Part shown: positions 1-64,000 of the stretch, one piece after another | How positions within the stretch are numbered: position 1 is the stretch's first letter | Layout: every line of letters begins with the position of its first letter | Notes under the pieces: model-generated | Told to the model about the DNA's origin: nothing | What the model saw: the letters and a program-made list of their open reading frames with translations, nothing else | The model's database searches: none | Made by a program: the position numbers and the translations under genes | Assembly: GCF_004010195.1 (NCBI RefSeq) | Contig: NC_057749.1 | Coordinates: 17,207,658 to 17,271,657, forward strand | Reading direction: 5' to 3' | DNA length: 64,000 nt | Source of the DNA: Chiloscyllium plagiosum | Lineage: Eukaryota

Positions 1-150
1 TCCTCCCTTCCTTTCTCCTTCCTCTCCTTTCTCCTCTTTCTCTCCTTCCTCTTTCTCTCCTTCCTCTTTCTCTCCTTCCTCTTTCTCTCCCATTCTCCGT
101 CTGGCCCTTGCCCTCTACCCCTGTCTGGCCCTCTCCCTTTCCCTCCCGTC
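1..150. repeat. Pyrimidine-rich simple repeat (TTCCTCTTTCTCTCC-like units)
   Basis: Directly visible CT-rich tandem units. Confidence 0.85.
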
Positions 151-159
151 TGGCTCTGG

Positions 160-519
160 CCCGTGCTTGCCCATTAGCACCACTCTAATCTTGAGCTGAA
201 ATGGCATCTATTGTTAAAGTTCACTTGAGAATGTAACTTTAAGAAAGGTTCTGCGATTTACATATGAAAGAACTGAAACCAACACGGTTATTCTAAAAGA
301 TGAGGGACATAACAAACAATCCAGGTCTTTTTCAATACATCATTTCAACTGTAAACATTTGCTATAAATTCTGTGTCTTACGATCTTATACTACAGAACC
401 ATCGATGAAGGAGCAGCGCTCTGAAAACTAGTGCTTCCAAATAAACCTGTTGGACTGTAACCTGGTGTTGTGATTTTTAATTTTGTACACCTTAGTCCAA
501 CATCAGCATCTCCAAATCA
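160..519 (+). mobile_element. PLE 3' pseudo-LTR fragment with degenerate hammerhead (~401-433)
   Basis: Reverse-complement similarity to 24580-24870 and 28376-28467; ends ...catctccaaatca like 40600-40694. Confidence 0.8.
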
Positions 520-1010
520 AGTTCATGTCTTGATAGTGTGAAGAAAGGAATTAAAATATTTTACTCTACCTTTCAGCACTTCTAAGTATCTAGGGGAGGT
601 GGATGTATGTAATCAAGTTGGAGGTGTAACATATATTAATTTCCTAAATTTTGTCTAATATTTTGGCCATCATATTGACTCTAAATTCGTCCAATGTCAT
701 CCACCCAAATAAACAAAAACGTTAAGGTACTCATCTTTCTAATGGAGAATGATAAACAACCAAGTCATAAGTTAATAATTTAAATTAGAATTCAAAAATG
801 TAGTCATGACACAATACAGTGCTTTGAGAAGGACAATACCACTAAGCATTCGTTCAAAAACAAGGCCAGCGGGAGAGGGGTGGAGTGAAGATAAATGTGA
901 CCTATAGGAATGGAATGAATGGAAAAAATTGCTTAGCACTAAAGTGCAACACAGGTTTTTTTAAATGTGTCATTGGTGGAAGGGGAATAACTTGGGTAAT
1001 AACTAAAGAA

Positions 1011-1220
1011 GCTGGAAATGTGTTGCTGGAAAAGCGCAGCAGGTCAGGCAGCATCCAGGGAACAGGAGAATCGACGTTTCGGGCATAAGCCCTTCTGAAG
1101 AAGGGCTTATGCCCGAAACGTCGATTCTCCTGTTCCCTGGATGCTGCCTGACCTGCTGAGCTTTTCCAGCAACACATTTCCAGCTCTGATCTCCAGCATC
1201 TGCAGACCTCACTTTCTCCT
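1011..1220 (+). mobile_element. Fold-back mini-PLE (inverted pseudo-LTR) with 14-bp TSD
   Basis: 87-bp inverted arms 1010-1096 / 1099-1185 with one mismatch; TSD taataactaaagaa at 997-1010 and 1221-1234; same terminus as 10450-10580. Confidence 0.92.
1095..1126 (+). ncRNA. Minimal hammerhead ribozyme core
   Basis: CTGAAGA-A-GGGC-TTAT-GCCC-GAAA-CGTC; the 5' strand of stem I is lost at the fold-back point. Confidence 0.65.
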
Positions 1221-2289
1221 TAATAACTAAAGAACACCTAATAAGCCTTGAAATTAGTGAATTGGGTTGCTGCATGTTTTTTGCTGTTTTATCTCTTTGG
1301 GTCTTCCTAATGCATGTTTTATAGCCAATAAATTACTTTCGAAATATTGTTACTGTTTTGGCAACTAATTTATTGTTCACAGCAAGATATCTCAAACTAC
1401 AATGAGATGGTTGATTTATTTTCGTTAGTTGCAGAGGCAGTTTTGAAGACAGAATTCCTTTGTTCGAATCGTGCAATATACTGCTTAGATGTGATAACAT
1501 TTAAAATATAATACACTGAATGAATGACCACAGAATGGGAGCGGCAGGGACTTTGGACTCTACAGCGAATAACTACATTTCTAACTAACCCATTGTTCTA
1601 AATAGGGTATCCATATTATTGAGTTCTTTAAGAATGCAGTTTGTAATATTTGTAGGCTGTCCCTGTGAAACCTGCTAAACCTTGTAGTAGTGTCACTGCA
1701 GGCCCCTTTCTTTCTTGCATTTGGTTGGAGAAAAACAAGGTAATTTTTCTTTTTTTTTTCCACATTTCCTTCATTCTGAATTATATTTCCATCCCTTAGA
1801 TGTGAATTTCATCAGAGGTATAAAGCTTGTAGATAACATGAATACTTAAATTGGGAAAATAGTGTTTGTTCTGTATGACCTCCTTAAAATTATCTGTCAA
1901 AGTTGGGGAGTGGGGAGAGATATGTGTGCAAAATAAATATTAACGTCAGGGCACAAACCTCCTTGTATCCAGACCAGGTTGCAGTCAATATATGGGTTGG
2001 GTGAAGTTAACTCACCCCACTCTTTTACACCACCTTCAATAACTAGCAGTATGAAGCAATTATTATTGGAACTTGAGAAATTATTTTTATTCAGGAAAAG
2101 TGTGTAGATTATTTAATATCTGGCAGAATATAAAAGTTTGGTGTGGTTGTCAGAGGTCAGTTTTCTCAGTTTCAGAGTATCTTTGCAGAAGCCTCTCCAT
2201 ATCTAATCAATCTGTTCAGCAATTTTATACTTGATCTTTGGAGCAAGTGGGACTTGAATCCAGGTAGGGATGCTACCACTGTATCACAG

Positions 2290-3235
2290 GAGCTCTTTGG
2301 TGCCTCGAGCAACATCCTTGGCCTGACCATTTTTAGCTGCTGCTCCAGTGATCTCGTCTCCAACATAATATCAAAAGTAGGGATGTTTGCTAATGCTTGC
2401 ATGATGTTCAACACCATGACTCTTCAGATATTGAAGCAATTTATACCCAAATATAGCAATACCTCGATAACATCCAGGCTTTGGCTGACAAGTGACAGGT
2501 CACACAAACACCAATCCATGACCATTTCCAACTAGAGAAAATCTAACCATTGCTCCTTGATACCCAATGGTATAGCCATGACTGAATTCCATATTATCAA
2601 GATCTTGGAGGTACTATTAAGTAGAAACTGAACTGGACTAGCCATATAAATACTTGTGGCTGCGAGCAGGTCAGAGGTGAAGAATGCTGAACTGAATGTC
2701 TCACCACTTGACTTTCTGAAGCCTGTTCAACATCTACAGGGGTCAAGCCAGAAATGTATTGGAAAACTCTTCATTTTTCTGGATGAGTGTAGCTCCAACA
2801 CTCAAGAAGCTTGACACCATCCAGGACAAACTGCCCGGCTTGATTGGCACCATGCTCACATTCATTCCCTTCATCTCCAACACTCAGCAGTCTGAGATAT
2901 CAGTAGGGTGCACTTTGGGATTTAACCAAGTCTCCTCAGATGGCACCTTCCAAACCCATAGCCATTACCATCTAGAAGGACAAGGGCAGCTAATAGATGG
3001 GAACACCACTACCTACAGGTTCCCCTCCAAGCCACTCACCATCCTGACAGGGAAATATGTATCCATTCCTTTAGTGTCACTGGGTTAAATTCCTGGAACT
3101 CTTTCCTGATTGCATTGTGGGTGTACCTTCCAGACATGGCTCAAGAAGGAAGCTCACCACCAGCTTCTCAAGGGCAATAAATGCTGGCCTAGTGTGCAAT
3201 GTCCATGTTCCATGAGTGAATTCAAAAGGAAAATA
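2290..3235 (+). mobile_element. Old CR1/L2-clade LINE 3' fragment
   Basis: Degenerate FADD-like RT motif near 2384; tail (gggtgtacct...caagaagg...caataaatgctggcc) is shared with 44570-44720 (-) and 57400-57610 / 60490-60620. Confidence 0.7.
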
Positions 3236-5379
3236 GATAAAAAGCATTGGCAACATTCTAGTCTAGTGCTGGAGTTCCAGGAATTAAAAACTTAACCATC
3301 AAGATGGTGCTGCAAGCAGGGCAGGAAAATAAAATCAGTGGCATATAAAGTGCCTTTTCTTTGAACATTTCTGTTTTTGTTGATTGGGAACACAGAAAAG
3401 AATAGTTGATTGAGCAAAGCTGTAAGTCATTTGAATGAATCTCCAGTAGTATGTACCATCATGCCCCTAAGTTACAATAATGTGCACAGAACAGTAAAGA
3501 CTATTGATTTGATGACATCCTTGCTCTTGATTCAGGACACAAGCCAGTAACCCGTTTGTAAAATTTAGGCTGGCAGTCCAGTGTTACGTTGTCAGATTTG
3601 CTTTCTGTTTTGATGAGATGTTGAGCAGAGACCTATCTGCCTTGTATTTGGATAGAAAGAACTTGTAATACTTCCTGGAGACAGAAATCTCCTGTGTATG
3701 ATCACCATTTATTCAATTTTGTAGTATCCGTTAGCTAATAATTAATCTGTTTTGTGGCTTATGGAATCTCACTTTGCTAAAATTAGCTGCTATACTTGCC
3801 TCAAAGCCTGTCTGCGCTTGACTGCGTTTATTTTAGAAAAAAGACATTCCTTCATTTTAAAGTGCTTTAGAATGATGCAGATTATGTTGATCAAGTCAAA
3901 GTTTATTTTCTTACTTGACATTGTGCTGCAGCCAATAAAAATGAAAGTTTTTTTATTCTAATTGACTAGTTCAGAGATGATATTACACAGCAGGTGGAAC
4001 TTCACCTTGGGTTTCCTGGCTCAGAGGTAGGGCTTCTACCACTGTGCCACAAAATTCTTTCATGTACAGATAATAAGCTGAGGGAATTCTGATTTCGTGA
4101 TAGTCTCCTAGCTTCAGTGCTGGATGCTTGCCTTCTGATTAAGTCTGCAATATTATGAGCAACATTTAGCTCATTTGTTATAATCGCTATGCCTTTATCT
4201 TGATGGTTTGCGATGCAATTAGAAATTAAACTAACTTAACAATATGTGAACCATCTGAAATGGGGGTAAGAGTATTTTTTTTCTGAAAGAATGCAGAAGC
4301 AATGTTCAAGTTCCCAACACTTGTAACCTGAGGTATTCATACTCCCATGTCCAATCGGTATATTGTTGCTCAGAGCAAGTTGCAGTTTCTTGCTAATTTG
4401 TTGAAATTATATATTGTCTAAGGGAGCAAGTAGCAGTTATTGTGGCAAAGTGGTAAAATGAATTGAGCTAGCTTCTGCATCAGAATACCCATGAAAAATA
4501 TGGTTCCTGATGTTTCCTCAGTGAATGCAGTAACTTAGAGAAAGTCATCATATGCCATTATGAATTGAGCACTCAAAGTTAAGGTATATTTTTAAGTAAT
4601 TTGATAGCAATTTTAAGACTAAAGTTGTGAGTGAAACATTATAATTTATTTGATTCTTATTCCATGTAAAGGTGCAGCACATAGTTTGTAGAATTGGTAG
4701 ACGTCGTTCTCATTGTTTGTTCACCTTCAGAGCCTGCACAGACCTGTTTCATTTTCTTCCTGTCTTGGTGCCAAGTGTTGACAATTTTGAGGAAGCTTCC
4801 AATTTTCAACTTCAGACATGTGGAATAAGAAAGTGTTTGGGAAAGGGATGCTTCACATGATTTTGGAAGGGAAGATTGCAGTTGGAATTTTTCAGTGATG
4901 TGCAACACACTGATTTTACTGCTGGATGAGTACATTGATTTTAACAGGCTTAAAAGAGAATACTTGACAAACTGCTGTTTGTTCAGCTCTCATATACATG
5001 TAGCTTATTGCCATTATTTCTACAATGGTAGTAGAATCATGAGTGAGTTGTGGTGATTGTTGGCAAGTGTCAGTCAGTGACCTTGACCTCTGCTGTTTAA
5101 AAAAAACATTGTTCCAAGTCTAGGTTTTACTTTCTCTGGCTGACATTAATACTTCAAACCAGTTTCTCTGGTAATTTTAGTTTAAAGGCTTTAGCATAGT
5201 TTCTTTTTCTTTGTCAGGATTTTTTTGAGTTTCCTTTTTTTGTAATTTGCATCATGACTAAGTTGCACAATAATTCCTGCATTCAGCTGAGGTAGAATTT
5301 GAATGAGATGTGATGGCTTAGTTAGGGCACTTGAGCGTTACAAGTTATCCAGGAAAGACCTGACGAGAGAGCTCAGAGG

Positions 5380-6265
5380 GACCTGGATGAGGGCATAGAA
5401 GGATGGGTTAGTAAATTTGTGGATGGCTTTAAGGTCGTGTGGCTAGTGATGAAGGATGTTGTAGGTTATAGATGGACATAGGTAAGCTGCAGAGCTGGGC
5501 TGAGAGGTGGTGAATGGAGTTTAATGCGGTAAAGTTTGAGGTGATTCATTTTGAAAGGGTAACAGAATGCAGAGTACTGGGCTAATGGTAAGATTCTTGG
5601 TGGTGTAGATGAGCAGAGCGATCTCAGTGTCCTGGTACATAGATCCTTAAAAATTGCTACCTAGGTTGATAGGGTTGTTAACTTTTATTGATCGAGGGAT
5701 TGAGTTTCAAAACCATGAGGTCATGTTGCAGCTGTACAAAACTCTGGTGTGGCCACGTTTGGAGTATTGCGTGCAGTTCTGGTCACTGCATTAGAAGAAG
5801 GATGTAGAAGCTTTGGACAGGACTCAGAGGAGATTTAAGAGGATGTTGCTTGGTATGGAGGGAAGGTCTTATGAGGAAAGGCTGAGGGACTTGCTGTTTT
5901 CATTAGAGCATAGAAGGTTGAGAGGTGACTTACATGAGATATACAGAATAATCAGAGGGTTAAATAGGTTGGACAGTAACAGCCTTTTTCCTCAGATGGA
6001 GATGGCTAGCACGAAGGGACATGGCTTTAAATTGAGGAGTGATAGATGTCAAAGGTAGATTCTATACTCAGTAGTAGGGGGCATGGGTCACAATGCTTGC
6101 AACAAAGTCTTGCCAACTTTAATGGCATTTAAGTGGTCATTGGATAGGCATATGGACGAGATTGTAGGTTAGAATAGTGTAGGTTAGATGGGCTTCAGAT
6201 TGGTTCCATAGGGTGGCGCAACATCAAGGGCCGAAGGGCCAGTATGTGCTGTAATGTCCTATGAA
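5380..6265 (+). mobile_element. CR1 LINE 3' fragment
   Basis: ORF2 C-terminus (QRRFKRMLLGMEGRSYEERL...RRLRGDL) followed by a CR1 3' UTR. Confidence 0.9.
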
Positions 6266-7039
6266 TGAAAATACATTTCTAGAGCACTGATATAAGCCTA
6301 ATTACTGTTGATGCATTCTTTTCGTTTAAACTTTGTGTGACAATCAGTTCTGAAATTGTTGTTCAAATCTAAATCATGCATACTGCTTATTTATTTTTTA
6401 AGAAGGCATTTGACTGATGTGTTAGCATTATATTTAACATCTAGTTCTTTAACCATTATGAATATGCTAGCTCATCATATCGATGTTATCAGCAATTTTA
6501 TAAACTGATACAATATTAGTGATTAATTTGAATCATCCATGATATATTTCATTTATTAATTATGGTTGGGAGCATACAGAATGCATGCTGTGATGATGCA
6601 TTAAAGTCCAAAGTATTTGTGCCACACCAGTCAGATTTGAGGGTGTACTATTATGATACATATGCTGGAGTCTTAGAAAACTAATCATTTTGTAGCATAT
6701 GGCTGTTGAAGTTTCCAGTGGTAACAGATATTTCCATAGGTGCCTGATCTTTTGGGTTCGATTGCTTATAGATCTTTCAGTCAATACAGTAATAATGAAC
6801 TTGAAATGTATTTGCAGATGATGTTTGACTTTACTGACCCTGTTTGTGGAAGAAGAAAAGGAAGTGTATTGAGAAAAAGGTGCCTTCGTGTGAAATTGTA
6901 AAAGATGGAAGTATTCGATTTGAAATTAATTTGCTTGTTTTAATATAGATACAGTAATGCCACTAACAGGAAAGAATCTTTTTGGGCACGCTGTAAGTTA
7001 TGTATAGCTTTCACATAATCACAGACATAATGCTAATTA

Positions 7040-7150
7040 GAATATCATGGTTTCAAATCCCACTCCAAAGATCGACACAAAATTAACGTTAGTACTGCTT
7101 TGCATACTGAGGGAGTGCTGTACTTCTCGAAGTGCTGACTTTGAAATTAG
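7040..7150 (+). mobile_element. Degenerate DeuSINE/SacSINE1-like fragment
   Basis: B-box-like ggtttcaaatccc followed by actgagggagtgctg, which resembles the Deu domain as I recall it. Confidence 0.45.
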
Positions 7151-7730
7151 ACAAAATAATGTAGGAGCAGAAGTAGGCTATTCACTCTAATGAAGTCTGC
7201 TTTGCCATCCATTGAGATCATGTTTGATTTGATAAGACATAATTCCACTTATAGGCTTTTGCTCATAACCCTCAAGTCTTTCACTGGTTAAAAATTCTGC
7301 TATCTTAGCCTTAAATGCTGTTGACGATCCAGCCTCAACAGCTGTCCGCTGTAAAGAATTCCGCTGATTCATCACCCTCTGAGAAAGGAAATTCTTCCTC
7401 ATCTCTGTTTTCAAAAGGTGACCCTTATGATACTCTTTGGACCTACGGGAAACAACCCTTCCGCACTTACTCTGTCAAACCTCTGAAGAATCTTGTATAT
7501 TTTCTTCTAAATTCCAGTGAGTACAGACCCAACCTACTCAACCTTGCCAAATAGGAAGATCCATCCGTACCTGATATCAACCCAGCGAGCCATCTCTGGC
7601 CTGTCTGCAATGCCAGTGTATGTTTCCTTGTATAAGGGGACCAAAATTGTTCACCACATTCCAGCTGTGCATGACTAACGCCTTTGCAAAACCTTCCTCC
7701 ATTTATATCTCTTTTCCTTTGAAATAAACC
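7150..7730 (-). mobile_element. CR1 LINE 3' fragment, interrupted by the PLE at 7731
   Basis: Minus-strand ORFs QFWSPY, RLGLYSLEFRR, NFLSQRVMN. Confidence 0.85.
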
Positions 7731-9505
7731 CACCCACGCCCTTCAACTCCTCCAAGACTTCTGTTTCCCCGGCCCACAATGCCTCATCTTCACCATGGAT
7801 ATCCAATCCCTCTGCACCTCCATCCGCCATGACCAGGGCCTCCAAGCCCTCCATTTCTTCCTCTCCCGACGTCCCCAACAGTACCCTTCCACTGACACAC
7901 TCATTCGTTTGGCTGAACTGGTCCTCACCCTTAACAATTTCTCCTTCAAATCCTCCCACTTCCTCCAGACCAAAGGGATAGCCATGGGCACCCATATGAG
8001 CTCCAGCAATGCCTGTCTCTTTGACGGCTACGTAGAACATCCATCTTCCGTAGTTACACTGGCACCACTCCCCACCTCTTCCTCCACTACATTGATGACT
8101 GCATCGGCACTACCTCGTGCTCCCGCAAGGAGGTTGAGCAGTTCATCAACTTCGCCAACACATTTAACCCCGACCTTAAATTCACCTGGACCATCTCTGC
8201 CACCTCCTCCCTTTCCTGGACCTCTCCATCTCCATTAATGACGACCAACTTGACATTGACATTTTTTACAAACCCACCGACTCCCACAGCTACCTGGATT
8301 ACACCTCTTCCCACCCTACCTCCTGCAAAAATGCCATGCCGTATTCCAAATTCCTCTGCCTCTGCCATATCTGCTCCCAGGAGGACCAGTTCCACCACAG
8401 AACACACCAGATGGCCTCCTTCTTTAGAGACTGCAATTTTCCTTCCTACGTGGTTGAAGATGCTCTGCAAGGCATCTCATCACATTCCGCACCTCCGCCC
8501 TCAAATCGCACCCCTCCAACCGTAACAAGGACAGATTCCCCCCTGGTCCTCACTTCCAAGCCTACCAACCTTCGCATAACTAGCATCACCTGCCGACAAA
8601 CGGACCCCACCACCAGGGGTATATTTCCCTCCCAACCTCTTTCCGCTTTTCGCCAAGACCGTCCCTCTGAGACTACCTGGTCAGGTCCACGCCCCCCTAC
8701 AACCCACCCTCCCCCCTACAACCCACCCTCCTATCCTGGCACCCTCCACTGCCACTGCGGGAATCGCAAAACCTGTGCCCACACCTCCCCCTCACCTCCA
8801 TCCAAGACCCCAAAGGAGCCTTCCACATCCATCAAAGTTTCACCTGCACATCCACCAATGTCATTTATTGTATCCGTTGCTCCCGATGCAGTCTCCTCTA
8901 CATTGGGGAGACTGGACGCCTCCTAGCAGAGCGCTTTAGAGAACATCTCTGGGACACCCGCACCAATCAACCCCACCGCCCTGTGGCCCAACATTTCAAT
9001 TCTCTTTCCCACTCTGCGGAGGTCCTGGGTCTCCTCCACCATCAATCCCTCACCACCCGATGCCTGGAGGAAGAACGCCTCACCTTCAGCCTTGGAACAC
9101 TTCAACCCCAGGGCATCAATGTGGACTTCACCAGTTTCCTCATTTCCCCTTCCCCCACCTCACACTAGTTCCAACCTTCCAGCTCAGCACTGCCCTCATG
9201 ACCTGTCCTACCTGCCAATCTCCATTCCCACTTATCCCCTCCACCCTCCCCTCTGACCTATCACGTTCATCCCCACCTCCATCCACCCATTGTACTCTTT
9301 GCTACCTTCTCCCCAGCTCCTCCTCCCCCCGCCCCCCCACTTTTCTCTCCACCCTGGAGGCTCCCTGCCTCCATTCCTGATGAAGGGCTTTTGCCCGAAA
9401 CGTTGATTTTTCTGCTCCTCGGATGCTACCTGACCTACTGTGCTTTTCCAGCATTACTCTAATCTAAACTCTGGTTTCCAGCATCTGCAGTCCTCACTTT
9501 GCCTT
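7731..9505 (+). mobile_element. 5'-truncated, frameshifted PLE (RT + GIY-YIG endonuclease + pseudo-LTR)
   Basis: MDIQSLCTSI and GIAMGTHM RT motifs, YIDD near 8088, GIY-YIG NVIYCIRCSRCSLLYIGETGR near 8857-8920; terminus 9372-9505. Confidence 0.93.
9373..9408 (+). ncRNA. Minimal hammerhead ribozyme in PLE pseudo-LTR
   Basis: attc-CTGATGA-A-GGGC-TTTT-GCCC-GAAA-CGTT-gatt. Confidence 0.75.
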
Positions 9506-9624
9506 ATATTTAATTTGCCTTCCCTATTACATGCTGAACTTCAATAGTTGCTCATTCTCATCCATAGATCAGGAGTTGCAAATCTCTCTTCTGTAAATTT
9601 ATGCAGTCTTAAACAATATGTATA

Positions 9625-9890
9625 AGACATAGGAGCTGATAGGTTTCTCAACCCCATTCTCCTGCTTTCTTCCTGTAACCCTTGAACCCCTTGATACTCA
9701 AGAACTTATCTATCTTCATCTTAAATATACTCAATGAGCTGGCCTCCACAGCTTTCTGTGGCAATGAATTCCATAGATTCGCCACACTCTGGCTGAAGAA
9801 GTTTCTTTTTGTGTCCATTCTAAAAGGTCTTCCTCTTACCCTAAGGCTGTGCCCTCGGGTCCTAATCTGTGCTCCTATTGGAAACATCTT
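9625..9890 (-). mobile_element. CR1 3' end fragment
   Basis: ORF RTRGHSLRVRG...NFFSQSVANLWNSLPQKAVEA. Confidence 0.88.
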
Positions 9891-10449
9891 TCAGCTCCTC
9901 TTCCTCCTGCCAAAGTGAATAAGCTGAAAATTTCCCACATTATATCCCATCTGCCAAGTCTTTACCCACTCACTTATCCTGTCTATATCCCTCTGCAGAC
10001 TGTGTCATGCTCATAACCAACTGAAGCACATCGTTTTAAGAAAAGAATGAAGAAAGATACTGGAGACATAAACAGAAACTGACAATCTTAATCTTTAAAG
10101 TAAAATTACAAATATTCACCAATTCTACTCGCTAAACTCTCTGCACTTGCATTGCTCAGTTGCTGGCTTGAATGGGTAGGCCTCTTTTGTCCGCATCTTT
10201 TAGCTTCTCCCATCTATCTCTTCCTCTGGAGAGTTTACAACTTCCAGTATGATGCATTAAGTGGAGGCCCTGATGAGATGGAATTAAAAGATTCCATGGA
10301 CTTATTAGGAGAAGAGAAAGAGAGCTCCATTTGTTCAAGATTTATCCCTGAAATCAAACCCTGAAACATAAACGTCAGAACTAGGAGTAGTAGTAGACAA
10401 TTTCGCCTTGAGGTTGTAATGTTGTACAGCATGGAAGCAGACACTTTGG

Positions 10450-11052
10450 GGAGAAAGTGAGGTCTGCAGATGCTGGAGATCAAAGTTGAAACTTTATTGC
10501 TGGAACAGCACAGCAGGTCAGGCAGCATCCAGGGAACAGGAGATTCGACGTTTCGGGCACAAGCCCTTCTTCAGGAATGAGCAGAGAGTGTTCAGCAGGA
10601 GAAGATAAAAGGTAGGGAGGAGGGACTTGGAGGAGGGGCGTTGGAAATGTGATAGGTGGAAAGAGGTCAAGGTGAGGGTGATAGGTCGGAGTAGGATGGG
10701 GGCGGAGAGGTCAAGAAGAAGACTGCAGGTCAGGAAGGCGGTGCCGGGCTGGAGGGATTCGGCTGAGACAAGGTGGGGGGAGGGGGGATGAAGAAACTGG
10801 TGAAGTCCAAGTTCATCCCCTGCGGTTGGAGGGTCCCCAGTCGGAAGATAAGACGCTCCTCCTCCGACCGTCGGGTTGTTGTGGTTTGGCGGTGGATGAG
10901 TCCAATGACCTGCATATCCTCGGTGGAGTGGGAGGGGGAGTTGAAATGCTGTGCCACAGGTTGGTTGGGTTGGTTCGTCCGGGTGGCCCAGAGGTGCTCT
11001 CTGAATCGCTCCGCAAGTAGGCGGCCTGTCTCCCCAATATAGAGGAGGCAAC
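10450..11052 (-). mobile_element. PLE 3' fragment (GIY-YIG C-half + pseudo-LTR) with 14-bp TSD
   Basis: LLYIGETGRLLAERFREHL; TSD agcagacactttgg at 10436-10449 and 11053-11066; inserted in a CR1 tail. Confidence 0.93.
10543..10578 (-). ncRNA. Minimal hammerhead ribozyme with intact core and stem I
   Basis: Minus strand ATTC-CTGAAGA-A-GGGC-TTGT-GCCC-GAAA-CGTC-GAAT; stem I ATTC/GAAT is fully paired. Confidence 0.82.
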
Positions 11053-12055
11053 AGCAGACACTTTGGTCCAACTTGTCCGTGCTAACCAGATATCCTCAAT
11101 TAATCTAGTCCCATTTGCCTACATTTGGCCCATATCCCTCTAAACCTTCCTACTCGTGTACCCATCCAGATACCTTTTAAACGTTAGAATTGTACCAGCC
11201 TCCACCTTTTCTCTGGCAGCTCTTTCTCTACATGCACCACCCTCTGTGGAAAAAGTTACCCCTCAAGTCCCTTTTCTATCTTTCCCCTCTCACCTCAAAC
11301 ATATGCCCTGTAGTTTTGGAATCCCCTTATTCTGGGGTGATGACCTTGTATCTTTCGCCTATGATTTTATAAACTTGTATAATGTCACACCTTAGCCTCT
11401 GACACTCCAGAGAAAATAACACCAATCTATTCAGTATCTCCCTGTAGCTCAAACCCTCCAACTACACCAATATCCCTATAAACCTTTTCTCAAGTTCTTT
11501 CAAATTTAACAATATTGATCCTATAGCAGGGAGACCAGAATTGAACACAATTCTGGTTTAATCAAAGTCCTGTACAGCCGTAACATGGTGTCCCAACTAG
11601 TAGACTCATCGCACAACCAATAAAGCCATTGTACCAAACTCCTCCTTCACTACCCTGTCTCTCTTAGGCTCCACCTTCAAGGAACTATGAACCTGCACCC
11701 CAAGGTCTCTTTGTTCAGCAAGACTCCCCAGGACCTTACCATTAAGCGCATAAGTCCTGCCCTGATTTGCCTTTCCAAAATGTAGCACCTCACATTTATT
11801 TAAATTAAACTCCATTCAAGCAATGGACCCAGCACTGATCCTTGTAGCAGGTCACAGAACTCCAGTCTGAAATACAACCCTCCAACACCACCCACTGTCC
11901 TAATTTCAAGCCAATTTGTGTCCAGTTGGCTAGCGCTCCCTGAATTCCATGTGATGTAACCTTGCTAAGCAGTCTACTAAACAGAACTTGTCGAATGCCT
12001 TGCAGAGGTCCATCTAGACAATATCCACCTCTTCACCTACATCAATCTTCTTTGA
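11053..12055 (-). mobile_element. CR1 LINE 3' portion (tail continues at 10410-10449)
   Basis: MEFNLNKCEVLHFGKANQ...QRDLGVQVHSSLK. Confidence 0.9.
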
Positions 12056-12162
12056 GCCTGCTGTATCATGTTATATGATTGTGACTGATCCCATCGTGGC
12101 CTCAACTCCACTTACATGCTCGATCTCCATAGCCCTTCAACCCATTACTAATTTAAAACTCT

Positions 12163-12291
12163 AGGCGGAGGTGAGTACTGCAGATGCTGGAGATTAGAGT
12201 CAAGATTAGAGTGGTGCTGGAAAAGCACAGCAGCCAGGCAGCATCCAAGGAGCAGGAAAATCAATATTTCGCGCAAAAGTCCTTCATCAGG
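12163..12291 (-). mobile_element. PLE terminal fragment truncated at the hammerhead, 13-bp TSD
   Basis: TSD aatttaaaa(c/a)tct at 12150-12162 and 12292-12304; minus strand begins cctgatgaagg; sits in an old minus-strand CR1 (~12060-12860). Confidence 0.85.
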
Positions 12292-13624
12292 AATTTAAAA
12301 ATCTGTCTATCTTAAATTTATTCAGTGTCCAGTGTGCTGCCCCTTATCATAAACCATGACCTCTAGTTCTAGATTGTCCCACATGCAGAAAAATCCTTTC
12401 TATGTCTAATTTGTCAATCCTTTTGGCATCTCATATAACTCTTTTAGATTGTTGTCTTGTTCTTCTGAACTCCAGAGAGTATAGGCCTCAACTGCTCAAT
12501 CTCTGTTCACAGCACAAATCCCTCATCTCTGGGTGCAATCAAGTGAACTTCTGAACTGCCTCCAGTATAGCTACATATTCGTCATGACAGAGGACCAAAA
12601 TTTTATGCAGTACTGCAGGTACAGTCTCAGTAATGCATTGTATAGTTGGAGCAACACTTCCTTTTGTATCCTTTTCCTTTAGCAATAAATACCAAAATTC
12701 TATTTGCCTTTTACCTGCTGTACTTGCATATTAGTTTTCTGTGATTCGTGTATGAGAACACTCCGATCTCTCTACACCGAAGCAGTCTGATGATTCTCTC
12801 CATTTAAATAATAAGTTGCCATTCTATTTTTCTGACCAAAATGGATAACCTCTCACATATCTATTTGCAAGTTTCTTATTTCTTCATTGTAACTTACTTT
12901 CCTGAAAATGCATTGATAATTCATCTCCTTGTTCTTTGTGGGATCTTCTTGGTAAATGGGCTGCTGCAATACCCATATTTCACAAATATGCACATTTCAA
13001 AAATAATTAACTGCAAAATGTCTTGGATTGCTGAAAATGTGAACGATTCACATAAATGCAACCCTTTTTATTATCAAGTCTGGTTGGTATGTAACTGAGT
13101 CATTGCAGATATTATTAGGTGTGATTGTAGTATTTGGTCCTGGGAAGAAATTAAAAGCTGGCATTGTTACTGAAACACAAAGGAGCACTGGGGTGTTACT
13201 ACAGTGCAAGTGTGAATGAATGGCATGAATAATGTCATCCAGTTATAATATAATTGTTGTGTTGCAAAGGCTTGATTGACCACGGATTAAAACAAGTATC
13301 AAAGCACAAGTACACCCAGTCAGCTGCTTTCTACTTATTTAAGGATAGTGATGGTACAGTTCTCTCCTTTCAACAATCATAACTGTTCCACCAAAAGTCT
13401 TTACAATTCAAGGACATCACAGAAGCTCAGCATTTTCAGGTGTTCTTGTTTGCTTTGAAATGTTGTTGAGATGGATAACAAGAATTCAACCTTGGTAAGT
13501 ATTTTCCTTCAAAGAATGCACTAAAATATTTGTTATTTTGAACATGGAAATTTTTTGTAAATAGTGTGAATCTTGGGATCCAGCATCCAATTTTCATCCG
13601 AGTCATAGTAAAAAAAAACCATTG

Positions 13625-13850
13625 CCAATCCAATCTTCCGGCACCTCACCTGTGACTATTGATGATATGAATTTCTCAGCAACGGACCCAGTAATCACTT
13701 CCCTAGCTTCCCTCGGAGTTCTGGGGTACACCTGATCAGGTCCTGGGGATTTATCCATTTTTATGCATTCCAAGACATCCAGCACCACCACCTTTGTACT
13801 ATGGACATTTTTCAAGTTGTCATCATCTATTTTCCACACATTCTATATTG
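13625..13850 (-). mobile_element. CR1 ORF2 fragment (continues at 16542-16870)
   Basis: DKSPGPDQVYPRT...GEVPEDW. Confidence 0.88.
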
Positions 13851-16541
13851 AATTGACTTGAATTGAATTTATTGTCACGTATACCGAGGCACGGTGAAAA
13901 CCTTTGTCTTGCGAGCAATACAGGCAGATCACATAGTTAAGTAGCGTAGATAGTAAATAATAGATAAACAGTGGCAAAAACAAAAACACAGGTACAGGCA
14001 AATGTTAAGAGTTTATGAGTCCATTCAGTATTCTAACAACAGTCTGTTAGAAACTGATGTGAAACCGGCTGGTGCGTGTGTTCAGGCTTCTGTACCTTCT
14101 CCCCGATGGTAGCGGTTGTAGAAAAACAGTGGGATGGATTTTTGAGAATGCTGGTGGCCTTTCCTTGACAGTGGGCCTGGTAGATGGATTCTATAGATGG
14201 AAGGTTGGCCTTTGTGTTGTCCGGGCTGAGTTCACCACTCTCTGTAACCATCTCCGATCTTGAATGGTGCAGATGCCATACCAGGTAGTGATGCATCCAG
14301 AGAGAATGCTCTTGATGGCGCACCTATAAAAGTTGGCAAGAGTATTCACCGTCATGCCAAATTTCCTCAGCTGCCTGAGGAAGAAGAGACGTTGTTGAGC
14401 CTTTGTAACCAATGCAGTCACATGAAGAGTCCAAGAAACATTGTTGTGGATGATCACTCTCAAGAGCTTGACAATCTCCACTTGTTCCACCTCTGTGCTG
14501 TTAATGTGTACGGGAGCATAAGTAGCATCCCGATGAAAGTCAATAATAAGTTCCTTGGTTTTGTTGGCATTGAGAGCTAGGTTGTTCTCAGTGCACCACT
14601 TTTCCAGGTCTTCCACCTCCCATTTATAGTCTGTTTCATTGCCATCTGAGATTCGACCAACTATGGTGGTGTCATCAGCGAACTTGTAAATGGCATTAGT
14701 CTGGCATTTAGCGACACAGTCATGGGTATACAGTGAGTACAGTAGGGGGCTGAGTACGCACCTTTGGTGGGGGGGGGGGCTCTAGTGTTGAGTGTTAGTG
14801 AGGATGAAATATTGTCCCCAGTCTTCACTGATTGTGGCCTGTTGGTCAGGAAACTAAGGATCTAGTTGCAGAGAGTGGGGCTTATTCTGCGATCACTAAG
14901 TTTAGTAATCAGTGTTGAGGGGATAATAGTGTTGAAGGCTGGACTGTAGCCAATAAGTAGGATTCTTATATAGCTGTTCTTGGTGTCAAGATGTTCGAGG
15001 GAGGAGTGAAGGGCAAGTGATATGGCATCTGACGTAGATCTGTTGGTCTGATAGGCAAATTGGAGTGAGTGAAGAGTAGTGGGGAGGCTGGAATTGATTA
15101 ATGCCATGACTGGCCTTTCAAAGCACTTCATGACCACCGAAGTCAATGACTACCACTGGGCGGTAGTCATTGAGACATGTTGCATGAGCCTCCTTAGGCA
15201 CAGGGATACTGTTGGCCCTCTTGAAACAGGCAGAGACAGTGGCCTGCTGCAGGGAGAGGTTGAAGATATCCGAGAAGACCTCTGCCAGCTGATCTGCGCG
15301 TGTTCTGAGTGCATGGCCTGGTACGCCATCTGGCCCCATTGCTTTCCTTGGATTCACACGAAGGAAAACTGATCTGACCTCTGATGCAGTGACTGTTGGG
15401 ACAGGCTCGTCAGGACTTGTTGGAATAGGTGTTACCTCTCCGCTGAAATTCTGCTCAGAGGTATTGAGACGACCTGGGAGGGATATGTCATCATCTGCTA
15501 TCATGCACTGCCTCTTTTTTAAAACCTATGATGTCCTTCAGCCCTTGCCATAGTTGCTGGGTATTGGTCCTTGGCTGTCTAAAATGTTCCTTATTTTTGA
15601 GTGGGTCTCCTGATCTGAAGGCCTGACGCCTGGTTTTTAGCTGGTTCTGTATGTCCTGATTCACCCAGGGTTTCCTGTTGGGGAACACTCGGATTGACTT
15701 CCTCAGTACGCAGTCCACTACACACTTGCCGATCAAGTCTGTGACAGTGGTGGCATACTCGTCCAAGGTGCCTGTGGACTGTTTGAACATGGCCTAGTCA
15801 GCCAATTCCAGACAGCAACGGAGTTGATCCTCTGCCGCCTCTGACCAGCACTTGACCTCTATCCGCGAGGGGGGTCTCCTGCTTGACCTTTTGCCTATAA
15901 GTCGCAAGAAGAAGCATGGCTCTGTGGTCGGAGTTCCTGAAATGAGGGCGAGGGATGGAGCGGGTAGGTATCCTTTACAGTGGTGGGGCAGTGGTCTAAA
16001 ATGTTCGGGCCCCTGGTGGGCAGGTTCTGGTGGTACTTGGGAAACACATTCCTTAGATTGGCTTGATTGAAGTTGCCAGTTACAATAAACAGGACTTTGG
16101 GGTGTTCCGTCTTCAGCGTGTTAATGGTGGAGTACAGCACAGCCTCAACCTTTGCTTGTGGTGGTATGTATAGTTAGTATTGCAGCAGTAAATTCCCATG
16201 GTAGATAGAAGGGGCGGCATTTGATGGCGAGGAGTTCAATCGTTGGGGTTGCAATGTACATGCACCACCAGTTGTTTAAAAAGCAAACCCCCTCCACCCT
16301 TTGTCTTACCTGAGGATGCTATGCAGTCTATATGATGGATAGAAAAACCATCAGCCTGAAGTGCGCAGTCGGGAGTGGATGGGTTGAGCAGGTTTCTGTG
16401 AAGTAGAGTACGCAGCAGTCCCATAGCTCATGCTGAAAGCTGTGCCGTGATCTGAGTTCGTCCATCTTGTTGTCCAGAGACTGTACATTTGCTAGGAGTA
16501 AGTTAGGAAGGGGGAACCTTGAAACTGCGTAGTCTCAGTCT
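13851..16541 (-). mobile_element. Rex1/Babar-type LINE (APE + RT), frameshifted, inserted in CR1
   Basis: CLNDYRPV, TSVVMKCFER, QFAY.NRSTSDAI, KAQQRLFFLRQLRKF, SGCITTWYG; (CAATT)n-type tail near 13851-13870; TSD tatattg at 13844-13850 and 16542-16548. Confidence 0.9.
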
Positions 16542-16870
16542 TATATTGTCTTCCATGTCCTTCTCCACAGTAAACACTGAGCAAAATACTCAATTAGTGT
16601 CGTCCCTCATCTCCTACGGCTCCACACATAGGCTGCCTTGCTGATCTTTGAGGGGCCCTATTCTTTCCCTAGTTACCCTTTTGTCCTTAATGTTTTATAA
16701 AATACCTTTGAATTATTCTTAACCCTCTTGGCCAAAGCTATCTCATGTCTCCTTTTCGTCCTCCTGATTTCCTCCTTAAGTATACCCCTACTGCCTTTAT
16801 ACTCTGTTAAGGATTGATTTGATCTCTGCTCTCTTTACCTGATATATGCTTGCTTCCTTTTTCTTAACCA
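16542..16870 (-). mobile_element. CR1 ORF2 fragment
   Basis: Continues the CR1 interrupted by the Rex1-type LINE. Confidence 0.8.
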
Positions 16871-17004
16871 AGTACTGTGGAATCTGCTTTGCAATATCAG
16901 CTGGGTGAAGTCTATAGCACCAGATAGTGTCCCAGATATTACAGAATTGCTTTAATTAGCCATGATTTTCTAATACGTAGGTGGAAATGTTGCATTTGGA
17001 AGAA

Positions 17005-18305
17005 ATATATGAAGGACAAAAGGGTAACTAGGGAGAGAATAGTGCCCCTCAAAGATCAGCAAGGCGGCCTTTGTGTGGAGCCACAGAAAGACTTTTGAAG
17101 ACTGGAGGTTGGCAAACGTGGTGCCACTGTTTAAGAAGGGCAGTAAAGACAAGCCAGGGAACTATAGACCAGTGAGCCTGACCTCAGTGGTGGGCAAGTT
17201 GTTGGAGGGAATCCTGAGGGACAGGATGTACATGTATTTGGAAAGGCAAGGACTGATTCGGGATAGTCAACATGGCTTTGTGTGTGGGAAATCATGTCTC
17301 ACGAACTTGATTGAGTTTTTTGAAGAATAACAAAAAAGATTGATGAGGGCAGAGCAGTAGATGTGATCTACATGGACTCCAGTGAGGCATTCGACAAGGT
17401 TCCCCATGGGAGACTGATTAGCAAGGTGAGATCTCATGGAATANNNNNNNNNNNNNNNNNNNNNNNNNNNNNNNNNNNNNNNNNNNNNNNNNNNNNNNNN
17501 NNNNNNNNNNNNNNNNNNNNNNNNNNNNNNNNNNNNNNNNNNNNNNNNNNNNNNNNNNNNNNNNNNNNNNNNNNNNNNNNNNNNNNNNNNNNNNNNNNNN
17601 NNNNNNNNNNNNNNNNNNNNNNNNNNNNNNNNNNNNNNNNNNNNNNNNNNNNNNNNNNNNNNNNNNNNNNNNNNNNNNNNNNNNNNNNNNNNNNNNNNNN
17701 NNNNNNNNNNNNNNNNNNNNNNNNNNNNNNNNNNNNNNNNNNNNNNNNNNNNNNNNNNNNNNNNNNNNNNNNNNNNNNNNNNNNNNNNNNNNNNNNNNNN
17801 NNNNNNNNNNNNNNNNNNNNNNNNNNNNNNNNNNNNNNNNNNNNNNNNNNNNNNNNNNNNNNNNNNNNNNNNNNNNNNNNNNNNNNNNNNNNNNNNNNNN
17901 NNNNNNNNNNNNNNNNNNNNNNNNNNNNNNNNNNNNNNNNNNNNNNNNNNNNNNNNNNNNNNNNNNNNNNNNNNNNNNNNNNNNNNNNNNNNNNNNNNNN
18001 NNNNNNNNNNNNNNNNNNNNNNNNNNNNNNNNNNNNNNNNNNNNNNNNNNNNNNNNNNNNNNNNNNNNNNNNNNNNNNNNNNNNNNNNNNNNNNNNNNNN
18101 NNNNNNNNNNNNNNNNNNNNNNNNNNNNNNNNNNNNNNNNNNNNNNNNNNNNAGAGGCATTTGGATGGGTATATGAATAGGAAGGGTTTGGAGGGATATG
18201 GGCCGGGTGCTGGCAGGTGGGACTAGATTGGGTTGGGATATCTGGTCGACATGGACGGGTTGGGCCGAAGGGTCTGTTTCCGTGCTGTACATCTCTATGA
18301 CTCTA
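17005..18305 (+). mobile_element. CR1 LINE spanning the assembly gap
   Basis: ANVVPLFKKG...PGNYRPVSLTSVVGKLLE...QHGF; CR1 3' tail after the gap. Confidence 0.9.
17444..18152. other. Assembly gap (N run)
   Basis: Run of n bases. Confidence 1.
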
Positions 18306-20280
18306 ACTGGGAATGTAATTGTGATTCCTTGTGGCAGACAGCTGAAAGACCATGCTATAGTTACCACGATCAGATGTACTTGGGAATATATGCAGTGATG
18401 TTATTTGGGTGGAACTTAGAAATAAGAAAGAGATGATCACCTTATTGTATCATTGTATTATAGACCCCCTAATATTCATCAGGAAATTGAGGAAGAAATT
18501 TGTACGGTATAGATATAGAATGTAGGGAAATAGATGGTGACATCTTGAAAAATGTCCATATTACAGAGGAGGAAGTGTTGGATGTCTTGAAATGCATAAA
18601 GATAGATGAATCCCCAGGACCTGATCAGGTGTACCCCAGAACTCTGTGGGAAGCTAGGGAACTGATTACTGGGCCTCTTACTGAGATATTCGGATCATCG
18701 AAAGTCACAGGTGAGGTTCCGAAAGAGGTTGGCTAATGTGGTGCCACTGCTAAGAAAGGTGGTAAGGACAAGCCAGGGAACTATAGACCGGTGAGCCTGA
18801 TGTCGGTGGTGGGCGAGTTGTTGGAGGGAATCCTGAGGGACGGGATGTCCATGTATTTGGAAAGGCAAGGACTGATTCGGGATAGTCAACATGGCTTTGT
18901 GCGTGGGAAATCATATCTCTCAAACTTGACTGAGTTATTTGAAGAAGTAACAGAGAATTGATGAGGGCAGAACGGTGGATGTGATCTCTGCGGGCTTCAG
19001 TAAGGCACTCGCCAAATTCCCTGTGGGAGACTGGTTAACAAGGTTAGATCTCACGGAATACAGGGAGAACTAGTCATTTGGATACAGAACTAGTTTAAAG
19101 GCAGAAGACAGAGGGTGGTGGTGGAGGGTTGTTTTTCAGATTGGAGGCCTGTGACCAGTGGAGTGGCCACAAGGATCGGTGCTGAGTCCACTGCTTTTCA
19201 TCATTTATCTAAATAATTTGGATGTGAGCTTAAGAGATATAGTTAGTTTGCAGATGACATCAAAATTGGAGGTGTAGTAGAGAGTGAAGAAGGTTACCTC
19301 AGATTACAACGGGATCTTAATCAGATGGGTCAATGGGCTGAGGAGTGGCAGATGGAGTTTAATTTAGATAAATGCGAGGTGCTGCATTTTGGGAAAGCAA
19401 ATCTTAGCAGGACTTAAACACTTAATGTTCAGGTGCTGAGGAGTGTTGCTGAACAAAGAGACCTTGGAGTGCAGGTTTAGTTCCTTGAAAGTGGAGTTGC
19501 AGCAAGATAGGATAGTGAAGAAGGCTAATGCCCGAAACGTCGATTCTCCTGTTCCCTAGATGCTGCCTGACCTGCTGCGCTTCTCCAGCAACACATTTCC
19601 ATCTCTGATCTCCAGCATCTGCAGACCTCATTTTCTCTAGTGAAGAAGGCGTTTGGTATGCTTTCGTTTATTGGTCAGAGTTCTGAGTACAGGATTGAGA
19701 GGTCACGTGTGGCTGTACAAGACATTGGTTAGGCCATTGTTAAGTATTGTGTGCAATTCCGGTCACCTTCCTATAAGAAAGGTGTTGTGCAACTTGTAAA
19801 TCTTTTCTGAACCTTTTTCAAGAATGTTGCCAGAGTTGGAGGATTTGAGCTATAGGGAGAGGTTGAATAGGCTAGGGCTGTTTTCCCTGGAGCATCGGAG
19901 GCTGAGGGGTGACCTTATAAAATTATGAGAGGCATTGTTAGGATAAATAGACAAAGTCGTTTCTCTAGGGTGGGGGAGTCCAGAACTTGAGGGCATAGGT
20001 TTAGGGTGAGAGGGAAAAGATATAAAAGAGACCTAAGGGATAACCTTTTCATGCAGAGGGTGGTACGTGCTTGCCATGCGCTGCCAGAGGAAGTGGTGGA
20101 GGCTCGTTCAATTGCAATTAAAAGGCACCTGGATGGGTATGTGAATAGGATAGATTTGGAGAGATATGGGCCCGGTGCTGGCAGATGGGACTGGATTGGG
20201 TTGGGATATCCGGTCGGCATGGACAAGTTGGACCGAGGGGTCTGTTTCCATGCTGTGCGTCTCTACGACTCTCTGACTCT
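18305..20280 (+). mobile_element. CR1 LINE, internally deleted, frameshifted
   Basis: SPGPDQVYPRTL, RT motifs, and 3' tail ending (atgactct)-like. Confidence 0.92.
19526..19637 (+). mobile_element. PLE terminal fragment in CR1, 13-bp TSD
   Basis: TSD tagtgaagaaggc at 19513-19525 and 19638-19650. Confidence 0.92.
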
Positions 20281-22474
20281 ACTGGCAAGAATGCTAAAAC
20301 ATCTGCCTCACATAAACGTATATATTATTTTATTTAGGAGATGCAATAGCAATGATGAACGTATGGTAGGAAAGCTGTGAAGGCATCTATGATTGGACAC
20401 CCACACTGCTGTCCTCAGGCTTTTAGCTTTGGTCCCTTTTCCAAACTCCATTCCCTACCTTACTGACACCATCTTTCTCTCTGACAATAGTATGAGAAGA
20501 AACTCGGTCCATCTGCTAACTTGGTGTCATATTTGACCCTGAAATTGTTATCTCTAAATGTGACTATTCCAACACACTTGTTAGTCTCCATCTTTTTGAC
20601 TGTGTGCACTTGAGGTCATGCAAAAATTCTGCTTGTGTTCTTAATACACACCATATCCTGTTCGTCCTTGCTGACTACATTGGCAGGCCTGTGAAGCAAA
20701 ACCTTCATTATATTTTCATATCACTTCATGTTCTGACCCTTCCCTTCTCTATAAGCTCTTCCAACCCCTAAAGCTCTCAGCAATACCTGCGCTCTTGAGC
20801 AACACAATTTTAATCTCCAGTATTGATGGCAGTGCCTTCATTTGCCTAGGTAGGCCTTCAGTTCTCTAAGTTGTCTTGACTTCCCTACCTCTGTTGCTGG
20901 CTTCAAAAGCCCCCACCCTCCCCCCATGCCTGAATCTTTGCCCACGCGTTTGGACGTGTCTTGGGTTGCTCAGTTACTTTATTTTATTTCATAATGCTCA
21001 AGAAAAGAGCCTTGGAAAGTTTTCTTATGTACACTATTTAAGACATATTTGGCAATATTTGTAGAATAAGTGGCTTAGTGTGTATGTTTGCAGCAAGTAA
21101 AAAATGCAGATCGCATGGCAGCTGTCGGTCTTTACAAAATGCATTAGTGAAATAGGAGAAAACGTGTTGAAGTAGCATTTCTGGAAAACTGTCCAGCACT
21201 TAGTGTATCCTCACACTGGTATTTAAACGGCTAGCAGAAAATTCACCCGTATATACCTATTTATTTTACCTGGAAGTACACTGGTTTCTCTACTTACATT
21301 CTATCTTTCAGTTTAGTCAGTATCTGTCAACTGTGCTGCACAAATATGAGCCTTCACCTGGCTTATAGTCTTACCCACTAATAAATTCTTATAACCTCTC
21401 TCCCTTGTATTTATTGCCCTCTTCTTAAATACATCTGCACCATTGGCCTCAACAATTCCATGTTGAGTTCCACATTTTAACCACTCTGAGTAAAGAAGTT
21501 TCTCTCTTAATTCCCGAGGACAATTGTTCACCATCTCGAGGAAAAGCCCCAGCCTCTCAGCTGAATTGACCAGAACTAATATCGGGTTTAGGTTTATTAT
21601 TTAGCACTATTATCAACAATTTTTGACCATGCTAATAGAGAAAAAGGTATGTGCTGCTCAACTCTTCAAATTGAACTGGTGGAAAACATTTTACAAATTT
21701 TACTGAAAAGTGAAACTGGAACAAAAACATGATAGCATGTTGGTATTAAAAATATTGTAATCAGGGCTATAGACAGAACCTTTACTTCCAAATGATATTG
21801 CCTGCAATGGTTCAAAGACTTCTGTGAATGATAGAGACTGGATGCACAGATCGCCACCTTTAGAAAGATTTGCTGCTCCTGTTACCTTAGAACATATGCA
21901 AATTAGTCACTTTTTAATTGTTATTTAATGGACAAAAATTTTTACTATACCTTGTTTCCTTTTAGGGATGCTAAATGCATTGTGAAGAACTGTATGGTTT
22001 TCCTGTTGTAACGTCATAGTTTCAATATAAAATACACAAAATTGTTTGTAATGGTGAAGGATTCAAATACTAGAAAATTAGGAATAAGATGAAACCTTTC
22101 CATCTAGAGTGAAGTTGAGTGGTGAGACATGTTACCTTTAAATTGGATAATTATAAATAGATTTGAGGAGTACTTCATACAAATCTGGACAACATTGTGG
22201 ACATAGTGAGAAGGTAGATCAGTTGGTTGACCTGTTACAAAGGATGGGTTTGTTGAGCTTGATTTTATTTTGGTTTTTAAATTTACCTTTGAATCAGTAA
22301 TGGTGTGCTTCCAATTACTAAATAGATAAGAACATGAATTGGAAAGGTCTGGAGGGATCTTGGCCAGGAGTAGACAGGTTGGAGTAGTTTAGTTTGGGAT
22401 TGTTCTACATGGACTGGTTGGACAGAGGGTTCTGTTTCTGTGTTGTATGACTCTAAACCTCTTTAATTGCAAAT

Positions 22475-22630
22475 GTTGTAAATCAGAAAGAAAAACAGAA
22501 ATTACTGGAAAAGCTCCGCAGGTCTGGTAGCATCTGTGGAGAGAAATGTTTCTGGTCAAGTGACTCTTCCTCAGAACAGTTCCCTCTGGCTTCTGCTGAG
22601 CTTTTCTAGGAAATTTCTTTTTCTTTGATT
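22475..22630 (-). mobile_element. Old fold-back PLE terminus
   Basis: Degenerate inverted arms; minus-strand CTGAGGA...GAAACATT hammerhead remnant near 22545-22580. Confidence 0.6.
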
Positions 22631-24152
22631 GTAACTTGGCTATGTTTTTACACACAGCAAACTACTCACTGTGGAAAGGTTCAAACTATGAAGTGTTAGC
22701 AAATTTAATCTTGAAAATGTTAATTCTTTGGGAACAAGCAAGATGAACAACATGTTAAAGTTAGAGCAAAGGCCTTAATGAAAAATTAGGTGTTATTGTA
22801 AAAAAAATCCATTTTATATCTTTGTACACCATAAAAAAGCAGCAAGCTTGATGATGCCAATTTGAATTAAATCAACATAAATACAATACATATATTATGA
22901 CTACCATTACTGACAGTGCTATTATATTAATGAAGTGTTACCTTTGACCCTGATGGACCAAAGTCTGATTTTGGGACATCTTCCTCACTTTCTAACAATG
23001 CATTACAAGAACTGCTTTTATGTTTCTGGCTTTTCTTTGTAGGACAGACGAGATGGAAATGTGGCCCACTAGATAATTGAAGAGGACATGTCATCTTTGG
23101 CTTGTTTCTGCCACTTTGGACAGAGGTGTTATTTAGTTGGGTGTAATTTGTTTGTCTGAGTTGGCCTAATTTTAGCTCATTTATTTCATAGCATTATGTT
23201 TTGCATGCTTTAAGGCAAGAAAAGATCCTACAACTCTACACACCAGTGTTGATCATAACTATTTTTAACCAATGAGTACTTTTTCTCCAGTTTCTGCGAA
23301 TGAGTCAATGGTGAATCAAATTGGAGGAAGTGTCATGAACTTTACTTCAACCAAGAGCTCTAAAACTTTTCAGCCAGCTTACCTTGTAATGTGACCTCTT
23401 AGAACACAGATAAATTTGCTACCAGCTGCCTTGGTTGCTGTCATGATTATCAAATTGAAACTTCGTTACACAGCTTGTGATAATTTGTTTCTATGGTACA
23501 GGAGGTATATACATGTTACATAGTTGCATAAGCCACCACAACCTTAGAGCATAGACCAAATAACAAGCAAATGAAATCATGAATGGGTGTAATAGTAATG
23601 TCACTGGATTAATAACCTAGACTAAAGTTCTTTATGCACTGGTTCAAATCCCATTGTGGCGGCTGGTAGAATTTGAGGACTCTTGCAGCGCAGTAATAGA
23701 GTCCCCACCAGAAGATCCAGGTTCAAGTCTCACCTGCTGCAGACATAATGAGAAGGAAACATCTCTGAGCAGGTTGATTAGAAATTTTTAAAAGAAAAAA
23801 GTTGTGGTCCCCTCTACCCTTTTATGTGACGCTGTGCATGGATGCAGTATGTCTTCGAAACTGTTTACATCAGCACTCTCTCCACAGCATTGTTGTGATC
23901 TGCTGGTAGGACTGCATTCACAAACATAGAAGCACAGGAAACAGAAAACATTACCATCAATGTGTCCATCCTCCAGCAAAACCTACTGTTTTGGGTTGAT
24001 CGTATTACCAGGATGGATGACAGTCACTTGCCTGAATCCATACATTTTCAATCTGCACATAAACGAAATAACAGATTGGCAATGGTAGCCTGGATGATGA
24101 GTTCATACAATGCTTTCTTAACAGTTTCTTAGAGCACTACAATCTGGAGCTA

Positions 24153-24313
24153 GGAGCAAATTTCTGCAAATGCTGGAATTTGATCTAAAAGTAAACAATG
24201 CTGGCGATCACAGCAGGTCAGGCAGCACGCATGGAGAGAAAGCAAGCTAACATTTTCAGCGTGGGTGCTGCGATGAAGAGTCATCGAGGTTCAAAATGTT
24301 AGCGTGCTTTCTC
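24153..24313 (-). mobile_element. Old fold-back PLE terminus, 14-bp TSD
   Basis: TSD aca(a/t)tctggagcta at 24139-24152 and 24314-24327; inverted gagaaagcaagctaacatttt / aaaatgttagcgtgctttctc around a hammerhead remnant. Confidence 0.75.
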
Positions 24314-24618
24314 ACATTCTGGAGCTATCCAGAAAGCAGGTTATATAAGACTTTGGTACTGACAATTGATTAGTGACCTCAAAGTTAAGGAATTTAAAAG
24401 ATTAATCCAAAGACAAGGTTGAAAAGAGATTTGACAGAGATTCTCAAAGTTGTGAGCAATCAGGACAGAATAGATTGGGGAAAAACTGTTCCTGCTTATG
24501 AAAGAAAAAAGAACAAGAGGGTGTGAATTTGAAGTGATACACAGTGGAAGCAAAGCTGGTTTCAGAATAACCTTATTTATAAAGTTAAAAACCAGACAAC
24601 GCCGGGTTTATTTAGAAG

Positions 24619-24653
24619 CACTAGCTTTCGGAGCGCCGCCGCTTCATCAGGTG
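24619..24653 (-). ncRNA. Minimal hammerhead ribozyme in PLE 3' pseudo-LTR
   Basis: CAC-CTGATGA-AGCGGCGGCGCTCC-GAAA-GCTA-GTG; stem I CAC/GTG, palindromic AGCT in place of stem III. Confidence 0.72.
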
Positions 24654-25863
24654 GTTGTGGAGTATAAGATCATAAAGACACAGAATTTATAGCAAAAGTT
24701 TACAGTGTGATGCAACTGAAATTATATTTGGAAAAGACCTGGATTGTTTAAGTCTCATCTTTTAGAATGTCCATGCTGGTTTCAGTTCCTTCATATGTAA
24801 ATCCCAAAACTTTTTTTAAAAGTTACATTCTCAAGTGAACTTTAACAATAGGTGCCATGTCGGCCCAGATAATGCTTTGAAGGTGTGAGGTGCCCTGTGT
24901 GAGGCTGTCTGTGCCCCACTGTTCAGACTGAGCCAATTTCTTTAAAAAAAAGGGAATTTACAGAATCTTACATGGATTCATGCAGTTTTTGAGCAAAATA
25001 AAATGTAATTCTGCAAGTACAAATTCATCTCACAAACTTATGTGCGTGCGGGGGCATCGTGTATGAATATTTGAGAGCGAGTGTGTGAATGCGTATGTGA
25101 GAGTGTAAAGGGGTATGTGAGAGGGTGCTTGTGTGGGTGTGTATGTGTGAGCATATGAGAGAGAGCTTGTGTGTGAGAGAAGGTTCAGCATGAGCATATG
25201 GGTCTGTAGGAGTATATGTGTGTGTGTATGTTGCAGTGGAGTCACCTGTAGTGTGACGTGAATCCAAGGTCCCGGTTGAGGCTATCCCCATGGGTACCGA
25301 ACTAAGCTATCAGCCTCTGCTTGGCCACTTTGCATTGTTGCCTGTCCCGAAGTCTGCCTTGGAGGATGGTCACCCGAAGGTGTGAGGTCGAATATCCTGG
25401 ATCGCTGAAGTGCTCTCCGACTGGGAGGGAACATCCTGTCTTTTGATTGTTGTGCAGTGTCCATTCATCCGTTGCTGTAGCCTCTGCTTGTTCTCGCCAA
25501 TGTACCATGCCTCAGGCCACCCTTGCCTACAGCGTATGAGATAGACAATGTTGGCCGAGTCACATGAGTACCTGCCATGTACATGGTGGGTGGTGTCCCC
25601 ATGTGTAATGGTGGTATCTGTGTCAACACTGACACATCTTGCAGCATCTGGAGTGGCAAGGTTGTATGGTGTTGTCCTGAAAGCCAGGCAGTTTGCTGCA
25701 AACAATGATCTGTTTGAGATTTGGTGGTTTAAAGGTGAGAAGTGGAGGCGTGGGGAAGGTCTTGGTGAGGTGCTCATCCTCATTGATCATGTATTACAGG
25801 TTGCGAAGAACATGGTGTAGTGTTTTGACTCCTGGGAAATACTGGACAATGAAGAGTACCCTT

Positions 25864-26411
25864 TAGAATGTGTATAGGGTATAAGCAGGCAGGGAAAGAG
25901 TTAAGTTCTGAGTTTTGTGAAAAGTTCAGCTGAGCATGAATCAGATCAGATGAGAACTTGTAGTTAACAATGGGGTGCTGAGGGCAAGGGTAATGGGTTA
26001 ACAAGATGGAAAAGCATTCATTATGTCAAGCCATTTAACAATATTGGAAGCATTCAGTATGCAAGGTCAGCTAACAAGGGGAAAAGTATCCATTGTATGA
26101 ATCCAATTAACAAGGTTAAGAGCATTCATTGTATGACAGTAAAGGACTTGGTCTCTGCCATTAATACTCGTTGATTGTAACGGTCACCCATTTAATATGT
26201 ATGTTACCTTATCTGGATATTCTTCCCTTTTAAAATTACTATATAATTCATTGAGAAACTGTTCTTCCAGAGAAGATCGTGAACTTGTGTCCCTGTGCAC
26301 ATGGGCTATTATTCTCTCTCCCTCCAGGGCCAGGAATAAAGATGAAGGAGCTAAAATTATGCTGTGTCTCTGAGCGTTTTGCTTTGACTGGGGTGGGGGA
26401 ACAGGATGACA
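25864..26411 (+). mobile_element. Solo LTR (548 bp) with 4-bp TSD
   Basis: T(G)AGAATG...GACA ends; TSD cctt at 25860-25863 and 26412-26415; TATATAA 26240-26246; AATAAA 26335-26340; homologous to the reverse complement of 57611-58143. Confidence 0.88.
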
Positions 26412-29279
26412 CCTTGTTGGTTGCAGATTGTGTCTGTCTCCTGACGATGTCATTATGGTTTCATGCTGTGGCATGTCAGAACTGGTAGTTAATGAGTTGA
26501 GCGTCGCAGCCCGTTCTTATGAGGGAATCTTTGAGTACTTCCAAGTGCCCGTCACATTCCTCCTCATCTGAACAGATCCTATGTATGCATAGAGGATGGT
26601 TGTTTTTATATGTTTCAGGTGGAAGCTGGAAAAATGCAGCATCACGAGGTTGTCCGTGGATTTGCAGTAGAGTGAAGTGCTGAAGTGCCCATCCTTGATG
26701 GAGATGCATGCGTCCAAGAATGAGACAGATACTAGAGAGAAGTCCATGGTGAGTTTGGTGGGATTAAACTCGCTGATATTACTGTTTAGTTGTTTCAGTG
26801 ATTCCTCGTCATGGGTCCAGAGGAAGAAAATGTCATCAATATACCTGGTGTATATTGTTGGTTAGAGGTCGTGCGTAGAGGTCTTGTTTGAACATATTGG
26901 GGTGCAAATTTGGTCCCCATGCTGTTCCGTGTGTCTGGATGATGAACTGGTTGTCAAAGGTGAAAACGTGATCAAGGATAAAGCGGATGAGTTGTAGGAC
27001 GGTGCTTGAAGATTGGCAATTGTTGGTGTTGAGTACTGAGGCTGTTGGCGTGATGCCATCGTTGTGGGGATTGCTGGTGTAGTGTGCTGAAACGTCCATT
27101 GTGATGAGGAATGTTCCTGGTTTGACTGGTCCTTGGATGCTGAGTTTCTGTAATAAATCTGTAGTTGCGACAGACGCTGGGGGACCCTTATATAGTGGAT
27201 TTCAAGATGCCTTCGACATAGACAGAAAGGTTCTCACACAGGGTCCCATTGCCTGATACAATAGGACTTCCTGGTGTGTTGGCTTTATGTACTTTCAGAA
27301 GGCAGTTAAAGTCACTTACGTGGGAAGTACATGGGTTGACGGTGCATAGGGAACTCTGAAGGACTCGATCCAAAGTCCTGATCACTGTATTTAGTTCATG
27401 GGTGTGCTTTTTGGTCGGATCGGCCAATAGTTGCCTGTAGTATTCCTCATTCAGTTGTTAGTACACTTCTTTGCAGTAATCTGTTCTATTCTGAGCGACG
27501 ATGGCTCCTCCTTTATCTGCTGGTTTGATGACAATGTTGTGATTGATTTTGAGAGCATGGATGGCGTTGCGTTGTGATTGAGTGATGTTTTGCTTTACCT
27601 TATGAGTGCGGCTGAGGAATCTATATATTTCCTGACAATTTGAGCAAACTGGTCTAGCCCAGGGCAGTGGCCCTCCGGGGTCCAAGTTGATTCCTCCTTT
27701 TGTTGCCCTTCTAAGGATCCCTGTGATGACTGTTCCAATTCCTCGGACTCATTGGGATCACTGCTGGCATCTTGAAAAAATTCGCTGAGTTTCATTCGTC
27801 TGATGAATTCCTCCGTGTCTCATGCAAGACCCATGGGATCCATTTTGGTGGTGGGGCAGAAATTGAGACCCTTGCTAAGAACTTCAGTCTCTTCTGGTTG
27901 AAGGGTGTGGTCTGATAAGTTGATGATCAATGTCCCTGTGGTGATAACTTTTCCATTGTGGTGCCAGGGTGGGATTAGCTACTGCCGATGGTGATGCCAA
28001 GTTTCTCCAATTTCTTGTTCTTGATGTGCATGCACATGGTATAGTTTTGTCACCTTGCCTGTTTGGCAATGTCCCATAACTGTACTGCTGTATCCTGAGT
28101 GCAGGCTGTGTTTGTGGACTCCATTTCAATTTTAAGGTTGTGGCACCTGCTGTGGATTTGGTGCACGAGATGATTGAGGGGTTTGCAAGAGGTGCAATGC
28201 CAAAGTCTCTCCGCGTAGTGTGTATTATAGGTCGACTTGAGTGGGTTCGTAATCCTTAATCCTTTTGGGATCTTTCCTACATTTCTGCAGAAACTTGATG
28301 CCTGTGTTAATATGTACGATCTTCTCAGATCCTTTCCACTTTGAGCCGGCGTTTAGTGGTGTTGATGGTAGTCATGATTTGGAGGTGCTGGTGTTGGACT
28401 GTGGTGTACAAAGTTAAAAATCATACAACCTTTATAGTTCAACAGGTTAATTTGGAAGCACTAGCTTATGGCTAATTCATAATCACAAGTAATTAGGTTA
28501 TGGAATACATTGTCTGGAAATTTGATGAAGATAGCTTCAAATGAAACATTGAGGAAGGCATTGGATGAATAGTTGGATAGAAATGGTGTACATGGGTGTG
28601 GGGAAAAGGCAGGAGACTGATCGGGGAAATGGAACCGATGCAGACACAATGGGCTGAATGGCCTTGTTCTGCACCATAACAATGTGATATGTAATAACTT
28701 AAGGTTCCCTGCAAGCTGCTTCCTGCCAGCTTATTTTTCTTACTCTAGATTCTTGCATGTTATTCTCCACAACCGGCCTGAACTTTGTGATACAATCATC
28801 ATTGTCTCCTAAATCTACCCCACTGACACTTAACCCACTTGACCCATCTTTCTAGATTACTAACTGGAATGAATGGGTTGTCTTATGATGAAATGGTATG
28901 GACAAAGGTAACATAGAAAGATGTTCCCTCACTTGGCTGAGTTCTGAACTAGGGGTCATCTTTTAAAATTAAGATATGAGGAGAAATTCTTTTGATAGTT
29001 GTGTAACTTTGAAACACCCTGCCTCAGAAGTGATGGAGGTGAGGTCATCATATATTTAAGGCTGGGGTAGATCAATGAGCAGTGGAATCTAAAGTTATCG
29101 CAAATAGATGGGAATACAGAATTCAATCACAAACAGATCAGCCAGATCTTATAGATTGTGCAGCAGTGTTGAGTTGCTGAATGGCTTACTTCTCCTAATT
29201 CATATGTTTGTATGGGTCAGATTGAGAGCTGATCGCTAGCAAATAAAACCAAGGGAATTCAAGCAAAAGATTCAGGGAC

Positions 29280-29560
29280 CCCTGAAGAAGTTGTCCTTGT
29301 GTGCCACATTTGAAGCACAGATCTAGATTCGGATGCCTCAAGGTGGAATGTCAGGAGTTCTACAGACACCTTTGAGATCGAGCAAAGCATCAGTATGCAG
29401 GAGAAAAGAAGGGGAAGGACCGATCTAATTATCCCCAGTAACAACTACATCTTCACTTCCATTTTCTCTGGGAGAATCTGCCAGTCACATGGAGACTTGA
29501 TTAGTCACCAGTGGGCTGCAGTCGATCTGTCCAAAAATCATCAAGAAATACAGATAGATT
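29280..29560 (+). mobile_element. RTE-clade LINE C-terminal remnant
   Basis: GRICQSHGDLISH resembles the RTE terminal C..GLxSH motif. Confidence 0.55.
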
Positions 29561-29639
29561 TGAATGAAATCTGGACTTATTTAATACTGTGAGCACGTAC
29601 AATCATGGTAAAGAAGACTTTGCGATGGTGTTCTTCGGA

Positions 29640-29985
29640 GCAGCATGTAGCTCAGTGCTTAGCACTGCCACCTCATAGTGCTAGGAATGAGTTCAATTCC
29701 AGCCTCAGGTGGCTTGTGGAGTTTGCATGTTCTTAGTCTGTCTGCGTGGGTTTCCTCTGAGTGCTTAGATTTCCTCCCACAATCCAAAGACTTCAAGGTT
29801 TGGTGGATTAGCCATGCTGAATTTGTTTGTAGTGTTCATCCTGCAGGCTAGGTGAATTAGCTATGGTAAATGTGGGGTTATTAGATATGGTAGGGGATTG
29901 GATCTGGGTGGGATGCTTTTTGGAGAGTCAGTGTGGACTGGATGGGCCAAATGGCCTATTTCTGCACTGTTAGGGGTTCTATGTT
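29640..29985 (+). mobile_element. HE1-type V-SINE
   Basis: tRNA-like head with A/B boxes, V-domain gtggagtttgcatgttct...gggtttcct, CR1-like tail. Confidence 0.85.
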
Positions 29986-30924
29986 CTCACAAAGGAGAGT
30001 GATGAGACTGGTAATTCAATAAAATGCAAGTCATTAGTTATATGGCAATGTCTCAGTCATTGGTTGGATCCCAGTTGCTTTCTAAACAGTGCTGTAACAG
30101 AAATGATGGGTGTTTTTACATGTACAGAAATTCCTTTGTGAAATGAAACAATGCATTTTGCATCATGGGGATAAATTCAGCTTCAGGGTTTCTCTTCGAG
30201 TGGACATTTGTGAGATTCATTAATTAAAATTTAATTCTGTTATCATAAAAATTAATTAATTAATGCGACCATCTGGGAAGCAAAAATTGCAAATTACTCC
30301 CTGCAAAGGAAACAAAGACCATGTGTCAGACAGCCAGTTTTCCGTTCTGTTCCCTTGACAATTGCCACTGATTTCTCCTTCCCTTTGAACTTTTCGGTTA
30401 CATTCACGTTAGCTTCGCTTGTCTATTTTTCTTTAATGGGATGAAAATTTATAATATGAAAGTAATTTGTTTTTCTCCCTTCCATTTAAAATTACTTGTT
30501 CAAAGCTGATCCTTAGAATCAAAGTAATTTTTAATATTAAATTCTTTTGAAGTCCGCAGCAGAGCTCTTCATGATGTCACCTTTCAGAAATGTCTGTCTT
30601 GCTAACAGTGGAAGCTTGCTGTAGTTCATAAACTTGTTATTTGATAGATTTGTCAACTAAATAGCACACAAGGTAAAGTGGCTGAGAGATCTAATCATTA
30701 ATTGGTTTTAGTTTTTTGCTGTGGCGTTCTGTACTTCTGCTTTTTGGTATTTACAGAATACTGTCCACTAATTGTTTAGATGCTGCAAATGTGAAATTTT
30801 GTACTTTTCCATAATACTTCAGTTAAGGATTCTGAGTTGCTTCATACACTCATTCCCTCCAGATAATCCTTTAGTGTCTGTCAAATATTACTTGTTTGGT
30901 TATAAAATTATGGAACTAGTAATG

Positions 30925-31920
30925 TATTCCTCAGCCCACTGGTCCAGACTTTCGGAAGGATGTTGTGAAACTTGAAAGGGTTCAGAAAAGATTTACAAGG
31001 ATGTTGCCAGTGTTGGAGGATTTGAGCTAAAGGGAGAGGTTGAATAGGCTGGGGCTGTTTTCCCTGGAGCGTCGGAGGCTGAGGAGTGACCTTAGAGGTT
31101 TATAAAATCATGAGGGTCATGGATAGAAAAAATAGACAAAGTCTCTTTCCTGGGTTGGGGGAGTCCAGAACGAGAAGGCATAGGTTTAGGGTGAGAGGCG
31201 AAAGATATAAAAGAGACCGAAGGTGCAACTTTTTTCACAGAGGGTGGTGCTTGTATGGAATGAGCTGCCAGAGGAAGTGGTGTAGGTTCGTATGATTGCA
31301 CCATTTAAAAGGCATCTGGATGGGTATATGAATAAGAAGGGTTTGAAGGGATATGGACCAGATGCTGGCAGGTTGGGATATCTGGTTGGCATGGACAAGT
31401 TGGACTGAAGGGTCTGTTTCTGTGCTATACGTCTCTATGACTCTATTTGTCACTCTTTCGAAACTAAAGCTGCAATGTTGTCTACTTTGCAAATAACTAG
31501 GCTGGGCCTGTTTATTCTGGAGCGTCAGAGGCTGAGGGATGACCATATAGAAGTTTATGAAATCATGAGGGGCATGAATAGGGTAAATAGACAAGGTCTT
31601 TTCCCTGGGATGGGAGAGTCCAAAACTAGAGGGTACAGGTTTAAGGTGAGATGGTAAAGGTTTAAAAGTGATCTAAGGGGCAATTTTTTCATGCAGAGGG
31701 TGGTGCGTGTAAAGAATGCACGCCAGAAGGAATGATGGAGGCTGGTACAATTACAACAATTAAAAGGCATCTGGATGGTTGTATGAATAGGAAGGGTTTA
31801 GAGGAATATGGGCCAAATGCTGGCAAATGGGACTAGATTATTTTCGGATAACTGGTCAGCATGGACAAGTTGGACCCAAGGGTCTATTTCCTTGCTGTGT
31901 GTGACTATGGCTCTATGATT
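30925..31920 (+). mobile_element. Two tandem CR1 3' fragments (~30925-31445, ~31495-31920)
   Basis: EVYKIMR...ESRTR; each ends in the CR1 tail. Confidence 0.9.
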
Positions 31921-32299
31921 CAAACAAGGAATCATAAAAGGAACAAGTAGCTGTCAGCCAGCATGTTTGATAGAATATTAAAATTATGGATCCAGTTGAC
32001 AGTTTTTCTATGACACTTATTTAGTATTCAGTAAATGTTTTTGAGGAAATTATAATTTGAGCCAATGCATTAACATTCTGTAGTATGTTTATTGTACTCT
32101 AGCACTTACGATTCATCACTCCAGTTGCTTTACACCCTTCTCAAAGACTGGCCTGTAACCACCAATATGTTTCCCCTCATACAAAACTCGCATTAAATGC
32201 AATTTTTGTTCAGAAGGACACAATCTCTTACTACACAGCACAGTTTTCACAGCTAAAGTGAAAATTTTACACAGCTAACATTATATTTAATTGAAATAG

Positions 32300-32820
32300 A
32301 AACATAGAAAATAGAAGCAAATGTAGACATTTAGAGCCTTGAGCCTACTCTGCCATGTCTGATCATGCAGTTCTGTACCCTAATCCAGTTTTCTCCACAT
32401 GATATCTTAGTCCTAAGATTATATCTTAACTCTTCCTTGAAATCATTCCATGTTTTGGCCTAAACCGCTTTCAGTAACAGAGAATTTCATAGGCTTACCA
32501 GTCTCTGGCTGAGGAGAAAATGAGGTCTGCAGATGCTGGAGATCAGAGATGGAAATGTGTTGCTGGAGAAGCGCAGCAGGTCAGGCAGCATCTAGGGAAC
32601 AGTCTCTGGCTGAGGAAATTTTTCCTCATCTCAGTCCTAAATGGCCTACCCTGTGACATTAAACTGAGAGACCTAGTTCTGGATTCCTGGTCATTGGAAC
32701 ATCCTTCCTCCATTTACCCTGTCTAGTCCTGTTGGAATTTTATAGGTTTCTATGAGATCCCCCCCAATCATTCTTCTGAACTCTAGTGAATACAGTCCTA
32801 ACTGTTTCCAGTCTCTTCAT
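32300..32820 (-). mobile_element. CR1 3' fragment
   Basis: tagaaacatagaaaatag tail followed by reverse-complement CR1 3' end. Confidence 0.8.
32516..32599 (-). mobile_element. PLE terminal fragment in CR1
   Basis: Flanking duplication cagtctctggctgagga at 32499-32515 and 32600-32616 (includes junction microhomology); matches the reverse complement of 19549-19637. Confidence 0.9.
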
Positions 32821-32824
32821 ACAT

Positions 32825-34800
32825 CTGGCAGGGGGATCGAGTTTAAGAGCTGCAAGGTTTTGCTACAGTTCTACAAGTCTCTAATGAGACCATACTTGGA
32901 ATATTGTGTCCAGTTCTGGTTGCCCTACTATAAGAAAGATACAGAGGCTTTGGAGAGGGTGCAAAGAAGGTTTACCAGGATGCTGCCTGGAGGGCTTGCC
33001 TTATGAAGAAAGGTTGAATAAGCTCTGAATTTTCTCTCTGGAGAGAAGGAGGAAGAGAGGAGACCTGATCGAGGTAGACAAGATAATGAGAGGAATAGAT
33101 AGGGTCAGTAAGTCAGAGACTTTTCCCCAGGGCAAGATTGACTGGTATGAGGGGTTTTAAGATATTAGGAGAAATTCCCCGGCAATTATAGACCAGTAAG
33201 TCTCACGTATGTCATCTGTAAGGTGTTAGAAAGGATTCTGAGGGATAAGATTTATGACCATCTGGAAGAGCATGGCTTGATTAAATGCAGTCAACATGGC
33301 TTTGTGAGGGGCAGATCATGCCTCACAAACCTTATCGAGTTCTTTGAGGATGTGACTAGAAAAGTTGATGAGGGTTAAGCTGTGGTGTATATGGACTTCA
33401 GCAAGGCATTTGATAAGGTTCCCCATGGTAGGCTCATTCAGAAGGTCAGGAGGAATGGCGATACAGAGGAACTTAGCTGTCTGGATACAGAATTGGCTGG
33501 CCAACAGAAGACAGCGAGTGGTAGTAGAAGGAAAATATTCTGCCTGGAAGTCTTTGGTGAGTGGTGTTCCACAGGGCTCTGTCCTTGGGCCTCTACTGTT
33601 TGTAATTTTTATTAATGACTTGGATGAGGGTATTGAAGGATTGGTCAGCAAGTTTGCAGACGACACAAAGGTTGGAGGTGTCGTTGACAGTATAGAGGGC
33701 TGTTGTGGCTGCAGCAGGACATTGACAGGATGCAGAGATGGGCTGAGAGGTGGCAGATGGAGTTCAACCTGGATAAATGCGAGGTGATGCATTTTGGAAG
33801 GTCGAATTTGAAAGCTGAGTACAGGATTAAGCATAGGATTCTTGGCAGTGTGGAGGAACAGAGGGATCTTGGTGTGCAGGTACATAGATCCCTTAAAATG
33901 GCCATCCTAAGTGGATAGGTTTGTTAAGAAAGCATATGGTGTTTTGGCTTTCATTAACAGGAGGATTGAGTTTAAGAATTGTGAGATCTTGTTGCAGCTT
34001 TATAAACCTTTGGTTAGACCGCACTTGGAATACTGCGTCCAGTTCTGGTCGCCCTATTATAGGAAAGATGTGGATGCTTTGGAGAGGGTTCAGAGGAGGT
34101 TTACCAGGATGCTGCCTGGATTGGAGGGCTTATCTTATGAAGAGAGGTTGACCTGAGCTCGGACTTTTTTCATTGGAGAAAAGGAGGAGGAGAGGGGACC
34201 TAATTGAGGCCTACTAGATAATGAGAGGCATAGATAGAGTCGATGGCCATAGACTATTTCCCACGGCAGAAATGACTAACACAAGGGGTCATAGTTTTAA
34301 TCTGGTTGGAGGAAAGTATAGAGGGGATGTCAGAGGTGGGTTCTTTACACAGAGAGTTGTGAGAGCATGGAATACGTTGCCAGCAGCAGTTGTGAAAGTA
34401 AGGTCATTGGGGACATTTAAGAGTCTACTGGACATGCATATGGAACAGAAATTTGAGGGTGCATACATGAGGATCAGTGGTTGGCACAATATTGTGGGCT
34501 GAAGGGCCTGTTCTGTGGTGTACTGTTCTATGTTCTAAAGGTATAGAGGGGACGTAAGAGGAACGTTCTTTACGCGGAGAGTTGTGAATGCATGGAAAGC
34601 GTTGCCAGCGGTGGTGGTGGAAGCAGAGTCATTAGGGATATTTAAGCAACTGCTGAACATGCACGTAGATAGCAGTGAGTTGAGGGATGCGTAGGTTGTT
34701 ATTATATTTTACATTAGGATTAAACCTTGGCACAACATCGTGGGCCAAAGGGCCTGTTCTGTGCTGTACTTTCTATGTTCTGTATATTCTATGTTCTATA
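32825..34800 (+). mobile_element. Nested CR1 fragments (younger ~33175-34535 within an older copy)
   Basis: SGVPQGSVLGPLLFVIFINDLD, KFADDTK, RPHLEYCVQFWSP; two 3' tails. Confidence 0.92.
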
Positions 34801-35044
34801 CCATTTTGCTTTCACTGCTTGCTGTACCTGTGTGCTTACTTTCAGTGACTGGTGAACAAGGTCTTGTTGCATCTCACCTTAGTATCATTGTGCTAACGCT
34901 GCAGGTATCATATCCTTCTAATAATGTATTAAAGATCTCATCAAGATGTCTATTTAAACTAAGTTCAATGCCATAATTTTGCAATTAACCTAACCTTGCT
35001 GAATGTGTTGCAGCATTGATAGCTGTTGCTTGCTGTGATTAGTC

Positions 35045-35750
35045 ACATAAATATACAAGTTAGGAACAGGAATGGACAATTCTGTCCCTTGAGCTAGCCC
35101 ACCATTCAGTCAGATCTTGGGTTTGTTTTGCACTTCACATTCCCATTGACTTGTGACAGCCTTCAATTGCATTGCCTAACAAAAATTCAATCAACCACCT
35201 CCATTAAAAATATTCAGTGGCTGTACCTTCACTGTCTTCTGAGGCACTGGGTTCCAAAATTGCATAATCCTCAAAGAAAATTCTCCTTGTTTAAGAAGAC
35301 AATCTCAGATTTGAAGAGAGCGCCCCTTCCTAGTTCAGGACTCTGCTGCAAGAAAATACAACCTTTCCATGCCTGTCTTGTTCAGATTGTAACAGATACA
35401 CTTAAATCAGGTCTCCCTTCAATCTTCTGAACTCCAGTGACAACAAACTCAGTCTGTCCAGCCTTCTCACATACAACAACACATCCATTCCAGTTATCAA
35501 CCCCGTAAATGTCCTCTGAACTACCTCCAAAACATTTAAATCTTTTCTTAAATGTGAAGACAAAACACTGCACAGTACTTAAGGTAGTGTCACCAATGCC
35601 CTGAACATAATATCTTTTATGTTCCATTCTGCTCATAATAAAGGATGTTATTCCATTATCCTCCTTAATTACCTTAGTTACTTGCATTATCTGTATTCTA
35701 AATTATTCTGACTTATGCAAAAGAAGACCTTCGATCAACCTGCATCATAG
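35045..35750 (-). mobile_element. Old CR1 3' fragment
   Basis: Degenerate reverse-complement CR1 tail and ORF2 end. Confidence 0.65.
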
Positions 35751-38226
35751 AATTATTTAGTAATTTTCAAGATCACGGTTTTTTATTAAAAGCATAGGCC
35801 TCTCTTTTTATCGCAACATTTAAATATTTAGATGAAGACTTGAAATGCCATAGCATTACAAAGGCTATGGGTCAAGTGCTGAGATAACAGAAGATCAGTG
35901 CTTCATGACCAGCTCTCAAATGATGGATCATAGGACCTCTTTCAGTGCTGTAAAACTCTAATTTTATTCCATTCTATAAAAATATGATTTTTTAATCAGT
36001 TATGTGGCATGATTTCACAAGGGAGCATACTGCATTCTTTCCAGCTCTTTTACGCACACAGATGTAATTTTCATTTGCTTGGAAATTGGGATTCATTGCC
36101 AATCACATCATTGCCTGGATATGGTGTGTAAAATTGAAGTAATACGGTTTACTGTTTTATGCATTGACAAGGCACACAGGGCAGATGTTCATGTTGCAAT
36201 GCATCTGTGTCAGTTGAATGGTAGTATCTGTTACATTTATTCTTAGAAGGTGAAAATTAATTTTGTTAGCTTACAACTTTGTGATGCACACGTACAAATC
36301 TCTTATTTATTGGAAGACTGTAAAAATTAAGCAGCAAGTCCAAGGAGTAGTTAGAAGTGACTGATTTCACAGTAACAAAAATACCTTGAAATAACTCCAG
36401 ATTAAGTGACACTATATAGTTTTTGGAAGATCAAATCTATCGCAGAAGAACTATTTCAGGGGAGGGGATGCAAAAGTAAAACTTGATTTCTAGCATATGT
36501 TGATATAAACAATCGTATTATTTCAATTATACTTGCTTTCTTTAACTTTTAAATATACACAGTTTGTTTTTGTTGAAAATCAGAACACTTAAGACATAAA
36601 TTCTTTCAGTTAATCACTTGAAATGTTAATAGTCCACATCAGTGTTGTAACACCTGAGAGCATTGATAAGTTTATTGGACTGTTGTGTTGTAGGTTATAA
36701 CGTAAAAACTATAATTGGATCTTGCGGTCTGGAATCACCTTGATTGCCGCCTCCCCATTTTGAGATATGTAATGAATGGGTACATTACACTTTGTATTTT
36801 AGCACAATATGCAATTTTGTAAAATTAGGAAAGCATTAATTCATCAAATCACAGTAGCTTGAATGCAGACTTGTGTTTATTCCTGTATCTCCATTTGGAG
36901 GTCAATTGTTGACATTTCACATCCATGGAGTAGGTTTGTTCCTTGAAGAATGACTGTGACACTTTCAGATATGAAAGGCAATAAAGGTTTGAAGGATAGC
37001 TTAGAGGACATTGCCCTGACCTGCAAACTTTCCAATGTATAGCACGAAATGGGACTGGATTCATTGTTGAGGTCCCTTTTTAAAGTCTTGGATGTCCTGC
37101 ACTGTACTATAATACAGGGAGATCTCAAATTGTTTTTGTCCCTGCTCAAGTGGAATGCATGTTGTACAATCTCTTATATTGAAAAAGGTCAGTTGTCATC
37201 TCTGATCTGGGTTAATTTTGAAACTGTTTGGACCTTTGTCCCAGCTACTTCCTTCAATCTTCCCGCCACACAAGTTCAACAGTTCAAACCTTACCCATTC
37301 AGTTGACTAACCGTCAAACTTTACTTGTTCTAAGTTTTTCTTTGTCATTTACTCCTCCTCGGCCTTTCACCCACTCTCCAGTTCTTGATATATAATTTGC
37401 TATTGTTGCAGGTGGAATGATGTATGGTAATTTTTCTCCTCGTACAATTTGCTGCTGAAGTTGTTGGAACGTGATTTTGTAAGCAACGATGACCCTTTTG
37501 GTACCTCATCGAGTACCCAGTCCTCAACATTTGTTATAATGAGCACTCATCACAGCCAAGCCTGATATGAGCCTCACCTGGCATTCAAATATACATGCTT
37601 TCCACAAGCAGTCTGTGCATAGTGATAAGGAACAGAAATGGCCTGATATTCTTATGTCACTATCTGGATAATAAAACAAGTTATAGCATTCCTGTTAGCC
37701 TGCTGATACCAATCAACTTAATCTAGATAAGAGATTTATTAGTGGTTTTGTGCATAGAACATGAATAACGTAAAGTGTACTTCCGGCATTTTAACTTACA
37801 AATTTTATGGAGCAATAAATTTTATTTTAGCATCTGTGTTATATTGTCATTTGTGTGTTGCAGTAAGTGGTGTACAGTAACCTTAAGGGTTGACTGAACT
37901 GATGAGGCATCTTTTCATTCACTTCTAATTGTCAAGGTCATTGAGTATTGGGTGACTGATCAGCAAATCCTGTCTGCTCCGAGTTTGCAAATTTGATTCA
38001 TCGCACTGACGATGGATTCACGTGAAGTATTTTGACAGTGTGGGATCTACTACTGCCTGTTTAGCACATCACAGCTATTGGATTCATTACCATTAACTTG
38101 GCATGGCTGAACCCAGCTTTTAATCAGGTCGTCAGTAGAAGAAGAAAATAGACAATGGCTCCTGCATCCAGTAACAGTGTAATTTGTTCCTTTTGAGCCA
38201 TTAAATATCATATCAAAACAGTTCAG

Positions 38227-39666
38227 TTTTGAGAAGATTTGTAGCTCAGGTTGAGGTTCTGGATGTATATTTGCTCGCTGAGCTGGAAGGTTCATTTTCA
38301 GATGTTTCGTCACCATACTAGGTAACATCAGTGAGCCTCCCATGAAGCACTGGTAATATGGCCCACTTTTTATTTGTGTTTAGGTTTCCTTCGGTTGGTG
38401 ATGTTATTTCCTGTTTTTATTCCCCTCGGGAGTGATAAATGGGATGCCAGTCATTGGAAACCTTCAAGACCATCAATAATACACTTGCATAAAATTCACA
38501 AAAGAGGAGAAAAACAACACCAAACTGTCATTCCTAGATGTCGCAGTAGAGCGATCACCAATGGGGAACTCCAAACAACACATATGGACCGAATACTTAA
38601 CTACAGAAGCAATCATCCCAACACCCACAAATGGAGCTGCATTAGAACATTATTTCAACCAGCACAGAGGAACTACGAAGAGCAGAGGAAAATCACCTAT
38701 ACAGTGTATTCAAAAAGAATGGATAACCAATGAACACTAGGAGAAAGTGAGGACTGCAGATGCTGGAGATCAGAGCTGAAAATGTGTTGTTGGAAAAGTG
38801 CAGCAGGTCAGGCAGCATCTAAGGAGCAGGAGAATCGACGTTTCGGGCATGAGCCCTTCTTCAGGAATGAGGCCATGACATCATCTCATTCCTGAAGAAG
38901 GGCTCATGCCCGAAATGTAGATTCTCCTGCTCCTTGGATGCTGCCTGAGCTGCTGCACTTTTCCAGCAACACATTTTCAACCCGATGAACACTGTCCACC
39001 AATTTCTCAGCAACAAACTCAAACAAGCAGACAAAACACGTTCCAGAAACCCTCGTCACTCTCCACTCCATCAAAGACATCTTGACTGCCATACTATACA
39101 GACCCCATGGCATCATGGTAGCCCACAAACCCACCAACACACTAAATCAGCAGCTAATGACTTGAAAGACTATACAGACAACAGACAAAACTAATGTCAT
39201 TTACAAATTACCTTGCAAGAACTGTAACAAACACTACATTGGACAAACAGGCAGACAACTAGCCACCAGGATACATGAACATCAACTAGCCACAAAACGA
39301 CCTGACCCTCTCTCACTAGTATCTTTGCAAACAGCTGAGGAAGGACACCACTTCGACTGGGACAACACATCCATCCCAGGACAAGTCAAACTAAGACATG
39401 CGCGAGAATTCCTAGAAGCATGGCACTCCAACCAGAACTCTATCAACAACTACATTGACTTGGATCACATTTATCACGCCTGAGAAAAACAACAGGAAAT
39501 GATATCACAACATGAAATGACATCACCAACCCAAGAAACCTAAACACATAAATAAAAATCAGGCCATACCATCAGTGCTTCACCGGAGGCTCACTGATGT
39601 TACCTAGCACAGTGACAGAATGTCTGAAAATGAACCTTACAGCTCAGCGAGCCATCTTACCTCCAA
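38227..39666 (+). mobile_element. PLE 3' portion with inverted 5' pseudo-LTR
   Basis: Inverted termini ~38256-38415 / ~39490-39665; GIY-YIG NVIYKLPCKNCNKHYIGQTGRQLATRIHEH at ~39193-39282. Confidence 0.9.
38739..38979 (-). mobile_element. Fold-back mini-PLE nested in another PLE
   Basis: Arms 38778-38871 / 38885-38979 with a 13-nt spacer; imperfect 14-bp TSD ...atgaacact at 38725-38738 and 38980-38993; hammerhead core on both strands. Confidence 0.9.
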
Positions 39667-40529
39667 TTCATTTTTATAAAACACCACATTTTAAACTTTT
39701 CTAATTATTTGGCCTACTGTGTTGAGATCAAAATTCAGTGTGGTTTCCTCATTAATTCTTCTGCAGACCCTCGATACTCATCAGGTTTTTACATTTTATT
39801 TTCCTTTCCTAATGTAAACCACAGATTTTAAAACCCTAAAGCTTTGTGTTATTTAAGTATTAATTCTAGATTTTGGCTTCTTTCTTATTCTTCGTAATCT
39901 TTGTGATTAGTTTTGTAACAGTGTGCTCTTCCAATCACCAAAGTTTCGCACAAATCTTAGTACTGAATTTATATCCGACATATATTTCAATTTATCATTC
40001 ACCTATTGCAATTTAGTATCTACTGTAGTTTTGTTTCCCAAAATGAAAAAGCACATTTAGGAGCCAGAGTGCTGAACTAGTATTTCTGAAATTAATTTTC
40101 TGAATTTGCTAAGTACTGGAAATGTTGATGAACTTGGACAACAGAAGTAAATGCAGTTAATTCTGTAAACTGTACTCCATTTCCAATAGTTGCATTGCAG
40201 TAGTATAGATTAAATCAGATGCTTAGTAGTATAGATTAAAGTAGAACTTTTAGTGGAATGTTAAATCACCAGTCGGATGTGATTTGTGTACTTGAATTTG
40301 TTGCAATTAAAAGTGTTTTAGAAATGGTAACAAGTATTAGGATTCAAGCAATGTGTGATTGTTTTGTAAATTTGCCAATGAACATGCATTACATCTCACT
40401 GGGATAGGAAATTGAGCTCCTATATTCCTGGACATTTAAAAAAAAATTAAAGAATGCAAAGTTCTCAATTGATCAGTCTGATAGACTCAGCTTAACAGAA
40501 AACGCGGACCAGATTTATATACTTAACAA

Positions 40530-40693
40530 AGGTAAAAATCACACAACGCCAGGTTATAGTCCAACAGGTTTAATTGGAAGCACTAGCAGTGCTCCAAAAG
40601 CTAGTGCTTCCAGTTAAACCTGTTGAACTATAACATGGTATTGTGTGATTTTTAACTTTGTACACCTCAGTCCAACACCGGCATCTCCAAATC
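40530..40693 (+). mobile_element. Fold-back mini-PLE of the 24580-28467 family, 13-bp TSD
   Basis: Arms 40533-40587 / 40600-40654; TSD atatacttaacaa at 40517-40529 and 40694-40706. Confidence 0.9.
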
Positions 40694-42684
40694 ATATACT
40701 TAACAAGTTCTCCGGAACTGGTGAAGGGTTTCTTTTAGTTTCTTGAGTCCTTCAGTTGGCTGATCTTTTCCTTCAGAATCTTTCATTTGCCCACAGGTGC
40801 ACAGAGCGAACAGGTTCACAAAATGTGTTTGTAATGTATTAGTTAAACAACAGGCTATGGTGATTGTTGGGAGAAAATAACTGGGTTTCTTTCGCTTCAG
40901 GTGTTTAACGTGGGGGTGGGAGGGGGAGGAGAGAGAGAGAGATCAGTGCCTCTCTTTCCAGAGGCTTGAAGGCTTCTCATTGCATCATTTACATCCACAA
41001 GCTTTTCAAACCAAATGGAGAGTTGTTGTCAGTCTTATGACTGTTGGTTTCCACAGCTGGTCATAATTGTTCAAACCAATCAGCAACTTGTTACCAGGTG
41101 AATCTCTCTTTTTATACGCACCAAGGAACCAGGCCATTCCTCTTATACCTTTTCCCACTACTTATAAGGCAGCAGTTTAAACACAACTTATCGATTTTCA
41201 ACAACTTTTTAAAAGTTTAGCAATTTTTTCCTCAGCCCTTTGTTGTAAAACAGTCCTCTTCCTGACTGGATCACAATGAAAATTAAAATAAACTAAAATG
41301 TTGAGGTCTTTATATACGTACGGGCCTTTCATTGAATTTCTTTTTGTTTGATCACTCCCTAAGTGGTTAGACTTATGTTTATTTTAGGGGCAGGTGGAGC
41401 ATTGGGTCATAAAGCAGGAAACATACCCTTCAGTCCAACTCGTCCACACCGACTGGACATCCCAATCTGACCTAATCCCATTTGCCAGCATTTGACCAAT
41501 ATCCCTCTAAATCATTTCTGTTCACATACCCAGCCAGATGTCTGTTAAATGTTGTAATTGTACCTGCCCCCACCACATCCTACGTGAAAAAGTTACTCAT
41601 CTCTTCATCAAAAAGAGTTTTTGGAACAAAGTGAAGAGTAACAAAGATATTTCTGTCACTGGAGGCTCTCAAAAATGAACCCATGAACTTCAAAGGGGTT
41701 CTGATCAAAGTTCATTAGTAAGTTTAAAAAAAGAATAATGTACATAAAAGTTGATTAATTAATGCTTCTATCCTGAGATTAAAAGGAATTTATTTCCTCC
41801 AAGGAATAGTTATTTTTGACAGACTCTAAAGCTGTTCATACTTTATAATTTGTTGCCTTTAAAAAGAACCTAGTGATCAAATGGGAATAAAGTTATTTTT
41901 TATGTTATTAAATGCACATAGGATATACTTTGGAGGGGAAGTGGAGAGAAGCTTGCAAACATTTTCTCTGGAGAATATGCAGCTGGAGGGTGTTGAGACA
42001 GAATTGGATGTTGTCTAGGCACCCCAAATTAATTCTTCTCATTCTGTTCTTTCTCATGTTTTGAGGTACATGTCAGTTCACTGTTTGAAATTAATATGTT
42101 TTGTTTGTTGAACTTAGTTTTGATATTTTGTGTTTACTCAACAGCTCAGTTACATAGGCATTGCGTAATGAAGCTACGCAGACCACTGAGGTCCACCCTG
42201 TTTTGAACCCTAATTTGTGCTTTGTTAATTGATTTCAATTATTGTGTGATGAGGCCATTCAGTTCCTTGAAACTGTCCTGCCACTATATAAAATCATCAT
42301 CCAACTTCATTTATCCAACATTACTGTATATTCTTGCTGTCCTAGCCTAACAAAATCTATCAATCCTAGCCTTAAATATTTCGAGCAACTTAGCATTCAC
42401 TATTTTTGGGGAGAAAGTAATAAATTTTCAGTACCCACTATGTGAGAAATGATTCATCCTTTCATTTCTACCTAACATGTAATTTTAATGTTGTACCTTT
42501 TTGGATTTAGATTCTCCCTTCATGGAAAATAGGTTCTTGAAATCTATTGTATTATGTCAGTTTAAACACTTACATTTAAATCAATTCTTGATTTGTATTT
42601 ACGTGTTTACAAGTCCATGTTTATACGTATACCATTAACTTAGCTCCCATTTGTACGGATCTGCTCTATCCAATCCAATTTATT

Positions 42685-43420
42685 TTTGTTCATTCATGTG
42701 GGCATTTACTGCTCATTCCTGGTTGCCCTTGAAAAGGTGGTGATGTGGTGCTGCTTTGAATCACTGCAATCCATTTGATGGTGAGTGGCTTTCATGGGAA
42801 CTTGTCGGCAGTGGTGGACTTGGGTTTGGAAGATACTATCCTAGAAGTTTTGGTGAATTGCTGCAGTGTCTTGTGTAGATGATACATACTGCTGCTACTA
42901 AACGCCAGTAGTGGAGGGACTGAATATTTGTAGATGTGCCAATCAAGCAGGTGACTTTGTCAAGCTTCTGATGTCAAGCTTATTGAATGTTGGAGCTGCA
43001 CCCATCTAGGCAAATGGGGTGGATTTCATCACAGTCCTGACTTGTGCCATACAGATTGTGGAGAGGCTTTGGAAGTTGGGAGGTGCAACAGTTGTTGCAG
43101 GATTCCTAGCTACTGACCTGTTCTTGTAACTTTGTTTTGTGGCCAATGGTAACTTCCCGAATGTTGATAGTGAGGGAATTCAGTAATGGTGATACCATTG
43201 AATATCAAAGGACAATGGTTAGGTTCAGTCTTGTTGGAGATGGTCATAGCCTGGCATTTGTATGGCATGAATGTTATTTGCCATTGATCAACCCAAGCAT
43301 GGATATTGTCCAGACCTCGCTACACTTCACATGGACTATTCCATGATCTGAGGAGTTATGAATGGTGCTGAGCATTGTGCAAACATCAGCGAGCTTCCCC
43401 CCCCCCTTCTGATGGAGTGA
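42685..43420 (-). mobile_element. Old CR1/L2-clade LINE fragment (family of 2290-3235)
   Basis: Reverse-complement similarity to 2380-3235. Confidence 0.7.
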
Positions 43421-44554
43421 ATAATGACCACTTTGGAATTGGAGAGCTATGTCTATATTAATGTGATTTTGAACTGTGCTTTTGACTTTGTGTTAATTAA
43501 AATATATATTTGTTTTGTAGTTCTATATCAAGGCTATTTTCTATCCAAAGTAGCTGAGTGTAGTTGAAAATTTCTTGACATCACAGGATTCTTGACATAT
43601 CTTGGTGGGAAGAGAAGAGGCTGTGCACTGGTGCACAAAGTCAGTATGATCAGGACTGCAAGGGTAATGAACATGTTCTATTGTTGGGAAAAGTGGAATT
43701 TGCACAAATATAATAATTAACATTCATTTAAATTCTATTCCTGTCTATATTGTGAAAGAAATGTTAATGGAACAGCTTGGAATGTGACCTATCACAGACG
43801 AATTACTGTTGCTTATTGTGATATGAAATCTGTTGTAAATACTGTAGCTCCCCAAAAAAAAACAACCTTCCAACATAATGGAATAGATCTCCTCTATTTT
43901 TTAGGCTGATTTGTTTTGACTGTCTGTCGCTGTGTTGTAACAGTATACATGAATATGCAAATTATCTGTTCACTTAGCTGCTTGCTTGTTTGTCGAAACT
44001 AGGTGAATTAATAGATTTAGTTTTTGCGAAAATAATATTGAATAACAGCTATCAAATACTAATTACCATAATAGTCATAGTTTTAATCATTTCTTTTCTA
44101 AATTCACTGGACCATATTGTTTTTGCCTTTTAATGGTGCCAGTGAACAATGTTGATGAATATTTTACCCAGTGAATTAATTGGCACTTCAGTCTTGCCTC
44201 TTAATACAAGTGTTCAATAATTGTTATAATCCCCATTGATTTTGATGCTCAATAAAAGTCGTCAGAATTGAGTAATGCTATTTCCTTGCCAGCATTTTAA
44301 GTAACATTGGTTTGTGAAATTTTCCACAAGTGTACAAAACACAGGGAAGGATGGTGCAACTGGGGCAAAAATTTTGATCTTATGGGAATTGGAAAAGTTC
44401 AGGTGGGACTGTCCCAATGGAACTCTGGGTGAAAGGGTTGTTCTAAATTTGATTGTCTCATGATTGAATAGCCTATTAATAAGACAGAACAAAACTGAAA
44501 AGGAAAGTTTATGACAAATTCTCAGAGCAAAATTCATTTAATAGCTACGAAGCT

Positions 44555-45005
44555 TTTTTATTCTCTCATAGGGCATAAGCATCACTGACTGAGCCAGCAT
44601 TTATTGCCCATCCTTAGTTGTCCTTAAGAATGTGGTGCTGAGCTACCTCCTTAAACCGCTGTCCTCCATTTTCTCTAGATAGACCCACAGTGCTGTCAGG
44701 GAAGGTATTTCAGGATTTTGACCCAGAGATCGTGAAGGAACAGCTAAGTATTTGAGTCAGGATGGTGAATGACTTGGAAAATTGCAAGTGCTGTCTAATG
44801 TATCTGTTACCCTTGTCCTCCTTGATAGCACTGTTTGTAAGTTTGGAGGGTGCTGTCTGAGGATCTTTGGTGATTTTCAGCAGTGCATCTTGTGACTAGT
44901 GCGCACTGCTGCTACTGAGTGTCGGTGGTGAATGGAGTGAATGTTTTTGGATATAGTGCCAATTAAGTGTGCTGGTCTGTCTGTAATGGTGTGCAACCTT
45001 TTCTG
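44555..45005 (-). mobile_element. Old CR1/L2-clade LINE 3' fragment (family of 2290-3235)
   Basis: gccagcatttattgcccatcc tail on the plus strand. Confidence 0.7.
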
Positions 45006-46101
45006 TGTAATAGAAATGTAGCGGTGGAAATGAAAAGTTAATGTGGGAGGCAAAGAATGTTGCAGAGAAAAATGTATCAGGCACCATAATTTGAAATCTG
45101 AAACATTTTATCTTCTGTAAAATGCAAGCAGTTAGTTTGGAAAAGTTAGTCCAGTTGTAATACAAAGAGAAAACATTGCAGATGCTAGAAATCTTTTTGA
45201 AAAGCTGAAAGTGCTGGAAAACTTAGCTGTTCAGAGAAAGAGTTTGTTTCAGAATCCATTTTAACGGTAACCTTTTAAACTAATTCATATGGAGACCTTC
45301 ATTATAAGTCAATGATATAGTACTTGGACTACAAGAGTATTTCAAGAGGCTGGGCTTTCTGCAGTGAGTAACTTGCCTACTAAGTTTCCCACTTCTACAA
45401 GGCACAAGACTCCTATCATAAGGGGAATTTCACTTTCTTCCTTTTAAGGAGATTGGATGTGTTTGGAAAGATGGTGTCTGTTAGTATTATTCAGGTGTGA
45501 CTATAATGCTTAGTGTTGCAGAATTCTTGCATGTACAGATATCTCCATGGTCTGTTTTTTATTTTGTAGTTGAGAAGCTAAGGCCAAGGGAAAAGTCCCA
45601 CCAGTCACTGAATCAGAAAGGCATAGAAGTGATAGGGCATTAAGACACAAGGGAGTTTGATAAGGTTGAATGGTATTATGATGAACAAAGCAGATGAGTT
45701 GAGGACACAAATTAGAACATAATGGCATTGCTGTCACTGAAGCATGGTTGAGAGAAGGCAGGATAGTCAACTTGGAATTTCAGGATATAGGGTCTTTAGG
45801 CAAGACAAGAAGTGAAAGAGGAGAGGGTTTCACGTATTGACCAGAGAATCAATTACAGCAGTAAGGAGGTATGATATCTTAAAAGGCATCTCAAATTAAT
45901 TTATATGGGTGGAACTTAAAAACCAAAAAAAAAGCAATCACATATCTAGGATCACACTATGGGCCCCCTAACAGTCAGAGAAATTGAAGAGCAGATATGT
46001 AGACAAATTTCAGAGAAGTCTAAAAGCAATAGCATAGTGATTATGGAGGCTTTCAACCTGTCCAACATTAACTGGAGTAGTCATAGTGTGAAAGGCTTAG
46101 A

Positions 46102-46414
46102 ATTAGAATTAGAATCCCATTAGTGTGGAAACAGGCCCTTTGGCCCAACCAGTCCATACTGACCCTCCGAAGAGTAACCCACCCAGATCCATTTCCCTCT
46201 GACTAATGCACCTAACCTATGGGCAATTTAGCATGGCCAATTCACCTGACCTGCACATCTTTGGACTGTGGGAGGAAGCCGGAGCACCTGGAGGAAACCC
46301 ACACAGACACGGGGAGAATGTGCAAACTTCACACAGACAGTCACCCAAGGCTGGAATCGAACCTGGGACCCTGGTGCTATGAGCCAGCAGTGCTAACCAC
46401 TGAGCCATTGTGCC
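46102..46414 (-). mobile_element. HE1-type V-SINE with 7-bp TSD
   Basis: ggcacaatggctcagtggttagcac head and ggttcgattcc B box; (attcta)n tail; TSD gcttaga at 46095-46101 and 46415-46421. Confidence 0.93.
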
Positions 46415-46901
46415 GCTTAGAGGGAGCAGGATTCTTAAAATGGATCAAGGAAAGCTTTACGAACTTTGATAGAAGACCTTGAGAGGAGGTGGTCCTGGAC
46501 TTAACTTTAGGTAATGAAGCAAGTGGTTGAACTATCAATGGGGGTAGCATTTTGCAGGTAGCAATCATAACTCCATAGATTCAAGATTGTCATTAGAAAG
46601 AACAGAATGGCCTAAAATCAAAGACGTAAACTGGGGAAAGGCAGTTTTATAAGATCAGATATGATTTGGCCAGAGTGATTAGGGGCAGTTATTTGTAAAT
46701 GAATCTGTGACAGAGCAGTGGGACGCAATCAAGAAGAAAATAGAGACAATTGGAAGCTGTTGACTTTGTACTAAGATAAAGGGTAGGACCCAACAAATCC
46801 CAGCAAATACTGGATGTCAAGGGATATGCAGGATTAGATAGAGAGAAAAGGAAAACTTTTGGCAGATACCAAGAACTGAAAACAGCAGAAGCCCTAGAGG
46901 A

Positions 46902-47190
46902 GGTTGGCATGGTGGCTCAGTGGTTAGCACTGCCTCTCAGCGATAAGATCCTGGTTTTGATTCTTGTCTTGGGTGACTATCGGTGTGGAGTTGCACATCA
47001 TACCAATGCCTGCGTGAGTTTTCTCCAGGTTCTCTGGTTTCCTTGAACAGCACAAAGATGTGCATGCTAGGTCAGTTAACCATGGGAAATGCAGGCATAG
47101 GGGAATGTGTCTGAATGGGATGCTCTTTGGAGAGTCAGTATAGACTCAATGGGCTGAATGGCCTGCTTCCATACTGTGGGGATTCGATAC
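46902..47190 (+). mobile_element. HE1-type V-SINE
   Basis: ggcatggtggctcagtggttagcac head, V-domain, flanking gaggag repeat. Confidence 0.87.
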
Positions 47191-47262
47191 GAGGAGAGTG
47201 CAAAGTTGATATGAATGGATGATGGCAGGTAAAATAAAGGAAAATCCTAATTCATTTTACAA

Positions 47263-48181
47263 GTTGTTGCGGTTCTGTTCGCCGAGCTGGAAGTTTTTGT
47301 TGCAAACGTTTCGTCCCCTGGCTAGGCGACATCATCAGTGCTTGGGAGCCTCCTGCGAAGCGCTTCTTTGATGTTTCCTCCGGTGTTTATAGTGGTCTGT
47401 CCCTGCCGCTTCCGGTTGTCAGTTTCAGCTGTCCGCTGTAGTGGTTGGTATATTGGGTCCAGGTCGATGTGTTTGTTGATGGAGTTTGTGGATGAATGCC
47501 ATGCCTCTAGGAATTCCCTGGCTGTTCTCTGTCTGGCTTGCCCTACGATAGTAGTGTTGTCCCAGTCGAATTCATGTTGCTTGTTGTCTGCGTGTGTGGC
47601 TACTAAGGATAGCTGGTCGTGTCATTTCGTGTTCCATTTATATCGTTTATTGATTTATCTCACTGGGTTTCAACCTCATTAAATGATCACCAGCTAAGTA
47701 CTTTGCCCATCATTGCTGGACTACCATCAATCCCTTTAATGAAACCTGCAAGTGTTGCCTTCCCTACAATGGTGTTGTAAAGTATCATACTTCATCATTT
47801 AACTTTTTGTTAAAGCAGATGTACAAATGTACCCTGATAACACGATGGATCCAGATTTCCTGCTGTAATTATTACTGTGGAAGGATTGAAGCAAGGCCAG
47901 GGCAAGCCAGACAGAGAACAGCCAGGGAATTAATAGAGGCATGGCATTCATCCACAAACTCCATCAACAAACACATCGACCTGGACCCAATATACCGACC
48001 ACTACAGCGGACAGCTGAAACTGACAACCGGAAGCGGCAGGGACAGACCACTATAAACACCGGAGGAAACATCAAAGAAGCGCTTCGCAGGAGGCTCCCA
48101 AGCACTGATGATGATGCCTAGCCAGGGGACGAAAACGTTTGCAACAAAAACTTCCAGCTCGGCGAACAGAACCACAACAAC
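47263..48181. mobile_element. Inverted pair of PLE 3' ends enclosing unrelated filler
   Basis: Near-identical ~282-bp arms 47263-47544 / 47899-48181 (RELIEAWHSSTNSINKHIDLDPIYRPL); filler 47632-47898. Confidence 0.92.
47302..47342 (-). ncRNA. Minimal hammerhead ribozyme
   Basis: GCA-CTGATGA-T-GTCGCC-TAGCCA-GGGGAC-GAAA-CGTT-TGC; a mutated copy lies at ~48102-48143 (+). Confidence 0.75.
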
Positions 48182-50244
48182 TTTTTAAATGTTATATCTT
48201 GGCATCACAAATGCATGAGGCTATAGGCCAAATGCTAGAAAATGGAATTAGAATAGTTAGCTGGTTGTTTTTAACCAGTGCAAACTCAATGGACTTCACG
48301 GCCTTTTTCTGTGTTTAGATCTCTGACTCTCTCAATTCTACAATGGTATGGAATAGGGGAGGTAAATTAAAGTTGTCACAATTGGGTAGCTTGTTTCCAG
48401 CCTCAAAAAAAAAACATGAAAGGACATAAATTCCACAGTTTTGGGGTCCAGGGAGCAATAGCAATCAGGTTGACAGACTTTTTGAGCATTGAATTCAACA
48501 GTGTTTGAAACGCTTAGAAAACATGAGGGAAATTCAGAGGAAATGTGACCCTAGTAATCAAGGTAAAATGGAGTCACAAAAGGGTGTGATTAAAAGGGCT
48601 TAGGCAAGTGTGAGAGCTATTACCTGTATAGATCATATTTTACTCCTGACAATGAAGCTCCTTCACCTGCTGTATACGATGGTACTATGGTTTATCATAA
48701 AGAAACCACGTGACTCTCAATCTTGAAATTGAAGAAATATAATGCTGATATTTAAAGTTGAATGCTGTCTGTAAATAGTATGAAGTGTTCATTGTGAATG
48801 AGATATTTGATTTCCCTGTTTTCTGAGGATTGTGGTGTCAAAAGGACTGCTATTACTAGTTGAGCGTGTGATGATCTGTAATCCTTGAGGAATGAGATGA
48901 TTGAAAAACACTGAGGAAATGAGTGAGGTTTAGTGTTCCACCAGAAAATACAATATATCTTGTGAATTGGTATATTTTAAATCATCCACTCCACATAATT
49001 TCCTTCATTCTTTATGTATAAAATGAGTTCCTGATAAACTTTTTCAGTAAATGTTGACTTTTAATAGAGTGATTTTGTGTGAGCAATCTTGCGCAAATGT
49101 TTTTCATGTATTCATTCTGGAACTGGCCATTGACTAGACTGCCATTTATTGTCCAAGCAAATTCTTTGACATTAGAAAGAATTACAGTTGAACTCAATCC
49201 TGCCTAACATCCACCCATCTGTTTTTCAACAGTTGTGGTTTTATAATGATGAGGTTTAGGAATTCCGCCTGATTGAAAGATAATCTTTTCTTTTGCAATT
49301 ATTAATATGCAAAAACAAATAGGCAATTTTCTGTATCACCGTGCTACCACCACCGCAATGAGCTAACTCCAAATCAAACTGGGAATCATTTCTGACACTT
49401 CCTTGAGAACTTACTAGTCTGTGTGATGGATAGAGAGTGGGAGGTGAAGGATGTCAAAATTGAATCTTTTGTACTTTTTCATGCACATTCCAGAATTTGT
49501 CAGTGTCTGAATTATATTTAAAATTTTAATGAGATCTGATCACTCCATGCCAATGCCCTTCATCCAGCAGTGCTGCCTCTGCACTACCTCGATTTGTTAT
49601 AGTTGTCTGAGGTTTCTAGATTGGTTTGCTTTCAATTCACTACTTAAACTGAATTTTTAGATGAAATTGTCTTCTAGTCAAGTATTCTTGTGAATTGCTT
49701 ATAGGTGTGACCAGGGATCTTTGTAAAATATACTGATTTTGTTTGCTAATTTCATTGACCTAGTGCCCTTTATTGCTTTTCAATTTAGGGTCAAGTCTGT
49801 AATCCTTTACTTCCTTTCTTTCATTGTTCACTATTTCATCTCCCTTTCGATCTCTCTCACGTGTGCTGTTCTGCACAGGTGCATGAACAAAAGCCACAAA
49901 AGGAAATGGCAAAGCAACTTCATATTTTCTTTTGTGTCCCTTCTTGACTTTGTATTTTGTTAAATGGGTCAGAAGTCTTGAGATCACAGTGAGCTCGTTT
50001 ACTGCCAACTAAGTACAAATGATTCATAAGAAATGAAGAACTGGTGGAATGTGACCATTAGTAAATAAAGGTGGAACCTCAGATGAAATGCTCATTGCCT
50101 TTGCAAATTACTTCTTAGAAGCACTGAGGTTCCACTTGTTGAACAAAAGGAGAGCTGCATTTAAAGCAAGTAATTTAGGATAGGTAGGGGGGCAAGTACT
50201 TCTCATCAACAATGTACAAAGTACTTTTTTGAGTGATGTGATGG

Positions 50245-50470
50245 ATGCTAGCCAGCTCAGTTTGCTGGACGGCTTGTTTCTGATGCACTGTGATACCAAC
50301 AGAATAACTTTAATTCCTGCATCTGCTGAGGTTACCATGAAGGACACTCTTTCTCTGCCTCTCCCCTCACTTGAGGCATGACAACCTTTTGGTTAAACCA
50401 GCACCAGCCATCTCTGACTAATGAGAAAGCAATCTTTTGGTCTGCTAAGACCTGGTGACTTTACCTTTTA
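50245..50470 (+). mobile_element. Degenerate tRNA-derived SINE
   Basis: agctcagtttg A-box-like head, degenerate B box, actttaccttttac tail. Confidence 0.55.
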
Positions 50471-51679
50471 CTAGTCCAACGTGAATACTGCATCTTTCCC
50501 AGGAATTTTAATTCATTGTGAAAGCTAATGGGTGCATTGCTTGTAATCTTCCAAATTCTCCAAATCCCAGCATACTGGAAAATACAGATGTCATACCTTT
50601 AATTTAAGAAAGAAGGGAGACAGAAAGCAGGAAATTGTAGGCTAGTTAGCTCAACATCCCATTGGTCCATTATGAAGGAAGTAGCAACAGGATATCGAGA
50701 AAAGTATAATACAATCCAGCAAAGTCAAAATGGTGTTATGAAAAGAGAAGCAGATTGGATCATGGGGAATAGCCTATTTGAAATTCTAAAAGCATTTAAT
50801 AAGCTGTCAGATAAAAGATTACTACACAAAATAAAAGTTCTTGGTGTTAGGTGTAATATTTACTTTGGACAGAATAATGAGTTAATCAGCTAAATGAATC
50901 ATTAGACTTGTAAACTAAAAACCTCGGCTGATGCTGTTTGGAACATAAGGTCAAATCGTGCCAAAGCAGCTGCCGGAAATTGAATTCAGTTAGCACATCT
51001 GGAATTGAAAATTTGTCTCTGTAATGGTGACCATGAAAACTAACATGAATTGATTTTTTAAAAAGAACATTTTGCCATCCTTACTTGATTTGGTCTGTGA
51101 CTCCAGACCCCCAGCAATAAGATTAACTGGTCCCTGAAGTTGCCGAACAAGCCACTTTGTTCAAGGGCACTTAAAGATAGACACAACCACATCCACATTC
51201 CATGAAAGAATGAAGAAAAAACCCTCTAAAATACAAACTCATCTAAAAACGCTTCACTCAGAATCAGTTAAGCATTGGCCAGTGAGGTAATCCAAAACAG
51301 AATCTCATGTGTTTTCAGAACTCTGAAAGAGATGGAATGGCAACACTATTTGAGGGCCTTGTAAAGAGGAAGCTAGGCACCTGACAGTAAATGTCAACAG
51401 TACGTGGGAGGGGAATGCTGTGAGCAGGATACAGGTGAATGGTTCCCCAAGGTTTGTTTCACGGGAAAACATTCCAGAGAAAAGGAAGAGAAGGTCAGGC
51501 AGGGATAGAAGGACAGAATAAGAGAATTTCAACTATAATAAGTCAACAAGAAGTAGGTTGGGTGAGTGGAGTGATACAGAATAAGCTCTGAGTAAGTGTA
51601 ATTTGGACGAGCTGGAATGAATGGATACTATTCGGATTGGAAGCCAGCAAGGACAATATTGGAGCAATAGAATTAAATG

Positions 51680-52400
51680 CCAAGAATGCTGAAGAAGTAC
51701 AGCAGGTCTGGCAGCATATGTGGAGAGAGTAACAAAGTTAACCTTTTGAGTCCACTATGACACTTATTCAGAACTGGAAGATTTTGGAAATGTTTATTTT
51801 AGTTTTTTGACAGGTGGCGGAGGCGTCAAGGGAACAGATGGTGTAGAGGCCCTGCGCAAAAGACAGTGTTGAGAAAGAAAAGGAATGTAACATGGATTTA
51901 ATTAAGGAGAGAATGGATCCCTGTACTGAGTGCAAAATAAATAAGACACAAACAAGACAAGACTATGAGGGAGAGAGGATGGAAGAATATAAGAAAAATG
52001 AACAACAGACATCATGTGGTCAGTTTAGAGGTTATGGAATTCAACATTAAGACTGATGAGTTAAAAAATATCGAGGTGAAACTGGAGTGTTGTGCTTTGT
52101 TGGAATATTGTACCACACCCAAGTTAGCATAAGAGTGAGGTTGCTTATTATACTGGCAAGGAGCCGGAAGATCAGATTCATTCCTATAGACAGAGCAGGG
52201 TGTTCCACAGAAGTGGTCACCCAATCTGCGTTTGGTCTTGCCAAAATAAAGGAAACTGTACTGTGAACAGTGAATGCAGTAGACTAGATCGAAAGAAGTA
52301 CAAGTGAAATATTGCTTCAGGTGGAAGGTATGTTTAGGGATGCTATTTGACATCTAATGGAATCGAAGGCAGCCAAGTTGCCAGGAGCTGGTTACTTGCA
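51680..52400 (-). mobile_element. Old PLE 3' fragment
   Basis: FTCTSFDLVYCIHCSQ..LYFGKTKRRLGDHF (GIY-YIG) plus a degenerate terminus. Confidence 0.8.
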
Positions 52401-52779
52401 TGCAAGGATTTTAAAGGAACAGCCTGCAGACATCTTGGAGGAATTGATTGAAATACTCCAGAATTAACTGGAATTTGAATGCAAGTATTGTGACCCCTGT
52501 TCAAAGGGAAGGAAACAAAGTAATAAACCAATGGCCATTTAGCCTAACATTTGTCTTTGGGAAAATGCTGGAGTCCATTATTGATGAAGAAATAACAGGA
52601 CATTTAGGTAAGTTTGATGCAGTCTGGGTCAGTATGATTTTGTGGAAGAGAAATTGTTTGATAAATTTGCTACAGTTCTTTGAGGATATAATAAGCAAGG
52701 TTTATAAGGGAGATCCAGCAGAGATAATGTATTCTGATTACAAAGGCACTCGATAAGGTGCCACATAAAATTTCCTGCA

Positions 52780-54730
52780 CTACATAGCCAGGAGGAGAAG
52801 GGAAGCGTTCATAAGGTCTAGGCAGCTAAGAACAGAATGGGCCCTGGAGGAATATCGGAAGAGTAGGACAAGTCTTAAATGAGGAATCAAGCAGGCTGAA
52901 AGGGGTCATGAAATAGCTTTAGTGAGCAGAATTAAGGAGAATCCCAAAGCATTTTATTCTTATATAAGAAGCAAGCAGGTAACTAGAGAAAGGATTGGTC
53001 CACTAAAGGATAATGAAGGAAGGCTGTGTGTCAAACCTGAGAGAATGGGTGAGATTCTAAATGATTACTTTGCATCAGTAAGAAACATGATGAAAGGAAC
53101 ATGATGAATCTTGAGATTAGAGATAGAAGTTTGATTAGTCTGGATCACGTTGACGTAAGTGGGAAGGTGTGTTGGATAGGCGAGAGGTTACTAAGATTTA
53201 CAAATCCCCAGGACCGGATGGGATCTATCCCAGGTTGCTGAGGGAGGTGAGAGAGGAAATAGCTGGGGCCCTGACCGATATCTTTGTGGCATCCTTAAAT
53301 ACAGGTGAGGTGCCAGAGGACTGGAAGGTTGCTCATGTCCCCCTGTACAAGAAGGGTAGTAGGGATATTCCGGGTAACTATAGACCAGTGAGCCTAATGT
53401 CAGTGGTGGGAAAGTTGCTGGAGAGGGTACTGAGGGATAGGATCTATTTATATTTAGAAAAGAATGGGCTTCTCAGTGATAGGCAACATGGTTTTATGTG
53501 GGGGAGATCATGCCTTACCAACTTAATAGAATTCTTCAAGGAAGTATCCAAGTTGATAGATGAAGGGAGGGCGATTGATGTCGTATATATTGACTTTAGT
53601 AAGGCATTTGATAAGGTTCCCATGGTAGACTAATGGAGAAGGTGAAGTCACATGAGGTGCAGGGTGTTCTAGCTAGGTGGATAAAGAACTGGTTGAGCAA
53701 CAAAGAGCAGTAGTTGAAGGGAGTTTCTTGAAATGGAGAAAGGTGACCAGTGGTGTTCCACAGGGGTCAGTGTTGGGGCCACTGTTGTTTGTAATATACA
53801 TAAATGATCTGGAAGAGGGCACTGTTGGTATGATCAGCAAGTTTGAAGATGACACAAAGATTGGTGTAGTAGCAGAAAGCATCAGGGACTGTCAGAGAAT
53901 ACAGGTGAATATAGACTGGAGAGTTGGGCGGAAAAGTGGCAGATGGATTTCAATCCAGACAAATGAGGTAATGCATTTATGCAAGACTAATTCGAGAGTG
54001 AATTATACAATGAACGGAAAAGCCTTGGGAAAAGTTGATGGACAGAGAGATCTGGGAGTGCAGGTCCATTGTACCCTGAAGGATACTGCACAGGTGGATA
54101 GAGTGGTCAAGAAGGCATATAGTATGCTTGCCTTCATTGGACAGGGTATTGAGTATAAGCGCTGGCAAGTCATGTTAAAATTGTGCAAGACATTGGTTCG
54201 TTCTGGTCGCCACATTACTAAAAGTATGTGGACGCTTTGGAGAGGGTGCAGAATAGGTTTACAACGATATTGTCTGGTATGGAAGGTGCTAGCTATGAAG
54301 AGGCGTTGAGTAGGTTAGGTTTGTTTTCATTAGAAAAAAAGGAGATTTAGGGGGGACCTGATTGAGGTTTACAAAATCATGAAGGGGAGAGACAGGGCGG
54401 ATAGAGACCAGCTTTTTCCCAGGGTGAAGGATTCAATAACGAGAGGTCACGCTTTCAAGGTGAGAGGTGGAAAGTTTATGGGGGATACACGCGGCAAGTA
54501 CTTCACACAGAGTGTGGTGGGCGTCTGGAACGCGTTGCCAGCAGAGGTGGTAGAGGCAGGCACGATAGATTCATTTAAGATGCATCTGGGCAGATGCATG
54601 AGTAGGTGGGGAGCAGAGGGATACAGATGCTTAGGAATTGACTGACCGGTTTAGACAGTACATTTCAATCGACTGAGGCTTAGAGGCTGAAGGGCCTGTT
54701 CCAGGGCTGTAAATTTTCTTTGTCCTTTGG
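52780..54730 (+). mobile_element. CR1 LINE nested in an older CR1 (~52470-52780, ~54740-54930)
   Basis: KSPGPDGIYPRLL, GNYRPVSL, SGVPQGSVLGPLLF, 3' tail. Confidence 0.93.
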
Positions 54731-56074
54731 AATTCATGGTATGCTATTGAGGTCATGTATTAGAATGGATTGATAATTGTTTAACACACAAGATGCAGAA
54801 CCATGATTACTGGGTCTTATGCAAGCTGGAAAGACTTAGCTGTGGAGTGTTACAAAGGAGAGTGCTAGGTCCTCAATTTGGAGAGTGCTAGGTCCTCAAT
54901 TATTTACTATCTGTGTTAATGACTTGAAGGAGTGGACATCATACAAGATCCCAGTTTCTATGGAAGCAGAGATGAGCAAGAATGGAGGAGGAACATTAGT
55001 TTAATTTTTCACATGCTTACTGCCTCTCCAGCTGCTTTATGTTCAGTTTTGTGTTTATTATTAGAACTATAAATTTCTTTGTTTTCTCAAGTACTTTTAT
55101 CTCATTGTCTGGAAAAAGTTGGTGTTGAGGTACATACCTAATTGTGGTCTTATGGGTTATTTTCACCTTTCTAGATTTTGAAAGTGAGATCAACTCTCAA
55201 AACAAATTCCAAACTAAATTCAATATACTGTCAAACAAAGATTTGAATTTTAGTGTAGCTCTATTTAACAATCTTGGTCAGAGTGTTTTTCTCTGCTGGT
55301 GGCATCTCTATTCAGAATGATGCAATTGCTCATTTCTAAAATAGAATTTTCAAAATAGTTTTGCTTGAGTGTCTTATCATGACAGTTTTGATAAATCATT
55401 GAAGTCTGATTTTTTTTTTTACAGAATCATCTCTGTGTATATTAGCCTAGTTCTGATGTGTTACCGTGCTATCTGCTTTTGTACTCTCAAGAAGGGACAG
55501 AAAAATTCATAACACACAGATAGTCGTACACTAGAGGAATTTAGGATTGAAAGACATCTGAGGGTCTTTGCGAATAGCATTATGTAAAGCATGTATGGAG
55601 GAAATTAGAACAGCCCTTGTAGAATGTCGGAAGCTTGTGTATTTTACTGAATGCCAAGGGCAACAATCACCTACTGAAATTTCTGCCTCAAACTGAAGGG
55701 CAGGTTGTAGATTGTGGTGACTGGTAGCTGAGAGTTTCCGTGATACATTGATCTTTCCCAGAGGAATTGTAGCTTGTTCTAAGTAGTGCAGATTGTTCAT
55801 TGGTCTGTCTTCATTTCATTTTCTTGCCCTCCATAATCTTCCTCAGTGTTAATAATATTTTCTCTATCACATAATATTTCTGTTGAAGAGTTAGACTATG
55901 TATTCCATCTACTGTCTCACTTGTAACAGTAGTTGGCAATTATTCTGTAGGTGCATGGGTAGAAGGACTTCATCCATAAATTCTTATACCCATATATTGG
56001 CTGTGGTATAAAGGGAGCAAAAATAATAAATGTATTGCCAAGCATATTTAAATAAATCTTTACCATGTAAGCAA

Positions 56075-56840
56075 TTAGCAGGACTTCTACACTTAATGGT
56101 AAGGTCATAGGGAGTGTTGCTGAACAAAGAGACCTTGGAGTGCAGGTTCATAGCTCCTTGAAAGTGGAGTCACAGGTAGATGGGATAGTGAAGAAGGTGT
56201 TTGGTATGCTTTCCTTTATTGGTCAGAGTATTGAGTACAGGCGTTGGGAGGTCATGTTGCGGCTGTACAGGACATTGGTTAGGCCACTGTTGGAATATTG
56301 CATGCAGTTCTGGTCTCCTTCCTATCGGAAAGATGTTGTGAAACTTGAAAGGGTTCAGAAAAGATTTACAAGGATGTTGCCAGGGTTGGAGGATCTGCGC
56401 TACAGGGAGAGGCTGAACAGGCTGGGGGTGTTTTCCCTGGAGCGTTGGAGGCTGAGGGGTGACCTTATAGAGGTTTACAAAATTATGAGGGGCACGGATA
56501 GGATAAATAGACAAAGTCTTTTCCCTGGGGTCAGGGAGTCCAGAACTAGAGGATATAGATTTAGGGTGAGGGGGGGAAAGATATAAAAGGGACCTAAGGG
56601 GCAACATTTTCATGCAGAGGGTGGTACGTGTATGGAATGAGCTGCCAGAGGAAGTGGTGGAGGCTGGTACAATTGTAACATCTAAGAGGCATTTGGATGG
56701 GTGTATGAATAGGAAGGGTTTGGAGGGATATGGGCCGGGTGCTGGCAGGTGGGACTAGATTGGGTTGGGATATCTGGTCGGCATGGACAGGTTGGGCCGA
56801 AGGGTCTGTTTCCATGCTGTACATCTCTGTGACTCTGACT
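56075..56840 (+). mobile_element. Young CR1 3' fragment
   Basis: 148-aa open ORF2 segment 56140-56586 plus tail. Confidence 0.95.
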
Positions 56841-57399
56841 CAATGCTATTCACTGTTGTTATGCCAACATCAATAAGTCACAGCTGTTCTTCCACTTAAT
56901 TTTGAAGAAGAACAAACTACATTTCTTCTTCAATGAAAGTATCGATAGAATAAGATTGTACCTTTGCCGGAGGCAGCATTTTGAAATTTTCAAGATATGT
57001 GTACTCTTCTTACTGCAACCTGACCTAATTTCTCTTGCTGTCATACATGGGTTGACTTGATAGGATTCTTTTGAAAAAGAATGTACAAGTTAATGAGATG
57101 CAGGCAAGTGTTTGCTTTCATGTTAAGGAGCCAAAGTTAAATCAAGGATTGTTATTTTTGAGATCCTGGTAGAAAATGCATAATTACATTATTCTTGTGA
57201 TACATCTAATAGTGCTGATTGACAGTTAACTGCCTGGCTTTGTTTGAAATTTAAATCAGGCATATTAACTCTTGCATTGTCCTGAGAAATTAACCAGCTA
57301 TTTTGTTGAGTTGAATTCAGTTCAGTCTACATATGCTTTTTGTGTACACTGTATTAATAAATGCAGCGTCCAGTACACTCAAGTGTATATTACAAAATG

Positions 57400-57610
57400 G
57401 ACTGTAGCAATTCACCAAAATTACTTAGATATCATCTTACACACCTTCAAATATTACAAGAAAGAAGGACAAAGGCAGCAGATGCATGGGAAAACCACCA
57501 CATCCCCTCCAAGTTGCTCACCATCCTGACTTGAAAATGTATCACTATTCCTTCAGTGCTGCTGGATTAACATCTTGGAATTCTCCCAAACAGCATTCTG
57601 GGTGTACCGA
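57400..57610 (+). mobile_element. Old CR1/L2-clade LINE tail, left part (resumes at 60490-60620)
   Basis: Colinear with ~2920-3130; stops at gggtgtaccga. Confidence 0.75.
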
Positions 57611-58143
57611 TGTTGTCCCGGTTCTCCCCTCAGTCGAAATAAAATGCTCAGAGACACTGTATAATTTTGCCTCCCCCGTCTTTTTTCTGGGCCCTGGAGG
57701 GAGAGAGAACGATTGCCCATGTGCACAGGGATATGAGTTCTTGGTCTTCTCTCTTGTACAACAGTTTCTTTATGAATTATATAGTTATTTTACAGGGAGG
57801 AGCATCCAGATAAGGCAACATAGATATTGATTGGGTGACCATTACAATCAGCAAAGACTTAGCCATCTGCTGTTACAGAATGAATGTTCTTAACCTTACC
57901 TGGCTTCACATATGAATACTTGTAACCTTGTTAAACTGACCTTACAAAACTGAATGCTTCCAATATTGTTAAATGGCTCTACAGAATGAATGCTTTTCCA
58001 CCTTGTTATCTATTACCCTTGCCTCCAGCATCCCATTGTTAACTGCAAGCTCTTATCTGATCTGAGTCATGCTTAGTTGAACCTCTTGTTTTATAAAACT
58101 CAGAATTTGACTCTTTGCCTGCTTATACCCAAACACATTCTCA
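57611..58143 (-). mobile_element. 3' LTR of an LTR retroelement
   Basis: TGAGAATG...CAACA on the minus strand; homologous to the solo LTR 25864-26411; TATA box at ~57777-57784. Confidence 0.88.
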
Positions 58144-58155
58144 TTCTCTCCTTTT
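58144..58155 (-). other. Polypurine tract
   Basis: Minus strand AAAAGGAGAGAA directly abuts the LTR TG. Confidence 0.8.
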
Positions 58156-58174
58156 ATCATTTCATGATAACCAC

Positions 58175-58330
58175 CTAGATGGCACTACCAGCTTTCATAA
58201 GACTCTGACAGCCAATATTTAAGCAGGTTATTGACACACAGCATGCAATGGTGATAACAAAAAATACTAGTCAGTCACAGTAATTAGAGTTTGAAGAATC
58301 CTCCCACTTGGGAAAAAAAATTCATCAGTG
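58175..58330 (-). pseudogene. Possible retroviral env membrane-anchor remnant
   Basis: GRILQTLITV, frameshift, then LVFFVITIACCVSITCLNIGCQSLMKAGSAI* (58270-58175), ending just upstream of the polypurine tract. Confidence 0.4.
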
Positions 58331-58509
58331 AAGCTCTTAAATCCACAGTCTTTAGTGACCACTCCATCCCTTCCAAGTCGAGTGGAAATAAGCCAGTTCT
58401 CTGCAAATTTCCTTCAGTAAAATCCAACCTGAAAACAAAATCTAGTCTGTCCTTCCGCGCCACTCCACGGAGAAATCTGAATTCTTGGATCAGGGCAGTT
58501 AAATACTTC

Positions 58510-58819
58510 ACAAAACTGATGAGACTTCCATCCTTCTGGAGATGCTTCAGATGGAGAATACCAGCGCATCTGAGCATTTGGTGCAGCAGCTGCAGGCTCG
58601 GTGAATGCAGCATTCTTTGCTGCATCTGCTCCCGTTCTGCTGTTAAATGTAACAAAGCCAACTGGCTGATTTGATGTTGGCTTGATCAGTGAACCTTCAT
58701 ATCCCTTAAATGATCTAAAAACAAGGTAAAGTTCACGTGGTTTAATGTCCACAGGAAGACCACTGATGAAGCATACTAACCTCCTCTTCACTGTTGTTAG
58801 CTTCACTTTTCATGCTCAT
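58510..58819 (-). pseudogene. RBPMS2: Processed, internally deleted RBPMS-family (RBPMS2/hermes-like) retrocopy
   Basis: [14 protein letters not shown], frameshift, then [87 protein letters not shown]; no introns; stop codon lost. RBPMS2 versus RBPMS is less certain than the family. Confidence 0.9.
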
Positions 58820-60149
58820 GACTAGGGAGTTGATTGAATCCATTGGATCAGGTTGTGGAGGGGTGGGCGGTGGTCCGAAGGCGTGCTTTACCTGTGAATG
58901 GAGAAACTCTAGCGAAGATTTTAGTTGCAGGAAGTATCTTTGTATTTCCCCTCTCATTCCTTCTTTGCCAAGGTGGTTGTCAGTATGATGATAGTCGCAC
59001 ATTTAACTACACTAAAGTGTGTGTACCTATTTCAACATTCTCAGTCGTTTTGACGTCTGTTAGTCTGTTCACTATTTATGACATTATCAAGTTTTATGCA
59101 ATCCATAAACTTATAAATTGTACTGCCTAAGCAATTCAGTCAATTATAAACAACAATCAATGGTCCTAAAGTCAAACCCTCTGGTACCTCACTCAGGTTA
59201 TTCAAAAATTATTTTCCTTTAACAAATTGATACTTGGCTAACGTGAAAGCAGGAAGAGTATTTTGAAAGTCTGGAACGGCAAGAAAACAACAAAATGTTT
59301 CCTGTACTTTAGCAATTGGAGAGGCAGTTTCAGTTCAGATTTAAATCTCAAATATTCGTGGAAAACAAATGCTGAAAATTTTAAAATTTGTTATCCAAAT
59401 GAAAGTTCACAAATAAAACTGTTGGAATTACGGTGGCAACTTTGGTTGAGATCAACATTCTTTGACTTTGCAATATGAAGAGGGCCAATGAAGTCTTAAC
59501 AATAATTGAAAGAATTTAAATGGCTCAGCCTAAAGTTCTAAAATTCTCTAAGATCTTAACAAAACATCAGACTCTAAATACACACTTTTTGTGAAAACTC
59601 TGCATTAAAAACATAGTAGCAAATATAGTACTTTAATATAGTACTTTCATCTGGCTAAAGCATGACCACTAACCCAACTATGTTTTTTTAACAGGCATTA
59701 TAGAATTTCAAACAAATCAGAGGCTCAAGGCATTCAATCATTTTGTTTTAAGGTTACAAGTTTGATAATTTTGAAAAGGACATTGTACAATTTCAATGTA
59801 AGAACAAAATCTAGCCCATTACATAGCCCACAAAACACATTGAATTGAGATTCTGATTCAAACAGGGCAAAACAATTATTTAAAATGATTTTCTGAACCA
59901 GTATTTTAACAAACCGGTATTTTTAAACATCAAACACTCTGAGCATGGCACAATTTACGTTGAAACTTGCCTTTTTCAACCCAAGTATTAGTACAACCTT
60001 AATTTGTGGTTTTCATTTTTATCGACCTATTTATCTACTCACTGAAATTACACTTAAAAAGAGATAGCCCTAGTGGTGAGCCACGTGGCGCCACAGTCCA
60101 ACCCACACTCTTTTTTTTTTTCCCCCCCCCTCCAGAACAAAGACTTGCA

Positions 60150-60489
60150 GAGGCTCAAATTTTGCACGAGGGGACTTTAACCCTTTCTCAATTTACTCCT
60201 CTCAAGGGCTCGAACCCCATTAAACCCAGAGAATGTGAATCCCAATTAAATACAGAGAGCTTCAATCTCACTTAAACACAGAGTTTGAACACCAGCACAG
60301 CGCGGAGGACTCGAACCCCAATCAAACCCGCTCAGGAGACTTGAACCTCAGTATCGTGCAGAGGACTCGAACCTCAAACAAACCCAACCAGGGGAATTGA
60401 ACCCCAGTATTGCACAGAGGACTCGAACCTCAATTATTCCCCATCCGGGGACTTGAACCCCAAAACTGCGCAGGGGACTTGAACCTCCC
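60150..60489 (-). repeat. Tandem array of B-box-like motifs (GGTTCRAGTCC) with a 56-bp dimeric period
   Basis: Plus-strand motif starts 60172, 60206, 60231, 60257, 60281, 60307, 60337, 60363, 60393, 60419, 60449, 60475. Confidence 0.88.
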
Positions 60490-60620
60490 CCTACAGCAAA
60501 TGTACTACAGTGGTTCAAGAAGGCTACTCATCCCCACTTTTTCGAGAGCAGCTAGGGATTGGCAATTATTTCTAGCCCAGCCAGTGACACTTGCACCCCT
60601 GAATGAATTTTTAAAAATAG
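60490..60620 (+). mobile_element. Old CR1/L2-clade LINE tail, right part
   Basis: cctacagcaaatgtactacagtggttcaagaagg... continues 57400-57610. Confidence 0.75.
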
Positions 60621-60769
60621 CTGCACTACGCTGCCAGCCTGCACTACTAACAGTCCTAAGTTAGTTGTCAGCACAATTGTTTGCGTACGCATTTGCACAA
60701 AAACATGAAGGAATCAAAGCTAATGCAAAATACAATCTCAGCTAATTCTCTTTACATCAAAACCCAGAG

Positions 60770-62395
60770 TCTACAAAGTCATAGAGATGTGCAGCATAGA
60801 AACAGGTCCTTCAACCCGTCTATGCCGACCAGATATCCCAACCCAATCTAGTCCCACCTGCCAGCACCCGGCCCATATCCCTCCAAACCCTTCCTATTCA
60901 TATACCCATCCAAATGCTTTTTAAATGTTGCAATTGTACCAGCCTCCACCATTTCCTCTGGCAGCTCATTCCATACGTGTACCACCATCTGCATGAAAAC
61001 GTTGCCCCTTAGGTCTCTTTTATATCTTTCCCCTCTCACCCTAAACCTATACCCTCTAGTTCTGGACTCCCCGACCCCAGGGAAAAGACTTTGCCTATTT
61101 ATCCTATCCATGCCCCTCAATTTTGCAAACCTCTATAAGGTTGCCCCTCAGCCTCCGACGCTCCGAGGGAAAATAGTCCCAGCCTGTTCAGCCTCTCCCT
61201 ATAGCTCAAATCCTCCAATCCCAGCAACATCCTTGTAAATCTTTTCTGAACCCCTTCAAGTTTCACAACATCTTTCTGATAGGAAGGAGACCAGAACTGC
61301 ACGCAGTATTCCAACAGTGGCCTAACCAATGACCTGTACAGCCTCAACATGACGTCCCCAACTCCTGTACTCAATACTCTGACCAATAAAAGAAAGCATG
61401 TCAAACGCCTTCTTCACTATCCTATCTACCTGCGACTCACTTTCAAGGAGCTATGAACCTGCAGTCCAAAGTTTCTTTGTTCAGCAACACTCTCTAGGAC
61501 CTTACCATTAAGTGTATAAGCCCTGCTAAAATTTCTTTTCCCAAAATGCAGCACCTCATATTTATCTAAATTAAACTCCATCTGCCACTTCTCGGCCCAT
61601 TGGCACATCTGATCAAGATTCTGTTGTAGTCTGAGGTAACCTTCTTCGCTGTTCACTACACCTCCAATTTTGATGTCATCTGCAAACTTACCAACTGTAC
61701 CTCTTATGCTCGCATCCAAATCATTTATATAAATGATGAAAAGCAGTGGACCCAGCACCGATCCTTATGGCATTCTACTGGTCACAGGCCTCCAGTCTTA
61801 AAAAAAAAACCCTCCACCACCACCCTCTGTCTTCTACCTTTGAGCCAGTTCTGTATCCAAATGGCTAGTTCTCCCTGTATTCCGTGAGACTTAACCCTGC
61901 TAATCAGTCTCCCGGGGGGAACCTTGTCAAATGCCTTACTGAAGTCCATACAGATCACATCTACTGCTCTACCCTCATCAATCCTCTTTGTTACTTCCTC
62001 AAAAAAACTCAATCAAGTTTGTGAGACATGATTTCCCATGCATAAAACTATGTTGACTATCCCTTATCAGTCCTTGCCTTTCCAAATACATGTACATCCT
62101 GTCCCTCAGGATTCCCTCCAACAACTTGACCAGTACTGACGCCAGGCTCACTGGTCTATAGTTCCCTGGCTTGTCCTTACCACCCTTCTTAAACAGTGGC
62201 ACCACGTTAGCCAACCTCCAGTCTTCCGGCACCTCACCTGTGACTATCAATGATACAAATATCTCAGTAAGAGGCCCAGCAACCACTTCTCCAGCTTCCC
62301 ACAGAGTTCTAGGGTACACCTGATCAGGTCCTGGGGATTTATTCACCTTTGTGTTTCAAGACATCCAGCACTTCCTCCTCTGTAATATGGACATG
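60770..62395 (-). mobile_element. CR1 LINE, 5'-truncated, frameshifted
   Basis: Consecutive minus-strand ORF2 segments from KSPGPDQVYPRTL through FADD to the tail. Confidence 0.95.
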
Positions 62396-62969
62396 ATTAT
62401 GATTTGATTGTCAAGTCAAGTTCTAAACTAAGTATTTTGTGTTAAATCATGTAGTCAAGTAAAATAAGTCCTATGAATTAGTCTGACGATCCATCCAGTA
62501 TACAGGTAATCAAACTCATAAAAATGTGTTTCAGAAAATTTCAGCTTTTCAGGGATTTAGCCTGATCCCTGCCTCACCACAATATATAACCAACCCTGAT
62601 TCTACGAAAATGACATATGTCACAGAACCTGTTCATCACTGCTTAAGACAGTTTGGACAATTTAAATCCACCAATATTATCTTCAATTCACAGAGCCAAT
62701 AGCAGTATCTATATCTTTTGGTCATTCTTTGTCTCCCCAGAAGTTGTGCATTCCAATTACGTTTTCAGTCTTTGCTTCCTAAGAAATCAGAAGGGCCAGT
62801 TTTCTCACTTAGCTTCCCTTTTTGATATGGGTCTGTCTTTTTTAAAAAAAAAAATTTGAAACCATGGATTCCATCATGTGTGATACAGAACTCATAGTTT
62901 ATGAGCAGTTGCATTAGTTTAATTTCTGAACAGTTATATTATTGAATTGTTATTATGTGAAATTGGATT

Positions 62970-63470
62970 CTTAGAGATGTACAAAATGGAAACAGACCTT
63001 TCGGACCAACTGCTTCATATCGACCAGATATCCTAAATTAATACGGTCCCATTTGTCAGCATTTGGCCCGTGTCCCTCTGAACCCTTCCTGTTCATGTAC
63101 CCATCCAGATGCCTTTTAAATGTTGCAATTGTACCAGCCTCTCCACCTCTGGCAGCTCATTCCATCCTTGCATCACCTTCTGTGTGAAAATATTGCCCCT
63201 TAGGTCCCTTTTAAATCTTCCCCTCTCATCTTAAGCCGATGCCCTCTATTTTTAGACTCCACTATATTTGGGAAAAGACCTTGTCCATTCACCATATCCA
63301 TGCCCCTCATGATTTTATTAACCTCTGTAAGGTCACCACTCAGCCTCCGAGGTTCCAGGAAAACAGCCTCAGCCTATTCAACCTCTCCTTATACCCCAAT
63401 CCCTCCTGGCAATATCCTTGTAAATCTTTTCTGAATCCTTTCAAGTTTCATAACATCTTTCCTGTAGCAG
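62970..63470 (-). mobile_element. CR1 3' fragment
   Basis: Colinear with 60780-61285. Confidence 0.9.
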
Positions 63471-64000
63471 CTTGATCTGTTGCCATTGCTGGTCTTATTT
63501 TGCCATAAAATTGAAATTAGAGGTTATTAGTATTGATAGTCCTATATCATAGGGAATAATTGACCTATTATAGTGGACAAATGTCAAATGTTGCTACTTT
63601 AGCTTTGAATTCTTTGTTCAGCTATGATGGTTGTCATCGTATTCTGTGATTTTTGTTTTTGCTTCCATAAAAAGCATTGCTGTGGTTTGGGAGTTGCACC
63701 AACATTTGAAAGAAATTTCGATGGATGTAATGTTGTTTAGTGACTCCAGAAAACTCATATCTACTGACATCTACAGGCTTTAGGTAAACCTGAAATTGGC
63801 AGATGAAATATAATATAGAAAACTGGTAGATAAAACAGAAAAAAAATTATTTAATTGGAGAGAAGCTGGAGACTGCTGCAATATAGATGGACCTTGGCAT
63901 TCTCATACATGAAAGAATATTGAAATGTGGCCTTGATACCAAGAGAATGGAATATAAAAGTGGGACAGACTCTCTTCAACTGCATAAAATGGTGCGGTGA

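Follow-up and report, generated by a model that had tools for sequence, protein, structure and literature searches.

Non-autonomous LTR retroelements of a shark genome with an RBPMS2 passenger probably gained by retroviral-type transduction

The window analyzed here, a stretch of 64,000 nucleotides, holds an insert of 2.9 kb that is very probably a copy of a non-autonomous LTR retroelement. The element appears to have captured part of the host gene RBPMS2 once, in the manner of a transducing retrovirus, and to have been amplified afterwards with this segment as a passenger. Read on the minus strand, the insert (57611-60489) consists of a tandem array, AT-rich DNA, an intronless RBPMS2 segment, a polypurine tract and an LTR (Table 1). 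The first-pass annotation had proposed the same order, and these parts of it hold; its env-like tail is unsupported, with no counterpart in Pfam, and so is a functional B box in the array, where we found the motif alone.

Table 1. Features of the insert and its flanks in the window
Feature	Position	Strand	Evidence
LINE-type 3' tail repeat, left half	57392..57606	+	Matches 44893-44680 and 2974-3127 (within-window comparison); depth
Target-site duplication, left, CCGA	57607..57610	.	3/4 bases equal to CCTA; LINE contiguity
3' LTR, 533 bp, TGAGAATG...GGGACAACA	57611..58143	-	Multicopy; termini aligned with siblings
Polypurine tract AAAAGGAGAGAA, adjoins LTR	58144..58155	-	Direct reading; also in families A and B
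3' internal segment ('tail'), 344 nt	58156..58499	-	Common to families A and B, ~73-78%
Intronless RBPMS2-derived segment, 346 nt	58500..58845	-	Blastn to host exons; exon map; RRM_1
Non-host block common to family B	58846..58996	-	A-B homology starts at 58996
Family-A-specific AT-rich non-coding region	58997..60100	-	620 first-look candidates
G/A homopolymer run and tandem array, 5' end of truncated copy	60101..60489	-	TRF; 299 candidates
Target-site duplication, right, CCTA	60490..60493	.	LINE alignment, run X9 contigs
LINE-type tail, right half	60494..60640	+	Alignment with uninterrupted copies

Alignment with uninterrupted copies in the window places the insert, as a single unit, within a LINE-type tail. 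The left LINE half ends in ...GGGTGTACC and the right half restarts at ...TACAGCAAATG, and against two uninterrupted copies no LINE base is lost at the insertion site. Paralogous LINE contigs in sequencing run X9 read ...GGGTCTA immediately before 60490 (17 loose ends, agreement 0.63). Because of these contigs and the contiguity of the LINE halves in the uninterrupted copies, the target before insertion was GGGTGTA/CCTA/CAGC. The first-pass proposal of one insert in a LINE tail is borne out by this alignment, and its 4-bp target-site duplication (ccga/ccta) agrees in three of four bases and has the length of the family's duplication.

Both junctions are real. They are spanned by contigs of run X1 (two records), and the right one also by a 769-nt contig from a different organism (run X9); the window copy was inserted before two of the sampled organisms split. 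An insertion common to more than one organism makes copies of the family usable as phylogenetic markers. Joints that skip ~2950-3020 nt in runs X1 and X17 were considered as an empty site and rejected, as they start at 57488-57545 rather than at 57610 and also occur in an organism that has the insert, which assigns them to paralogous LINE copies.

Parts of the insert were searched separately in its own genome. The LTR returned 2146 first-look candidates; the RBPMS2 block gave 654 and 630, the AT-rich region 620 and the array 299. All copy counts given here are such candidates, and only 40 per search, the query itself among them, were scored. The 40 scored candidates of the LTR, RBPMS2 and AT-rich searches match at 81-87% overall; apart from the query, the 39 scored in the LTR search are 82-85% identical and for the most part of full length, and the 39 scored in the AT-rich search are 81-85% identical. 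The family of the window copy, family A, has at least 620-654 first-look candidates, and in other loci its parts are collinear with identical junctions. The first-pass annotation had held that many copies with the same junctions would mean amplification after capture, and each of the three blocks searched separately proved multicopy and collinear in this way.

The siblings show all the structural hallmarks of an LTR retroelement: two LTRs, a primer-binding site, a polypurine tract and target-site duplications of constant length. A second LTR lies beyond the array in 13 of the 17 copies with enough flank (at 250-400 nt in 12 and ~960 nt in one) and is absent in four. Sibling LTRs run from TGAGAA to ACA. 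Behind the 5' LTR come the four bases ATAT and then TGGCGTAGTCGGCAGGAT, so that the primer-binding site begins 4 nt after the LTR. Its 18 letters match exactly the reverse complement of the last 18 nt of tRNA-Ser-AGA/TGA as given in PMC10359600; the window copy lacks this site because of its truncation. In eight testable copies the 4-bp duplication is perfect in four, retains three of four bases in one and two or fewer in three. The polypurine tract adjoins the LTR in family A and also in a second family, B, described below.

The window copy itself has one LTR only (ends TGAGAA...GACAACA) and is missing the 5' LTR and ~250-300 nt of leader seen in complete siblings; with a single LTR of its own, its identity as an LTR element rests on those siblings. 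Another copy of the LTR lies elsewhere in the window (25865-26405). The ~1.1-kb AT-rich region has a GC content of 0.32, gave no Pfam match with stops read as X, and was not found in the seven family-B loci compared. Across family A, the leader, AT-rich block and tail likewise had no Pfam match (X at stops), and gamma-type pol homology comparable to that of family B was found neither in the family nor in the window.

The window copy is a dead, 5'-truncated copy whose 5' LTR was either lost or never present. It is possible, if rather unlikely, that it was never a complete provirus and arose as a 5'-truncated reverse-transcription product joined by one-ended integration or break repair. The end of the copy coincides with the target site and no LINE base is gone, the identical truncated junction in the second organism (run X9) indicates that the state is old, and four more copies are without a 5' LTR; retrotransposon DNA has been recorded as captured at breaks (PMC4516963). 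The 4-bp duplication in the flanks, however, has the length typical of the family and three of four matching bases, as expected from integration followed by deletion, and the other four truncated copies break at differing points, as random later deletions would. An unprocessed LTR or cDNA end was also considered and rejected, since the two bases after the CA of the LTR are TC and the family spacer is AT.

The host-derived part of the insert is readily recognized. Its ORF matches Pfam RRM_1 (E 4e-7) and the RBPMS2 structure 2m9k in the PDB (E 3e-24). The segment begins with 26 nt of 5'UTR, has its start codon at 58819-58817 and crosses four exon junctions of the parent gene seamlessly (58781/58780, 58705/58704, 58666/58665 and 58570/58569). 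RBPMS2 itself, the parent gene, lies on the same contig 7.8 Mb from the insert and has introns as long as 36 kb; its exons, at C40:25026088-25026205 and 25.06-25.13 Mb, have GT/AG borders and are 100% identical to P0115, which its sources name RBPMS2a. The window segment is 86-95% identical to the host exons by blastn; over the elements compared, the window copy and a family-A sibling match the exons at 84-95%, and two family-B copies at 78-95%. In the window copy a 2-nt frameshift follows the joint of exons 1 and 2, and the former stop codon (58509-58507) now reads GAA. After 7 nt more of host-derived sequence, homology stops at 58500, precisely where the host gene reads GTAAGT. An internal deletion of 255 nt at about 58610/58609 is in frame, shows TGC microhomology and removes residues L73-T157, including the end of the RRM. 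Exon skipping was rejected as the cause of this gap, as neither breakpoint lies at an exon border.

The segment is thus an intronless copy of an intron-bearing gene situated inside LTR sequence, as the first-pass annotation had recognized. That annotation had also seen neither a poly(A) nor a target-site duplication belonging to the retrocopy, and we too found neither: no poly(A) separates the coding sequence from the polypurine tract, and the segment is not bracketed by a duplication. These features together define an LTR-mediated retrocopy. They bear on another reading, which we regard as improbable, that the segment is a processed pseudogene made by a LINE, which landed in a defective retroviral element and was later co-amplified. 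LINEs are plentiful here, with reverse-transcriptase fragments (RVT_1, 53154-54306, plus strand) upstream of the left LINE half and a very high depth of LINE-tail words in the sequencing runs (13,000-59,000). The host-derived part starts ~76 nt upstream of the start codon in family B, which could be a full 5'UTR, and if the tail were 3'UTR the segment could be a near-complete mRNA. Yet the absence of a poly(A) and of a duplication around the segment goes against a pseudogene, as does the end of detectable host homology 7 nt after the stop codon. The segment also has the orientation of the element and occupies the site of the missing retroviral genes, as do LTR-mediated retrocopies (PMC5131818).

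The tail may be retroviral 3' non-coding DNA or else a 3'UTR exon of RBPMS2 from further downstream. Pfam gave no match for 58144-58415 in three frames with X at stops, and in searches of the host no match of the tail lay near the RBPMS2 gene among the 40 scored of 874 and of 495 candidates.

Family B was found with a query of 84 residues of the gene that are absent from family A (up to 84 candidates, 57 matches, intronless). Its members carry the full coding sequence ~480 nt behind a remnant of a gammaretrovirus-type RNase H, and host coding positions 1-543 are present in five of the ten loci. The upstream ORF (L051) aligns with residues 603-671 of the 681 of XMRV/MLV RT-RNase H (E 9.5e-10), with Pfam RNase_H reaching an E of 0.071 only. 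No longer relatives of this ORF were found among 521 candidates, and the family-B ORFs had no Pfam match besides RRM_1. LTR pairs give an element of 3326 bp, and the LTR is the family's own (TGAGATG...AACA), next to the polypurine tract of family A. Gag, protease, reverse transcriptase, integrase and env were found in neither family; both are non-autonomous derivatives rather than proviruses. Among the sequences examined there was neither an autonomous partner with these LTRs nor a parent element free of RBPMS2.

Two stretches of non-host DNA, the block at 58846-58996 and the tail, are shared by the families on either side of the gene, and host homology ends at the same point in both. Given these common flanks, a single capture accounts for the two families, and independent captures were rejected. 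In family B the block sits downstream of the RNase H remnant. A possible likeness of the block to a retroviral integrase N-terminus was supported by no tool, and an integrase N-terminus was rejected as the assignment of the motif HTD.HLGKEG, for which Pfam and the PDB gave no support. Family B appears to be the older, and family A a recombinant that derives from a B-type element and has undergone two more deletions. The first-pass suggestion of retroviral-type transduction with a multicopy family is therefore sustained with one revision, as the capture would belong to the older family B and the family of the window copy would be its deleted, recombinant descendant.

We propose the following origin. 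RBPMS2 would have entered a defective class-I-like (gamma/epsilon-type) retroviral element as a spliced mRNA, replacing integrase and env downstream of the RNase H end, most likely by recombination during reverse transcription. The resulting family B, with the full coding sequence and its ~76 nt of 5'UTR, would have reached tens of copies. One descendant may then have lost 255 nt of coding sequence and ~180 nt at the 5' junction and gained other LTRs and another 5' half, giving rise to family A and a burst to several hundred copies. A complete member of family A comprises the 5' LTR, a tRNA-Ser primer-binding site, leader, array, 1.1 kb of AT-rich DNA, the 346-nt RBPMS2 segment, the 344-nt tail, polypurine tract and 3' LTR. 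Without coding sequence for gag, pol or env, it presumably depended for its copying on proteins from a related autonomous endogenous retrovirus. The LTR would supply the start and end of the transcript, tRNA-Ser would prime the first DNA strand and the polypurine tract the second, and integrase would leave the 4-bp duplication.

The element-borne gene behaves as a passenger. With its frameshift, lost stop and a 255-nt deletion that takes away the end of the RRM, the window copy is not a functional RBPMS2 paralogue or retrogene, and two of 24 family-A copies keep an open frame as far as the normal stop. Singleton changes are 16-29% synonymous over five well-covered family-and-region classes (pooled, 22%; 94 of 421), with 25-27% expected. 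Differences from the host that are shared within a family number 15 synonymous to five non-synonymous in family B and eight to nine in family A. We attribute the synonymous excess of family B to change in the host gene since capture; it also fits some purifying selection on the element-borne gene. From these counts the copies appear to decay neutrally, and we found no sign of protein use in them. In a raw-read RNA run (X21), 53 reads were recovered, none at least 99% alike and all only partly on the stretch, which assigns them to paralogues.

It seems very improbable that the element-borne protein is or was used, for instance in RNA binding or germ-granule targeting, with capture and retention selected. 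At least one copy is annotated as a 132-residue 'RBPMS2-like' protein with an open frame (P0001), the 255-nt deletion kept the frame, the shared differences of family B are mostly synonymous, and RBPMS2 is a subject of papers on germ granules and germ cells. Against this, the largest burst, that of family A, came after the RRM had lost its C-terminal part, the ratio in family A is near neutral once synonymous host change is allowed for, the frame is broken in 22 of 24 A copies and the C-terminus is missing in five of ten B copies. A more specific version, that full-length RBPMS2 was expressed from the LTR of the founding B-type element and that the protein bound element RNA and carried it into oocyte germ plasm, strikes us as hardly probable at all. 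If true, germ-plasm targeting would explain the hundreds of germ-line copies, and family A would then have amplified without it.

Acutely transforming retroviruses are similar in that their gamma-type genome is defective, has a spliced cellular coding sequence in place of part of pol and env, and depends on a helper. Unlike these transducing viruses, the element described here is endogenous and germ-line amplified, and its passenger is no oncogene; we know of no exogenous virus form of an RBPMS2-carrying element. LARD, TRIM and VL30 elements have LTRs, a primer-binding site, a polypurine tract and non-coding internal DNA, reach high copy number and are mobilized in trans. These families, unlike family A, are not defined by captured host coding sequence.

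There is a close likeness to the LTR-mediated retrocopies that Tan et al. (2016, PMC5131818) described in metazoans. As in the cases of that paper, an intronless piece of host mRNA without poly(A) or a duplication of its own replaces internal coding sequence of an LTR element, and the chimera is a non-autonomous element that can be copied again. The same paper makes microsimilarity at the joints central and cites papers on the mechanism of transducing retroviruses. Unlike the single or few secondary copies that it reports, the present element amounts to tens of copies (B) and then hundreds (A), with changed LTRs and deletions. HERV-K with FAM8A1, maize Bs1 and rice LTR-borne retrocopies, as given there, are similar in that an LTR element or endogenous retrovirus carries a processed host gene fragment; the FAM8A1 case is a single captured pseudogene by the same account, whereas here the host is a shark and the copy number far higher. 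We found no paper on an RBPMS2-carrying LTR element in the literature searched. The process, gene transduction, is a known one, of which this is a large example. Germ-line transduction of the retroviral type would hereby be documented in a cartilaginous fish, with two rounds of amplification after it, and as the full-coding intermediate and its stripped descendant both survive, the steps can be read from the genome. In practice, gene predictions and counts of retrocopies can be led astray by RRM-coding fragments that number in the hundreds.

The array has periods of 56 (60305-60487) and 26 (60215-60283) by TRF, and its units contain GGTTCRAGTCC, which is similar to a tRNA T-arm or B box. Rfam (E up to 1) returned two 15-nt T-arm matches only, below threshold, and ARAGORN one 94-nt call spanning the junction of the insert. 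A tRNA-derived SINE or Pol III promoter was rejected, as the motif is present alone, with neither a tRNA-like fold nor an A box paired with the B box. The predicted RNA fold of the array has a z-score of -0.45, and 68 of 200 shuffles fold as well. Pairing of GAGG with CCTC in some units and of GGGG with CCCC in others was rejected as covariation indicating structure, as it reflects two inherited unit types and at most one event. Among 56 units, the two stem types account for 36 and 11, and the nine others include two with A-C and one with G-T.

The insert at window 57611-60489 lies in repeat-rich vertebrate DNA, the window being 17207658-17271657 on contig C40 of the 3.56-Gb host assembly. Uninterrupted copies of the repeat to the left of 57611 are present at window 44893-44680 and 2974-3127. 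Aligned against these two copies, the left half terminates GGGTGTACC and the right half picks up TACAGCAAATG, with 0 bases missing, and in paralogous-copy contigs from sequencing run X9, ...GGGTCTA immediately precedes 60490. The alignment and the contigs together point to GGGTGTA/CCTA/CAGC as the original target. CCGA on one side of the insert and CCTA on the other make up a 4-bp duplication that differs at one base, so the earlier reading of a single insert in a LINE-type repeat stands. Both junctions are spanned by contigs from run X1 (57526-57708 and 59976-60800), so assembly error does not explain the arrangement, with the caveat that X1 may be the same sample that gave the assembly. The insert stands between two stretches of decayed LINE reverse-transcriptase fragments (RVT_1), at 53154-54306 (+) and 61429-62355 (-), and an assembly gap of 709 N spans window 17443-18152.

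The insert belongs to a multicopy family, here family A, whose sense orientation is the minus strand of the window. Separate searches with the LTR, the RBPMS2 block and the AT-rich block returned matches of 81-87% identity, mostly over the whole query, among the 40 candidates scored per search (one being the query itself); array matches were weaker, at 68-81%. The parts are collinear and in the same order in the sibling loci examined; the first-pass annotation had raised a multicopy family as a possibility. In complete siblings, the 18-mer behind the 5' LTR is perfectly complementary to the final 18 nt of tRNA-Ser-AGA-1-1 and tRNA-Ser-TGA-2-1, whose 3' ends are printed in PMC10359600. The 4-bp target duplication is perfect in four of eight testable copies, agrees at 3 of 4 bases in one and at two or fewer in three. 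Family A is thus a standard LTR retroelement in which no gag, pol or env is recognisable, and it must presumably have been mobilised in trans; no helper element turned up among the sequences examined.

Features of the insert, its relatives and the host gene (first-look candidate figures, all from the same genome, are lower bounds on candidates and not exact copy numbers)
Feature	Position or size	Details
LTR	57611-58143	2146 first-look candidates
RBPMS2 block	58144-59000	654 first-look candidates; 630 for 58300-58990
AT-rich block	59001-60100	620 first-look candidates
Tandem array		299 first-look candidates
Exon joints crossed in window (n=4)	58781/58780, 58705/58704, 58666/58665, 58570/58569	
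Complete sibling, part 1 (sense)		5' LTR TGAGAATG...GGGACGACA, then ATAT
Complete sibling, part 2 (sense)		TGGCGTAGTCGGCAGGAT 18-mer, then leader of ~250 nt
Complete sibling, part 3 (sense)		tandem array, AT-rich block, RBPMS2 block, tail, in that order
Complete sibling, part 4 (sense)		AAAAGGAGRGAA, then 3' LTR
Host exon 1	25026088-25026205	followed by 36-kb intron
Host exons after 36-kb intron		five coding exons; GT/AG borders; end ...SRQFC and stop codon
Family-B LTR		1022 first-look candidates
Family-B element, contig C21	3326 bp	LTR pair, 84% alike
Family-B element, contig C30	~3370 bp	LTR pair on contig
Family-B element, contig C15	4331 bp incl. 660-bp insertion	LTR pair on contig

Several variants were seen among the copies. 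A solo family-A LTR at window 25870-26406 (+) is 78% identical to the insert LTR, runs the other way and sits between CCTT-like 4-bp repeats. A G9-A11 homopolymer run between the array and the AT-rich block (window 60110-60130) is absent in sibling locus L029, and run X1 has five extra T at window 60110. Sibling copies L016, L028, L040 and L046 contain nested insertions and internal deletions; L046, for instance, has gained 660 bp by insertion, and L040 encloses a second LTR.

The ORF at 58414-58809(-) matches Pfam RRM_1 (E 4e-7) and the solved RRMs of RBPMS2 (E 3e-24) and RBPMS (E 2e-23). Using the RBPMS2 part absent from the insert as the query, we located an intron-bearing RBPMS2 gene 7.8 Mb away on the same contig, with exons 100% identical to P0115, a protein named RBPMS2a isoform X9 (Chiloscyllium plagiosum) by its sources. 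Host exons 2, 3, 4 and the last exon are 86-95% identical to the insert, and the last 68 nt of exon 1 are present in family-A copies. Since four exon joints are crossed seamlessly in the insert, the captured template was a spliced RNA, in agreement with the intron-less mRNA capture originally proposed. The coding sequence has a gap of 255 nt (L73-T157 of P0115), in frame and with TGC at both breakpoints, which runs from a point in exon 4, 7 nt short of that exon's end, into exon 6. Exon skipping was rejected as its cause because the breakpoints fall inside these exons. RBPMS2a isoform X9 has an alternative last exon (48 residues, offsets 69259-69402 of the joined 90 kb of host gene loci L055-L063) that looks like an exonised repeat, with many weaker resemblances to it spread over the introns of this gene.

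The RBPMS2 middle missing from the insert is found without introns at other places in the genome: a search gave 84 candidates, with 57 matches at E up to 0.001 that include the two host exons. Ten such loci, members of what is here called family B, have ~2 kb of homology in common; five carry host coding positions 1-543 and the other five stop at 418. These loci terminate ...GGGAACCTAACA, followed by unrelated flanks. Family B has the same polypurine tract as family A and then its own LTR, starting TGAGATG, for which comparison with the A LTR found no similarity beyond the LTR start. In locus L051, an ORF upstream of the gene matches the end of the XMRV/MLV RT-RNase H (residues 603-671 of 681, E 9.5e-10), and the host-derived part of family B begins ~480 nt beyond the RNase H ORF, with the host start codon another ~76 nt downstream. 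Family B is therefore short and defective, derived from a class-I-like endogenous retrovirus, and its RBPMS2 mRNA occupies the place expected for integrase and env.

Non-host DNA on either side of the gene is common to the two families, window 58846-58996 on one side and the tail up to the polypurine tract on the other, and in both host homology is lost 7 nt past the stop codon, which argues for a single capture. Compared with B, copy by copy and with no family consensus, family A is missing the 255 nt of coding sequence as well as ~180 nt from the 5' joint, and its 5' half and LTRs differ. From these shared flanks, deletions and exchanges, family A descends from a B-type element by recombination and deletion.

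Two first-pass descriptions did not hold. The tail, called env-like, has no protein similarity in any frame. Because host homology of the insert stops exactly at GTAAGT in the host gene, the tail may be a spliced 3'UTR exon; no matching host 3'UTR exon was found among the candidates scored in the genome. The units of the supposed B-box array do contain GGTTCRAGTCC, but have no tRNA-like fold, Rfam family or unusual stability. Retroviral packaging signals lie behind the primer site, and from its like position our guess is that the array is a packaging-signal region.

A 5' LTR lies beyond the array in 13 copies with enough flank, at 250-400 nt in 12 and at ~960 nt in one; four further such copies have none, and their break points differ. 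In the window copy the first array unit is the start of the element and abuts the CCTA duplication. It possibly inserted as an already truncated product; normal integration followed by deletion fits the 4-bp duplication. The same truncated junction is bridged in a second organism by a 769-nt contig (run X9, record 23) with 29 differences and one array unit fewer, so the truncation is old and common to both organisms. The array there is ~75 nt shorter at the orthologous locus, window 60369-60445 corresponding to about one repeat unit. The sole informative contig from a third organism aligns from 60501 onwards only. Word depth, which is not equal to copy number, is in the thousands on the insert versus 16-43 on unique flank in all three organisms sampled, so the family is abundant in each.

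LTR pairs within four A elements, two of them on partial LTRs, have Kimura two-parameter distances of 0.11-0.15, about the divergence between copies, which indicates a single burst long ago. An assumed rate of 1e-9 changes per site per year indicates an age of tens of millions of years. Family-B copies are 71-85% alike over the main aligned blocks, and given this and the 84% likeness of one B LTR pair, family B is the older.

The nearest described process is LTR-mediated retroposition as set out in PMC5131818, and the RBPMS2 case is the same kind of event. There, retrocopies without poly(A) take the place of internal coding sequence in LTR elements and can undergo further copying as non-autonomous elements; other examples cited there are HERV-K/FAM8A1, maize Bs1 and cases in rice. 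Family B also has the layout of a transducing retrovirus. We found no description of an RBPMS2-bearing element in the open literature on RBPMS2/LTR retrotransposons, shark endogenous retroviruses, Chiloscyllium LTRs/retrocopies or captured host genes in amplified non-autonomous ERVs. The case is unusual in its scale, with copies first in the tens and later in the hundreds, in that both of two successive forms survive, and in having a shark as host.

Differences were counted against the host coding sequence, with no consensus built. Single-copy changes are 16-29% synonymous in the five family-and-region classes with good coverage (pooled 22%, 94/421), where random change would give 25-27%, and represent neutral decay. 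Of the differences common to at least half of a family, 9 are non-synonymous and 8 synonymous in family A; in family B the figures are 5 and 15. The host gene itself would gain roughly this excess of synonymous changes while the copies decayed; the excess demands no selection on the element, and in B it may be compatible with selection. The frame is open to the normal stop in only 2 of 24 A copies, and in the window copy the stop codon is gone and the frame is broken by a 2-nt shift. The largest burst followed loss of the C-terminal part of the RRM. In light of the neutral decay, the few open frames and the timing of the burst, we read the RBPMS2 piece as a passenger. The public 132-aa protein P0001, listed as 'RNA-binding protein with multiple splicing 2-like', is built like family A (upstream non-host residues, truncated RRM, 85-residue gap, C-terminus); most likely a copy of the element was annotated here as a gene.

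Follow-up and report, generated by a model that had tools for sequence, protein, structure and literature searches.

Tandem repeats occur in the leader of a zebrafish endogenous retrovirus (ERV), and to our knowledge fish and shark retroviruses are largely unmapped with respect to their packaging and dimer signals. GTTCRANNC is the B-box consensus of Pol III type 2 promoters, TFIIIC sites without an A box exist, and box B of brome mosaic virus is a T-arm mimic in an RNA that is not a tRNA. In gammaretroviruses, PMC5874298 describes several palindromic stem-loops as a general feature of dimer linkage, and the nucleocapsid protein of MoMuLV binds UCUG according to the relevant part of PMC7599994. 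Hairpins resembling tRNA T-arms are known as enzyme substrates: TRUB1 modifies GUUCNANNC hairpins in mRNA (PMC5340967, excerpt), and GUUCRA T-loop-like sites are modified by TRMT6/61A (bioRxiv 10.1101/202747, excerpt). The tRNA elbow itself is recognised by HIV-1 MA (PMC10424219, excerpt). The array of T-arm-like hairpins characterized here has no described counterpart among the titles and abstracts searched; its family may already be named in repeat libraries or supplements, which lie outside that scope.

The window (the whole stretch of shark DNA that was analysed, 64,000 nt) contains 12 hairpin units at 60170-60487 on the minus strand, each a 15-nt imperfect palindrome, with spacers of 9-19 nt. 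A unit consists of a 4-bp stem enclosing the 7-nt loop TTCGAG(T/C), and YCTG mostly comes next (367 of the 596 units anchored on the motif have it after the stem). The sequence GGACTYGAACC, at ≤1 mismatch, has 14 matches in the whole window, nine of them inside 60172-60485, where 1.37 would be expected by chance for the entire window; TRF reports a period of 56 with 3.3 copies at 60305-60487. The sequence-only reading had anticipated 11 or 12 units, and its positions and 26/30 spacing from 60281 to 60475 are borne out by the unit count. Its strict alternation of 30 and 26 bp describes the upper seven intervals but not the remainder: going down from 60475, the spacings are 26, 30, 26, 30, 26, 30, 26, 24, 26, 25 and 34, and siblings of the element vary, with periods of 31 and 46 nt and runs made up wholly of 26-nt spacings as well. 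Similarly, the recurrence of its motif is real as an array but not as an exact 11-mer, as GGACTCGAACC is present in only 3/12 units and the unit at 60281, with five mismatches to it, is a member of another unit class.

Three parts can be distinguished within the array, all on the minus strand. The 56-bp dimer part (60305..60487) holds seven units in 26/30 alternation with stems of the GAGG/CCTC and GGGG/CCCC types, and GTTCRANNC is fitted by 7/7. The three units of the 3' class (60229..60293) have a TCTC-like 3' arm and a B-box fit of 0/3. The last two hairpins lie at 60170..60218; the final loop, TTAAAGT, is also found in 23 of the 40 siblings where that hairpin was found, and is therefore not a T-loop. 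Over the whole array, eight of the 12 units fit GTTCRANNC and eight of 12 have all four stem pairs intact (Watson-Crick or G-U). The T-arm-like hairpins that had been read on the minus strand do read so on the sense strand of the host element. A tRNA-Lys gene called by ARAGORN at 60407-60500 was judged spurious, and nothing in Rfam reached gathering scores.

The array sits in the 5' leader of a non-coding LTR element of endogenous-retrovirus type, about 3.7 kb in length. Both the array and the DNA on its left side belong to repeats scattered through a 3.56 Gb genome, with at least 77 matches (40 of 1373 candidates scored) and at least 45 (40 of 764 scored). Along the minus strand of the window, sibling elements run LTR, primer site, leader, array, interior, polypurine tract and second LTR, an order that agrees with the retroelement leader proposed from the letters. 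Full elements are 3.7-3.9 kb long (three copies measured), with LTRs of about 535 bp and TG...CA ends, and the leader stretch from primer site to array is about 190-270 nt. The 18-nt primer site matches host tRNA-Ser(AGA). The junction of LTR and primer site has 108 genome matches at ≤1 mismatch, and that of polypurine tract and LTR has 139. Among 20 elements picked on their internal region, 13 keep the 5' LTR and leader, giving two TG...CA LTRs, and seven are without the upstream leader, a count on which no claim of reverse-transcriptase stops at the array is based. Target-site duplications of 4 bp were seen by eye in 5/7 insertions, with no match in L040 and L048. Paired LTRs differ by K2P 0.10-0.21 (five copies), and the measured copies are therefore old. 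In L016, about 1.8 kb separates two junctions of LTR and primer site, and the locus is a tandem or rearranged copy.

In the window, the 3' LTR (57611..58143, minus strand, about 533 bp, TG...CA), with a homologue in siblings on the upstream side of the primer site, adjoins the polypurine tract (58144..58158, minus strand). The non-coding internal region (58144..60169, minus strand) is about 80-85% identical in siblings; judging by stop-free sense stretches, the longest of which is 39-195 aa in 11 copies, neither gag nor pol was seen in the interior. A captured RBPMS/RBPMS2-like piece lies within it on the minus strand (58606..58820, approximate bounds), intron-less and with an incomplete RRM (PF00076, E-value: 4e-7; RBPMS2, E-value: 3e-24). 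This piece of the 5' mRNA is found family-wide, spread by the LTR element, and has stops or frame breaks in many copies. The window copy has retained its 3' LTR and is without the 5' LTR, the primer site and the first part of the leader. Non-element DNA (60488..60776) at the truncation junction matches no other fetched locus, and the junction recurs in two other organisms, on one contig each. The copy is truncated, dead and decaying neutrally, and is consequently of little importance for the host locus. A single-cell run sampled at 2% gave 53 aligned reads, all below 99% identity and outside the array, and is uninformative either way. Other elements were noted in the window: a solo LTR of the array-bearing family with a 4-bp duplication (25862-26406), CR1-like 3' ends bordering the element (about 56050-56840 and from 60777), a Penelope-like GIY-YIG piece (8671-9165, plus strand) and LINE reverse transcriptase pieces (14194-14781, minus strand, and 53677-54306, plus strand).

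Homologous arrays were found in 48 sibling elements, with 2-48 units each (median 10). These remain of 53 distinct elements, with overlapping loci of one element counted once, after dropping L069 and L065 (other subfamily, considered separately), L051 and L063 (downstream anchor absent) and L019 (zero units in the slice). Long satellite expansions of the array, with 34-85 detected units, are seen in L065, L027/L055, L029 and L051, the last with a series of 46-nt periods. One further candidate, L067, which had matched a three-motif pattern, was dropped as an unrelated satellite with no match to the element; its 24-25 nt satellite occupies 800-1600 of that locus, and some units contain GGTTCGAGTCC.

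Partners were sought by pairing primer-site and tract matches by eye, most pairs being 2-3 kb apart by that reckoning, and nine tract-side stretches were fetched. One of these is env-like, four match the non-coding family at length and four match only its final 30-70 nt. The env-bearing relative has a Ser primer site followed by about 10 matching hairpins, the array ending just before a gag-like frame. Its Env-TM-like text is broken across frames; a stretch at its 3' end presumably resembles an ISD, a CX6C motif without the third Cys is split over frames, and a Pfam GP2-like HR1-HR2 match (E-value: 0.0046) is below the cut-off. For gamma-type Env TM, the ISD and the CX6CC motif are defined in PMC9967133, as excerpted. 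A class I (gamma/epsilon-like) ERV assignment of the family is likely. A second subfamily (L069, at about 888-905, and L065) carries a pure 26-nt monomer array, and its primer site, partly deleted in L065, matches a host Arg-type tRNA with one mismatch, so at least one primer change has occurred in the family. The array thus occupies one leader position in three lineages, and because the env-bearing relative and the second subfamily also carry it, it is a trait of the family rather than a feature of this locus. As a separate observation, five host tRNA genes (L090, L097, L110, L122 and L126) have near-identical 3' ends with differing anticodon calls (Arg-TCG, Arg-ACG and Gln-TTG).

We predict, at a probability of roughly one half, that the array acts in cis as an RNA structure, a series of tandem dimerisation/packaging hairpins in the leader of the retrovirus-type LTR family. 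Two genomic RNAs would contact one another loop to loop and then zip into duplexes, and YCUG at the base of the stems would provide nucleocapsid sites in the fashion of the MLV signal. The non-coding family would retain the array as a signal for packaging in trans, with unit number drifting via slippage or template switching. Its position supports this reading, the array lying between the primer site and the gag position, where such signals lie. It is present with variable unit number in both the non-coding family and the env-bearing relative. Of the roles offered by the sequence-only reading, the packaging-type RNA signal is still the most plausible, carried by location and unit structure; the close fit of the loop to the T-loop consensus is left unexplained by it.

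The stems provide evidence from inherited variation, scored in 562 units of 48 elements chosen without stem information. Stem pair 2/14 is GC in 104 units, GT in 110, AC in 20 and AT in 263, while pair 4/12 is GC in 305, GT in 111, AC in 37 and AT in 59; the A:C counts of 20 and 37 compare with 69 and 63 when the arms are shuffled. For units of the 3' class, the closing pair (equivalent to G53-C61) is G-T in 74 units, A-T in 42 and G-C in 13, and is paired in 129 of 158, and the B-box C61 is kept by 22/172 units. As this class loses C61 yet mostly pairs via G-U or A-U, an RNA hairpin is favoured over a DNA B box. Thirteen stem forms are present in at least seven elements and eight of these are fully paired; among the five mismatched forms, three resemble single decay changes, and CTAC (11 elements) and GAGC (nine elements) are apparently inherited. 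By mutual information, two spacer columns are linked to column 2 more strongly than its stem partner, which comes third. The covariation goes back to a small number of ancestral changes that were then copied repeatedly, so its p-values cannot be counted as independent evidence. Paired changes could also arise without selection, by palindrome-repair mutation in DNA.

The covariation that had been suggested as a check is present at pairs 2/14 and 4/12, but the array in the window folds no better than shuffled sequences (z -0.72), and an isolated hairpin in a 75-nt context has a mean probability of 0.15 (202 units). Computed energies are -3.4 and -5.5 kcal/mol for the single hairpin vs -17.3 and -21.5 kcal/mol for a two-unit duplex; the extended duplex is far stronger because the loop UUCGAG is self-complementary. 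In our reading of these models, the units would pair with one another instead of standing as isolated hairpins.

Decay after insertion bears on a different explanation, in which one T-arm-like leader hairpin was amplified by slippage into a neutral minisatellite whose unit number and shape barely mattered. Motif bases were scored via a spacer anchor and spacer bases via a motif anchor in the 48 elements (a penultimate-spacer anchor, giving two rows only, was left unused). Minor-base rates at non-CpG positions were 179/1716 (10.4%) and 259/1716 (15.1%) for the two motifs, and 91/792 (11.5%) and 130/924 (14.1%) for the spacer (p 0.45 and 0.30). The sequence-only reading had named equal divergence of motif and spacer among siblings as the sequence half of a case against its proposal, and equal divergence is what was found. 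Its statement that the motif is better conserved than the spacers fails for sibling decay and survives between unit classes, where the spacers differ and the loop is mostly constant. Loop conservation has little power because the compared lineages are closely related (two relatives agree at 146 of 179 leader letters); leader identities to the family copies are unreliable, as alignments of 9-30 nt are included.

The CpG of the loop decays symmetrically. Among the 20 elements selected by their interior, it is found as CG 93 times, CA 62 times and TG 61 times, counts that take in a few matches outside arrays from truncated copies, and the spacer-anchored sets give 111 CA vs 116 TG. CA spares the B-box consensus and TG destroys it; loss of C56 is as frequent as loss of G57. 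The eight B-box-like loops of the window include four CA and zero TG, within chance (p 0.125). One orthologous contig has 23/256 differences in the array vs 8/312 in the flank (p 0.001), and in another the array is shorter by about one 56-mer. There is no constraint on the array once inserted. A neutral minisatellite accounts for all of these post-insertion data, and for the range of 2-48 units per element. However, decay tests register only what happened after insertion, when every model predicts neutral change, and the array has been kept at the same leader position in three lineages with inherited stem changes that mostly preserve pairing. We hold the minisatellite explanation to be the less probable of the two.

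The likeness of the units to tRNA T-arms leads to two further explanations. In one, which we regard as unlikely, the hairpins would do double duty: dimer hairpins would also be recognised and modified by host tRNA enzymes, with one Ser-primed lineage adding a repeated complement to the T-stem of its primer. In the other, the hairpins would be true T-arm mimics, either substrates of TRUB1 and TRMT6/61A or bound by a tRNA-recognising Gag domain, that mark the RNA for export, packaging or control of reverse transcription. In register, 14/17 positions agree between host T-arms and each of the two main unit types, and the closing pair is G-C in 117/141 and 85/102 dimer units. Several features argue against true mimicry. 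The stems are of 4 bp, vs 5 bp in the TRUB1 consensus as given in the excerpted source, and the fifth pair is T-T in 479/562 units (partly imposed by the detection anchors). The 3' class is without G53-C61 (G-C in 13/158) and the last loop is TTAAAGT. A D-loop partner for the elbow is absent, and m1A in the template would hinder reverse transcription. The mRNA sites of TRUB1 and TRMT6/61A, in the excerpts cited above, have the GUUCRANNC hairpin loop in common with the array, which differs from such mimics in being tandem, in its 4-bp stem and in the loss of G53-C61 in one class. True mimicry is, on balance, unlikely.

A primer activation signal would be a more specific use of the spacer: CTGCGCGG of the 26-nt unit can pair with the 5' T-stem strand of tRNA-Ser, a strand released when this primer tRNA anneals to its binding site. 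The pairing comprises eight Watson-Crick pairs at -17.5 kcal/mol with tRNA-Ser(AGA), which ranks first of 30 host T-arm variants of 13 anticodon types (a partial panel; next best -12.3 kcal/mol). The 8-mer, scored as CpG-tolerant, is present in 38/48 family elements and absent from both loci of the other subfamily, one of them Arg-primed. It was found post hoc, however, with a chance of 0.02-0.05 for an 8-nt match. The 8-mer is missing in the Ser-primed env-bearing relative, the full spacer is missing in 7/35 Ser-primed copies, and no complement matching the Arg-type primer was seen. The HIV-1 primer activation signal is likewise an 8-nt complement to the primer T-stem region, as given in part of PMC3675109; unlike it, the shark complement follows the primer site on its downstream side, occurs as a repeat and is not found in a Ser-primed relative. 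We consider this use of the spacer quite improbable.

A TFIIIC platform or barrier, in which clustered B boxes would act at the DNA level, had been the first proposal of the sequence-only reading and is now very unlikely. The array does share GTTCRANNC with Pol III type 2 promoters and A-box-less TFIIIC sites, in 8/12 window units and 196/562 sibling units. Unlike a type 2 promoter, it is without a nearby A box: the upstream search that had been advised returned none near the array (11-nt pattern, ≤1 mismatch), and one relaxed match lies outside the element, where 0.87 are expected. The consensus is lost class-wide with C61, loss of C56 is not disfavoured (62 CA vs 61 TG), and the outer-stem covariation is unneeded by a B box. 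Conservation in place is not seen either, the array being more diverged than its flank in the one orthologous contig scored.

A relic of repeated primer-tRNA copying, also raised from the letters and favoured by the T-arm likeness and an 8-nt antisense match to tRNA-Ser, is largely refuted and scarcely credible, because read-through would leave an antisense orientation, whereas the units are tRNA-sense (best 14/17, vs a best of only 10-12/17 antisense), tRNA-Ser is not their best T-arm match and they multiply in whole blocks of 26-56 bp. The array may still have been seeded by one early T-arm capture.

The family offers a natural series, in which coding and non-coding lineages have one 15-nt unit in 2-48 copies and have inherited stem variants with G-C, G-U or A-U pairs, and short in vitro tests can therefore be designed easily. 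If the T-arm likeness is functional, it would be a new retroviral use of tRNA mimicry; if the hairpins do double duty, a packaging or initiation signal would consist of tRNA mimicry and not of dedicated hairpins.

Based on location and unit form, the tandem dimerisation/packaging hairpins predicted here are best compared with the gammaretroviral signal. The stem-loops of MoMuLV (SL-A to SL-D) and RD-114 (psl-1 to psl-5) likewise lie between the primer site and gag, as described in parts of PMC5874298 and PMC7599994. Both have short palindromic stem-loops, hairpin-to-duplex potential and YCUG adjoining the stems. In contrast to the four or five distinct hairpins of the gammaretroviral signal, the shark array repeats one unit 2-48 times, and in place of the GACG tetraloop it has the 7-nt TTCGAG(T/C) loop. 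GACG is not among the 12 commonest array loops, while TTCGAG(T/C) loops are found in 48 and 39 of 48 elements. The array would act like a gammaretroviral dimer signal, we infer, yet, as its loops do not show the GACG hallmark, it is not filed as a member of that class. The element itself resembles non-autonomous ERVs that keep only cis signals (PMC8672886, excerpt) and may be compared with the shark ERV lineages of PMC4422223 (excerpt). Like such non-autonomous ERVs, it is non-coding, with LTRs, an 18-nt primer site, a polypurine tract, 4-bp duplications and an env-bearing relative; unlike them, the array family carries a host RBPMS-like fragment together with the hairpin array.
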